A stretch of 40,006 nucleotides of DNA from a virus: the IMG/VR virus record IMGVR_UViG_3300045988_085556, positions 1 through 40,006 of that record; one strand, given 5' to 3'. The position numbers were made by a program, and so were the translations under genes. The notes below the pieces were generated by a model. The model saw only the letters and a program-made list of their open reading frames with translations, was not told the origin of the DNA and did not search any database. The stretch's first letter is position 1. The number at the start of each line of letters is the position of its first letter. Below, piece by piece: positions 1 through 40,006 of the stretch.

Positions 1-99
1 ATTTTTTTTGCTTCACTTCTTCTGACAATCTCTTAAAGATATCTTTGCACTGATGCTCAAAAGCCTCTTTCTCTTCCTTGGCATACTCCCTTGGATGAA
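1..99. repeat. terminal overlap, copy 1 (identical to 39908-40006)
   Basis: direct comparison of both window ends. Confidence 0.95.
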
Positions 100-268
100 G
101 GAACGCTTCCCTTTTTTCACGAGTCATGCTTTTCTTTTCATCCTCAGAAAATCTCACATACTCCAAATCGGTTCTCAGCAAAAAGCATTCATGCGGAGAT
201 AACTCTTCTTTCCTATGTTCCTGCTCCTCTCTGGGCAACAGCAACCACTCGCGCGCCGTCAATGCCAT
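1..268 (-). CDS. 89-aa protein directly downstream of the MuF-toxin gene; candidate immunity protein (stop TGA spans the junction: bases 1, 39907, 39906)
   Basis: The ATG at 268 overlaps the MuF stop (ATGA) and has SD GGAGGAGG upstream. The frame is open to base 1. It is absent from the ORF track because the window edge cuts it. Translation MALTAREWLLLPREEQEHRKEELSPHECFLL...RLSEEVKQKK. Confidence 0.6.
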   Translation of the reverse strand, partial: MALTAREWLLLPREEQEHRKEELSPHECFLLRTDLEYVRFSEDEKKSMTREKREAFLHPREYAKEEKEAFEHQCKDIFKRLSEEVKQKK

Positions 269-1794
269 CACTCCACCTCCTCCAAAAGAATGTAATATTT
301 ATCGTCTTGTTTCACTTTATTTAGTACCTTAAATTTACTCATAACAGGATAAAGCACTTCTTTTTCCATATCGTTCATGTCACCTAAATCTTTGGCTTTT
401 TTAGCATTTTGAATATAAATCTGCACTTTGGCAGCCTCATCATAAAATCCCTCTTTTGTTGCAGATAAATATTGGCTTGGTATATATTCCTCACCTATTT
501 TCATTTTGTTATAAAAATTCTTTGCCTCTATATCATGAATAAAAATAAGCGATCGGTTTAAATCACCCTCATAATATGGTAATTTTTCTAATGCTTTATC
601 TAATTTTATTATCCAATCTTTTTCCGATTCTGTCAATGCCTCATGACGACGTAATTTATCATTTAACACATATGAATCAGGACTGACATAACGTATAATA
701 GCACCCTTTTCGTCTTGTGTAAGTTCCGCTATCTGTTGTGACCATATCTTCTCTTTACGCTTGTAATCTTCCCGATTATCACCATCTAACGAAAATCTTG
801 CCAACCTGCTATATTTTGCCTTCTGCCTTGCCACATACTGTTGCCTGGCCTCCTGCCTGCTCTGCTTCTCAATATCTGCCAGCTCCTGCCTGCTGAACTT
901 ATCATCCGGGGGAGTGCTGATGCCTGGAAAGTATGTAGTATGGCTATCCTTGCACCGTGGATGATATAGTCCTGCAGATATGGCAGAGCTCATGAGAGGA
1001 TAATCCCCATCTGCCTTGCTCCCGCCGCTCCAGACATCATCAATCAGCACCTTACCCACAAAAGGCAGGCACTTAGGACATGGATTCCCGCGCTTGTTCA
1101 TGATGACAAGATGCAGGCCCCACTCCTGCCGTTTCTGGCCCTCTCCCTGCAGGTATGCCCGCTTACTGGCCGTCCTGATTGCCATATCAGCATAATCAGA
1201 CAATGTGTGCCTGGCTCCATTGGCATACTCAACGCAATTAAGACCTGCAGACAGCATATCCTTTGTGGCCATATCCACAGCCTTTTCGTAGGTGCCAGCG
1301 CCGGTATTGGCATACACCTGGGCATTATAGATAATCTTACGATACTGGTCATTTGCCATACGCAAGACTGCCGTTTCGGCTTTCTGCATATCATCCGTGG
1401 TGGCTTTTATAAGGGCATCCAGTTTCCGGTCATTGATTTTAAAGAACTCAGCCGTTGCTCCCTTACTGATTTTCTTAGCGGGCAGACCTTTCTTTATAGC
1501 CCTCAATATTGCCTTTTCTTGGTCCATACCGCCTTGCTGATGAGCAGCATAGATCAGGGATTCGATTTCTTTGTTAATGTCTTTAAACTGCCCCTTAAAC
1601 CGCTTCTGATTATCCTTCTTGTAATTTTCCAGGGACTTAAGCTGCAAAGCCTGCCACTGTTCCCAGTGCATTCCCTCCGCATCCTCCCATGCACGATGAC
1701 GCTTCATATTGCGGACCATTGAGGCCATTAGCTCCTCCTCAATCGCCTGGAAGGCTTTACCGATGTCGTACTCATCATTAATCTTTCTTGCCAT
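268..1794 (-). CDS. MuF / SPP1 gp7-type head morphogenesis (minor capsid) protein with C-terminal ADP-ribosyltransferase-like toxin domain
   Basis: N-terminal and central MuF-like region (…GNPCPKCLPFVGKV…YHPRCKDSHTTYFPG). The C-terminal ~150 aa carry YVLNDKLRR, LNRSL, YLSATKEG (STS-like) and EKEVLYP (ExE) motifs. Confidence 0.85.
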   Translation of the reverse strand: MARKINDEYDIGKAFQAIEEELMASMVRNMKRHRAWEDAEGMHWEQWQALQLKSLENYKKDNQKRFKGQFKDINKEIESLIYAAHQQGGMDQEKAILRAIKKGLPAKKISKGATAEFFKINDRKLDALIKATTDDMQKAETAVLRMANDQYRKIIYNAQVYANTGAGTYEKAVDMATKDMLSAGLNCVEYANGARHTLSDYADMAIRTASKRAYLQGEGQKRQEWGLHLVIMNKRGNPCPKCLPFVGKVLIDDVWSGGSKADGDYPLMSSAISAGLYHPRCKDSHTTYFPGISTPPDDKFSRQELADIEKQSRQEARQQYVARQKAKYSRLARFSLDGDNREDYKRKEKIWSQQIAELTQDEKGAIIRYVSPDSYVLNDKLRRHEALTESEKDWIIKLDKALEKLPYYEGDLNRSLIFIHDIEAKNFYNKMKIGEEYIPSQYLSATKEGFYDEAAKVQIYIQNAKKAKDLGDMNDMEKEVLYPVMSKFKVLNKVKQDDKYYILLEEVE

Positions 1795-2005
1795 TGGCCA
1801 TCACCTTAAATCCCTGCGTCCTAAACTGCCTTGTCAACGCCTTAAGTTGTGTGGTGCTCTTACAGTGATCATGTCTAAGCTCCGCATAATCAGATTCTTC
1901 CAGGGCGTATATTCCCAGGGGCACCTGCTCCCTGACCATTTCCAGCAGTCCCTGATACTCCTTCCTGGTCATCCGGTATATTCTGGCTCCGATTTTCACC
2001 TTCAA
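1778..2005 (-). CDS. hypothetical 75-aa protein between portal and MuF genes
   Basis: ORF with TTG start and a GGAAGGGG-like SD. It overlaps the low-complexity portal 3' end, and the start is uncertain. Confidence 0.45.
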   Translation of the reverse strand: MKVKIGARIYRMTRKEYQGLLEMVREQVPLGIYALEESDYAELRHDHCKSTTQLKALTRQFRTQGFKVMANGKKD

Positions 2006-3488
2006 TCACGTTCACCCCTTCCAGATTCAGTGCTGGCTCTTCTACTTCAGAAATTCCTTGTTCCGCTTTTAGCCGGGCTATTTCCTCTTGCTTACAATGC
2101 TCGTCCAGTGTATCCCCGTAGAGTTCTTCCACGCACCTTTCAATGCTCATGATTCCCTGTGTCTTAGCTTTTCCGACTGTTTCCACCTGGCTCTCAAAAC
2201 TTGGATTTGCATATTCGCCAAATGGGATGTTCACATTTACATCTTCTACACCCTCGCGCATCAGAAGGTGATAGGCATTAACGCAGGCTGCCACCACATC
2301 CGGCAGGGTTTCCTGCAGCGCACCTACAATGGCGTTACGGGTGTAGAGCGTGGCCTTTTCCTTTTCACGCTGCGCCTCGGCGTTGTCCAGCTTTTTTACG
2401 TCAATACCCAATGTACTGGGGCTGATAATCCCCTGTAGGCAGAGATCCAGAGCTGTGACATAGCTTGCAAGATAACTCTCATGGGGGATGATTGGTTGAT
2501 CTGTATTGATCACATTTTGCTGCTTGTCACGCATATCTCCGTCAGCGGCAAAATACCGGTTGTCAAACCTATTCGGTCTGATGAGCTGCCCCGTCTCTGG
2601 ATCGTGTGGCACCAGACATTCCGGGATATAAGTTTTCGCCCTGCCGGCTCTGAGCGCATCCATCCACTGTGACCATACCTCGTCAAATGCATCAAAGCTA
2701 TCAAGTTTCCCATCAAAAATAGAGCCTCCCCGGCCTTCATATTTCGCTGATTCATAGATTTGCAGGGGCACCGCTAGAATGATATTCTCGTCAAACTTCC
2801 AGTCCGCCAGGTTGGCTGTAGCCGGGATTGACTTGATATCAACCAGCTTATCATGCAGGTACAACTCATTGATAATGTATCCGTATCCATAACGCTCATT
2901 GAGGACATACATCCTGCCTTGGTCCTTGTAAGGAGTTTTAAATATCACCTCACTTATCCTGTCCCGGCGTCTGACTATCTCTATCTGTTCTCCCGGATAC
3001 CATTCCAAGATAGGATACTCACTTACCTGTGTGTCTATCGTGACTTTAAAAGCCCCGTCCCCGATGTACAGCACTTCTTTCAGGGCCTTTTCCATTTTCT
3101 TTGTAAATTTATTGTCCGCTTCTATTTCCTTCCAGAGCCGTTCCTGCTTGGCGTCCTCGAACTCAAAATCATTCATATCCGCCAGCACAACCGAGGATAG
3201 TATGCGCACGATCAGTCCCGGCAATCCGGTATGGATCTTACGCATTTCCATCCCAGGGCTGCACTTACATGCCCAGAACTTAAACTTGTCCGCATACTCT
3301 GGATTCTGCTGGTGCATCTGCTCCAGCTCATTGCTATCTCCCCTGTACCAAATCCGGTTTCGGATAGCATTTGTCTCAAAGTCAAGGACCTCATTTATTT
3401 GGATGCTGTGTGGGTTTGCCGGCACCACATTCAGCCAGCTTCTGAGGCCGCGCTTAATGCTTTCATTCAATTTTTGTGTCCACCTCAT
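1890..3488 (-). CDS. portal protein (SPP1 gp6-like)
   Basis: 532 aa, position between terminase and MuF, portal-like sequence character with an acidic/Gly-rich C-terminal tail. Confidence 0.88.
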   Translation of the reverse strand: MRWTQKLNESIKRGLRSWLNVVPANPHSIQINEVLDFETNAIRNRIWYRGDSNELEQMHQQNPEYADKFKFWACKCSPGMEMRKIHTGLPGLIVRILSSVVLADMNDFEFEDAKQERLWKEIEADNKFTKKMEKALKEVLYIGDGAFKVTIDTQVSEYPILEWYPGEQIEIVRRRDRISEVIFKTPYKDQGRMYVLNERYGYGYIINELYLHDKLVDIKSIPATANLADWKFDENIILAVPLQIYESAKYEGRGGSIFDGKLDSFDAFDEVWSQWMDALRAGRAKTYIPECLVPHDPETGQLIRPNRFDNRYFAADGDMRDKQQNVINTDQPIIPHESYLASYVTALDLCLQGIISPSTLGIDVKKLDNAEAQREKEKATLYTRNAIVGALQETLPDVVAACVNAYHLLMREGVEDVNVNIPFGEYANPSFESQVETVGKAKTQGIMSIERCVEELYGDTLDEHCKQEEIARLKAEQGISEVEEPALNLEGVNVIEGENRSQNIPDDQEGVSGTAGNGQGAGAPGNIRPGRI

Positions 3489-3502
3489 TTCTTTGCCTCC
3501 TA

Positions 3503-3531
3503 TTGTTATTTCTTGATAAAACTCCTATAAT
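3503..3531 (+). promoter_or_regulatory. sigma-A type promoter TTGTTA-17-TATAAT for the plus-strand moron
   Basis: hexamers at 3503-3508 and 3526-3531 with a 17-nt spacer, about 48 nt upstream of the ATG at 3579. Confidence 0.55.
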
Positions 3532-3578
3532 CTAAGTACAGGCCTGCACGCCGAGTACAAAGGAAAGGAGAAAATCAT

Positions 3579-3809
3579 ATGCGAAGATATACAATGCCTT
3601 TTAATGGCAATCGCTATGTCTTAAATAGAGCCACCGGCGAAATTCATGATTTGGACAATGAAATGCCCAATTGTCAGATTGATGAAATCAAACCTGAAAA
3701 CATAATAAACTGCGCTAGTTATGAAGATGCCGCGCTAAGAGCGGCCTTTTTGTCAGTCAGGGGCGCAAATGGTTGTTATTACTGCAACCCATCTAAAGAC
3801 AATGGATAA
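3579..3809 (+). CDS. 76-aa Cys-containing protein (moron, antisense to the packaging operon)
   Basis: Strong SD AAAGGAAAGGAG and its own promoter. The pattern TGEIHD…C…GC..C.P resembles small Ada-like metal-binding proteins. Confidence 0.7.
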   Translation: MRRYTMPFNGNRYVLNRATGEIHDLDNEMPNCQIDEIKPENIINCASYEDAALRAAFLSVRGANGCYYCNPSKDNG

Positions 3810-3979
3810 TTGCCGGATTCAGCTACAGACCTCAATGTTTGTAGCTGTTCTTCTGATAACTCTGTTGCCAAAAACTCCGTAATATCGTCTGCATTCTTTT
3901 TATCATTCAATATGTCGCAAATCAGAGTTGAAAACTCCCTTACTCCTGTAACTGATTTAAGTGCTTCAAATCTTGTCAT
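3779..3979 (-). CDS. hypothetical 66-aa protein between terL and portal
   Basis: ATG at 3979 overlaps the terL stop (ATGA) and has SD GAGGAGG. The longer track ORF (to 4024) lacks an SD. Confidence 0.65.
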   Translation of the reverse strand: MTRFEALKSVTGVREFSTLICDILNDKKNADDITEFLATELSEEQLQTLRSVAESGNYPLSLDGLQ

Positions 3980-5340
3980 CTTTCTGCCTCCTCGAATCCA
4001 ATCATGTCTCTGTACGGAATCCATGCATACTGGTTAGCATTGATCGTATGGTCATTCCGGTCTTCTGGCGCATCCTTTTCATCATCCCACGAATACCGCT
4101 CCAATTCGCTCAGGTGCTCTGGACAGGTATCTACGACATAATAGCTGCCCTGCTGTATCCACCCCAATTGCAGATTGATGCGGTCAATGATCACAACGCT
4201 TTTGTAGCTGTCTACGAAATTGTAAAGGCAGCCATACAGACGCTTAAATTTACGCAGCTCCGTGATGGTTGCCTGGTCCGCACAATCGACGAAAACATTT
4301 TTTGCGAATCCCCAATCATCTTTACATTGATTGAGGAATCCAATGAAGCGGATAGCTGTATCACTGGGGGCCAGTGGCACATCCAGATTGGCATTGTTAT
4401 ACACCTTCTCAGCAAGGGTATATAATACTCTGTCCTCTGTAATGCCCTGGAATATCATTGCTATGGTATCTGGACTCTTGCTGGAGTAGGATGTATCCAG
4501 CCCTGCCGTAAACTTCCTGAATTTTATCTTTCCTGCCTTGATCTGCTGTTTTAGCCATGTAGCAGTAACTACATGCTTCTTGCGGTCGAAGTTCGGGAAT
4601 ATCAGACCAGTCGCCTTACCACGCAGACCCTGGATTTTGTTCTTCCAGATTTTGGTGCCCTTCGGCGTATTGGCCATAATCCTGTCCAGCATTGTTTTTG
4701 GTAACCCTGCGTTATCAGCAAAAGAAAAGAACCAATGTACCCAACCGGGTTTTGGTTCTTCTTTTAGATCGTCTTTAATTTCCTGTGGGGTATCATCCCC
4801 CCACTCAGGGAGCGGCCTGGAACAGTTGATATACTCCTTGTACACATCCAGTCCGGGGTCATCCGGATTAAGTGTTGCCATCAGATAATCAGACCTCATG
4901 GCAGCCTCACGGACAAACTCAATATCCGCCGTGTTAATCTCATCAATGTACAGACAGCCGTACTGTCCGCCCAGAGCATCTTTCCACTTGCTCTTGTTGC
5001 CGTAACCAACGACAAATACTATTTTGTCTCCAGCAGACGTGTGAAACAGGAGATGCGGCATCTTATACTCACCGGATCCGTTGCCCTTGTATTCCACCAA
5101 TACCCCGAAATCATCCAGGATTCCAAGGTCTTTCTGGATAATATTCTTCTCGGCTGCTCCTGTATCGTCTGCTGCAAGGATATGGAGTTTTTTAGGCGAT
5201 TCCGCCACTTTCAGCATAAATTTAAACAATCCTACTGTAGTTTTGCCCGCAGCCGTTGTGCCCTCCAGGAACTCCACAGGGGCGTTACATTTCAGGAATG
5301 CCTTATACTTCTCTGATAATACCAGTCTTTCATCACTCAT
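3976..5340 (-). CDS. terL: terminase large subunit (PBSX/Terminase_6-like)
   Basis: 454 aa, Walker A GTTAAGKTT, position after terS. Confidence 0.92.
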   Translation of the reverse strand: MSDERLVLSEKYKAFLKCNAPVEFLEGTTAAGKTTVGLFKFMLKVAESPKKLHILAADDTGAAEKNIIQKDLGILDDFGVLVEYKGNGSGEYKMPHLLFHTSAGDKIVFVVGYGNKSKWKDALGGQYGCLYIDEINTADIEFVREAAMRSDYLMATLNPDDPGLDVYKEYINCSRPLPEWGDDTPQEIKDDLKEEPKPGWVHWFFSFADNAGLPKTMLDRIMANTPKGTKIWKNKIQGLRGKATGLIFPNFDRKKHVVTATWLKQQIKAGKIKFRKFTAGLDTSYSSKSPDTIAMIFQGITEDRVLYTLAEKVYNNANLDVPLAPSDTAIRFIGFLNQCKDDWGFAKNVFVDCADQATITELRKFKRLYGCLYNFVDSYKSVVIIDRINLQLGWIQQGSYYVVDTCPEHLSELERYSWDDEKDAPEDRNDHTINANQYAWIPYRDMIGFEEAER

Positions 5341-5780
5341 TATCCATCACCACGCATCTGCTGGATCAGGTCGTCCAGCTTTGTCTTCTCGGTATCCAGA
5401 CTTCCGGAGATGTTGGTATCCTGCTTTGTGGTATAGCCGTATTTGCTCATCCACAAGCCGGCCAACTGAGACGGAATCATCTGTAGCTCAAATTTCTTGC
5501 GGGCATCTACTTCGCATTCCTCCCTCATGCGCGTGACGATGTCAGTATATTTTTTCTTCTCTGCATAATTGCTGTAGAACTGTTGTCGTGAAATCCCTGC
5601 AAATGCGCAAAATCCTTCGATTGTATATGTGATACTACGACGCAACTCCTTACTGACAAACTCGCTGTTCTTTGAAGAGAAGTCATGGGTAAGAACCATC
5701 TGATTGTCACAATCCTCTTTGTACATTTCCCATTTCTCTTGCAGTTCTTCCGGGCTGCTAAACCGTAATTTTCTTCCCAT
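5340..5780 (-). CDS. terS: terminase small subunit
   Basis: 146 aa; the N-terminus MGRKLRFSSPEELQEKWEMYKEDC is typical of Firmicutes phage TerS; its stop overlaps the terL start. Confidence 0.8.
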   Translation of the reverse strand: MGRKLRFSSPEELQEKWEMYKEDCDNQMVLTHDFSSKNSEFVSKELRRSITYTIEGFCAFAGISRQQFYSNYAEKKKYTDIVTRMREECEVDARKKFELQMIPSQLAGLWMSKYGYTTKQDTNISGSLDTEKTKLDDLIQQMRGDG

Positions 5781-5840
5781 GATTTCACCTCACTTTCTGC
5801 ACGCAAAAGAGCCTACCCGATAGGCGGCTCCCACTCGTTG

Positions 5841-6107
5841 TTAATCTATATCTATCTTATTCAAAACATATTCATATTCTGCCTGCGGAATGCATACAAA
5901 ATCGCTATTTACGCCTCTCAAAACTTTATCTCCATTCCGCATCATCATTTCTCTTACACATGCCAAAGGGGCCTGCTCGCTTTTAAGTGTAGAGGGTACC
6001 CCCATTGGACCGCGCGGATCTCCCTCACTTGGCCTGCACAATGCTGCCAGCTCTGTGCTCATATCTACCAGGCATTCTTCTGTTCTTCCATATTTTCTTA
6101 CAAACAT
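5841..6107 (-). CDS. hypothetical 88-aa protein upstream of terS
   Basis: strong SD GAGGGAGG 6 nt upstream of the ATG. Confidence 0.6.
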   Translation of the reverse strand: MFVRKYGRTEECLVDMSTELAALCRPSEGDPRGPMGVPSTLKSEQAPLACVREMMMRNGDKVLRGVNSDFVCIPQAEYEYVLNKIDID

Positions 6108-6907
6108 GTTTTGCCTCCCTCTATGTCAAACCGCACGCAAAAACACCCAGCCAGCATATCGCTAACCAGGTGCCTCTGTTTCTTTTTTTCTGCCTTTCGG
6201 CGAAGCGGACGCATCCGGAATCGAACCGGAACCCAGGGCGCGACCCTGCCCATCTTCCATTGATGGTATGCTCCACACATTGCACCGCCGTAACGGTGCC
6301 GTTATCCCACACCCGGGACATGCGGTTTAAAGTATATGCACTGCAAACTTACCCCGGACACCAGGGAATCTTATGCTCTCTATAAACTGCTTGCACTTCC
6401 AGAGCACTACCCGTAATTGCCGGACTACTGCAATCACCGGCTAGTCTCATCTATTACGGATAAAGTTTTTTACAGCTTTATAGCATTGCAGGACTTCAAG
6501 CTGTGCAGAAATATGTTTTTCCGCTTTTGGTATCAGAACCCCCTCACAACTCCACCCAGGGACGTCTCCCATGTTCTTTACTCCGCGCCCGTTTTCTGGC
6601 CGTTGGTACCATGACAATGATACGGACGTTTTGCTTTTTATTTTTCGCTGGCAAGCCCCACATGCGTCACCAGCGGAGAGGTTGTAGTTAATCGGTTCCC
6701 CCGGCGGAGGGTTCACCTCACTCATAAAAATATATCAAGGAGTGACGGTTTTTGTGGCTTTATCCTCAAGGCACCGCCTGGCCTGATTCGGCTACCAGGC
6801 TATGACACCTGGCAGCCGTAACAAACGGAGGATAGTCAACATCCACGTGAGCCGTTTGCTTTCGCCCACTGGCTCTATTGTTATTATATATATGTTTTTT
6901 ATGCGTG
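6108..6907 (-). ncRNA. candidate large structured non-coding RNA / late-operon leader (ORF-free, helix-rich)
   Basis: There is no SD-preceded ORF in about 800 bp of an otherwise tightly packed genome. Many 5-7 bp helices are listed in the findings. A TATAAT (rc of 6873-6878) lies just after the late-activator stop, and a tRNA-like module sits at the 3' side. Confidence 0.35.
6207..6274 (-). ncRNA. 68-nt tRNA-shaped element with canonical T-arm (not a canonical tRNA)
   Basis: On the minus strand: TCCGG-TTCGATT-CCGGA T-arm, two further 5-bp hairpins (CCATC/GATGG, CAGGG/CCCTG), and an imperfect closing helix GGAGCA/TGC(G)TCC. Confidence 0.4.
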
Positions 6908-7327
6908 CTATGCGTTTTTAAGGAAATCATCAATCTTTCGGCTTATTCTGCTCTGGTCAAGATGGACTCTCTTTGCAATCTTAGTTTGGGTGGGCTTCTT
7001 ATCTCCCTCAGTATAATACAACTTGAAGATTCTCCTGGTCACGCTATCCCGAATATTTTCCACGAAGTCCTCCACCGCTTTGCACTCCTGCTCCAGCCTT
7101 TCCTTCCGCCGCATATCCCGATTCTGAAGCCGTTCATATCGTTCCTGGTCAAAACCAGCCACCCCTTCTGGTATCGGATACCCTTTCTTGTAATTCAGGA
7201 TCGTGTCAACACTTATCATAGATTCGCTTTTCCAGCGATTCCTCAGGATATAGTCCAGCTCTTTTATTTCTTGCTTTTTACTCCTGTATGATATCAGCAT
7301 TTCTTTTGTCATCCTCATTGCGCTCAC
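6908..7327 (-). CDS. late-gene transcriptional activator, sigma-70 region-4-like HTH (RinA/ArpU/DUF1492-type)
   Basis: The C-terminal RIFKLYYTEG…TQTKIAKRVHLDQSRISRKI resembles a sigma region 4 HTH, and the gene lies just upstream of the packaging genes. Confidence 0.7.
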   Translation of the reverse strand: MSAMRMTKEMLISYRSKKQEIKELDYILRNRWKSESMISVDTILNYKKGYPIPEGVAGFDQERYERLQNRDMRRKERLEQECKAVEDFVENIRDSVTRRIFKLYYTEGDKKPTQTKIAKRVHLDQSRISRKIDDFLKNA

Positions 7328-7512
7328 CTCCCGTACCAGTACCGTTTCCCGCTCTTCCGGTCCTCCAGCTCTACACTTTTAATCCTCAATCCCACCATCC
7401 CCGCAACCAGCTTGAGTGTATGTACCACGTCCATGATGTGTTTGGGCAGCCTGTCCGCCTCATAGATTGCTTTGCCGGCCGTGTTATCTGTATATCCTTC
7501 ACCGTTTTTCAT
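7324..7512 (-). CDS. hypothetical 62-aa protein
   Basis: ORF overlaps its neighbours by 4 nt on both sides. Confidence 0.6.
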   Translation of the reverse strand: MKNGEGYTDNTAGKAIYEADRLPKHIMDVVHTLKLVAGMVGLRIKSVELEDRKSGKRYWYGR

Positions 7513-7670
7513 ACTCTCTCCTTCCAGCTCCTACATGTTTCACACCGCTGTTTACTGCTGACTAGAATCCCTTTTATCAATGCTGCCCTTGGGCATCCAG
7601 GACCAACTAATACGGCAACTTTTCCCACCTTCTGACTATGTATACAGGTTTTATATTTTGGTTCATTCAT
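7509..7670 (-). CDS. hypothetical 53-aa Cys-rich (zinc-ribbon-like) protein, below track cutoff
   Basis: SD GGAGGA 6 nt upstream of ATG 7670. Translation MNEPKYKTCIHS…GPGCP…QRCETCRSWKERV. The stop overlaps the next ATG. Confidence 0.5.
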   Translation of the reverse strand: MNEPKYKTCIHSQKVGKVAVLVGPGCPRAALIKGILVSSKQRCETCRSWKERV

Positions 7671-7809
7671 GGATCGTCCTCCATCTTAATATCATCATTC
7701 TCTTCTTCGCTTTGATTTCCTGCTTTTTATGCTGCTTATGCCAGCGCCGCCGCCAGCCATCCAGGTAGCGCTGGAGGTCTGTGATCCTCCGCTCTCTGTC
7801 ATCCATCAT
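7663..7809 (-). CDS. hypothetical 48-aa basic peptide, below track cutoff
   Basis: ATG overlaps the upstream stop (ATGA). Translation MMDDRERRITDLQRYLDGWRRRWHKQHKKQEIKAKKRMMILRWRTIHE. Confidence 0.35.
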   Translation of the reverse strand: MMDDRERRITDLQRYLDGWRRRWHKQHKKQEIKAKKRMMILRWRTIHE

Positions 7810-7979
7810 TTGGTATATTCCTCCGCTAACCGCTCATATTCAATCCGTCCAATTTCTCTAACTTCACAGTTGAAACATTCCTCGAACTTGTCTGATGGTG
7901 CTTTTTCAGCCGGACTACCGTCCACTATTGACAACTGAGCTACTTGCCGTTTTCCAATTAACTCAAAATATCTCCTCAT
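7806..7979 (-). CDS. hypothetical 57-aa protein (alternative longer form starts at 8093)
   Basis: The internal ATG at 7979 has a strong SD GGGAGGA. The 95-aa form has only a weak SD and overlaps the upstream gene by 41 nt. Confidence 0.5.
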   Translation of the reverse strand: MRRYFELIGKRQVAQLSIVDGSPAEKAPSDKFEECFNCEVREIGRIEYERLAEEYTK

Positions 7980-8052
7980 GATTTTTCCTCCCGCCTGATT
8001 GCTGGTAATGCCTGCTCGTAGGTAGGGTCCGGGCAGCCTGATTTGTTTTTTA

Positions 8053-8256
8053 TCATCTATCTTTCTCCTTTCTAGGTATTCCAAAACTGTCATTTTTCCA
8101 CGTCCTTATGTCCTCCCAGAAATTTTCTATGGTTTTGAACCGGTATCCGCAACTCTGGCACTGCCTCCGCCTCAATTCTGCAAAACCGTCTAAGCTCTCC
8201 TCTGTATCCGTTACCTGCGTTTTGCCGCCGCATTTTTTACACTTCATGATTCGCAT
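8053..8256 (-). CDS. zinc-ribbon protein (NrdR-N-terminal-like CxxC…CxxC)
   Basis: MRIMKCKKCGGKTQVTDTEE…RRRQCQSCGYRFKTIE. The start was chosen downstream of the 37-aa ORF. Confidence 0.6.
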   Translation of the reverse strand: MRIMKCKKCGGKTQVTDTEESLDGFAELRRRQCQSCGYRFKTIENFWEDIRTWKNDSFGIPRKEKDR

Positions 8257-8257
8257 T

Positions 8258-8371
8258 TCATAAAATCGTAAGTGCTGCCAACATCCCAATCGCTACGCCA
8301 GCTCCTATCCATATACCAACATTTAAATATGCCACTGATTCCTTTATGTATTCTTTAATTACTTTTTTCAT
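8258..8371 (-). CDS. 37-aa single-TM peptide, below track cutoff
   Basis: SD GGAGGT 6 nt upstream of ATG 8371. Translation MKKVIKEYIKESVAYLNVGIWIGAGVAIGMLAALTIL. Confidence 0.5.
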   Translation of the reverse strand: MKKVIKEYIKESVAYLNVGIWIGAGVAIGMLAALTIL

Positions 8372-8554
8372 GATATACCTCCATTGTCACCTCTAAATTT
8401 AATTGTCGGTACTGGCTCCCAGCTTTGGCATACAGCCCAATCAATGCCCCCCGACTGGCATCCGCATATGGCGCGGCACTCCCGTTGCGTTCCGGCGCGT
8501 TATCTGCTCACCCTCTTTTTTATTGCCTATCTGGTTTTTGCTCCAGAGATTTTT

Positions 8555-8767
8555 TTACAAGGTCCCTCGTTCATCCTTGCCCCGTATTGCCGATAGGGCA
8601 GCATTTAACTTTATTTCCCTGTACGCTCTCATATAATTTCGCATATACCACCGTTCGCAATCTTTACAATAGCTGTTCCGGCGGTTCCGCTTTTTCATCA
8701 GCCGGAACTCTGTCTCCTCTTTTTTGGCTCGACATATGCTACATATCCTCATCTTGTTAATCCTCAT
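8555..8767 (-). CDS. hypothetical 70-aa CxxC…CxxC protein
   Basis: ORF with ICSICRAKK…YCKDCERW; overlaps the upstream gene end. Confidence 0.6.
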   Translation of the reverse strand: MRINKMRICSICRAKKEETEFRLMKKRNRRNSYCKDCERWYMRNYMRAYREIKLNAALSAIRGKDERGTL

Positions 8768-9029
8768 TACCGTTTTTAAGCAACCATTGGAAAACCAGAC
8801 GGTTTACCATATGCGTAAATCCTATAAGGTCCATATCATCATCACCAGTTATAAAAGTATACAAGAGATGTACTGCTATAATCATTGCGGTAAAGTCATC
8901 TGTAAGGTTCTCCTCTTTCAGTTCTATTTTGGGCATTTCCGTGCCTTCTCTTTCATCTACATCTAAATATAAGTCTCTCAATGCTGTCACAAACTTTTCT
9001 ATTCTTTTATCAAATTCATTTTTGTTCAT
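8757..9029 (-). CDS. hypothetical acidic 90-aa protein
   Basis: ORF in the early operon orientation. Confidence 0.6.
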   Translation of the reverse strand: MNKNEFDKRIEKFVTALRDLYLDVDEREGTEMPKIELKEENLTDDFTAMIIAVHLLYTFITGDDDMDLIGFTHMVNRLVFQWLLKNGNED

Positions 9030-9266
9030 TTTTATTTTCCTTTTACAATTCTTTTATCTTTTCACCACAGTTTCATCACATTTTCCCGGTATAGTAATAC
9101 TCAACAAAGGGCAATAACCTTTTTCATATAGACTTTTCTTTTTCATACTGCCGGGCCTGCTGACCCGGCCCTCCTACTTTTATAAGCTATCATCCACTTG
9201 TACATAGTCTTTATTTATGTGTACTGTCTCTGGCCTGTAGGTAATCCGATATGGTAAGTTGGCCGT

Positions 9267-9479
9267 TCATGGCTGCTCCTCTTGGTAAACCTCAAATGTT
9301 TCAACTCTTTCTACAATTCTTCTTCCCCTGCAACTGGGGTTTAGGGCTAATTTATTGTATATTCCCTTGGCGTCGCTGAACGGCATCCACCCCGCAAATA
9401 GAGTCCATTCTTCATTGCCACTTCGTTTCCAAAATACCCCATAGCTAATTTTGTCATCCAATGCTTTCTGATTGTTCAT
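9267..9479 (-). CDS. hypothetical 70-aa protein
   Basis: ORF; 4-nt overlap with the upstream gene. Confidence 0.6.
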   Translation of the reverse strand: MNNQKALDDKISYGVFWKRSGNEEWTLFAGWMPFSDAKGIYNKLALNPSCRGRRIVERVETFEVYQEEQP

Positions 9480-9636
9480 GGCTCTTCCTTCTCCACTATG
9501 TATTCAAGGTCTTCTCCTATCCTGTTGCACATGACCACTTTCCATCCATTATTAAGTAACTCTGACAGATATTTCATTTTCTCTCCATCATACCAGTATC
9601 CTTTTCTGACTGGTGCGGTTCTAACAACTTTCTGCA
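9476..9636 (-). CDS. hypothetical 53-aa protein (track ORF shortened to the SD-preceded ATG)
   Basis: SD GAGGAGGAAAACC before ATG 9636. Confidence 0.55.
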
Positions 9637-9980
9637 TGGTTTTCCTCCTCATATTCTGGTAGTTCCATCCATGCTGCGCAATTCTCCTGCCACCATTTTT
9701 TTCCCATACCGTATGTGGAATCAACAGTACCACTATATATCGTCAATCCTTTGTGGTATTTATCACTATCATATTTGCAAACTGTTATATACGCCTTTAT
9801 ATCATCCTCAGTCTTTGGTTCCGGTGGCAGGTCCCCATCTGCTACTCTATGCCAACTTCCGGCGGTTGGCTGCATCTCTATCAATTTGCATAGTGCACAA
9901 CACTTACCAGCAGGAAGATTATCCTTAATTGCAATGGCCGCCACCTGCTCCTTAAATGCATCCGCATCTATTAATCTCAT
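9621..9980 (-). CDS. hypothetical 119-aa protein (MRLIDADA… N-terminus common in phage early proteins)
   Basis: ORF. Confidence 0.65.
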   Translation of the reverse strand: MRLIDADAFKEQVAAIAIKDNLPAGKCCALCKLIEMQPTAGSWHRVADGDLPPEPKTEDDIKAYITVCKYDSDKYHKGLTIYSGTVDSTYGMGKKWWQENCAAWMELPEYEEENHAESC

Positions 9981-10073
9981 TTATCCAGTTCCTCCTTAAT
10001 GGCTCTTTCTGCATCCTCCCATTAAAGTCCTCATCCTCGGGATTTTTTATTTTTTCCATGTCTATACCTCCGC

Positions 10074-10322
10074 TTAAAACAGGCTTAACTGCCCGTCAAT
10101 CTCATGTTCTGGTTCTTCCGGCGCCACCACCCCCGGCAGGTGATCCAGCCCGAAGAACTTACATGCTACCCAACTCGGCTGCCAGTGCTTAGTACCCCCG
10201 GCCTCCTGGTATAGTTTGCAGTCGTAATGCTTCCCGATGCTGTTCAGGTTCGGGCACTCGTCGCAGTATCTCGGACTTGCGGTGCCGCCGGATCTCATGT
10301 ACATCTCACTGATCGCTCTCAT
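10074..10322 (-). CDS. hypothetical Cys-rich 82-aa protein
   Basis: ATG 10322 preceded by an AGGTG SD. Confidence 0.6.
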   Translation of the reverse strand: MRAISEMYMRSGGTASPRYCDECPNLNSIGKHYDCKLYQEAGGTKHWQPSWVACKFFGLDHLPGVVAPEEPEHEIDGQLSLF

Positions 10323-10797
10323 GGCTATCACCTATAATCTTTACCGGATGTCCAAGGGCTTTCTCTATCTCCGCAATGGTCATTTCTTTTGTCTCTTTTC
10401 GCTCCCAGATAATGGTCAGGGTATCTCTATCCATCATTTCATTCAATATTTGTGCATTTGTTGTGTAAACTTTCATGATGTCAAATTCTTCTTCACCATC
10501 TTCATCTTTTAAATCAACGTCCGTTCCTTGGCAATAGTTTGTAAAATTCCTCAGCATTCCATTCCACCATATAAACATGCCTCCATTCCTTAATTCACAA
10601 ACCATACCATCTTTCAGATCGTCTCTTGTCATCATCTTATCCTCCGTTCCCGGGATTACTCTATCCCAGCATTTTTCACAATCATTAATGCATTCTGCTT
10701 CGCCCGCAAATTCATAATATTCAAGACATTCTTTTATTTTTTCGCCTTCTTTTACTCTCCCTGGATATCTCATCTGTAGTTTTTCCCTAAATGTCAT
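10306..10797 (-). CDS. hypothetical 163-aa protein
   Basis: ORF in operon context. Confidence 0.65.
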   Translation of the reverse strand: MTFREKLQMRYPGRVKEGEKIKECLEYYEFAGEAECINDCEKCWDRVIPGTEDKMMTRDDLKDGMVCELRNGGMFIWWNGMLRNFTNYCQGTDVDLKDEDGEEEFDIMKVYTTNAQILNEMMDRDTLTIIWERKETKEMTIAEIEKALGHPVKIIGDSHESDQ

Positions 10798-11068
10798 GAT
10801 GTCCTCCTTTACGTTCTATCGCCGCCTTTATCTCTTCCGTGGTTGCCCGGATTATCTCTAGAGCCTCTGACAGCTCATATAATCCATTTTGCAGACGTTG
10901 GTCTACAACTTTACGTCTAAGGAGATAAATTGTCTCCTCGAAGCTCCCACAATATCCTACTGTATCGTAAATTTTATTCCCGTCCTTGTCCGTCTTACCT
11001 TTATCTACGGCAAGAGTGAATCCCATATTGTTTGTAAGTGCATAATAATTCTCAATCAGGTGTACCAT
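10787..11068 (-). CDS. hypothetical 93-aa protein
   Basis: ORF in operon context. Confidence 0.65.
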   Translation of the reverse strand: MVHLIENYYALTNNMGFTLAVDKGKTDKDGNKIYDTVGYCGSFEETIYLLRRKVVDQRLQNGLYELSEALEIIRATTEEIKAAIERKGGHHDI

Positions 11069-11069
11069 G

Positions 11070-11366
11070 TTATACCTCCTTTAATAATCCTTTTTCTTTC
11101 ATTCTGCCTATCTGTCTGTTGATTTTTTTATTCATACTCTCCTGCACGGTGGTCTGTATCCCCATGAGGTATTCTATCTGCATTATCATGATGCGGACAT
11201 CTCCTGCCTCTTCCGCTATATGTTCTATTGTTTGACGATACTGTGGATCATATTTTGCCGCTGCAGTTATCAATTCACCGCATTCTTCCATTAGCTTTAT
11301 TAGCTGATTATTTATTCCATATTTTTCCGCAACAAGCTTTATTTGCTCAGTATTCTGACTAATCAT
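11070..11366 (-). CDS. mazG: MazG-like nucleotide pyrophosphohydrolase (small phage type)
   Basis: EECGELITAA … EEAGDV motif pair typical of MazG/all-alpha NTP-PPases. Confidence 0.7.
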   Translation of the reverse strand: MISQNTEQIKLVAEKYGINNQLIKLMEECGELITAAAKYDPQYRQTIEHIAEEAGDVRIMIMQIEYLMGIQTTVQESMNKKINRQIGRMKEKGLLKEV

Positions 11367-11377
11367 ACCTTTATCTC

Positions 11378-12211
11378 CTATCCAACTACATTATTTAGCA
11401 TGTAATCTGCATTTTCTCTGGCTATTGTCTCCCGTACGCTCTCTTCCGGGAAGTGAATCTGAAATGTGTTTTCCTGCAGCCGGTTTGTGATCCTGCGGTC
11501 ATAGTTCAGACCGTCGAGCGAGAAGTTACTCGTCAGGATGGTTGGAAGCTTATTCAGATACCTTTCGTTCAGGATCTGATAAAATTTCTCCCTGATCCAG
11601 TCCTTTGTCTCCTCTGTCCCGAAATCATCAATCACAAGAACCTTAACTGTCTGCAGTGCATCCAGTAGATAGCCTTCCTGTTGCTTATTTCCGTTCTGTC
11701 CCCAGGTACTCTTAATCTCCTGAAGGATATTCAGGGATGTAGCAAACTTGACCTGTATGCCATGCTCAAGCATAAGTGCATTTGCAATACTGGCAGCCAT
11801 ACGGGTTTTACCTGACCCCTTTTCCTCGCTCCATAGATACAGACCCATTCCCTTCTCCAGCATAGCGTCTAGGTTTTCCAAATAGAATTTAACCCCCCTG
11901 CAAGCCACGGCAGCTATTTCCCTGGATTCATCCCTTGTGTATCTCCGCAGGTTAAATGTGTTGAGCCGTATTGCTTTAAGACTGTCAGGCAGTTCAGCAA
12001 ATCGCAGCCGTCTGTCCATCACCTTCTGCTCCCGGCACTTACAAGGCGCAGCGTATTCAACTCCATTTTCATCACGCTCATACACCCATTCTTCTCCGTG
12101 GCAGATCGGGCAGATATCACCATTCAAATCCTTCTGCTCCGGCGCCCTGCTCAATTGCCCGTCGCACAATGTCTGTTTCATCCGGTTCAGTGTTTCTTCC
12201 AGGTTCCTCAA
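11378..12211 (-). CDS. DnaC/IstB-like AAA+ helicase loader with N-terminal zinc finger
   Basis: Walker A EEKGSGKT, Walker B VLVIDDFG, CPICHG…PCKC. TTG start; overlaps the upstream gene by about 95 nt. Confidence 0.8.
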   Translation of the reverse strand: MRNLEETLNRMKQTLCDGQLSRAPEQKDLNGDICPICHGEEWVYERDENGVEYAAPCKCREQKVMDRRLRFAELPDSLKAIRLNTFNLRRYTRDESREIAAVACRGVKFYLENLDAMLEKGMGLYLWSEEKGSGKTRMAASIANALMLEHGIQVKFATSLNILQEIKSTWGQNGNKQQEGYLLDALQTVKVLVIDDFGTEETKDWIREKFYQILNERYLNKLPTILTSNFSLDGLNYDRRITNRLQENTFQIHFPEESVRETIARENADYMLNNVVG

Positions 12212-12929
12212 TCTTCTTTCCCCCTTTCTGGTTTAGATACCCTTCAAATTTTGTACCAAACAACGTAGCCGGCCTAAGATACTTATCCATATCCGCCCCT
12301 TTCCATTCGGCAGACTTGATGTCAATAACCCTACGAAAATCATCAAAAGTAAATCCATCATTAATCCTGGCTCGTATCAGTCTCCGCGTGTCCTTGGACC
12401 CCACCTGGAACGATTTCCCGGTACGCATATTCAAATACTCAACGATTTCCTTGTACTGGTACTTAGAATCGTCTGCCACAGGCGCATTAGATGTTTTATT
12501 CTTTACCTTCTTTTCATTCTCTATATTCTTTTCATTCTTGTTTGTGGTCACTTGCTGGTCAGTTGTTGGTCGTTCGCTGGTCATCTGTTGGTCAGTGTGC
12601 TGGTCAATCTTCTGATAAGATTCCCAGTTAAGTATTGTAATCAGGCTGTTTTTGTTACTTGCTTGCTGGTCAATCTGCTGGTCAGTTTTGAACGCATTTA
12701 AGATTCTTTTTACCTTACTTTCGTTCACGGATAAATCAGTGGCAATTTTAAGTCTTCCGGTTATCAACTGCCCAGGCTGAAGCATTATTTTCTCTCCCTT
12801 AAACATCACCGGACAGATCCCGTGTGAAGCTTTAAGGAGGAGATACACCCATACCGCCAGATGATCAGCATCTTTGCAGACAATAGGATTCTCAAGCATT
12901 TTCCTATGTAGCTTTATCCATCCTTCCAT
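12117..12929 (-). CDS. replisome organizer / replication protein (N-terminal wHTH, C-terminal Phg_2220_C-like domain)
   Basis: MEGWIKLHRKMLENP… N-terminus and YQYKEIVEYLNMRTGKSF…LRPATLFGTKFEGYLNQ C-terminal domain. SD AGGTGA before ATG 12929. Confidence 0.75.
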   Translation of the reverse strand: MEGWIKLHRKMLENPIVCKDADHLAVWVYLLLKASHGICPVMFKGEKIMLQPGQLITGRLKIATDLSVNESKVKRILNAFKTDQQIDQQASNKNSLITILNWESYQKIDQHTDQQMTSERPTTDQQVTTNKNEKNIENEKKVKNKTSNAPVADDSKYQYKEIVEYLNMRTGKSFQVGSKDTRRLIRARINDGFTFDDFRRVIDIKSAEWKGADMDKYLRPATLFGTKFEGYLNQKGGKKIEEPGRNTEPDETDIVRRAIEQGAGAEGFEW

Positions 12930-13317
12930 CCTTATCACCTGCCTCAATCAATGTCACTTCGATTCTAGGGTTATGTTTGTCCACGTGGAACTCATCCGAA
13001 AACCCAACTATGTGCTGCCACCCGTCATTTTCTATCACCCGGCATTTTACAAGTGCATCCTGAATGAACTTGTGAGCAACAGCAGCGATATTATCCAGAT
13101 CTCGCCGTCTATCTGGCTCGTAGAAGGAATAATGTATCATGACTGGCGGTTTTATTGCCTGGCGCTTTAGACTCGCTCTGATAGCGTTTGAGATGACCAT
13201 TTGGTATCCCTGTTTCATATCGTTGCCACAGCTATGCCCCCGGCAAAAGCTCCGCTCTGCTTTCAGGTATTCGTTCAGTCCCGGCAGCTTCCCTTTGATC
13301 ACGAATCTGTACTGCAT
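12904..13317 (-). CDS. rusA: RusA-family Holliday junction resolvase
   Basis: PDRRRDLDN…DALV…NDG motifs. Strong SD GGAGGAAGGAGG before ATG 13317. Confidence 0.8.
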   Translation of the reverse strand: MQYRFVIKGKLPGLNEYLKAERSFCRGHSCGNDMKQGYQMVISNAIRASLKRQAIKPPVMIHYSFYEPDRRRDLDNIAAVAHKFIQDALVKCRVIENDGWQHIVGFSDEFHVDKHNPRIEVTLIEAGDKDGRMDKAT

Positions 13318-13648
13318 ATTCGCCCTCCTTCCTCCTGTTCTCAAAGGCCATATCCATAAGGTGGCCTTTTACAATCAAGTCATGTGCTCTGGAATCATCC
13401 ATTTTCCGGTATGCCTTATATTCCAGCGCATCCACCGGATCTGATGGTATTGGCCGATAATAACCTGTATCACCGCAGATGATGCAATCTCCGTTTTTGT
13501 TCTCATGGTTTATCATCCTGCGCAGCGCTCTGTCTACTCGGTCCATTTCAGGCTGTTTGATATCAGGTCTATGTATTCCGTTTTTATGACCGTCTCCTAT
13601 CCTTACAAAATAGGATTCAGCCGTTTTCTGTATTTCCTCTCTCGTCAT
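13232..13648 (-). CDS. hypothetical 138-aa protein (3' end overlaps rusA by 86 nt)
   Basis: SD GGGAGAAGGGAGG before ATG 13648 (MTREEIQK…). Confidence 0.55.
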   Translation of the reverse strand: MTREEIQKTAESYFVRIGDGHKNGIHRPDIKQPEMDRVDRALRRMINHENKNGDCIICGDTGYYRPIPSDPVDALEYKAYRKMDDSRAHDLIVKGHLMDMAFENRRKEGEYAVQIRDQREAAGTERIPESRAELLPGA

Positions 13649-13710
13649 TTGCCCTCCCTTCTCCCCGGCCGTAACCGGGGAAATCATGGCTTGCAATAGT
13701 GTGTGATATA

Positions 13711-14052
13711 TTATGTATCCGCTTTGTGGTATTTCAGCACTTCGCGGGTCCATCCTTCATAGTGTTGTTTCATGTAGTCTTCGATGATATCCTGCATTTC
13801 ACATCTCAACCCCTTATTACCATTGTCAAGTAAGCTGTGGTGGTATCTGCATCCAGTCACACCGTTCTGCTCTATACCAAGCCCTCCTTGTGATTTATTG
13901 ACAATGTGCATGGGGTCCAGGATATGCAACCCAAATTCTTTATCTTGTGGCATATGGTAACCCATCTGGCAGAATATGCAGCCATTATCACGCTCCAACA
14001 TCCTGCGTTTGGTTTTACCATCAAATTGCAACGCCTTAGTCCTTCTTTGCAT
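13711..14052 (-). CDS. HNH endonuclease
   Basis: CIFC…MHIVNKSQGG…N…CRYHH pattern. Confidence 0.75.
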   Translation of the reverse strand: MQRRTKALQFDGKTKRRMLERDNGCIFCQMGYHMPQDKEFGLHILDPMHIVNKSQGGLGIEQNGVTGCRYHHSLLDNGNKGLRCEMQDIIEDYMKQHYEGWTREVLKYHKADT

Positions 14053-14587
14053 TCCACGCCTCCTTCATCCTTTTGAGGTCATCCGGTGTCATGGTCTCAA
14101 TCCCCTGCTCCTTTGCCTCTCCAACAACTCCATCAATCAATACTGACATTTCCTTTGTATCGTAGAGATGGGAGCCTTTCAGGAGGGCATAGTGGATAAA
14201 TTCCTTTTCGCCCACATATCCCTTGCCTATAGGCTTTGCATGCAGATCATAGCGTTTGCTGATATCTATATCAGACCGCAGGGAAAAGATAATGGCATTT
14301 CCGTCTTCATCCCGGTCTATCTGCCCATACTGGGAGAGGAGCATGTTATGCATCTCCTCTTTGCTTGTCCTCAGTTTCTCTGACAGTTTTGATACCAGCA
14401 CCCAGTAATAAGCATTTGCATCTAAAGACCGCTTTTTCCTAAATTTCTTTATAATGACATTCAGCAGGTTTACGCTTCTTAATTCCTCATATTCACCCCG
14501 TATATCCTCGTCAATCTGCAGGGTAAGCGTCCATTTACCTGATATATAATCCTTTGCAATACCTGTGATCCGTCCAGTACATTCCAT
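14036..14587 (-). CDS. recombination-module protein resembling the 'putative HNHc nuclease' (HNHc_6) / NinB-like family
   Basis: KKRSLDANAYYWVLVSKL motif; position next to the annealase. Confidence 0.55.
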   Translation of the reverse strand: MECTGRITGIAKDYISGKWTLTLQIDEDIRGEYEELRSVNLLNVIIKKFRKKRSLDANAYYWVLVSKLSEKLRTSKEEMHNMLLSQYGQIDRDEDGNAIIFSLRSDIDISKRYDLHAKPIGKGYVGEKEFIHYALLKGSHLYDTKEMSVLIDGVVGEAKEQGIETMTPDDLKRMKEAWNAKKD

Positions 14588-14599
14588 CCATATCCATCC

Positions 14600-15142
14600 T
14601 TACACTATTTCGCTTTTTTCATCCTTCGGACGTATATCATAAAGAAACACTCTTTTTCCAAGTGGTTTGTTTCTTATAGAAAGAGCAACTATCTTTTTAT
14701 CTTTTATGATTATCTGCTCTACAATAAAGCGATCTCTTGTCGTGTACGTCCCTGGGCGCTTACTGTTTTCTTCCAATGTCACATTTCCGTCTTTGGCACT
14801 GATCCAGATAAATGGAGCTGTATAAAGTTCCCGGCCGATTCCCCAATTGAAACAAGCACGCTTGAAAGAATCAGACGCAAGTCCTTTCTCTTTTTCAGTG
14901 TAAGATTCCGTTCCAGTATCTTCCTTTGACACCCAAGAATTTTTGATTCCGTCCCATATAGACACAATGCAGTTTGCATTATCTCTTGTATGGCTCCGTG
15001 TCCAGTCAAGAGGACCCACAGTTTCATCCAGAATATTCATATCGCACCTGGCATCTTTATACAAAAGCAATGACACTCCGCTCTTACTACAAGTAGAAAC
15101 GCGACACTCAATTTCATCCGCTCTCAAATCTCTAAATTTCAT
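14600..15142 (-). CDS. Rad52/Sak-family single-strand annealing protein
   Basis: KGLASDSFKRACFNWGIGRELY motif. Confidence 0.75.
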   Translation of the reverse strand: MKFRDLRADEIECRVSTCSKSGVSLLLYKDARCDMNILDETVGPLDWTRSHTRDNANCIVSIWDGIKNSWVSKEDTGTESYTEKEKGLASDSFKRACFNWGIGRELYTAPFIWISAKDGNVTLEENSKRPGTYTTRDRFIVEQIIIKDKKIVALSIRNKPLGKRVFLYDIRPKDEKSEIV

Positions 15143-15154
15143 TTTTTAATCCTC

Positions 15155-15394
15155 CTATAAATTCTCTGTCCAAAAGTAAAGGTTGTCTGATTCCTGGTCG
15201 TAAGATATCCGGTCCAGAAAATCATCTTCCGGATTATCCCCGTCAATTATCTTTGCCCCACCGCTGTAAAGCATTGTGATAAGCTTATTAATGATTCCGC
15301 ATATCTCCACAGGGTTTTTGTCCGCTGTGAGTAAAGCAATGATATCGACGCTGGTATTACAATCAGCTTCTATTCCGTAATTTACGTTTTGCAT
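15155..15394 (-). CDS. hypothetical acidic 79-aa protein
   Basis: ATG 15394 with a GAGAGGGA SD. Confidence 0.55.
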   Translation of the reverse strand: MQNVNYGIEADCNTSVDIIALLTADKNPVEICGIINKLITMLYSGGAKIIDGDNPEDDFLDRISYDQESDNLYFWTENL

Positions 15395-15648
15395 ACTTGA
15401 CAATCCCTCTCAATCTGTTCTATAATGAACTTTAGTAATATTTTGTTTAGTCCCTGATTGCTTCCCGGCTCCAGGGCTTTTTTATTTCTTAGTTCCCACT
15501 CTCTGGCAATCTCAAATCCAACCACCAGCAGAATAAATATAACTATGTAGCACATAACCGCCTGAGGTGCGTCCCGTGGTTGCCAAAATCCGGTTGATGC
15601 GGCAAGGGCGGTACAGATCGCGGCGTCTTTTACTGTGGTGTAGTGCAT
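15382..15648 (-). CDS. hypothetical 88-aa membrane protein
   Basis: ATG overlaps the upstream stop (TAATG); central hydrophobic segment. Confidence 0.5.
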   Translation of the reverse strand: MHYTTVKDAAICTALAASTGFWQPRDAPQAVMCYIVIFILLVVGFEIAREWELRNKKALEPGSNQGLNKILLKFIIEQIERDCQVCKT

Positions 15649-15875
15649 TACATCACGCACCCCCTTTGCCTTGCCAGATCAGCCGCCCGGTTCTGTCGGA
15701 TGAGATATTTCTGGAGCTCGTCCGTGTCAAACAAGGTTGGGCTTGTCTTGTTATTGGGATTGACCTTATATGCTACCTTTTGGCCTTTTTCATGGCTGAT
15801 TCTGCGCAGCATTTTCTCCGGGAATCCCATCTGGACTAATTCCTTTTGATACATTATTTTCTTTGGAAATTCCAT
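15648..15875 (-). CDS. small HTH DNA-binding protein (excisionase- or early-regulator-like)
   Basis: 75 aa, YQKELVQMGFPEKMLRRI… pattern. Confidence 0.5.
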   Translation of the reverse strand: MEFPKKIMYQKELVQMGFPEKMLRRISHEKGQKVAYKVNPNNKTSPTLFDTDELQKYLIRQNRAADLARQRGCVM

Positions 15876-15889
15876 CGTTACACCTCCTC

Positions 15890-15918
15890 TTGTTTTATTA
15901 CACTCCCCTGTCTATAAT
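15890..15918 (+). promoter_or_regulatory. promoter TTGTTT-17-TATAAT for moron 15967..16314
   Basis: hexamers at 15890-15895 and 15913-15918. Confidence 0.5.
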
Positions 15919-15966
15919 GTACTTACAGGCCCCGCCAGGCCAAGTAAAACAGAAGGAGAATCATAA

Positions 15967-16314
15967 TTGAAGTTTGACGTTCATCCTCCAAAGATTAACA
16001 TTGAGATTCCAAAATATGATGTTACAATGCCTAAATTTGATGTTCCTAAAATTGAACCTCCGGAACTATTATTTGTGAAAACTAAATCAAGACTTCCGGG
16101 GTATGAAGATTCAGTTTTAGCAAAAATGGCTGATGATATAAAGTCATCTTACGAAAAACAATTAAATGAAATCTCAGCGACACTTAACGAACAGCTTGAT
16201 ATGGCAAAAGCAGAAACGGTTGCCGCTAAAAAAGAAGCTCTTATTTCAAAGATAATTGCCATCGTTTCTCTTATAGTTTCTGTTGCTATTGGAGTAGTCC
16301 AAATATTCTTATAA
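15967..16314 (+). CDS. 115-aa C-terminally membrane-anchored protein (moron; candidate superinfection-exclusion factor)
   Basis: TTG start with SD AAGGAGA; repeated PK.D/PKI motifs; C-terminal TM IIAIVSLIVSVAIGVVQIFL. Confidence 0.6.
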   Translation: MKFDVHPPKINIEIPKYDVTMPKFDVPKIEPPELLFVKTKSRLPGYEDSVLAKMADDIKSSYEKQLNEISATLNEQLDMAKAETVAAKKEALISKIIAIVSLIVSVAIGVVQIFL

Positions 16315-16420
16315 ACAAAGATGTAACACTTATCAGCAAAGCACATATAGATATAACCTTTGCTTGTTTGCTCCACTTATGTGCTTTGCTCAAGTTGTCA
16401 TCCCACGGCAAATCTTCCAT
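16286..16420 (-). CDS. possible 44-aa TM peptide
   Basis: SD GAGGTGAGGAGA directly before ATG 16420. Translation MEDLPWDDNLSKAHKWSKQAKVISICALLISVTSLFIRIFGLLQ. Contains a 12-bp inverted repeat and overlaps the 3' end of the plus gene. Confidence 0.35.
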   Translation of the reverse strand: MEDLPWDDNLSKAHKWSKQAKVISICALLISVTSLFIRIFGLLQ

Positions 16421-16493
16421 TCTCCTCACCTCATTCATTTCTTTTTGTCATTCCGTCCATCTGGCCTTCTACTCTTCTAAGAAATACTCAATT

Positions 16494-16706
16494 TTATAAA
16501 AGCGTACTTTTAGACGGCCTGTAAGTGACATCTAACCGATCACACTCTTCCTTGTTCCCGGTGGCAAGTTCTGGATTAAACAATTTTCGCTGCACCCATC
16601 CGTCGGGGCCGGGAAGAGTTGCAAGAATAGGATATTCATTTATCTCCCTGTCATTAATTTTTAAAACTCCAGTATCAAAATCTATCTCTAGTTTCCTGAT
16701 TTCCAT
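16494..16706 (-). CDS. hypothetical 70-aa protein
   Basis: SD GGAGGTGAGAGAA before ATG 16706 (MEIRKLEIDF…). Confidence 0.6.
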   Translation of the reverse strand: MEIRKLEIDFDTGVLKINDREINEYPILATLPGPDGWVQRKLFNPELATGNKEECDRLDVTYRPSKSTLL

Positions 16707-16757
16707 TTCTCTCACCTCCTCTATTTCCCATAGTCATTGCTGTTATAACAAATTTAC

Positions 16758-16865
16758 TCACATTATGCCTATCATCTTAGCAATTGCGATTCCTATAAAA
16801 CTTCCAACGATACCTGACAGAACCGGAATCCCCCATTCAACCAGAAATATTTTTAGCTTCTGCAT
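16758..16865 (-). CDS. 35-aa hydrophobic peptide
   Basis: SD AAGGGGGG before ATG 16865. Translation MQKLKIFLVEWGIPVLSGIVGSFIGIAIAKMIGIM. Confidence 0.45.
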   Translation of the reverse strand: MQKLKIFLVEWGIPVLSGIVGSFIGIAIAKMIGIM

Positions 16866-16969
16866 TTTTTGCCCCCTTACAACTTTTTGATATAACTGAT
16901 TTGGGAAAACTCTTTGCTAGAGTCTGTCTTGATGATGCAATTTAGCCCAAACATACTGGATTACAGGTT

Positions 16970-17164
16970 CTATCTCTTCTGCACTTTTAGGCTGGTTGAC
17001 AACTCAGATACACTGACATCGCCTCGAATAGTTAAGGAAAGCTCTGATTTTCCTGTATTGGAGCTTTCCCATCTGTATTCGCTAAAAATATCTGGTAGAA
17101 TTTCACCATCAACTTCTATCAACAAACGTGATTCAACTTGAGATACTCTAATTTCTGTCTTCAT
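16970..17164 (-). CDS. hypothetical 64-aa protein
   Basis: SD AAGGAGGTGAGAGAG before ATG 17164 (MKTEIRVSQVE…). Confidence 0.6.
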   Translation of the reverse strand: MKTEIRVSQVESRLLIEVDGEILPDIFSEYRWESSNTGKSELSLTIRGDVSVSELSTSLKVQKR

Positions 17165-17245
17165 CTCTCTCACCTCCTTCTCATCTTCCAGGAAATACTC
17201 AATTGGCACGCCGAAGTAATCGGCCAGGATTTTGAGCTTCCTCAT
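17165..17245 (-). pseudogene. remnant 3' end of an XRE/Cro-type HTH gene fused in frame to the 64-aa ORF
   Basis: It encodes …LKILADYFGVPIEYFLEDE, matching the C-terminus of the intact cro-like gene (…PIEYFLEE*). No HTH N-terminal part remains, and the stop codon has been lost. Confidence 0.55.
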
Positions 17246-17246
17246 G

Positions 17247-17275
17247 TTGTCTTTCTATTATCCATCCTGTATAAT
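17247..17275 (+). promoter_or_regulatory. promoter TTGTCT-17-TATAAT for the HExxH moron
   Basis: hexamers at 17247-17252 and 17270-17275. Confidence 0.5.
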
Positions 17276-17321
17276 GTATCTATAAGCAATTATGCTTAAA
17301 AACCTACGGGAGGAATTTATA

Positions 17322-18068
17322 ATGGATAACGATAATTCTCTTAAATCATCATATGGCTTTACCTTGGTTGAAAAAGCCTATCGGCCTAATATGGAAGACA
17401 CTGAAGCAATAGTTGCTTCCATTATCGCTCTTTACAAAAATGCCTTTGCACTTAATCATATACCCCAGTTTACTTTGATTAATGATTCTACGTCAGAGGA
17501 CATACATACCGATAGGGACGCCAAAACGCTATACATTAGTTGTACATATGTCTATTGGAGCCAACTTGCTTATCAATTTTGCCATGAGCTTTGCCATTAC
17601 CTTATCCCTCATGAGGTTATTCATTCTTTAAGATGGTTTGAAGAATCAATATGTGAATCTGCATCTTTGTTCTTTATGTATCGTCTTGCCTCTTATTGGA
17701 AAACACACTCATTACTTAAGCAGCCCGAATATGCAGATAAAATTTTTTCTTATGTGGATTCAACCAAAAACGAATTTCATTCATTTAATTTACCTGATCT
17801 CTCAGACCCTGATTCACCCATTAGTCATAAATTTTTAGAAAAAGATGGCGAATACCACAGAATGCATAATCGTTATATTGCCAACAATCTTCTTCCGATT
17901 TTTAATTCCCATGATGGGTTATGGCAAGCAGTTCCTTATTTATGTAACATAAAAGATGAAAAACCTTTACTTGAGCAGCTTCGCATTTGGAAGACTTTAA
18001 CACCGGAAATTTCTCATGAAGGGATTGATAATATTATTGCTCTATTTACTCCAGGTAGTTCCAATTGA
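17322..18068 (+). CDS. 248-aa HExxH (gluzincin/MA-clan-like) metallopeptidase-like protein, accessory moron
   Basis: SD GGGAGGA before ATG 17322; motif FCHELCHYLIPHEVIHSLRWFEESICE; AT-rich; opposite orientation to its neighbours. Confidence 0.65.
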   Translation: MDNDNSLKSSYGFTLVEKAYRPNMEDTEAIVASIIALYKNAFALNHIPQFTLINDSTSEDIHTDRDAKTLYISCTYVYWSQLAYQFCHELCHYLIPHEVIHSLRWFEESICESASLFFMYRLASYWKTHSLLKQPEYADKIFSYVDSTKNEFHSFNLPDLSDPDSPISHKFLEKDGEYHRMHNRYIANNLLPIFNSHDGLWQAVPYLCNIKDEKPLLEQLRIWKTLTPEISHEGIDNIIALFTPGSSN

Positions 18069-18282
18069 CCCATCCACTTCCCTGTTTATACAGATACTCA
18101 ACAGCTCCTCCGCCAAATAATACATATACCATGCACGGTGTTTCCAATGGCGGGTTTTTATCGAATCCAAAAATGATATCTTCCCGCCTTACTAGAAATA
18201 TACGTTCGACCTCATTTGTAATATCTTCGATATAATGTGCTCCTGGGAAAAACTTCGCACCTCTCGGTCCTCTAAAACTCAT
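18046..18282 (-). CDS. hypothetical 78-aa protein, first gene after cro
   Basis: SD AAGGAGGTAGAGAA before ATG 18282. Confidence 0.6.
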   Translation of the reverse strand: MSFRGPRGAKFFPGAHYIEDITNEVERIFLVRREDIIFGFDKNPPLETPCMVYVLFGGGAVEYLYKQGSGWVNWNYLE

Positions 18283-18296
18283 TTCTCTACCTCCTT

Positions 18297-18491
18297 CTAC
18301 TCTTCCAAGAAATACTCAATTGGCTTATTTAATTCCTTTGCCACCTCATAAATCTTCAGCACACTTGGAATGTTCTCATCCCATTTACAAATACTACTTC
18401 GGGGAAAATTTAGCTTACTCTCTAAAGCTGTAACGCTTATCCCTGCGTCGCTACAAGCCTTTTTGACTTTTTGGTAAATCACCTTTTTCAC
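18297..18491 (-). CDS. cro: Cro-like XRE-family HTH regulator
   Basis: 64 aa, HTH …GISVTALESKLNFPRSSICKW…, GTG start with SD AGAGGAGG, divergent from the repressor. Confidence 0.75.
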   Translation of the reverse strand: MKKVIYQKVKKACSDAGISVTALESKLNFPRSSICKWDENIPSVLKIYEVAKELNKPIEYFLEE

Positions 18492-18516
18492 CTCCTCTTA
18501 TGATAATTTTTCATGA

Positions 18517-18697
18517 CTACGTAAAATTTTGAGATAAAATATTGACATTTTGCGTAAAATATTCTAAAATTAGAAGTACCAACAACCAATAATAAAATAT
18601 CACTTTTACTATGCATTCGCAAAATCTTGCGTAACTCATACTTTTATTATACACAAGATTTTACGTATGTCAAGTATAAAATGCGCAAAATTTTGAG
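18517..18697. promoter_or_regulatory. genetic switch region: face-to-face promoters plus repeated CG(T/C)AAAAT operator-like sites
   Basis: Plus-strand TTGACA(18541)-17-TAAAAT(18564) and minus-strand TTGACA(rc 18667-18672)-16-TATAAT(rc 18645-18650). Operator-like sites lie at 18518-18532, 18550-18563, 18617-18633, 18657-18664 (inverted) and 18682-18696. Confidence 0.6.
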
Positions 18698-18707
18698 GTA
18701 TAATAAT

Positions 18708-19133
18708 ATGGGATTATATGAACAGATACGAGGTATAGCTAAGACAAAAGGATATTCAATCAATAAACTAGAACAGGAATTAGGATTTGCCAGAAGTTCT
18801 ATCTACAAATTTAATAAAAATAAACCCGGTATTGATAAGTTGCAGCAAATCGCTGACTTACTGGGTGTCACTATTGACGAGCTTACAGGTAGTGCTGATA
18901 CTATTCAAAAACAAGAACAAAAATTGAATACAAGGGATGAACGAGATATCAAAAATGATTTGGATTCTATTATGAAAAAGCTTACTTCTGGTGAAGAAGG
19001 GCCTGCGGCATATGATGGTGAACCTCTGGATCCGGAATCTGCAGAATTGTTTAGAGATGAACTTGAAATTGCATTACGACGACTAAAATTAATAAACAAG
19101 GAGAAATACACTCCCAAGAAATATAAAAAGTAG
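18708..19133 (+). CDS. ImmR/CI-like XRE-family repressor (no S24 peptidase domain)
   Basis: HTH MGLYEQIRGIAKTKGYSINKLEQELGFARSSIYKF…; ATG 18708 chosen over the track's upstream alternative start. Confidence 0.8.
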   Translation: MGLYEQIRGIAKTKGYSINKLEQELGFARSSIYKFNKNKPGIDKLQQIADLLGVTIDELTGSADTIQKQEQKLNTRDERDIKNDLDSIMKKLTSGEEGPAAYDGEPLDPESAELFRDELEIALRRLKLINKEKYTPKKYKK

Positions 19134-19141
19134 GTGAGTTC

Positions 19142-19573
19142 ATGGGAGAAATCGAACAAATAAAATGCTTGATAGCATACTACAAGAAAAAATTTGGCAC
19201 AAACGACCCGTTCGTGATTGCTGATAATTTAAACGTGCTCTACCAGATTGGGAATTGCAGGCACGAAGGTTACTACATGTTTCTTAAAAATCACAGGTAC
19301 ATTTTTCTTAGTAACAAGCTTGAGGACATTGAATCCAAAGTTGTGATGTCTCATGAATTGGCTCATGCTATCTATGACAGGAAAGAGAATTGTTATTTTA
19401 TTCGGAATAGAACCTTGTTGTTAAATTCAAAAAGTGAGCGTCGTGCAAATCGTTTCGCAGCGTATTTGCTGATTGACGACGAAATGTTACGAGAGTTTTC
19501 AGGGTATACAATAGAGCAATTTTGTCAGTGTACCGGATATCCGGAGGAACTTATTGAGTTGCGTCTGAAATAG
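19142..19573 (+). CDS. immA: ImmA/IrrE-family metallopeptidase (anti-repressor protease)
   Basis: HELAHAIYD HExxH motif, size, and position directly after the repressor. Confidence 0.8.
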   Translation: MGEIEQIKCLIAYYKKKFGTNDPFVIADNLNVLYQIGNCRHEGYYMFLKNHRYIFLSNKLEDIESKVVMSHELAHAIYDRKENCYFIRNRTLLLNSKSERRANRFAAYLLIDDEMLREFSGYTIEQFCQCTGYPEELIELRLK

Positions 19574-19627
19574 ATTAATTCGCTTCGGCGTTTTAATAAA
19601 ATACTATTCGATAAGAGGAGGATTTTT

Positions 19628-20143
19628 ATGAGCAAAGAAAAGAAAAAAGGGAGTTGTCTGAAAACAATTCTAATGGTGGTATGTGTGTTCGTTATCTTAG
19701 CGGCAATTGGTTCCATAATAGGAGATGATGAGAAGAAAGAAAAGAATGATACCACTGCAAAAAATACCACTGAATCTACCGCTACAGAAGATAACACAGA
19801 AAAAGAAGAAACTGAACCGCAGGAAGAAATAATGGAAATTGACCCTAATACTTTGTTAACTGATTATGAAGCAAATGAAGTGCGTGGTGATGAACTTTAC
19901 GATGGAAAAATGATGCGTCTTACTGGTACAGTTGGAAGCATCGGTAAAGATATTCTTGAAGAAGTATATGTAACTTTTGCTAATGCTGACGAGTATAAAA
20001 TCACTTCCGTACAATGCTATTTTTCCGATGATGACCAAATCAAAAAAGTGATGGAGCTTTCTGAAGGGGATTCAATTACCTTAGTAGGAAAATGTGATGG
20101 TAAATTTGGAAATGTGGTACTTAAAGATTGTTACTTTGAATAA
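19628..20143 (+). CDS. membrane-anchored OB-fold (tRNA_anti-like) protein
   Basis: N-terminal TM, acidic linker, and a C-terminal …MRLTGTVGSIG…ITLVGKCDG… OB-like domain. Confidence 0.65.
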   Translation: MSKEKKKGSCLKTILMVVCVFVILAAIGSIIGDDEKKEKNDTTAKNTTESTATEDNTEKEETEPQEEIMEIDPNTLLTDYEANEVRGDELYDGKMMRLTGTVGSIGKDILEEVYVTFANADEYKITSVQCYFSDDDQIKKVMELSEGDSITLVGKCDGKFGNVVLKDCYFE

Positions 20144-20263
20144 TCTGCCCGAAACTGGCCTCTGCATCACCAGCAGGGGCCTCCCCAAATAATATATTCA
20201 CCCAGGCAGCCGAACAGGCGGCTCTCTATCCCGCTCCGAGTCTTGCGGAAAGGGGTGGTGCTT

Positions 20264-20350
20264 ATGTACGTGACCTATAGTGACCTCTTTACCTTTATCA
20301 TCATGATAACAGGTATTATCGTACTGATTGTTCAGATACATAAAAAATAG
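20264..20350 (+). CDS. 28-aa hydrophobic peptide resembling Hol-Tox / type I toxin-like peptides
   Basis: SD AAAGGGGTGGTG. Translation MYVTYSDLFTFIIMITGIIVLIVQIHKK. Followed immediately by a terminator. Confidence 0.55.
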   Translation: MYVTYSDLFTFIIMITGIIVLIVQIHKK

Positions 20351-20388
20351 CCGTCCTGCTCCTGAGAAAAGTGGACGGCTATTTCTAT
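20349..20388 (+). terminator. rho-independent terminator ending the lysogeny operon / small peptide gene
   Basis: AGCCGTCC…GGACGGCT 8-bp stem followed by ATTTCT. Confidence 0.6.
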
Positions 20389-20634
20389 AGCTTAAAACTG
20401 ATTCGCCGGGACGGGTAGCGTGCACCTACCTGTCGGCTGTCTTGTTAAGTATATTATAACAAAATATACCGAAATGTCAAATAGTAAAACCGCCCCAGTG
20501 TTACCAGCACCAGGACGGCCATATCTCCGGAGAGATACTACATATAGACTCACAACTATATTGTATCATCTTCGGTGACAGGTGGCAAGAGACCATCTGT
20601 CTTTTTTGCACCCATTTTTAAGGAGGATGATATC

Positions 20635-21735
20635 ATGGCAAAAGCAAAATATACCAAGCAGAAAAACGGATACTTTCAAACACGCGTCTGGGACGGTGGT
20701 TACAATGATGACTGCACAAAGCACTACGTGACCTTGCGCAGTAAAAAGAGCAGCAAGGATCTGGAGAACAAAGTAAACCAGTTCAACCAGGACGTGGAGA
20801 TGCGTAAACACCTGCGTATATCAGACGTAACATTTTTAGATTACGCCAAGGCGTGGTTGCAGGTGTACAAGGCCAGCAAAGAGACCAACACCCAAGCAAT
20901 GTACAAAAATATCATAGACAAGCATTTTGTGATTTTAAAAGGCGTCAAGCTGCAAGACATAGGCCGAGTGCATTATCAGATGCTAATGACCAGCACCAGC
21001 GATAAAAAGCGTACTCAGCAGCAGATCCAGATCACATTTAAGCAGGTCCTGCGGTCCGCTGTCTCTGATCGGCTCTTTGCCGCCAACGTATTTGAGGATA
21101 TCTGTAATAATATGGACGTGATAAAGTATCGCCCAACCGAAAAGCGACCGCTGATGGATTATGAACAAAAAGCTCTGTTTAAAGCAGAGTTATCCACACA
21201 GGATAAAGTATTTGTGTATATCTTATTTGGATGCGGACTACGACGTGGAGAAGCTCTGGCTTTGACCAAGTTTGACGTAGATCTGAAAAGACATCTCCTG
21301 ACAGTAAATAAGGCTCATAAGTTCGTGGATGACAAACCCCAACCAAAAGGGCCGAAGACGGACAATGGTAATCGTACTGTCCCTATACCGTCTATGATCT
21401 TTCCGGTGATTGAGAACTATGTCAAATCCCTTAGGCGCACTCAGCTTTTCGTAATGAGAAACGGAGAGCCGATGACGAAAAGTAGCTATGACAAGATGTG
21501 GGCCAGGATCATTAAGAACATGCAAGCGGCATCAGATGAGCAGATAACCGGTCTGACGGCCCATGTGTTTAGGCATAACTATTGTACCAACCTATGTTAC
21601 CAAATACCAAAGGTCAGCATTAAAAAAATTGCGGAATTACTGGGTGATACAGAGCGAATGGTAATAGAAGTGTACAATCATATTGTCTTGGATAAAGAGG
21701 ACGCTGCAGGAGCCGTAGAAGACGCATTTATGTGA
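20635..21735 (+). CDS. int: tyrosine recombinase (phage integrase)
   Basis: SD AAGGAGGA before ATG 20635; GLRRGEALAL, HVFRHNYCT and a C-terminal Tyr region. Confidence 0.9.
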   Translation: MAKAKYTKQKNGYFQTRVWDGGYNDDCTKHYVTLRSKKSSKDLENKVNQFNQDVEMRKHLRISDVTFLDYAKAWLQVYKASKETNTQAMYKNIIDKHFVILKGVKLQDIGRVHYQMLMTSTSDKKRTQQQIQITFKQVLRSAVSDRLFAANVFEDICNNMDVIKYRPTEKRPLMDYEQKALFKAELSTQDKVFVYILFGCGLRRGEALALTKFDVDLKRHLLTVNKAHKFVDDKPQPKGPKTDNGNRTVPIPSMIFPVIENYVKSLRRTQLFVMRNGEPMTKSSYDKMWARIIKNMQAASDEQITGLTAHVFRHNYCTNLCYQIPKVSIKKIAELLGDTERMVIEVYNHIVLDKEDAAGAVEDAFM

Positions 21736-21998
21736 TACGAAAATGATACATTACCTCTTCCATGACACCAAAATGATACATTTAAATGCCATTTATGGAC
21801 AGTCATAGAAAGGCAACTAAAGACAACAAAAAATGGCTCAAACCCTTATAAATACTGGGTTTAAGCCACCTTTAAAATAGTGAAGCATCGGGGATTCGAA
21901 CCCCGGACAACTTGATTAAAAGTCATGTTACCTAACTGCCACGGAACCGCATAAATGCTGGGTTTGTAAGAATCTCGTGATACGAAATTGATACATTA
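21732..21998. other. attP region (arm-type repeats, core, flanking direct repeats)
   Basis: 22-nt repeat GTGATACGAAAATGATACATTA at 21732-21753 and at 21977-21998 (21/22), 13-nt partial copy at 21770-21782, ATAAAT(A/G)CTGGGTTT at 21848-21862 and 21951-21965, tRNA 3' half in the centre. Confidence 0.75.
21881..21923 (-). other. 3' half of a tRNA-Lys(UUU)-like sequence (attP core, not a complete tRNA)
   Basis: Minus strand reads CTTTTAA anticodon loop, TCAAG, TTGTC, CGGGG-TTCGAAT-CCCCG, ATGCTTC-A. No matching 5' acceptor or D-arm lies upstream. Confidence 0.65.
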
Positions 21999-22046
21999 GG
22001 TATTTTATAGTATTTTGCGATATCTGTCAATGGTGATTTTATACAG

Positions 22047-22075
22047 TTGACAAACAGAATATATGTTCGTATAAT
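22047..22075 (+). promoter_or_regulatory. perfect consensus promoter TTGACA-17-TATAAT
   Basis: hexamers at 22047-22052 and 22070-22075. Confidence 0.65.
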
Positions 22076-22123
22076 TAAGCATATGGCAAACAAATGTTCT
22101 GTTTTTGAAAGAAGGTGGCACGA

Positions 22124-22309
22124 ATGAAGAATAATCTTGTATATGAAAATCACGATGCCTACTTATTATATAATGCGGCATTGGAGAAGAACCCTGAGTT
22201 ACCCGCACACGGCAGCATATCCGTACAGTATGCCCTGTACCTATATTACAAGGCATATCCCGAGGAACGTCCCATAGGATATAGATACAAACGACATATG
22301 TTGGCGTAA
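22124..22309 (+). CDS. 61-aa hypothetical protein (moron next to attP)
   Basis: SD GAAGGTGG before ATG 22124 (MKNNLVYENHDAYLLYNAALEKNPELP…). Confidence 0.55.
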   Translation: MKNNLVYENHDAYLLYNAALEKNPELPAHGSISVQYALYLYYKAYPEERPIGYRYKRHMLA

Positions 22310-22555
22310 TGTCGAAAACTGTCCACGATTATCTATTGCTCTAATCCCAATTATGTTGTATCATTATATTTGCAACCAGAGGTATGAATATTCTTTTTCG
22401 TCGCAGAACGGCCGGCGCTGTAATGGTGTCGGCTGTTTTGTACTTGACATCAGAGATTCCAAGCGTTATCATAAAAGTAAACAAAAACCCTTCGTTTCCT
22501 TCTTTTATGAAAAGAGGCTGTGATTTACGCATAGTCTCTTTTCTTTTTTATGGCC

Positions 22556-22589
22556 ACTAAAAAGGCCCCGGCGGGAGACTCGGGGCCTT
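22556..22589 (-). terminator. rho-independent terminator after the Rha-like gene
   Basis: AAGGCCCCG…CGGGGCCTT 9-bp stem followed by TTTTT on the minus strand. Confidence 0.7.
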
Positions 22590-22681
22590 ACAGCGTTTTA
22601 CAGTTGCCCTCTGTGCGTTGATAGTTACAGTAGTGCTCCTGTTTTATCAGTATAACACATCTTACCAGACTTGTCCACGTA

Positions 22682-23335
22682 TCAGGCCGCCAGCATTTTT
22701 AGATTCTGGTTCAGCACGAACTCCTTGATCTGGTCATATCCCCACCCGCAGTTCACCAAACCACTCACGATCATTTCAACTGATTGTACAGCCTTCAGTT
22801 CTTCCTCACTAAAATAATTCCGAAGATTCTCCTTTTTGGATAGGCCATATTCTTCGCGGAGATGTTTTGCATCTTTTCCGAATACCGCCTTATATATGAT
22901 ATTCGTATATGTGGAATAAGCATGCCCGTGCATCCGTTCATTTTCCTGTGACTGCTGTAAAGCATTCGTCAGAGCCTGCCTGACAGCAATGCCTTTCTCG
23001 CGCTCTTTCTGTTTGCCGATCAATACTTTTTCCATTTCATTAAACTGTTTGATATACGCAAGTTTAAATTTCATGGCCTTATCGCCATTGTATCCCATAG
23101 CCAACAAGGTGAATCCATCTCTTGTCATAAGATACATGGGATTTGTTTTTCCATTAGAGGCTTTATAAGAATCTAAATAGAATAGAGCGGAAAATTCCGC
23201 TGTACTTATAGCTTCTCCTATATTCCTTATAGACTCCATTACATCACGATGATTTTTTTCAAATGTCTCCGCTACATCGAGGCTCGTGACAACTGTTACT
23301 TCTTCCTTGTTCATTTTCTTGATCTCTACTAACAT
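22682..23335 (-). CDS. Rha-family phage regulatory protein / antirepressor
   Basis: N-terminal …VVTSLDVAETFEKNHRDVMESIRNI… Rha-like motif. Confidence 0.7.
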   Translation of the reverse strand: MLVEIKKMNKEEVTVVTSLDVAETFEKNHRDVMESIRNIGEAISTAEFSALFYLDSYKASNGKTNPMYLMTRDGFTLLAMGYNGDKAMKFKLAYIKQFNEMEKVLIGKQKEREKGIAVRQALTNALQQSQENERMHGHAYSTYTNIIYKAVFGKDAKHLREEYGLSKKENLRNYFSEEELKAVQSVEMIVSGLVNCGWGYDQIKEFVLNQNLKMLAA

Positions 23336-23364
23336 AAAATCATCCTTTCGTTTTATTTTGTAGT

Positions 23365-23397
23365 AATAAAATAGGACGCAGCTTTATGCCGCATCCT
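23365..23397 (-). terminator. rho-independent terminator after the endolysin gene
   Basis: On the minus strand, AGGAUGCGGC-AUAAA-GCUGCGUCCU (10 bp including 2 G-U) followed by AUUUUAUU. Confidence 0.6.
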
Positions 23398-23403
23398 GTC
23401 ATG

Positions 23404-24420
23404 TTATCTGAGTGCTCCAGAGCTGTCCGTAAAGCACATTTTGCCGTTCTTATCCACGTAGTATACCTTTCCGCCTGTCCTTACCAGCTCATCCGCCGCC
23501 ATTGCTCCAGACGCTTTCAGGTAATACCACTTTTTATTATCCTGCACCCATCCGGTCATCATCCATCCATTTGCGTCAAAATAATACCATGTACCGCCGA
23601 TCTGCTTCCAGGCACTCTTCGGGTACTTATAGCCGGCGATAATGTACCACCACTTTCCCGCTTCGCAGATCCAGCCGTCCAGGTAATCCCCGGACACCCA
23701 GCCGTCAGCGTAGTGGAACCAGCACGTACTGCCTACCCAGCGGCGCTTATCGCATCCGATGCGGTCACCTTTATTCAGCTGTCCAACAATTTGACCATTT
23801 GGCTCTCTCCTGACATTGAGGTTATTACCTGTGATCGTAAGGCCATTAGCACCCATGCTGATCGGTATATCTGCCACAGTGGATGTGCCAGAAGAGGCCT
23901 GTCCAGCTACAATACTCCAATCAAGCCTTGCAAACTTTGTCCCAGGCAGATTGCTGTTGTAATACCCCTTGCTGCATACCCCACCGCCGTTGGCAATGAT
24001 CGTACTGCCCCCGCTGGTATTACCCTCTACAGTGGTAAAATAATCACCATTAACACCCGTTACAATGCCTGTATGAGTAAATACGCCGCCATGCTTAAAC
24101 ATCACGATATCACCAACCTGCGGATTGGCGTAGTTGGTAAAATTCGCGGCAAGTGTAGGTACATATACATAGGGCCAATGCTTCAGCATCTTTTCCGCGG
24201 CGGCCTGCCCGAATGCCCGCATCAGTACCCAGCTCACAAATGCTGCACACCAAGGCTGGCCCTGGTAAGAGGGTTTGATGTCACGCCAATATTTTGTGTA
24301 GTTATTATCCCCGGCGTTTGCGGTCTTATTGTCCAGACTGCTATTGCTATGCTTTTCCAGATAACCAACCTCCGCCTTGGCGGTCTGAATCATCTTATTT
24401 ATTGCCTCTGTCTTTGTCAT
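23404..24420 (-). CDS. endolysin: CHAP domain + SH3b + cell-wall-binding repeats
   Basis: PWCAAFVSW / HTGIV / EGNTS (CHAP), LNVRREPNGQIVGQLNKGDRI (SH3), GTWYYFDANGWMMTGW… (CW repeats). Confidence 0.88.
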   Translation of the reverse strand: MTKTEAINKMIQTAKAEVGYLEKHSNSSLDNKTANAGDNNYTKYWRDIKPSYQGQPWCAAFVSWVLMRAFGQAAAEKMLKHWPYVYVPTLAANFTNYANPQVGDIVMFKHGGVFTHTGIVTGVNGDYFTTVEGNTSGGSTIIANGGGVCSKGYYNSNLPGTKFARLDWSIVAGQASSGTSTVADIPISMGANGLTITGNNLNVRREPNGQIVGQLNKGDRIGCDKRRWVGSTCWFHYADGWVSGDYLDGWICEAGKWWYIIAGYKYPKSAWKQIGGTWYYFDANGWMMTGWVQDNKKWYYLKASGAMAADELVRTGGKVYYVDKNGKMCFTDSSGALR

Positions 24421-24457
24421 GTGTTACTCCTTTCTTCGGCGTTTTGCCGCGTAAATC

Positions 24458-24859
24458 TTATTTATTGTAAGTTCCCAGCACCTGCCGTTCAATCCTGTCC
24501 TCTACTCTACGGTTCATCCACATAAGAGCCTCCTCTATATGGGTAAGGGCGCAGGCATTCTCCCGAGATGCATACGGCCCTGCCTGGAAGGATTTCAGGC
24601 GGTCTCTGACGATTTCCAACAGATCGCTGTCAATTACACCGTGGGTAGATTTATCCTCTTTGCGCGGCCCACACTGCAGCTGTATAGTGCACATCACGGC
24701 ATTAGGGTCGACACTGATCGAACTTGCGTCATCATCCAACCTCGCCTCTTCCGCTTTGCAAACCATATACAGATGATTTGCGCCTCCTGGTCCCTGCTCA
24801 TCTACCGCGAATACTTCATTTAATTTCTCTTTTTTCTGAATTGTTGATAATTTTCTCAT
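24458..24859 (-). CDS. 133-aa cytoplasmic-looking protein of unknown function inserted between holin and endolysin
   Basis: SD AAAGGA before ATG 24859; motif QLQCGP…[49 protein letters not shown]. Confidence 0.65.
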
Positions 24860-24879
24860 AGTCAAATCCTTTCTGCCGG

Positions 24880-24893
24880 TTGCGCCGGCGCAA
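24880..24893. repeat. 14-bp perfect palindrome TTGCGCCGGCGCAA, copy 1
   Basis: identical to 39858-39871; sits directly after a terminator and before an SD. Confidence 0.9.
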
Positions 24894-24921
24894 ATTAAAA
24901 GAGAGCGATTACTCGCCCTCT
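24892..24921 (-). terminator. intrinsic terminator-like hairpin directly after the holin stop
   Basis: On the minus strand, AGAGGGCG-AGUAAU-CGCUCUCU followed by UUUAAUUU. Confidence 0.5.
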
Positions 24922-25219
24922 ACTCCTCTTTGTTATGCTGCTTAATTACCTGGTTGACGTAGGTCGATAATCCAGCCACCAGTATGCCCTGGACAATCGC
25001 CGTAAACACTGCCATTGCGATTTCCTGCATCCCGCTCAATGGGCAGGTGGCAACCACCCAAATACCGCACAGCAGGATTCCCAGTCCTCCAAGAGATATC
25101 GGGATATACTTATCTGCAATTGCCTCTGTCTTCTTCATGCCCACACCTACAAAATAAAGCACCACGGCCAACACCAGCAGTTCTGGTTTTACATAATTCA
25201 TAATCTGATCCATAATCAT
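24920..25219 (-). CDS. holin (multi-TM, charged C-terminus)
   Basis: 99 aa, three hydrophobic segments, tail …KQHNKEE, position in the lysis cassette. Confidence 0.75.
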   Translation of the reverse strand: MIMDQIMNYVKPELLVLAVVLYFVGVGMKKTEAIADKYIPISLGGLGILLCGIWVVATCPLSGMQEIAMAVFTAIVQGILVAGLSTYVNQVIKQHNKEE

Positions 25220-25467
25220 CCTCCTTTCTTCTCCAGGTCTTCAATCCTATGATTTGCGATCTTCATCTGTTCTTCTTGCACACACAGCTTCTGTTCCAGC
25301 TCATATGTACGCTCTATTACATTATTATGCTTATCTACCCGTTTTGTGAGTTCCTCCAGCTTATACTCCAGCAGAGCTCTGGTCTTTTCCTGTTGGCCGC
25401 GATTGCTGATCAGGCAGACAAGCAGAGTTACACCTGCAGAGATGCAAGCCGAAATGATTGTTTCCAT
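25216..25467 (-). CDS. xhlA: XhlA-like lysis-associated membrane protein (N-terminal TM + coiled coil)
   Basis: 83 aa, TM then coiled coil; PBSX-like order XkdW-XkdX-…-XhlA-holin-lysin. Confidence 0.65.
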   Translation of the reverse strand: METIISACISAGVTLLVCLISNRGQQEKTRALLEYKLEELTKRVDKHNNVIERTYELEQKLCVQEEQMKIANHRIEDLEKKGG

Positions 25468-25479
25468 GCAGGTCCCTCC

Positions 25480-26460
25480 TTACTCAAAGATTGCATACAG
25501 ATGTCCGCTCCGGATCTCAAAGGTCGGTGTCTTGCCATCCGCTCCGGCTGGTCCCTGTGGGCCCTGGGCTCCTGTTGCTCCCTGCGGCCCTGTTGCCCCT
25601 GCATCACCTTTATCCCCCTTTGGTCCCTGCGGGCCAGTTGCACCAGTATCACCTTTAGCACCTTTTAATGCTGCTAACTGGGCTGATGTAAAGTCATCAT
25701 AGGTGAAAGCGTCTCCTTTGTCTCCTTTCGGACCAGTCGGGCCCTGCGGACCCGTGGCGCCGGTTGCACCTTTTGCTCCCTGGGGGCCTGTCATACCTGT
25801 TGCACCGGACAAATCTGTGATATAGGTATATGCTGACGCTCCTTTTACATACAGTTTTGCATTGTCGGCATCGTTTACGTTACCAGTGTCAATCATGACA
25901 AACTGACCGACCTTGATACCATCCGACGCATATCCGCTGTTCATGGCGCTGATACTTGCATAGGTCTTTGCGATCGTGAAAGCCTCACCGGCAGGTCCCT
26001 GGGGGCCTGTAGAGCCTGTAGCTCCTTTTGGACCTGTGGCACCGGTATCGCCCTTTGGTCCCTGAGGACCTGTGGCGCCGGTCGCTCCGATATCTCCTTT
26101 CGGTCCCTGGGCACCCGTGGCTCCTTTGATGTTACCTGTCTTTGCCCAGGCTCCTGATGCTCTCTTATAAACATCAAAATTAGCAGTATTGAGATAAAAG
26201 TCACCATCTTTTCCCTGGGTTGTCGGGGTTGCCGTGCCGAACAGCCATGTTGCACCATCCGCACCTTTTGCACCGGTGGCACCCGTTGCGCCCCTCGGTC
26301 CTGTCGGTCCAGTCTCTCCCTGTATCCCCTGTGGACCTTGAGCTCCTGTCTCTCCTTTTGCTCCGGTATCACCTTTCAACCCCTGCGGGCCTGCCGGTCC
26401 CTGTGGCCCCTGCGCTCCCTGTGGTCCTACAATACTGCCTAAATCAACTTCTCTTGCCAT
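25480..26460 (-). CDS. collagen-like (G-X-Y repeat) tail fibre protein
   Basis: four G-X-Y repeat blocks (N-terminal, two internal, C-terminal); C-terminus [18 protein letters not shown]. Confidence 0.8.
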
Positions 26461-26474
26461 GTCTTATCTCTCCT

Positions 26475-27113
26475 TTACTTTTGATATACCGCGATTAAAT
26501 GGCCGTCTCTGATCTCAAATTCCGGGGTCTCTCCTGCCGGTCCCCGGATATCTTCCAGGGCCACCAGCCTGTTCCACTCATTACTGTCGGTATAACGCCA
26601 CTCAATGGCTGTGCTGGTCTTCTGCATCTCGATCTCCCGCTCCCTGATTGGCAGCCGAATCCGAGAGCCAATGGCCTGCCCTCCGGACATAAGCTGTAAC
26701 ACCCCATCCTGCAATGTCATGTCATCTGCACGGCTACTCAGCTCACGAAAGATTTCTTGCATAGGTGTTAGTCCAGTTCCGATGTAATTTTCAGGCTTCG
26801 CCCGTTTTTTCACAGGCATTAGGATCGTCCGCAAGGTCTCGCCCTGTTTATCATCACAAACATATATATGTGCCAAAATGTTTTTACCGCTCTGAAGCAG
26901 GATGTCCGGAATACTTGCAGATGTACTGCCATCTTTCTGCCGGATTCCCCGAACAGTAAAGGCCAGACTGCCGAATTCCTCTGTCAAATGCACCTCTCCC
27001 TGGTCAGGGAGCTGCAGGCCGTACACCTGCAGCGTTTGGCCATAATCCCACTGCGCCAGTCCATATATTGTTTTATAATATTGCCCATCACTACAAAATC
27101 TTGCGATTATCAT
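26475..27113 (-). CDS. tail fibre/baseplate-associated protein (BppU-N-like start; shared C-terminal motif)
   Basis: SD AAGGAG before ATG 27113; [15 protein letters not shown]…; C-terminus [22 protein letters not shown]. Confidence 0.6.
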
Positions 27114-27138
27114 TGCCGTCTCCTTCCCGCCTGGAAGA

Positions 27139-27255
27139 TTAACCAGCAAGGATGCTTGTCTTTTCTTCCTGGCTGATCCAGCCCTTTGCAGCTGCCTTTT
27201 CTACTACCTCTGCATTTCTGGTCTTTCTATACAGTCTTGTAATCGTCTCAAACAT
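27139..27255 (-). CDS. xkdX: XkdX-like 38-aa protein, below track cutoff
   Basis: SD AAGGAGG before ATG 27255. Translation MFETITRLYRKTRNAEVVEKAAAKGWISQEEKTSILAG. Confidence 0.6.
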   Translation of the reverse strand: MFETITRLYRKTRNAEVVEKAAAKGWISQEEKTSILAG

Positions 27256-27268
27256 GTCGCATACCTCC

Positions 27269-27670
27269 TTACGCAATCCCCAGGCTATCAAGCACCAGTT
27301 TGTCCACGGTTTCCTCCAAAGAGGCTATACGGGCTTCTGTTTCATCCGGCCTCTGCAGCTCTACAATGATAGCAACTCCATTAACTGGCACTGGATTCCC
27401 TTCTTCATCCTGTGTGTAATCCACAACAGTTTCCATCTGCTTTTCAATCTTCTGCATTTTTGTATACCCAGAATAGATTTTAAATACCTCATCGTTGTAA
27501 TCAATCACCTGGATTTTACTTGTGTTCGCTGCTTCAGACAGCAGCGTCTCATATTCCATGATGTTTTTATCTCCAGGCACTAAACTCAAAACAAGGGTAT
27601 TCCCAAATGCCTGAATCCCATCTGCAATAATTTCCAGTTCCTGTCCATTGGCTAATCTGATTTTTCCCAT
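27269..27670 (-). CDS. XkdW-like protein (tail fibre accessory)
   Basis: SD AAAGGTGA before ATG 27670; position between a fibre gene and the XkdX-like gene. Confidence 0.5.
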   Translation of the reverse strand: MGKIRLANGQELEIIADGIQAFGNTLVLSLVPGDKNIMEYETLLSEAANTSKIQVIDYNDEVFKIYSGYTKMQKIEKQMETVVDYTQDEEGNPVPVNGVAIIVELQRPDETEARIASLEETVDKLVLDSLGIA

Positions 27671-27705
27671 ATCTTTCACCTTTCTATTTCTGATTTTCTG
27701 CATTA

Positions 27706-28476
27706 TTAAAGAGTTTTAATGAATGACCCGTCAATATATAGTTTTAGCTTCCATGTTCCACCCTCCAGAACCCAATCAAGCTGAAGGCTATTTGAACCTG
27801 ACTTCGTCTTGATGGCGTTATGTGTGTGCGATGTATCCGCTTTAGTTTTCAACTTCGTATTCATTTCACTCTCTGTATAATATCTGTCATCATGAGTATG
27901 GGATTTCTCTGCTTTATTTCCTAAAGCGGTCTGTGCATTTCCTAAAGCGGTCTGTGCATTTCCTAAAGCGGTCTGCATATTGCTCGCCGTTCCATCCGCC
28001 TTTGTATATACCACATTGCTCGCCGTTGTTTTTGGCTTAACTTCATTCTGCAGATAAGTCAAAAAGTTGGAAAATAACAACTTCTTTCCCGTTCCTGTGG
28101 ATTCTTCCAGCAAAAAAGCATCCGTACTATCAGGTGTAACCTTATTGGCCAAATCAATCACGCGGTTAAATGCAAGATACTTCATGTCCTTCAGCCACTT
28201 GGATATTTTACCAAACAAAACCGTTATGGAATTTCCTGTAGCTAATGCCTCCCTGGATGTCGCATCTGAAAACGCGATAGGGGTAGACGCATCCACTTTA
28301 CCGGTCGGCCCTTGTGGCCCTTGCGGCCCTGTGTCCCCTGCATCACCTTTATCCCCCTTTGGCCCCTGTGGACCTGTTGGACCGGCTGGACCTGCCGGAC
28401 CCTGAGGGCCGGTCGCTCCTGTAGCTCCCTTCGGCCCCTGCGGTCCCATCACATTGCCTAAATCAAGTTCGGGCAT
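27706..28476 (-). CDS. collagen-like tail fibre protein with TALGNAQ tandem repeat
   Basis: N-terminal G-X-Y block; 21-bp tandem repeat in the coding region. Confidence 0.8.
27919..27975. repeat. 21-bp tandem repeat, about 2.7 copies (TCCTAAAGCGGTCTGTGCATT)
   Basis: copies at 27919-27939 and 27940-27960, partial copy from 27961; in frame (7 aa). Confidence 0.9.
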
Positions 28477-28490
28477 AATTCTCTACCTCC

Positions 28491-29126
28491 TTATAAGATC
28501 ATGACCAGATGGCCATTATCATCTATTTTGTATCCCGGGGCATCTGTGCCAGCGTATACTATATAAAGATGTCCGTCTTCCCGCACCTGGAAGGCATAGA
28601 CACCTTTACTCTCTACAACTGCAGCATCCCCACCCCGGTCACCTTTATCACCTTTGTCTCCTTTTGGTCCCTGGATACCTTGCGCCCCCTGTGGTCCTGC
28701 CGGACCAGTTGGGCCTATCGGACCTTGTGGACCTGCCGGACCGTTGAACTCCCCGGCCTGTCTGCGCCGCTCCAAGTCGTCGGCAGTAGCGTTAGCCCGA
28801 TTTGCGGCAGCCTCTGCGGCTTGTGCTTGTGTATTGGCAAGCTGTCCGGCATTGTCAGCGTATTTCGTTGCTTCCACCGCATCTTTTACAGCCGCCCCAA
28901 CCTCACCGACAAGCCTGTTGATGATCTCCTGTGTCCGCTCATCTAACTCTATGGTCAGGTCTTCCTCTGTCATGAGGCGCTTAACGACACCAGCGGAAAA
29001 ACATACATAAGTTGCTTTCCCATCCCTCACATTAGGGTCTCCCCTCAAGACTACAGCCCATTCCCCTGGCAGCATCTTTTGAGGGTCAAAGTGGTCAAAA
29101 TCGCCCCGCCTATCCTGTATTGCCAT
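28491..29126 (-). CDS. collagen-like tail fibre / upper baseplate protein
   Basis: G-X-Y block [37 protein letters not shown]; C-terminal DGHLY / NGHLV motifs. Confidence 0.75.
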   Translation of the reverse strand: MAIQDRRGDFDHFDPQKMLPGEWAVVLRGDPNVRDGKATYVCFSAGVVKRLMTEEDLTIELDERTQEIINRLVGEVGAAVKDAVEATKYADNAGQLANTQAQAAEAAANRANATADDLERRRQAGEFNGPAGPQGPIGPTGPAGPQGAQGIQGPKGDKGDKGDRGGDAAVVESKGVYAFQVREDGHLYIVYAGTDAPGYKIDDNGHLVMIL

Positions 29127-29146
29127 ATTGGTTCACCTCCTTACCC

Positions 29147-30154
29147 TTATCCTGGTATCCAGCGTACCAGTGACACCCCCGTGGGCGTCGGTGGCGTACT
29201 GCCGCCTGGATAACGCAGCACACAGTTCCAGGGATAGTTATAATAACTGCATGTCCATATTTCTGTGCCATCCTGGTCCCCTGTCTGCGGGTTTCCACGG
29301 TTTGATGATGCCTGCACCATCCTGCCATTACCAATGCTCATAGCTGTATGGTTCACATGATTAAGGAGCACATCACCGTATATGATGCCACTTCCGGATG
29401 CCATATCTACGCTGTTTGTCACGTCCTGGAATCCGCAGGCAATAAACGCGTCATACATATTTCCGGTGTATGATGCCCCCTTATCTTTAACCGGGACACC
29501 AGCCTGTTGCCACGCCGAGATCAAAAGTGATGAGCAGTCGTAATCCGGCCCCCAGCGATTGTCCTGTGAATATCCGTGGGAATTATCATTCGCGATTGCG
29601 ACCGCCCACTCCACAGCATTTTTGATAACCGTCGAGCTTCCGTAAGTCAGGTTTTCAAACCAGTACCGTGCATTCTGCCTTCTTTCCTCTAGTGCCAGCA
29701 CTCCCGGTCTTTCATAGTTCCGCATGAACGCTTCCGCCAGGTATTCCGGACTCTCTGCAGATCTTGTAAACGCAGAAAACGAGAAATTAAAAGAGGAAGT
29801 GGCGATCCATTGCTGGTTGTTTGCCACTTCCCATAAAATGCATTCCAACTGCCCGTTAAAATATGCTGTCGTATTGCCGTAATTGTTTCCCCAGGGATAT
29901 CCCCTGGCATCCGCCCATGATGTGTAACCCGTTGCCGGTGTCCACTGCACCAGGCCATATCCACCTGACATATTGCCGTAAATAAGGGATTCCCATAATC
30001 CAGGGTTGAGTGTGGACTCGCGCTGCATATTTCCGAGTATTCCCGCAATAGCATTCCTGGTCCAGCCCTTATTGATGAGATAATCAGCGATATACTGTGC
30101 ATTATCTGTCATTTGCGATTGAGACAGATATGCATTGCTTATTATAAGTGCCAT
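29147..30154 (-). CDS. virion-associated peptidoglycan hydrolase (tail-lysozyme-like N-domain + Amidase_5/NlpC-like C-domain)
   Basis: GILGNMQRESTLNPGLWE…GYGLVQWTP; C-terminal DYDCSSLLISAW…GDVLLNHVNHTAM. Confidence 0.75.
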   Translation of the reverse strand: MALIISNAYLSQSQMTDNAQYIADYLINKGWTRNAIAGILGNMQRESTLNPGLWESLIYGNMSGGYGLVQWTPATGYTSWADARGYPWGNNYGNTTAYFNGQLECILWEVANNQQWIATSSFNFSFSAFTRSAESPEYLAEAFMRNYERPGVLALEERRQNARYWFENLTYGSSTVIKNAVEWAVAIANDNSHGYSQDNRWGPDYDCSSLLISAWQQAGVPVKDKGASYTGNMYDAFIACGFQDVTNSVDMASGSGIIYGDVLLNHVNHTAMSIGNGRMVQASSNRGNPQTGDQDGTEIWTCSYYNYPWNCVLRYPGGSTPPTPTGVSLVRWIPG

Positions 30155-30169
30155 ATTTCTGTCTCCTTC

Positions 30170-32152
30170 TTAAAAAGTGGTTCCACTGGCGGTCCTTCCA
30201 CCAACAAGTATCCCGCCATTAAACTGCAGCCAGCTCCCGTCGGAAAACTCAGCCTTCCCTGTTTTCCCAGCTTTAAATTTCCCTGCCAGGCCGTCTTTAT
30301 CTGCCAATAACGGATATGAGTTATTGCCGCTGTCATCTGTGCAAACAAAAGAAAACTTTGATGCAGATCCAAAGGACTGGATTGCTATTCCTCCACCAGA
30401 TACAGCTGTCATGATTGCTGATAACTTACCCGCATTGTAAAATTCAACCCTCTTGTTATTGATTTTGATGCCTGTCCCATCTACTAAATTACTAAAGACC
30501 CCTTCTGCGTGCACACCATCTTTATTCCAAGTACCGATAACCTTACCTGACGCATTCAGAATGCGCAGCACACCGTTTACATTGTTTTCCCCGCCTAATG
30601 TAAGGGTACCACCCCTCGCCCAGTCGAAACGGATGCCTATAGCGGACAGGACATTGACCACGGCATTTCCCTGGCTGTCCATACCGGCATTCCAAGTCTT
30701 TCCTCCATCCGTAGACACGGCAAAGGCGTTCGCTGTCATCTTCCAAATGGTGTCTGATTCCTTCAGCGTTGGTTTATTGTGCATATAAAAAATGGTGCTG
30801 CCATCCTCCAGCTTTTCCTCCGTCTTATATACACCAAAAGACTGGGTGATCAAACTGGTCAGGGCCTGCACCGCTTTGTTATACTCATTTATCTGTACTT
30901 TAGTATTTTTCTTTGCCTTTACAAAGGCTTGTGTAGCCTCTGTAAACCTGGATGCACTGTTACGGGCCGGTGTTTTTGCGTCACAGGACACCGACTGATA
31001 ATTACCTATCTGGTAGGTGGTATTTGTAATATAGCACTGATAGGTGTTCTGCTTATAATCTGTCACGATTGCCGGGTCTCCTGCCTCTATGGCAGGGTCT
31101 GACAGGCAAGAGATAGACACTGGACGGAATTTCATCCCTATCAGGCAGCCGCCTAAATAATCAGCGACCGTCTTACCGCTACCTTTGCGAATAAAATCAT
31201 TATCCTTTATCTCCAGCACATAACCTTCCACACCTGTCATATAAGATGCTGGGGCATCCTGCACAGTGGTGTCCTGCGCCTCAGTCACCTTGATCCCGGT
31301 TATCACCACGTCATCCGTAGCAACACTTATACTGTTTAAGGCATATAAATGGTGGTATTCCTGCAAGCTGTCAAACGTTCCCCCATCCAGGCTGTCTCCA
31401 TCTGTCCAAGGCAGGAAACTGCCGCCATCCGCACTGTCACCAGTCTGATAGGATGGGGTCCCATCGTCAAACACACCGCCATCTATGCCATTATGACGCC
31501 CAAATACGGCAGTGTCATACCATCCTGACGTCAACCGGCCATATGCGTCACACTTCCAGTAACGGCAGGCTATCTGCCCCACCCAGGTCAGCACCTGTCT
31601 GAAGGTCAGCGCTTCATCTGTAGGCCGTTCTTTCACTGTGTAATTGCGGTTCGGAAAATCTGCGGATGCCTGTACCACACCACATACACTGCAGGCATCG
31701 GCTACGATCTGCCCAAGGGTGGCCGGATATTTTAAATGGCTGTCCGAATATGGCCGGTCAAATTTCGCCATGTTGTCATAAGCTGTGACAGAGATGACCG
31801 CACCCGTGAATTTTCCCGGCTCCGCCGTGTATATGCCCTTTGGTATCCACTCGATCTTGTCCTCTGATAGCTGCAGGCCAATGCTGATATTGATGACAGC
31901 CCCCTCAAAATCGTAGGTGTTGAACCTGTCATCCGTATTATCCAGGCGCAGCGTGCACTCCCCAATAGATGCGGAACCAATATCAAAACTGTCCGTACTG
32001 GATACACCAGTCTTGATAGTCAGCCCATCTGCCATCAGTTCTGTGTTTGTCAACACCGTCTCTGTCCCATCCGGAAACTGCATCACTGCCCGTACATGAA
32101 ATATCCTGTCCTGTACAACAGCCCGTCTGTAATCCATACTTGTCCTTACCAT
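30170..32152 (-). CDS. tail-associated protein Tal / prophage tail endopeptidase-type baseplate hub
   Basis: 660 aa, follows the Dit-like gene; SD AGAGGTGA before ATG 32152. Confidence 0.7.
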   Translation of the reverse strand: MVRTSMDYRRAVVQDRIFHVRAVMQFPDGTETVLTNTELMADGLTIKTGVSSTDSFDIGSASIGECTLRLDNTDDRFNTYDFEGAVINISIGLQLSEDKIEWIPKGIYTAEPGKFTGAVISVTAYDNMAKFDRPYSDSHLKYPATLGQIVADACSVCGVVQASADFPNRNYTVKERPTDEALTFRQVLTWVGQIACRYWKCDAYGRLTSGWYDTAVFGRHNGIDGGVFDDGTPSYQTGDSADGGSFLPWTDGDSLDGGTFDSLQEYHHLYALNSISVATDDVVITGIKVTEAQDTTVQDAPASYMTGVEGYVLEIKDNDFIRKGSGKTVADYLGGCLIGMKFRPVSISCLSDPAIEAGDPAIVTDYKQNTYQCYITNTTYQIGNYQSVSCDAKTPARNSASRFTEATQAFVKAKKNTKVQINEYNKAVQALTSLITQSFGVYKTEEKLEDGSTIFYMHNKPTLKESDTIWKMTANAFAVSTDGGKTWNAGMDSQGNAVVNVLSAIGIRFDWARGGTLTLGGENNVNGVLRILNASGKVIGTWNKDGVHAEGVFSNLVDGTGIKINNKRVEFYNAGKLSAIMTAVSGGGIAIQSFGSASKFSFVCTDDSGNNSYPLLADKDGLAGKFKAGKTGKAEFSDGSWLQFNGGILVGGRTASGTTF

Positions 32153-32156
32153 GTCA

Positions 32157-32513
32157 TCACCTCTGTATAATATCCACCGTAACACTGCGGTACCAAAATA
32201 TCCCGTCCCCCAGGCGGCCTATCTGTTCTTTTGATATGGTCCCCCGGTATACTTCTATCGTTACATTGATACCGTCATCCCTGAAGGTGAAAGGAAAAAA
32301 CCCCGCAACCAGTGTCCGCTTGATAAGCGCTACATCTGATTCCGGGAGCACACCCCATTTGATACTTACAGTCTTTTTATTCGCAACCGGGTCTCCAACC
32401 ATCGTTCCGTCCATTGTACGGCCCGTGTCGGAAGTCCATATGATCTCATCATTAACAGAAATGGAGACGGGTGCCGGCAGCACCACGCCTCCTGATCTTA
32501 AAATATCTGCCAT
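32157..32513 (-). CDS. short distal-tail-protein-like protein
   Basis: 118 aa, positioned between the tape measure and Tal. Confidence 0.5.
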   Translation of the reverse strand: MADILRSGGVVLPAPVSISVNDEIIWTSDTGRTMDGTMVGDPVANKKTVSIKWGVLPESDVALIKRTLVAGFFPFTFRDDGINVTIEVYRGTISKEQIGRLGDGIFWYRSVTVDIIQR

Positions 32514-35225
32514 TTATGTCACCTCTACCGGATTTTGGCGGTACTTTGCATTTTCCAGTGCCCTGTCAAGCGCCCTGGCCAAAAGTTCACCATCCACAAA
32601 GAATCCCATCTTCCCAACGGCAGCGATGAACCTGGTCACTGCACTGTTGACGATGGCTTCCACATCTGCCTTAGATAACCCGCTGCCGCCCGCGGCCCTG
32701 ACCGCTTCATTGACCATAGCCTGCAGTTTGTCTTCCGGCGCCACTATCTCACCGTAATGGCGGTTATCGCCTATCATAGCAAGCTGTGGGGTGTTAGCTT
32801 TCACAAAACCGCCTTGTGCCAGTTTTGGTATCTGCGGCACTTTGATGGACGGGAGCCAGCCAAAAGGCTTCAGTCCCATGATATCAACCTTTTTTAGCCT
32901 TTTAAGAGCTGAGTTTAATCCATCAAAAGGTAGTTTGATAACTTTGTTGATCCCGCTGATCAAGGCATTCACGACTGATTTCAGACCATTTAAGATGCCG
33001 TCCTTGATACCGTCGAATACTTTTCCTCCAGACGAAAAAACATCCTTTACAGCTTTCCATGCTGCTGAAAACTTATCCCTGAACCAATCCGCCACATTGG
33101 AAAAAGTATTTTTGATGCCACTCCAAATACCCGAAAAGAAATTCCCAACGCTGGAGAATGCGCTTTTAATCCCGTCAGATGCAGATGTAAATTTCTGCTT
33201 AAACCAGGAACCCACACTTTTAAAGGTATCAGCAATACCAGACCATAGCCGTAAGAAGAACTCTCCAATCTTTTTCGTTACGGAATCGAACCAGTCTCTA
33301 ATTCCACCCCATATCTCAATAGCTTTAGCACTTATTTCATCCCAATGTCTATATAAGAGAACTCCTATTGCAATTAAAGCACCTATTATTAAGATAATCG
33401 GGTTAAATCCTGCAAGCAATTTGACCAGCGCGTTTTTTAAACCTCCCGCTTTCATAATTGCCAAAGTCATATTAGTTGCAAATTTCCCAACAAACTCATT
33501 TAATCCTGATATTAGCTTTCCGAATTTCCATGCTGCAAAAAAAGAACCAATGACCAGGGTAATATCCTGTACATCTTGTGGGTGTTCTTTACACCAGTCG
33601 CTGAACTTCTGCAGCGCCCCGTTAATCTTGTCCCATACAGACAAAAAGATACCTCCGGCCCAACTTGCAAGCGGCTGCAATACAGTATCCCAAAACCACT
33701 GAAATAACGGCTGCAATGCCTCCAGGATATGGTTAAATGCCTCTATCGCTATGGACAGTGTGTCCAGAAAACGCGGTACTACCTCATTGGCTGTCCATAC
33801 TCCCAACGGCACTAACACGTTTTGCCAAAACCACAGCAACCCTTCCCCTACATTGATGGCGAACGGTGCCAATGCATCCCACAGCCCACGCAGTGCCTCG
33901 TTGATATCATCAAATTTAATGGCCATCAGACCTTCATTCAAAGCATCAACAAATCCAGGGATACCTGTCTGGAAAAGCCAACTAGCCACTTTCCCTAGAA
34001 AACCACTAAAAAAGTCTCCCAGAGCTGTCTGTGTGAATTTCCCGAGCTGTTGTAGTCCTTCGTTCCAAAGCCGTTTAAAGGAATCAATGGTTGGCTGTAT
34101 GTTCCTTTGGATATTTTGGAACATTTTTTGGAATTTGGAATCTAGCTCATCAATTACTGTGTCCCCTTCAGCCAGATTTCCATAATTGATATCCATGCCT
34201 TTTATTGGGATGTTCTCTGCTCCTCCAGTAAGCGAAGCATTTTTATCCTGTAGCTTATTGATCTTATCAAAGCCCATCAGGCTTCTGGATGCCTTCTCCG
34301 CTGCCTTTCCTATGCCATCCGTGGAATCTGTCAGGGAATCGGCTGCACCCGCAGCCGCCGACAAGTCAGACGCTGTATCCTTAAAGCCAGAACCGGCCTC
34401 CACCTTCTTTCCGGTCAGCATTTCTGTGAAGCTCTTAAATGCCGTGGCTACAGTCATCAATTTGGCCAGAAGCTGATTCAACAGCTTCAAAGCGGGCGTC
34501 AATACATTTATGAGCCCCTGGCCCAGCGTAGCCTTTAAGCTGTCAAATTGCAACTTTAGGACACGGACCTGATTTGCCCAGCTATCCGCAGTCCGTGTAA
34601 AATCCCCGGACGCTGCTGTCAGTTGAGACTGCACAAACTGATACCGCAGAGCCACTTTCTCGGCTTCGCTCATGGCCTGTGTGGTCTTGCCCCACCCATT
34701 GGCCATTGCATAGGCGTCCAGGGCATTCTGGGTCATGACAATTCCCAAATCCTTTAATGTCTCAGTCTCACCTGTAAATACGGATTTAAGTTTTGTATAC
34801 GCTTCATCCTGGCTGATATTGTAAAAGGACGCCACGTCCCCAGCCAGACCCGTCAGAGTAGTCCCCATGTCATAGGCCTGCTTCTCGGAAAAGCCAAATG
34901 CCTTGGCCATAGCCCCGAAGGTACCGGTAAACCTTTTTGCCATTGTTTCGGATAAGCCGAAGCTGGCTGCCGCATTCTTGGCGAAAGAATCTACCTGCGC
35001 TGTCATAGACGGGAAGGTGACGTCAACGACGTTCTGGACCTCTGCCAAATCCGAACCAAGTTCAATACAGGACTTACCAAAATCCACAAGTTTTTTGACT
35101 GCGAAGGCAGACGCAAGGGCTACACCTGCCTTTTTTGCCAGGTTTGTGATACCTGACATCTGTTTCTCAAATTGATTTTTATTGACCACCAGGTCAAGCC
35201 CGATCTGGCCTACACTCTGTGCCAT
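32514..35225 (-). CDS. tape measure protein
   Basis: 903 aa, helical/low-complexity with hydrophobic segments, after the chaperone pair. Confidence 0.9.
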   Translation of the reverse strand: MAQSVGQIGLDLVVNKNQFEKQMSGITNLAKKAGVALASAFAVKKLVDFGKSCIELGSDLAEVQNVVDVTFPSMTAQVDSFAKNAAASFGLSETMAKRFTGTFGAMAKAFGFSEKQAYDMGTTLTGLAGDVASFYNISQDEAYTKLKSVFTGETETLKDLGIVMTQNALDAYAMANGWGKTTQAMSEAEKVALRYQFVQSQLTAASGDFTRTADSWANQVRVLKLQFDSLKATLGQGLINVLTPALKLLNQLLAKLMTVATAFKSFTEMLTGKKVEAGSGFKDTASDLSAAAGAADSLTDSTDGIGKAAEKASRSLMGFDKINKLQDKNASLTGGAENIPIKGMDINYGNLAEGDTVIDELDSKFQKMFQNIQRNIQPTIDSFKRLWNEGLQQLGKFTQTALGDFFSGFLGKVASWLFQTGIPGFVDALNEGLMAIKFDDINEALRGLWDALAPFAINVGEGLLWFWQNVLVPLGVWTANEVVPRFLDTLSIAIEAFNHILEALQPLFQWFWDTVLQPLASWAGGIFLSVWDKINGALQKFSDWCKEHPQDVQDITLVIGSFFAAWKFGKLISGLNEFVGKFATNMTLAIMKAGGLKNALVKLLAGFNPIILIIGALIAIGVLLYRHWDEISAKAIEIWGGIRDWFDSVTKKIGEFFLRLWSGIADTFKSVGSWFKQKFTSASDGIKSAFSSVGNFFSGIWSGIKNTFSNVADWFRDKFSAAWKAVKDVFSSGGKVFDGIKDGILNGLKSVVNALISGINKVIKLPFDGLNSALKRLKKVDIMGLKPFGWLPSIKVPQIPKLAQGGFVKANTPQLAMIGDNRHYGEIVAPEDKLQAMVNEAVRAAGGSGLSKADVEAIVNSAVTRFIAAVGKMGFFVDGELLARALDRALENAKYRQNPVEVT

Positions 35226-35549
35226 TTACCCTTGCTCACCTCCCGCTGCATAAATAAGAGCCTGCTTCATGCATTCCAGAAATCCCTCCATATTCTCTTG
35301 AGACATGGCTTTTGCCCTACGTGTCCGCCATTCCATTCTGATGCGCCTCTGCTCCGGGCTAAAATACTCCAAAATTTCCGGGTCATCTTCGGCTCTGATA
35401 GACACAATCCGGCCAAGCGGTGTATCGGGTCCCAGACCAGACAGCATGTCTTTAAATTCATCCCACTTCATTTGATTCAACTCCCGGGATAAACGTAACC
35501 CGTACTGCGTCTGAAAAGATGATATGATAAGTCCAAAATCATCTATCAA
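35226..35549 (-). CDS. tail assembly chaperone, Gp15-like
   Basis: 107 aa, motif …RAEDDPEILEYFSPEQRRIR…; TTG start without a convincing SD. Confidence 0.65.
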   Translation of the reverse strand: MIDDFGLIISSFQTQYGLRLSRELNQMKWDEFKDMLSGLGPDTPLGRIVSIRAEDDPEILEYFSPEQRRIRMEWRTRRAKAMSQENMEGFLECMKQALIYAAGGEQG

Positions 35550-35565
35550 GTCGTAGTACGGGTCA

Positions 35566-35862
35566 TCACTCTCCCGATTCTTCCTCGCCGGTGATCAGGC
35601 CGATGGCCGAAAAGACCAACGTCTGGAAGTCCGAAAACTGCAGTTTCATCTTATCAATCTTCTTACGGTCTGCTTCGCTGAAGATTAGATCATACATCTT
35701 CACTACATCATTGGGCTGCACGTTGTCACCATCTCCCAGGATTCCCATAATCTTCAGGACAGTGGTAGCGTCTGCATTTACTTCCAGCTCTTTACCTTTT
35801 ACAACCAGTTTAGGATTCTCGTCAAAAGCCAGTTTGTCTGTAATGTCAATAGTCTTTGCCAT
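35566..35862 (-). CDS. tail assembly chaperone (acidic C-terminus)
   Basis: 98 aa, between the major tail and Gp15-like genes. Confidence 0.65.
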   Translation of the reverse strand: MAKTIDITDKLAFDENPKLVVKGKELEVNADATTVLKIMGILGDGDNVQPNDVVKMYDLIFSEADRKKIDKMKLQFSDFQTLVFSAIGLITGEEESGE

Positions 35863-36308
35863 TATGCGTCACCTCCTGATGGTAATGTTATCGTTGGTTT
35901 TCCATTGCTCATCACATCAAATTCAAGTGGGCCAACCTCAGTGGATTTACCTGCCCCCGTATTTGTGATGTTATAAACTGCAGCATCCCAGGAGATAATC
36001 GTCCCATCCGGGAATGTCCAGCCGAAATAACCTTCCGCGTCCCGTCCATTCTTAAAAGTCTTATTAAATACATAGTCATTTCCGGTATCCCCGATATTTC
36101 TTTTCCCGGATACAGAAATGGTGATGCTCTTCGCTGTTGCCAGCCTGCGCGCCCATCCTTCCGTATCGAAGGGGTACCATTCTTCTACGCCATTGTCAAA
36201 TTTGACGCCAAATGTTTCCATATCCGCAATAGAGGTTGCCCCTTCTTTGGCATCCCCTACCTGGAACTGGTTTTTATAACAAGGATATACTCCTGTCTTT
36301 CCTGCCAT
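35862..36308 (-). CDS. major tail protein
   Basis: 148 aa, by position and composition. Confidence 0.75.
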   Translation of the reverse strand: MAGKTGVYPCYKNQFQVGDAKEGATSIADMETFGVKFDNGVEEWYPFDTEGWARRLATAKSITISVSGKRNIGDTGNDYVFNKTFKNGRDAEGYFGWTFPDGTIISWDAAVYNITNTGAGKSTEVGPLEFDVMSNGKPTITLPSGGDA

Positions 36309-36316
36309 TTTTCTAC

Positions 36317-36709
36317 CTACCTTTCGTAATACAGTGTCAGCCAGATCACACGCTCATACACGCCGTTATCATCCGTTCCCACGTCAATGGGTTCCGGTGC
36401 ATCCAACTGCAGGTAATCCACGTGTTTTTCGGCAATCTCCAAATCTGTTACATGTAAAAGCTTGTCATACAGGGCCTGGGCTGCCTCCTCTGTCTCATTG
36501 GCATATTTATCCCAATGGATTAAGATAGATACAGCTTTACTGGCCGTCTTTGTATTGTCCAGACCGCCCAGGGCTATATTTGCGCCGCCAGAAATCTGAC
36601 GCTGATAGACACCTATAGACCGCTCTTTTTTATTTTCCAGTTTGCCGATGTAAAAGTGGTTTCCCACTCCCAGCGTCTTGATCCATTCCTTGATATCTGC
36701 AAGTTCCAT
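36317..36709 (-). CDS. tail terminator / head-tail joining protein (SPP1 gp17-like)
   Basis: ATG 36709 (MELADIKEWIK…) lies just after the upstream stop. The long N-terminal extension in the track overlaps the upstream gene. Confidence 0.65.
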   Translation of the reverse strand: MELADIKEWIKTLGVGNHFYIGKLENKKERSIGVYQRQISGGANIALGGLDNTKTASKAVSILIHWDKYANETEEAAQALYDKLLHVTDLEIAEKHVDYLQLDAPEPIDVGTDDNGVYERVIWLTLYYER

Positions 36710-36710
36710 A

Positions 36711-37094
36711 TCACACCCCCGTAATCCTTTTATATATCTGCTTATATGCCTTCTGGCAGTCCTCGTCCTTACTTCCTCCAGGCATCCAGTCTTTGAACCA
36801 TTCACCACGTGCATGAGGGTTTTCTTTCGTTTGGAAATTATACTCTGGGTGGTAATACAGACGCCTGGCATAGGGTTGTGTAGACACAATGGAGACTTTC
36901 CCGGACTTACTTTCCGAATAATCAGCAAAAGTGCTGTCATTCTGGAGCGTACCTTTGTCAAACGGCATCACCTGAGCCTGTACCACCTCTGTATGCAGGT
37001 ACTCTGCCGTTTGCTCAAGGGCTGTTACCTGTGCGTCTGTAAGAGCCTGTATACGGCCCCAGTCCATTTTTATGATGGAATTAACATTAATCAT
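36711..37094 (-). CDS. head-tail joining protein (HK97 gp10 / minor capsid-like)
   Basis: PYARRLYYHPEYNF… motif, position. Confidence 0.65.
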   Translation of the reverse strand: MINVNSIIKMDWGRIQALTDAQVTALEQTAEYLHTEVVQAQVMPFDKGTLQNDSTFADYSESKSGKVSIVSTQPYARRLYYHPEYNFQTKENPHARGEWFKDWMPGGSKDEDCQKAYKQIYKRITGV

Positions 37095-37435
37095 ACGATA
37101 TCCAACCTCGTGTAGTTTACGCTGCCATCCGGGTTCCTGGCTTTCATGCCCTGGAGGATGTTCCGGGTCTCCCCGAATACTGTGACTGTACCGCCGGAGA
37201 TAACGGCTACCCCCGGTGCGATATCCCCCCGAAAGAGAGCTGTCGCGGAAAGCTGTATATATTTCTGTTCTTTATCAATTACAGTCTTCGCACTGTCCTG
37301 ATAATTGCAGCGCAGGTCTCCCTCAAAAGCCACCTCTGGACCGCCATTCTCATTCAGTCCTTCGCTGTATATAGTTACATGGATGTCTGTCGTACAAGCC
37401 CATTCAGGCACCAAACATGGATACATAGATATCAC
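37091..37435 (-). CDS. head closure / head-tail adaptor protein
   Basis: position; 4-nt overlaps with both neighbours. Confidence 0.6.
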   Translation of the reverse strand: MISMYPCLVPEWACTTDIHVTIYSEGLNENGGPEVAFEGDLRCNYQDSAKTVIDKEQKYIQLSATALFRGDIAPGVAVISGGTVTVFGETRNILQGMKARNPDGSVNYTRLDIV

Positions 37436-37824
37436 CTCAACAATCTGCAGCAGAAGCCTGTCTGGCAGAGCTGCTCATAGACGTCACGCCGCATGGGAAT
37501 GCCCTTGTTCGTTGTTACGTTCCAGGATTCCCCAAACTGCATGGACACCCCATTGATACTGTATCCTTGCAGGATCATGTCGAAGATTTCCCGGTTCTGA
37601 TACTCAAAATCTGCCTGCTGACAGCACACCTCCTGTATAATTTCTTGCTGGAAGGGCGTTAAACTGGAAAATCCCCGGCCTACAATACGATTGTAGGTCA
37701 GGGAATCAATATGCCTGGACGCCTGTTTCAAATACCGTTCCCGGTCAGCATCCGACAGCAGGCTGCCGTTGTAGATATCCGTGTAATACGCAGAGTCTGC
37801 ATATGGAGTGTACATATCACTCAC
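37432..37824 (-). CDS. head-tail connector (gp6/gp15-like)
   Basis: 130 aa, by position. Confidence 0.6.
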   Translation of the reverse strand: MSDMYTPYADSAYYTDIYNGSLLSDADRERYLKQASRHIDSLTYNRIVGRGFSSLTPFQQEIIQEVCCQQADFEYQNREIFDMILQGYSINGVSMQFGESWNVTTNKGIPMRRDVYEQLCQTGFCCRLLR

Positions 37825-38101
37825 CGGCTTTCTTTGCTGGTTTCTTTTCAGCCTTCAAGGTTTCCAGCTCCTTCTGCAGGTCAGATTTCTCTTCCTGCAG
37901 ATTTGCGCATAACTTCTGCAGGCGTTCGATCTCTTTCACCGCTTTCATATGGTCATCATAGGGCACGGTTTTTCCCCGGCCATAAGCGATCACTTCCCCA
38001 TCATCATTCAGGATATCGAAGCCAGAATCCTGGTAAAACTTCTTCTGCGTCTCGTCAATGGTGTATTCTTTATTTCCCTTTGTAGCTCTCATATCATGCA
38101 C
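37817..38101 (-). CDS. hypothetical 94-aa coiled-coil protein after the capsid gene
   Basis: ORF with a C-terminal coiled coil and Lys-rich tail. Confidence 0.6.
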   Translation of the reverse strand: MHDMRATKGNKEYTIDETQKKFYQDSGFDILNDDGEVIAYGRGKTVPYDDHMKAVKEIERLQKLCANLQEEKSDLQKELETLKAEKKPAKKAGE

Positions 38102-38984
38102 CTGCCTCTACATTCATTGCGCAACCTTCTACTTTCTTTTCTAACAGGAAAAGATCTCCATAGTTGCGATTCTGATACAGATATCCGTCCGCAGTACGGC
38201 TGTCAGTCCCGGGTGTAAACAGTTTGATATAGCTGTACTTATCGCGGCACACCACACAAGAAGTATGAATCAGAATCCAGTTAATCTGTTTTGCGTCAGA
38301 AGCCGCCACGCAGCCTTCCGTGAAATCATACTTTGTCTTCATCCTGGCCGCCGGTACCATCTTAATTGTCACGTCATCCAGACTATGCACTTTACGGTTG
38401 ATGGTGGACGGGGATGTGACTGTCATCACTCTCTGGAGACCTTCGGCCTCTTTCACGATCTTATTCATGGTTGGCGTCACATACAGGATGCGCCCTTCTT
38501 CCGGCACACCGGCCTCATCCATACGGGCCATCTCTTCGTCAAATGCCTCCAGGAAATTTGACGCTGTAATAACCGTTGTATCGATCCGCCCAGAATATGT
38601 AGTCAATTCTGTATGAAGCTTGCTAAAGCGGTAAGAATCTTTCTCCGGGATCGCCTGCTCCGTCTCGAAGGTGTTCTGGATATTAGCCACAGACAGCGTC
38701 AAGTTCGTCTCGTCGATGTCCATCGGATCAATCCAAAATTCCACATCCCTATCGTGTTCCAGTTTCTTTGCCTCCCAGTCATTGTTCATGGTACCTGCAT
38801 TGAAACCAGGTGTCCGGGTATGGTCCTTGTACCCAGATACTGTCATTCTAGGAAGTTTGATTGTCTGGGCATTAATAAATTTTACTCCCAGATTACTCTG
38901 TGCCAGTGCATCAGAGCACAGTTCCTTTGCATATTTCTGCTGCAGGAGCTGCGTAAACGTTGTTGCATAATCATATATTGCCAT
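38094..38984 (-). CDS. major capsid protein
   Basis: 296 aa, follows the scaffold gene. Confidence 0.85.
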   Translation of the reverse strand: MAIYDYATTFTQLLQQKYAKELCSDALAQSNLGVKFINAQTIKLPRMTVSGYKDHTRTPGFNAGTMNNDWEAKKLEHDRDVEFWIDPMDIDETNLTLSVANIQNTFETEQAIPEKDSYRFSKLHTELTTYSGRIDTTVITASNFLEAFDEEMARMDEAGVPEEGRILYVTPTMNKIVKEAEGLQRVMTVTSPSTINRKVHSLDDVTIKMVPAARMKTKYDFTEGCVAASDAKQINWILIHTSCVVCRDKYSYIKLFTPGTDSRTADGYLYQNRNYGDLFLLEKKVEGCAMNVEAGA

Positions 38985-39003
38985 GTATTATTTCCTCTCT
39001 TTC

Positions 39004-39639
39004 TTAAAGTCCGAACGCTCTCTTTAAAGCGTCGCTATTTGTTTGCTGTTGACCCGCCTGGCCGGAAGCCCCTACCTGTACAAAGCCTGTCTGACCTGCT
39101 GGTGCAGGTTTTAATGCCGGGATGTCTTCAAGCACTTTGTTTAGTGCATTTTTAAGTGTCTCTTCGTTGATTTTCCCGTCCTGTCCCATAACCTGGCTTA
39201 GATCCGCCATTTTAAGGACATATGGGATAGTCTTTGCGTCAATCCCCAGACCAACCGCTGCCATAGTGGCGGCTGCCTGTACCTGTGCCTGCTGTGCTGC
39301 CGCCTGGGCCTGCGCTGCCTGTGTCTGCAGTGCATTTACATCCGGCTGCTGGGACGCTTTCTGAGACTTAAATGCTGCAATAGCCTGTTTCATTTCATCT
39401 TCTGACAATCCCTGCTGCTTAAAATATGCTTTCAGGGCGGTGTCCTCTTTCGCCGCCAGCGTACCTTCCAGCATTGTCTGGATTTTATCGTAATCAATCT
39501 GTGGCGCTGCGGGTGGCTGCGTTCCTGCCTGCTGTCCATCTCCTGTGCCTCCTGCTCCTGCGCCGCCCCCGTCTCCTGCTCCAGGCTCTGCGAAAAACTG
39601 TAAATCCATAGGCAACAAACATCTAAATTTCTTAAACAT
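39004..39639 (-). CDS. scaffolding protein (DUF4355-like)
   Basis: SD AAAGGAG before ATG 39639; N-terminal …MDLQFFAE…; Ala/Gln-rich helical body. Confidence 0.8.
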   Translation of the reverse strand: MFKKFRCLLPMDLQFFAEPGAGDGGGAGAGGTGDGQQAGTQPPAAPQIDYDKIQTMLEGTLAAKEDTALKAYFKQQGLSEDEMKQAIAAFKSQKASQQPDVNALQTQAAQAQAAAQQAQVQAAATMAAVGLGIDAKTIPYVLKMADLSQVMGQDGKINEETLKNALNKVLEDIPALKPAPAGQTGFVQVGASGQAGQQQTNSDALKRAFGL

Positions 39640-39737
39640 GTAATTTCTCCTTTCCATTTTGAGAGTGTCGCTCTATAAAATCCATTGTCATCGGTGTCAC
39701 CGGCCACGCACCTTTTTAAGCCATATCGTGTTTGGGC

Positions 39738-39766
39738 ACAAAAATAAGACGCGTCACCCTGCGTCT
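39738..39766 (-). terminator. terminator-like hairpin T2 in the scaffold leader
   Basis: On the minus strand, AGACGC-AGGGUGAC-GCGUCU followed by UAUUUUU. Confidence 0.5.
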
Positions 39767-39795
39767 CAAGGGGAGATAATCGGATCACCTCCTCC

Positions 39796-39840
39796 CTATC
39801 TTCCTTTGCCTTTCTTTCCGCCTTTTCCTTTGCAAGCCAT
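39796..39840 (-). CDS. possible 14-aa Lys/Gly-rich leader peptide MACKGKGGKKGKGR
   Basis: strong SD GAAGGAGGTGA 6 nt before ATG 39840; lies between two terminator hairpins. Confidence 0.3.
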   Translation of the reverse strand: MACKGKGGKKGKGR

Positions 39841-39857
39841 GCTTCTCACCTCCTTCG

Positions 39858-39871
39858 TTGCGCCGGCGCAA
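39858..39871. repeat. 14-bp perfect palindrome TTGCGCCGGCGCAA, copy 2
   Basis: identical to 24880-24893. Confidence 0.9.
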
Positions 39872-39906
39872 TAAAAATACCACCGGCCATTTCTGACTGG
39901 TGGTAT
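39870..39906 (-). terminator. rho-independent terminator T1 after the 89-aa gene
   Basis: On the minus strand, AUACCACC…GGUGGUAU (8 bp) followed by UUUUUAUU. Confidence 0.65.
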
Positions 39907-40006
39907 CATTTTTTTTGCTTCACTTCTTCTGACAATCTCTTAAAGATATCTTTGCACTGATGCTCAAAAGCCTCTTTCTCTTCCTTGGCATACTCCCTTG
40001 GATGAA
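39906..40006 (-). CDS. 3' end (duplicate copy) of the same 89-aa junction-spanning gene, including its stop codon
   Basis: same sequence as 1-99 plus TGA completed at 39906-39908. Confidence 0.6.
   Translation of the reverse strand, partial: HPREYAKEEKEAFEHQCKDIFKRLSEEVKQKK
39908..40006. repeat. terminal overlap, copy 2 (identical to 1-99)
   Basis: direct comparison of both window ends. Confidence 0.95.

Follow-up and report, generated by a model that had tools for sequence, protein, structure and literature searches.

Introduction

The late leader of phage lambda runs from the promoter pR' through qut and the 6S RNA to the terminator tR', which is overcome by Q antitermination, and the regulator gene lies just upstream. 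In the lambdoid Stx phages, tRNA genes and stx are found downstream of pR'. The put RNA of phage HK022 consists of paired hairpins near the promoter and upstream of terminators, and acts on its own transcript. In Firmicutes, C-rich regions of the small RNAs RoxS and RsaE pair with the ribosome-binding sites of mRNAs.

The late activators of Gram-positive phages (Ltr) include RinA, ArpU, LtrA (Sigma70_r4), LtrB (DUF1492) and LtrC (PMC3753634, PMC3152322). They have been published as promoter activators and not as antiterminators, and the published gene order is ltr, terminator, terS promoter, with the terminator inferred in the ltr-terS interval (PMC3753634). A search of the literature on antitermination in Ltr/RinA phages returned nothing relevant. 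Two groups of phage RNA also concern us here. ROOL (Rfam RF03087) and GOLLD are non-coding RNAs of hundreds of nucleotides, found in Firmicutes prophages adjacent to tRNAs (PMC5737381, PMC12286853). Fremin et al. (2023) described candidate structured RNAs, none longer than 151 nt, from human-gut phages of Blautia and Ruminococcus (those of Blautia phages include DNAVirus_6425 and DNAVirus_6426), which are highly expressed in small-RNA-seq (PMC10690425).

Here, we analyse a gap in the gene map of a 40,006-nt viral sequence from IMG/VR (record IMGVR_UViG_3300045988_085556; the whole stretch is called the window below). An initial annotation had proposed that the gap holds one large structured RNA, perhaps of the ROOL/GOLLD class, and had named an antitermination leader and an extended pac region as alternatives.

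Results and discussion

A non-coding interval ahead of the late genes

The gap lies on the minus strand, between the stop codon of a 139-aa regulator (6908) and the ATG at 6107 of the first late ORF. The window genome is of the prophage type, with an integrase present, and the local gene order, all on the minus strand, is regulator, gap, 88-aa ORF (ATG 6107), terS (GP3_package in Pfam, phrog_606) and terL. The regulator has a PHROG match (phrog_36, 'transcriptional regulator') and zero Pfam matches, and over its C-terminus it shares 44% identity with a Sigma70_r4 protein from one relative.

The initial annotation saw no credible ORF in these roughly 800 bp, and we agree: the mechanically predicted ORFs inside the gap have no match in Pfam or PHROG, and no protein-coding ORF is conserved in homologous phages. 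The longest (6447..6725, minus strand, 92 aa) runs into a stop at about codon 26 in one relative (L003), is missing from two others (L001 and L006), and is broken in relatives by 1-nt indels within sequence that is conserved apart from them; such indels also rule out coding by module C. Stops, absence and indels, together with the lack of a family match, rule out coding by the 92-aa ORF. A 33-aa ORF in module D was also rejected: its start codon is lost in L006, and no Shine-Dalgarno sequence precedes it. The stretch from 6108 to 6907 (minus strand) is a genuine non-coding stretch heading the late operon of a gut phage. Its features are listed in Table 1.

Table 1. Features of the gap and its borders, in 5' to 3' order on the minus strand (window coordinates).
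Feature	Position	Strand	Remarks
-10 element TATAAT	6883..6888	-	Read from the sequence; poor -35
5' leader	6825..6875	-	Hairpins 6849-6875 (GAGCC..GGCUC) and 6825-6848
Module A	6790..6817	-	10-bp hairpin, loop UGUCAUAG; covariance model R1
Link module	6726..6789	-	100% identical in L109
Module C	6520..6725	-	Invariant 5' and 3' parts around variable hairpins
Module D	6353..6511	-	159-nt insert; near-invariant; holds most of the helices listed in the initial annotation
X hairpin and 3' motif E	6302..6352	-	Motif E is AUGUCCCGGGUGUGGGAUAA (6302-6321); common to 25 distinct variants
Hairpin F	6282..6299	-	GCACCG..CGGUGC; directly 5' of the tRNA slot
tRNA-like cloverleaf	6205..6276	-	Non-canonical; minimum-free-energy fold is a cloverleaf
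GAAA-capped hairpin	6192..6201	-	Fold and sequence
Predicted intrinsic terminator	6139..6172	-	12-bp stem (6144-6172), loop GAUAU, UUUUU (6139-6143)
Shine-Dalgarno and start of first late ORF	6105..6119	-	GGGAGG (6114-6119), ATG (6105-6107); 88 aa

Folding and RNA-family searches

Compared with shuffled sequences, the whole region folds with z = -4.1 on the minus strand and z = -2.1 on the plus strand. The folding excess sits at both ends, in the 5' leader (6786-6876; -43.8 kcal/mol, z = -5.25) and in the terminator region (6125-6204; z = -4.08). Between them, the values are -0.97 for module D (6380-6519 folded, covering most of the 159-nt core), -1.35 for X/E/F and -1.67 for the tRNA-like element. 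The earlier description of the gap as helix-rich is thus accurate for the region overall, but not for its interior modules, which are unremarkable. It was also described as GC-richer than its surroundings; this is true overall (0.50 vs 0.45 in the whole window), but the GC content is raised only in 6108-6300 (0.56) and 6521-6726 (0.54). The six complementary pairs and the GCCGAAAGGC hairpin (6192-6201) picked out in the initial annotation are all present and correctly placed, although one of the pairs (6776-6781/6795-6800) competes with a conserved hairpin (6808-6817/6790-6799) that had been missed.

Rfam 15 gave zero matches on the gap at gathering score, and at E <= 10 over 5700-7400 the only match was tRNA-Sec, below threshold, at 6205-6276. 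Among 38 related loci, Rfam 15 recognised only tRNAs and the GP20-b motif. The ROOL/GOLLD proposal consequently finds no match, either in the gap or in these related loci. GP20-b is an unrelated motif, located elsewhere in two of the loci.

Promoter and 5' leader

The promoter had been placed directly after the late regulator gene, and sigma-A-type promoters upstream in relatives support this. The minus-strand TATAAT with its poor -35 exists, but ten bases away from the position first given (6873-6878). At this site a simple promoter scan made no call, and what can be recognised in the window is the -10 element only. Among the relatives, 43 of 62 distinct loci (69%) have a sigma-A-type promoter upstream of module A, vs 9.4% of control windows, where a promoter is defined as an extended -10 or at least 10 of the 12 sigma-A consensus positions; the -10 sits 36-91 nt upstream of module A. 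Some of these promoters are perfect (TTGACA-17-TATAAT).

The leader hairpin at 6825-6848 bears an anti-Shine-Dalgarno-like CCUCC (6827-6831), and CCUCC or a near variant is found 5' of module A in most relatives. The other leader hairpin is retained in L249 as GAGCC/GGUUC with a different loop. Phages of R. gnavus have a leader that differs from the window's.

Module A is a conserved RNA hairpin

Directly after the leader lies module A, whose loop has the consensus UGUCAYAG in relatives. Our covariance model (R1) scores it at 53.3 bits in the window (E = 1.8e-13), where it is the sole strong match and a single copy; true copies score at least 34.6 bits and chance matches at most 22 bits. Across 41 distinct sequences, 97.3% of cells pair and 18 cells are changed on both sides, a number reached by 0 of 500 shuffles, while structures shifted by 1-3 columns pair in at most 53% of cells. 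The stem-pair count among distinct pattern matches is bimodal: one peak, at 4-6, is attributable to chance, and the other is a sharp one at 10. These figures should be read with the search pattern in mind: it fixes the 5' arm and the loop, leaving two free positions and the 3' arm as independent evidence, and the diversity of module A is under-sampled because of this. Several stem positions are mostly G-U, making them strand-specific, and the pattern as a whole fits an RNA hairpin on the minus strand rather than a DNA palindrome.

We found module A on about 45 viral contigs, and species-representative genomes contributed about 22 further loci. It is conserved, with covariation, in Blautia, Herbinix, Anaerocolumna and other Lachnospiraceae; blastn of its region against cultured phages gave no match. 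In all 29 loci examined, it lies 50-150 nt 3' of a same-strand gene of 98-190 aa, and the product of most of these genes ends in a sigma-region-4-like helix-turn-helix. Ten of the upstream products were scanned, of which two matched Sigma70_r4, one matched DUF1492 and most had no assignment.

Interior modules

The link module contains a possible internal -10 (TGATATATT, 6729-6737), and a -10-like element is kept before module C in three different sequence contexts. This retention suggests more than one transcription unit. In module C itself, hairpins of four unrelated sequences occupy the same position in different copies, and CCCUCC and CCUCUCC also occur there. The pattern scan located module C on 13 of 2.9 million IMG/VR contigs. 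Read by eye, the changes that separate the link and module C of L249 from those of the window preserve or improve the predicted helices. A long-range helix predicted by RNAalifold within module C was dismissed, as the divergent L187 does not support it and instead improves a local hairpin (by eye).

Module D was on 9 of 2.9 million IMG/VR contigs in the pattern scan. All nine distinct copies, including the one in Blautia phage Montmirail, are at least 97% identical, and this sequence is kept between phages whose flanks differ. Only near-identical copies were recovered from the IMG/VR pattern scans and the loci fetched from genomes and metagenomes; since the copies are nearly identical, covariation is not assessable in this module. 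Covariation among the relatives is accordingly seen in module A and the tRNA-like element, but not in module D, which is too invariant.

The closing stem of X/E varies between GCGG/CCGC, GCAG/CUGC and GUGG/CCGC (by eye), and the window's own copy (GCAG/CCGC) has one A-C mismatch. Hairpin F precedes a true tRNA-Asn in five relatives (L001, L004, L005, L010 and L249).

The tRNA-like element

The initial annotation reported a tRNA-shaped module on the 3' side (6207-6274), and we recover it with nearly the same borders. It has a bulged 9-bp acceptor stem, a consensus T loop and a short 'anticodon' loop, in which the 'anticodon' differs between copies (CGC or CAC). The cloverleaf is kept in six homologues, in which 97.1% of cells pair and both sides of four pairs have changed; like that of module A, this structure is strand-specific. 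Its best Rfam match, tRNA-Sec, reaches 18.2 bits against a gathering score of 47. ARAGORN calls an 83-nt 'tRNA-Pro' in the window and a 'tRNA-Val' in L109, and makes no call on the copies in L086, L121, L135 and L194. The element therefore has the cloverleaf, T-loop consensus and covariation of a tRNA, without passing the Rfam threshold or giving a consistent anticodon call. Its homologue in R. gnavus phages, the 'tRNA-Ala(cgc)', is located directly after their RinA gene.

A predicted terminator before the first late gene

Four of the 12 pairs in the terminator stem are G-U, and an A tract lies 5' of the hairpin. Our custom terminator scan gives it an energy of -16.8 kcal/mol, while a simple scan tool misses it. 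The same hairpin is present in seven relatives (L006, L008, L042, L123, L126, L127 and L129), with substitutions that keep the pairing (U-G to C-G and A-U to G-U, by eye). A terminator is predicted 5' of the first late ORF (usually terS) in about 20 of the 62 distinct loci, at a distance of 9-70 nt that is mostly about 30-45 nt. For most of the other loci the calls were unclear, because the ORF pick was spurious, no terminator turned up or the distance was greater. In the window, the Shine-Dalgarno sequence follows the U tract after only about 20 nt. A promoter would not fit into so short an interval, and the late genes would therefore be transcribed through the predicted terminator.

Relatives share a frame with interchangeable contents

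Pattern scans of IMG/VR, GTDB genomes and metagenomes yielded about 250 loci. Where the genome records name a host, it is Blautia producta DSM 2950 (two loci), B. celeris, Herbinix, Anaerocolumna or a Lachnospiraceae/Eubacteriales MAG. The closest relative, L109, equals the window minus module D. A stretch of 235 nt (window 6511-6277) is 96% identical in Blautia phage Montmirail, where a true tRNA-Asn follows directly. L249 has the same promoter and a link and module C that are about 78% identical to ours, but no module D, and a tRNA-Asn and a second cloverleaf-like tRNA sequence replace the tRNA-like element. The tRNA slot of other relatives is filled by tRNA-Asn, tRNA-Ile or other tRNAs.

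Between module A and motif E we counted 25 distinct variants, 111-659 nt long. Two loci (L117 and L231) have cargo and motif E without module A, and in many others module A is followed only by a C-rich spacer and the terminator, without motif E. At the extreme, four loci (L123, L126, L127 and L129) consist of just the promoter, an A-rich leader of about 20 nt, the window's terminator, a Shine-Dalgarno sequence and terS. The modules co-occur with several different terS types.

Judged by these sequence comparisons, the modules are independent and shuffled between phages, within a conserved frame of promoter, terminator and late gene. Related phages do share the region at the same place, but as reshuffled modules, with some relatives nearly empty, and the idea of one large structured RNA is not supported, since its parts occur separately and in differing combinations. 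Module A is dispensable for the promoter-terminator frame, as close relatives have the terminator but not module A. This also weakens the case for module A as an obligatory antiterminator.

What is the interval for?

The gap is probably the late-operon leader of a temperate phage of Lachnospiraceae (Blautia-type), made longer by the insertion of RNA cargo. Transcription would start at the promoter directly after the Ltr-type late regulator gene and pass through the leader hairpins and module A, then the link, C, D, X/E, F and the tRNA-like cloverleaf, to reach the strong predicted terminator about 20 nt 5' of the first late gene's Shine-Dalgarno sequence. This promoter-to-terminator unit would yield one or more discrete non-coding transcripts, and the tRNA-like element, or the true tRNAs of relatives, may supply RNase P/Z sites that release the upstream RNA. 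The late genes would be expressed by read-through of the terminator, possibly with the help of the upstream regulator, by analogy with lambda Q at pR'-tR'. Of the alternatives in the initial annotation, the antitermination leader comes closest to this comparative result, a leader tied to terminator read-through, although module A is not obligatory in it.

A broader proposal, which we put forward tentatively and regard as possible but doubtful, is that the late operon of Ltr-type gut Lachnospiraceae phages is generally gated by a terminator between a largely constitutive sigma-A promoter and terS, with the Ltr protein or an RNA element antiterminating instead of, or besides, activating a promoter. 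The interval would then serve as a cargo bay for several new RNA families, including a widespread 34-nt hairpin motif beside an anti-Shine-Dalgarno-like sequence and a near-invariant 159-nt module with its own trans-acting role, e.g. in host translation or defence.

Several other explanations were weighed. It seems unlikely that the gap is a single ornate RNA of the ROOL/GOLLD kind, with the relatives' variants as domain insertions and deletions around a shared core of module A and motif E. A length of about 700 nt, the prophage setting and the tRNA-adjacent position do fit the published context (PMC5737381), module A and motif E flank variable inserts in 25 variants, and the region overall outfolds shuffles; yet the interior modules fold no better than shuffles, Rfam has zero matches to the kind even at E <= 10, A and E each occur without the other, and the nearest relative lacks D. 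No long-range pairing between modules was found, and the one long-range helix within C fails in L187. Also unlikely is a put-like role, in which module A and the CCUCC hairpin would form a cis-acting RNA that drives polymerase through the downstream terminator, with the other modules as passengers. The position of two hairpins 36-91 nt 3' of the -10, followed by a terminator ahead of late genes, suits such a role, and module A varies far less than the upstream regulators do, pointing to a conserved partner in the host. However, the window has a single copy of module A, and close relatives with the same terminator and terS are wholly without it.

Alternatively, the locus could be an enlarged gene for a trans-acting sRNA whose C-rich, anti-Shine-Dalgarno-like motifs pair with the ribosome-binding sites of host or phage mRNAs. 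The minimal relatives resemble such a gene, being units of 120-150 nt with a promoter, the CCUCC hairpin, module A, a C-rich spacer (e.g. CCCUCACUCCCCC) and a terminator, and the C-rich motifs in module C would add to the picture. We nevertheless hold this to be improbable: by our estimate CCUCC is about as frequent in the region as expected by chance, the motif is partly within stems, and a separate promoter for terS is usually missing after the terminator, which ties the unit to the late operon. A highly improbable reading is that the interval is what remains of a decayed tRNA island, or a neutral spacer, and has no function itself, or that it acts as a DNA-level site (pac or regulator-binding). 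True tRNAs do fill the same slot in relatives, the acceptor stem of the window's tRNA-like element is bulged, and the 'anticodon' varies between copies, but decay is difficult to reconcile with a module D that remains at least 97% identical despite differing phage flanks, or with module A covariation across several genera of Lachnospiraceae. The G-U pairs of module A and the terminator would be A-C mismatches on the opposite strand, which argues against a DNA palindrome, and the modules are found with several terS types. On these two observations we rejected a DNA palindrome or pac site, including the extended pac region considered earlier. Finally, a UG27 array consists of repeats of about 150 nt next to a UG27 reverse transcriptase, along with two accessory genes (bioRxiv 10.64898/2026.09.22.753630). 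A UG27 ncRNA array was rejected here: a Pfam scan of eight long ORFs found no reverse-transcriptase domain, there is no adjacent long ORF, and the modules are not repeats of one another.

The comparison adds several unannotated conserved RNA elements to the phages of Blautia and other Lachnospiraceae, which are abundant commensals of the human gut, and shows that these elements, like tRNAs, collect in one defined slot heading the late operon. With promoter, terminator and terS in a conserved order, late control in Ltr phages becomes testable as activation or antitermination. Cultured systems exist for this purpose, namely Blautia phage Montmirail and the prophages of Blautia producta DSM 2950 (loci L181 and L194).

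Comparison with known systems

Some of the modules may overlap with the candidate RNAs of Fremin et al. (2023), a catalogue that gives no function and no locus architecture (PMC10690425). With ROOL and GOLLD, the locus has in common a prophage-type genome, a tRNA-like element in the gap and true tRNAs in the same slot of relatives. It differs in matching no Rfam model (in a set taken to include both families), and in having modules that occur independently. As a member it would also have a single multi-junction fold, with pseudoknots, conserved over its whole length, and our comparisons supported no long-range helix. The likeness to HK022 put RNA is one of layout, a pair of hairpins near the promoter and upstream of a terminator, and the relatives that have the window's terminator manage without module A.

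The resemblance to Ltr systems is closer. A small same-strand regulator gene sits immediately upstream of the terS region, and its counterparts in relatives match Sigma70_r4 and DUF1492. The order differs from the published one, however, since we find ltr, promoter, RNA cargo, terminator and terS, and a second promoter would not fit behind the terminator.

As for lambda, the layout of regulator, promoter, terminator and late genes, with no later promoter, is found here, whereas a Q-family regulator is not: the regulator is of the Ltr/sigma-region-4 type, with no Q homologue, and there is no recognised Q-binding element or pause site; read-through is predicted here. What the locus shares with pR'-tR' is a regulator gene directly before the late promoter and an intrinsic terminator (here a predicted one) before the late genes. 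The short non-coding transcript of lambda ends at that terminator, and we infer a similar transcript for our phage. The same interval that gathers tRNAs and other cargo in lambda and the Stx phages does so here as well, although the cargo consists of unannotated structured RNA modules.

Bare leader frame in close relatives

Four close relatives of the window (L123, L126, L127 and L129), retrieved via a 62-aa upstream protein, carry at about 3600-3950 in each locus a sigma-A promoter, an A-rich leader of ~20 nt, the window's terminator hairpin and the packaging gene terS, and nothing more. This bare frame is the scaffold that receives the window's cargo (the interchangeable RNA modules and tRNA-like elements between leader promoter and terminator) as an insertion.

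The first late gene, an 88-aa ORF for which a family search gave no match, has the leader terminator on one side and another terminator-like hairpin (5825-5811) on the other (region 5811-6107, minus strand). The nearest relative (L042) lacks this ORF and has terS immediately after the terminator, so the ORF resembles a moron-type insertion. Elsewhere in the window, a minor capsid protein 2 domain and an ADP-ribosyltransferase exoenzyme domain are joined in a single fusion.

Coordinates of features in the window
Feature	Position	Strand	Sequence
Capsid-exoenzyme fusion	268-1794	-	
88-aa first late ORF	5841..6107	-	
tRNA-like element	6205-6276	-	
33-aa ORF, inside module D	6349-6450	-	
-10-like element, immediately 5' of module C	6729-6737	-	TGATATATT

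Elements associated with the leader modules

The -10-like element preceding module C is kept across differing sequence contexts, reading TGTATAAT in L003, L004 and L086 and TAATATAAT in L249, and may be an internal promoter. Module C also appears in metagenome contig OGCU01001733.1 (L239), where a type I-C-like CRISPR repeat (ATTTCAATCCACACCACCGCGAAGGTGGTGAC) occurs three times within positions 1-260, with spacers of 33-35 nt. Past the last repeat, the sequence is that of the phage leader, beginning at the start of module C; this looks like an assembly join via a spacer directed at the non-coding leader region.

Across the nine copies of module D, the near-invariant insert, the small ORF within it has five substitutions, four at third codon positions and two synonymous. 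This ORF lacks a Shine-Dalgarno sequence, and its start ATG is ATA in L006 and L130.

An additional conserved non-coding module (GCUUAUCUGCCGCCGG..GGGGUAAGC) lies ~100 nt past the tRNA slot in six related loci (L063, L112, L018, L032, L001 and L003) and is missing from the window. It has no match in Rfam and, by eye, appears to form a four-way junction.

Comparison of the tRNA-like element with tRNA-Sec

The best Rfam match of the window's tRNA-like element is tRNA-Sec, at a sub-threshold score. If the element and its homologues are read with nine acceptor pairs and four T-stem pairs, they show a 13-bp acceptor/T stack resembling that of tRNA-Sec. They have neither a long variable arm nor a UCA anticodon.
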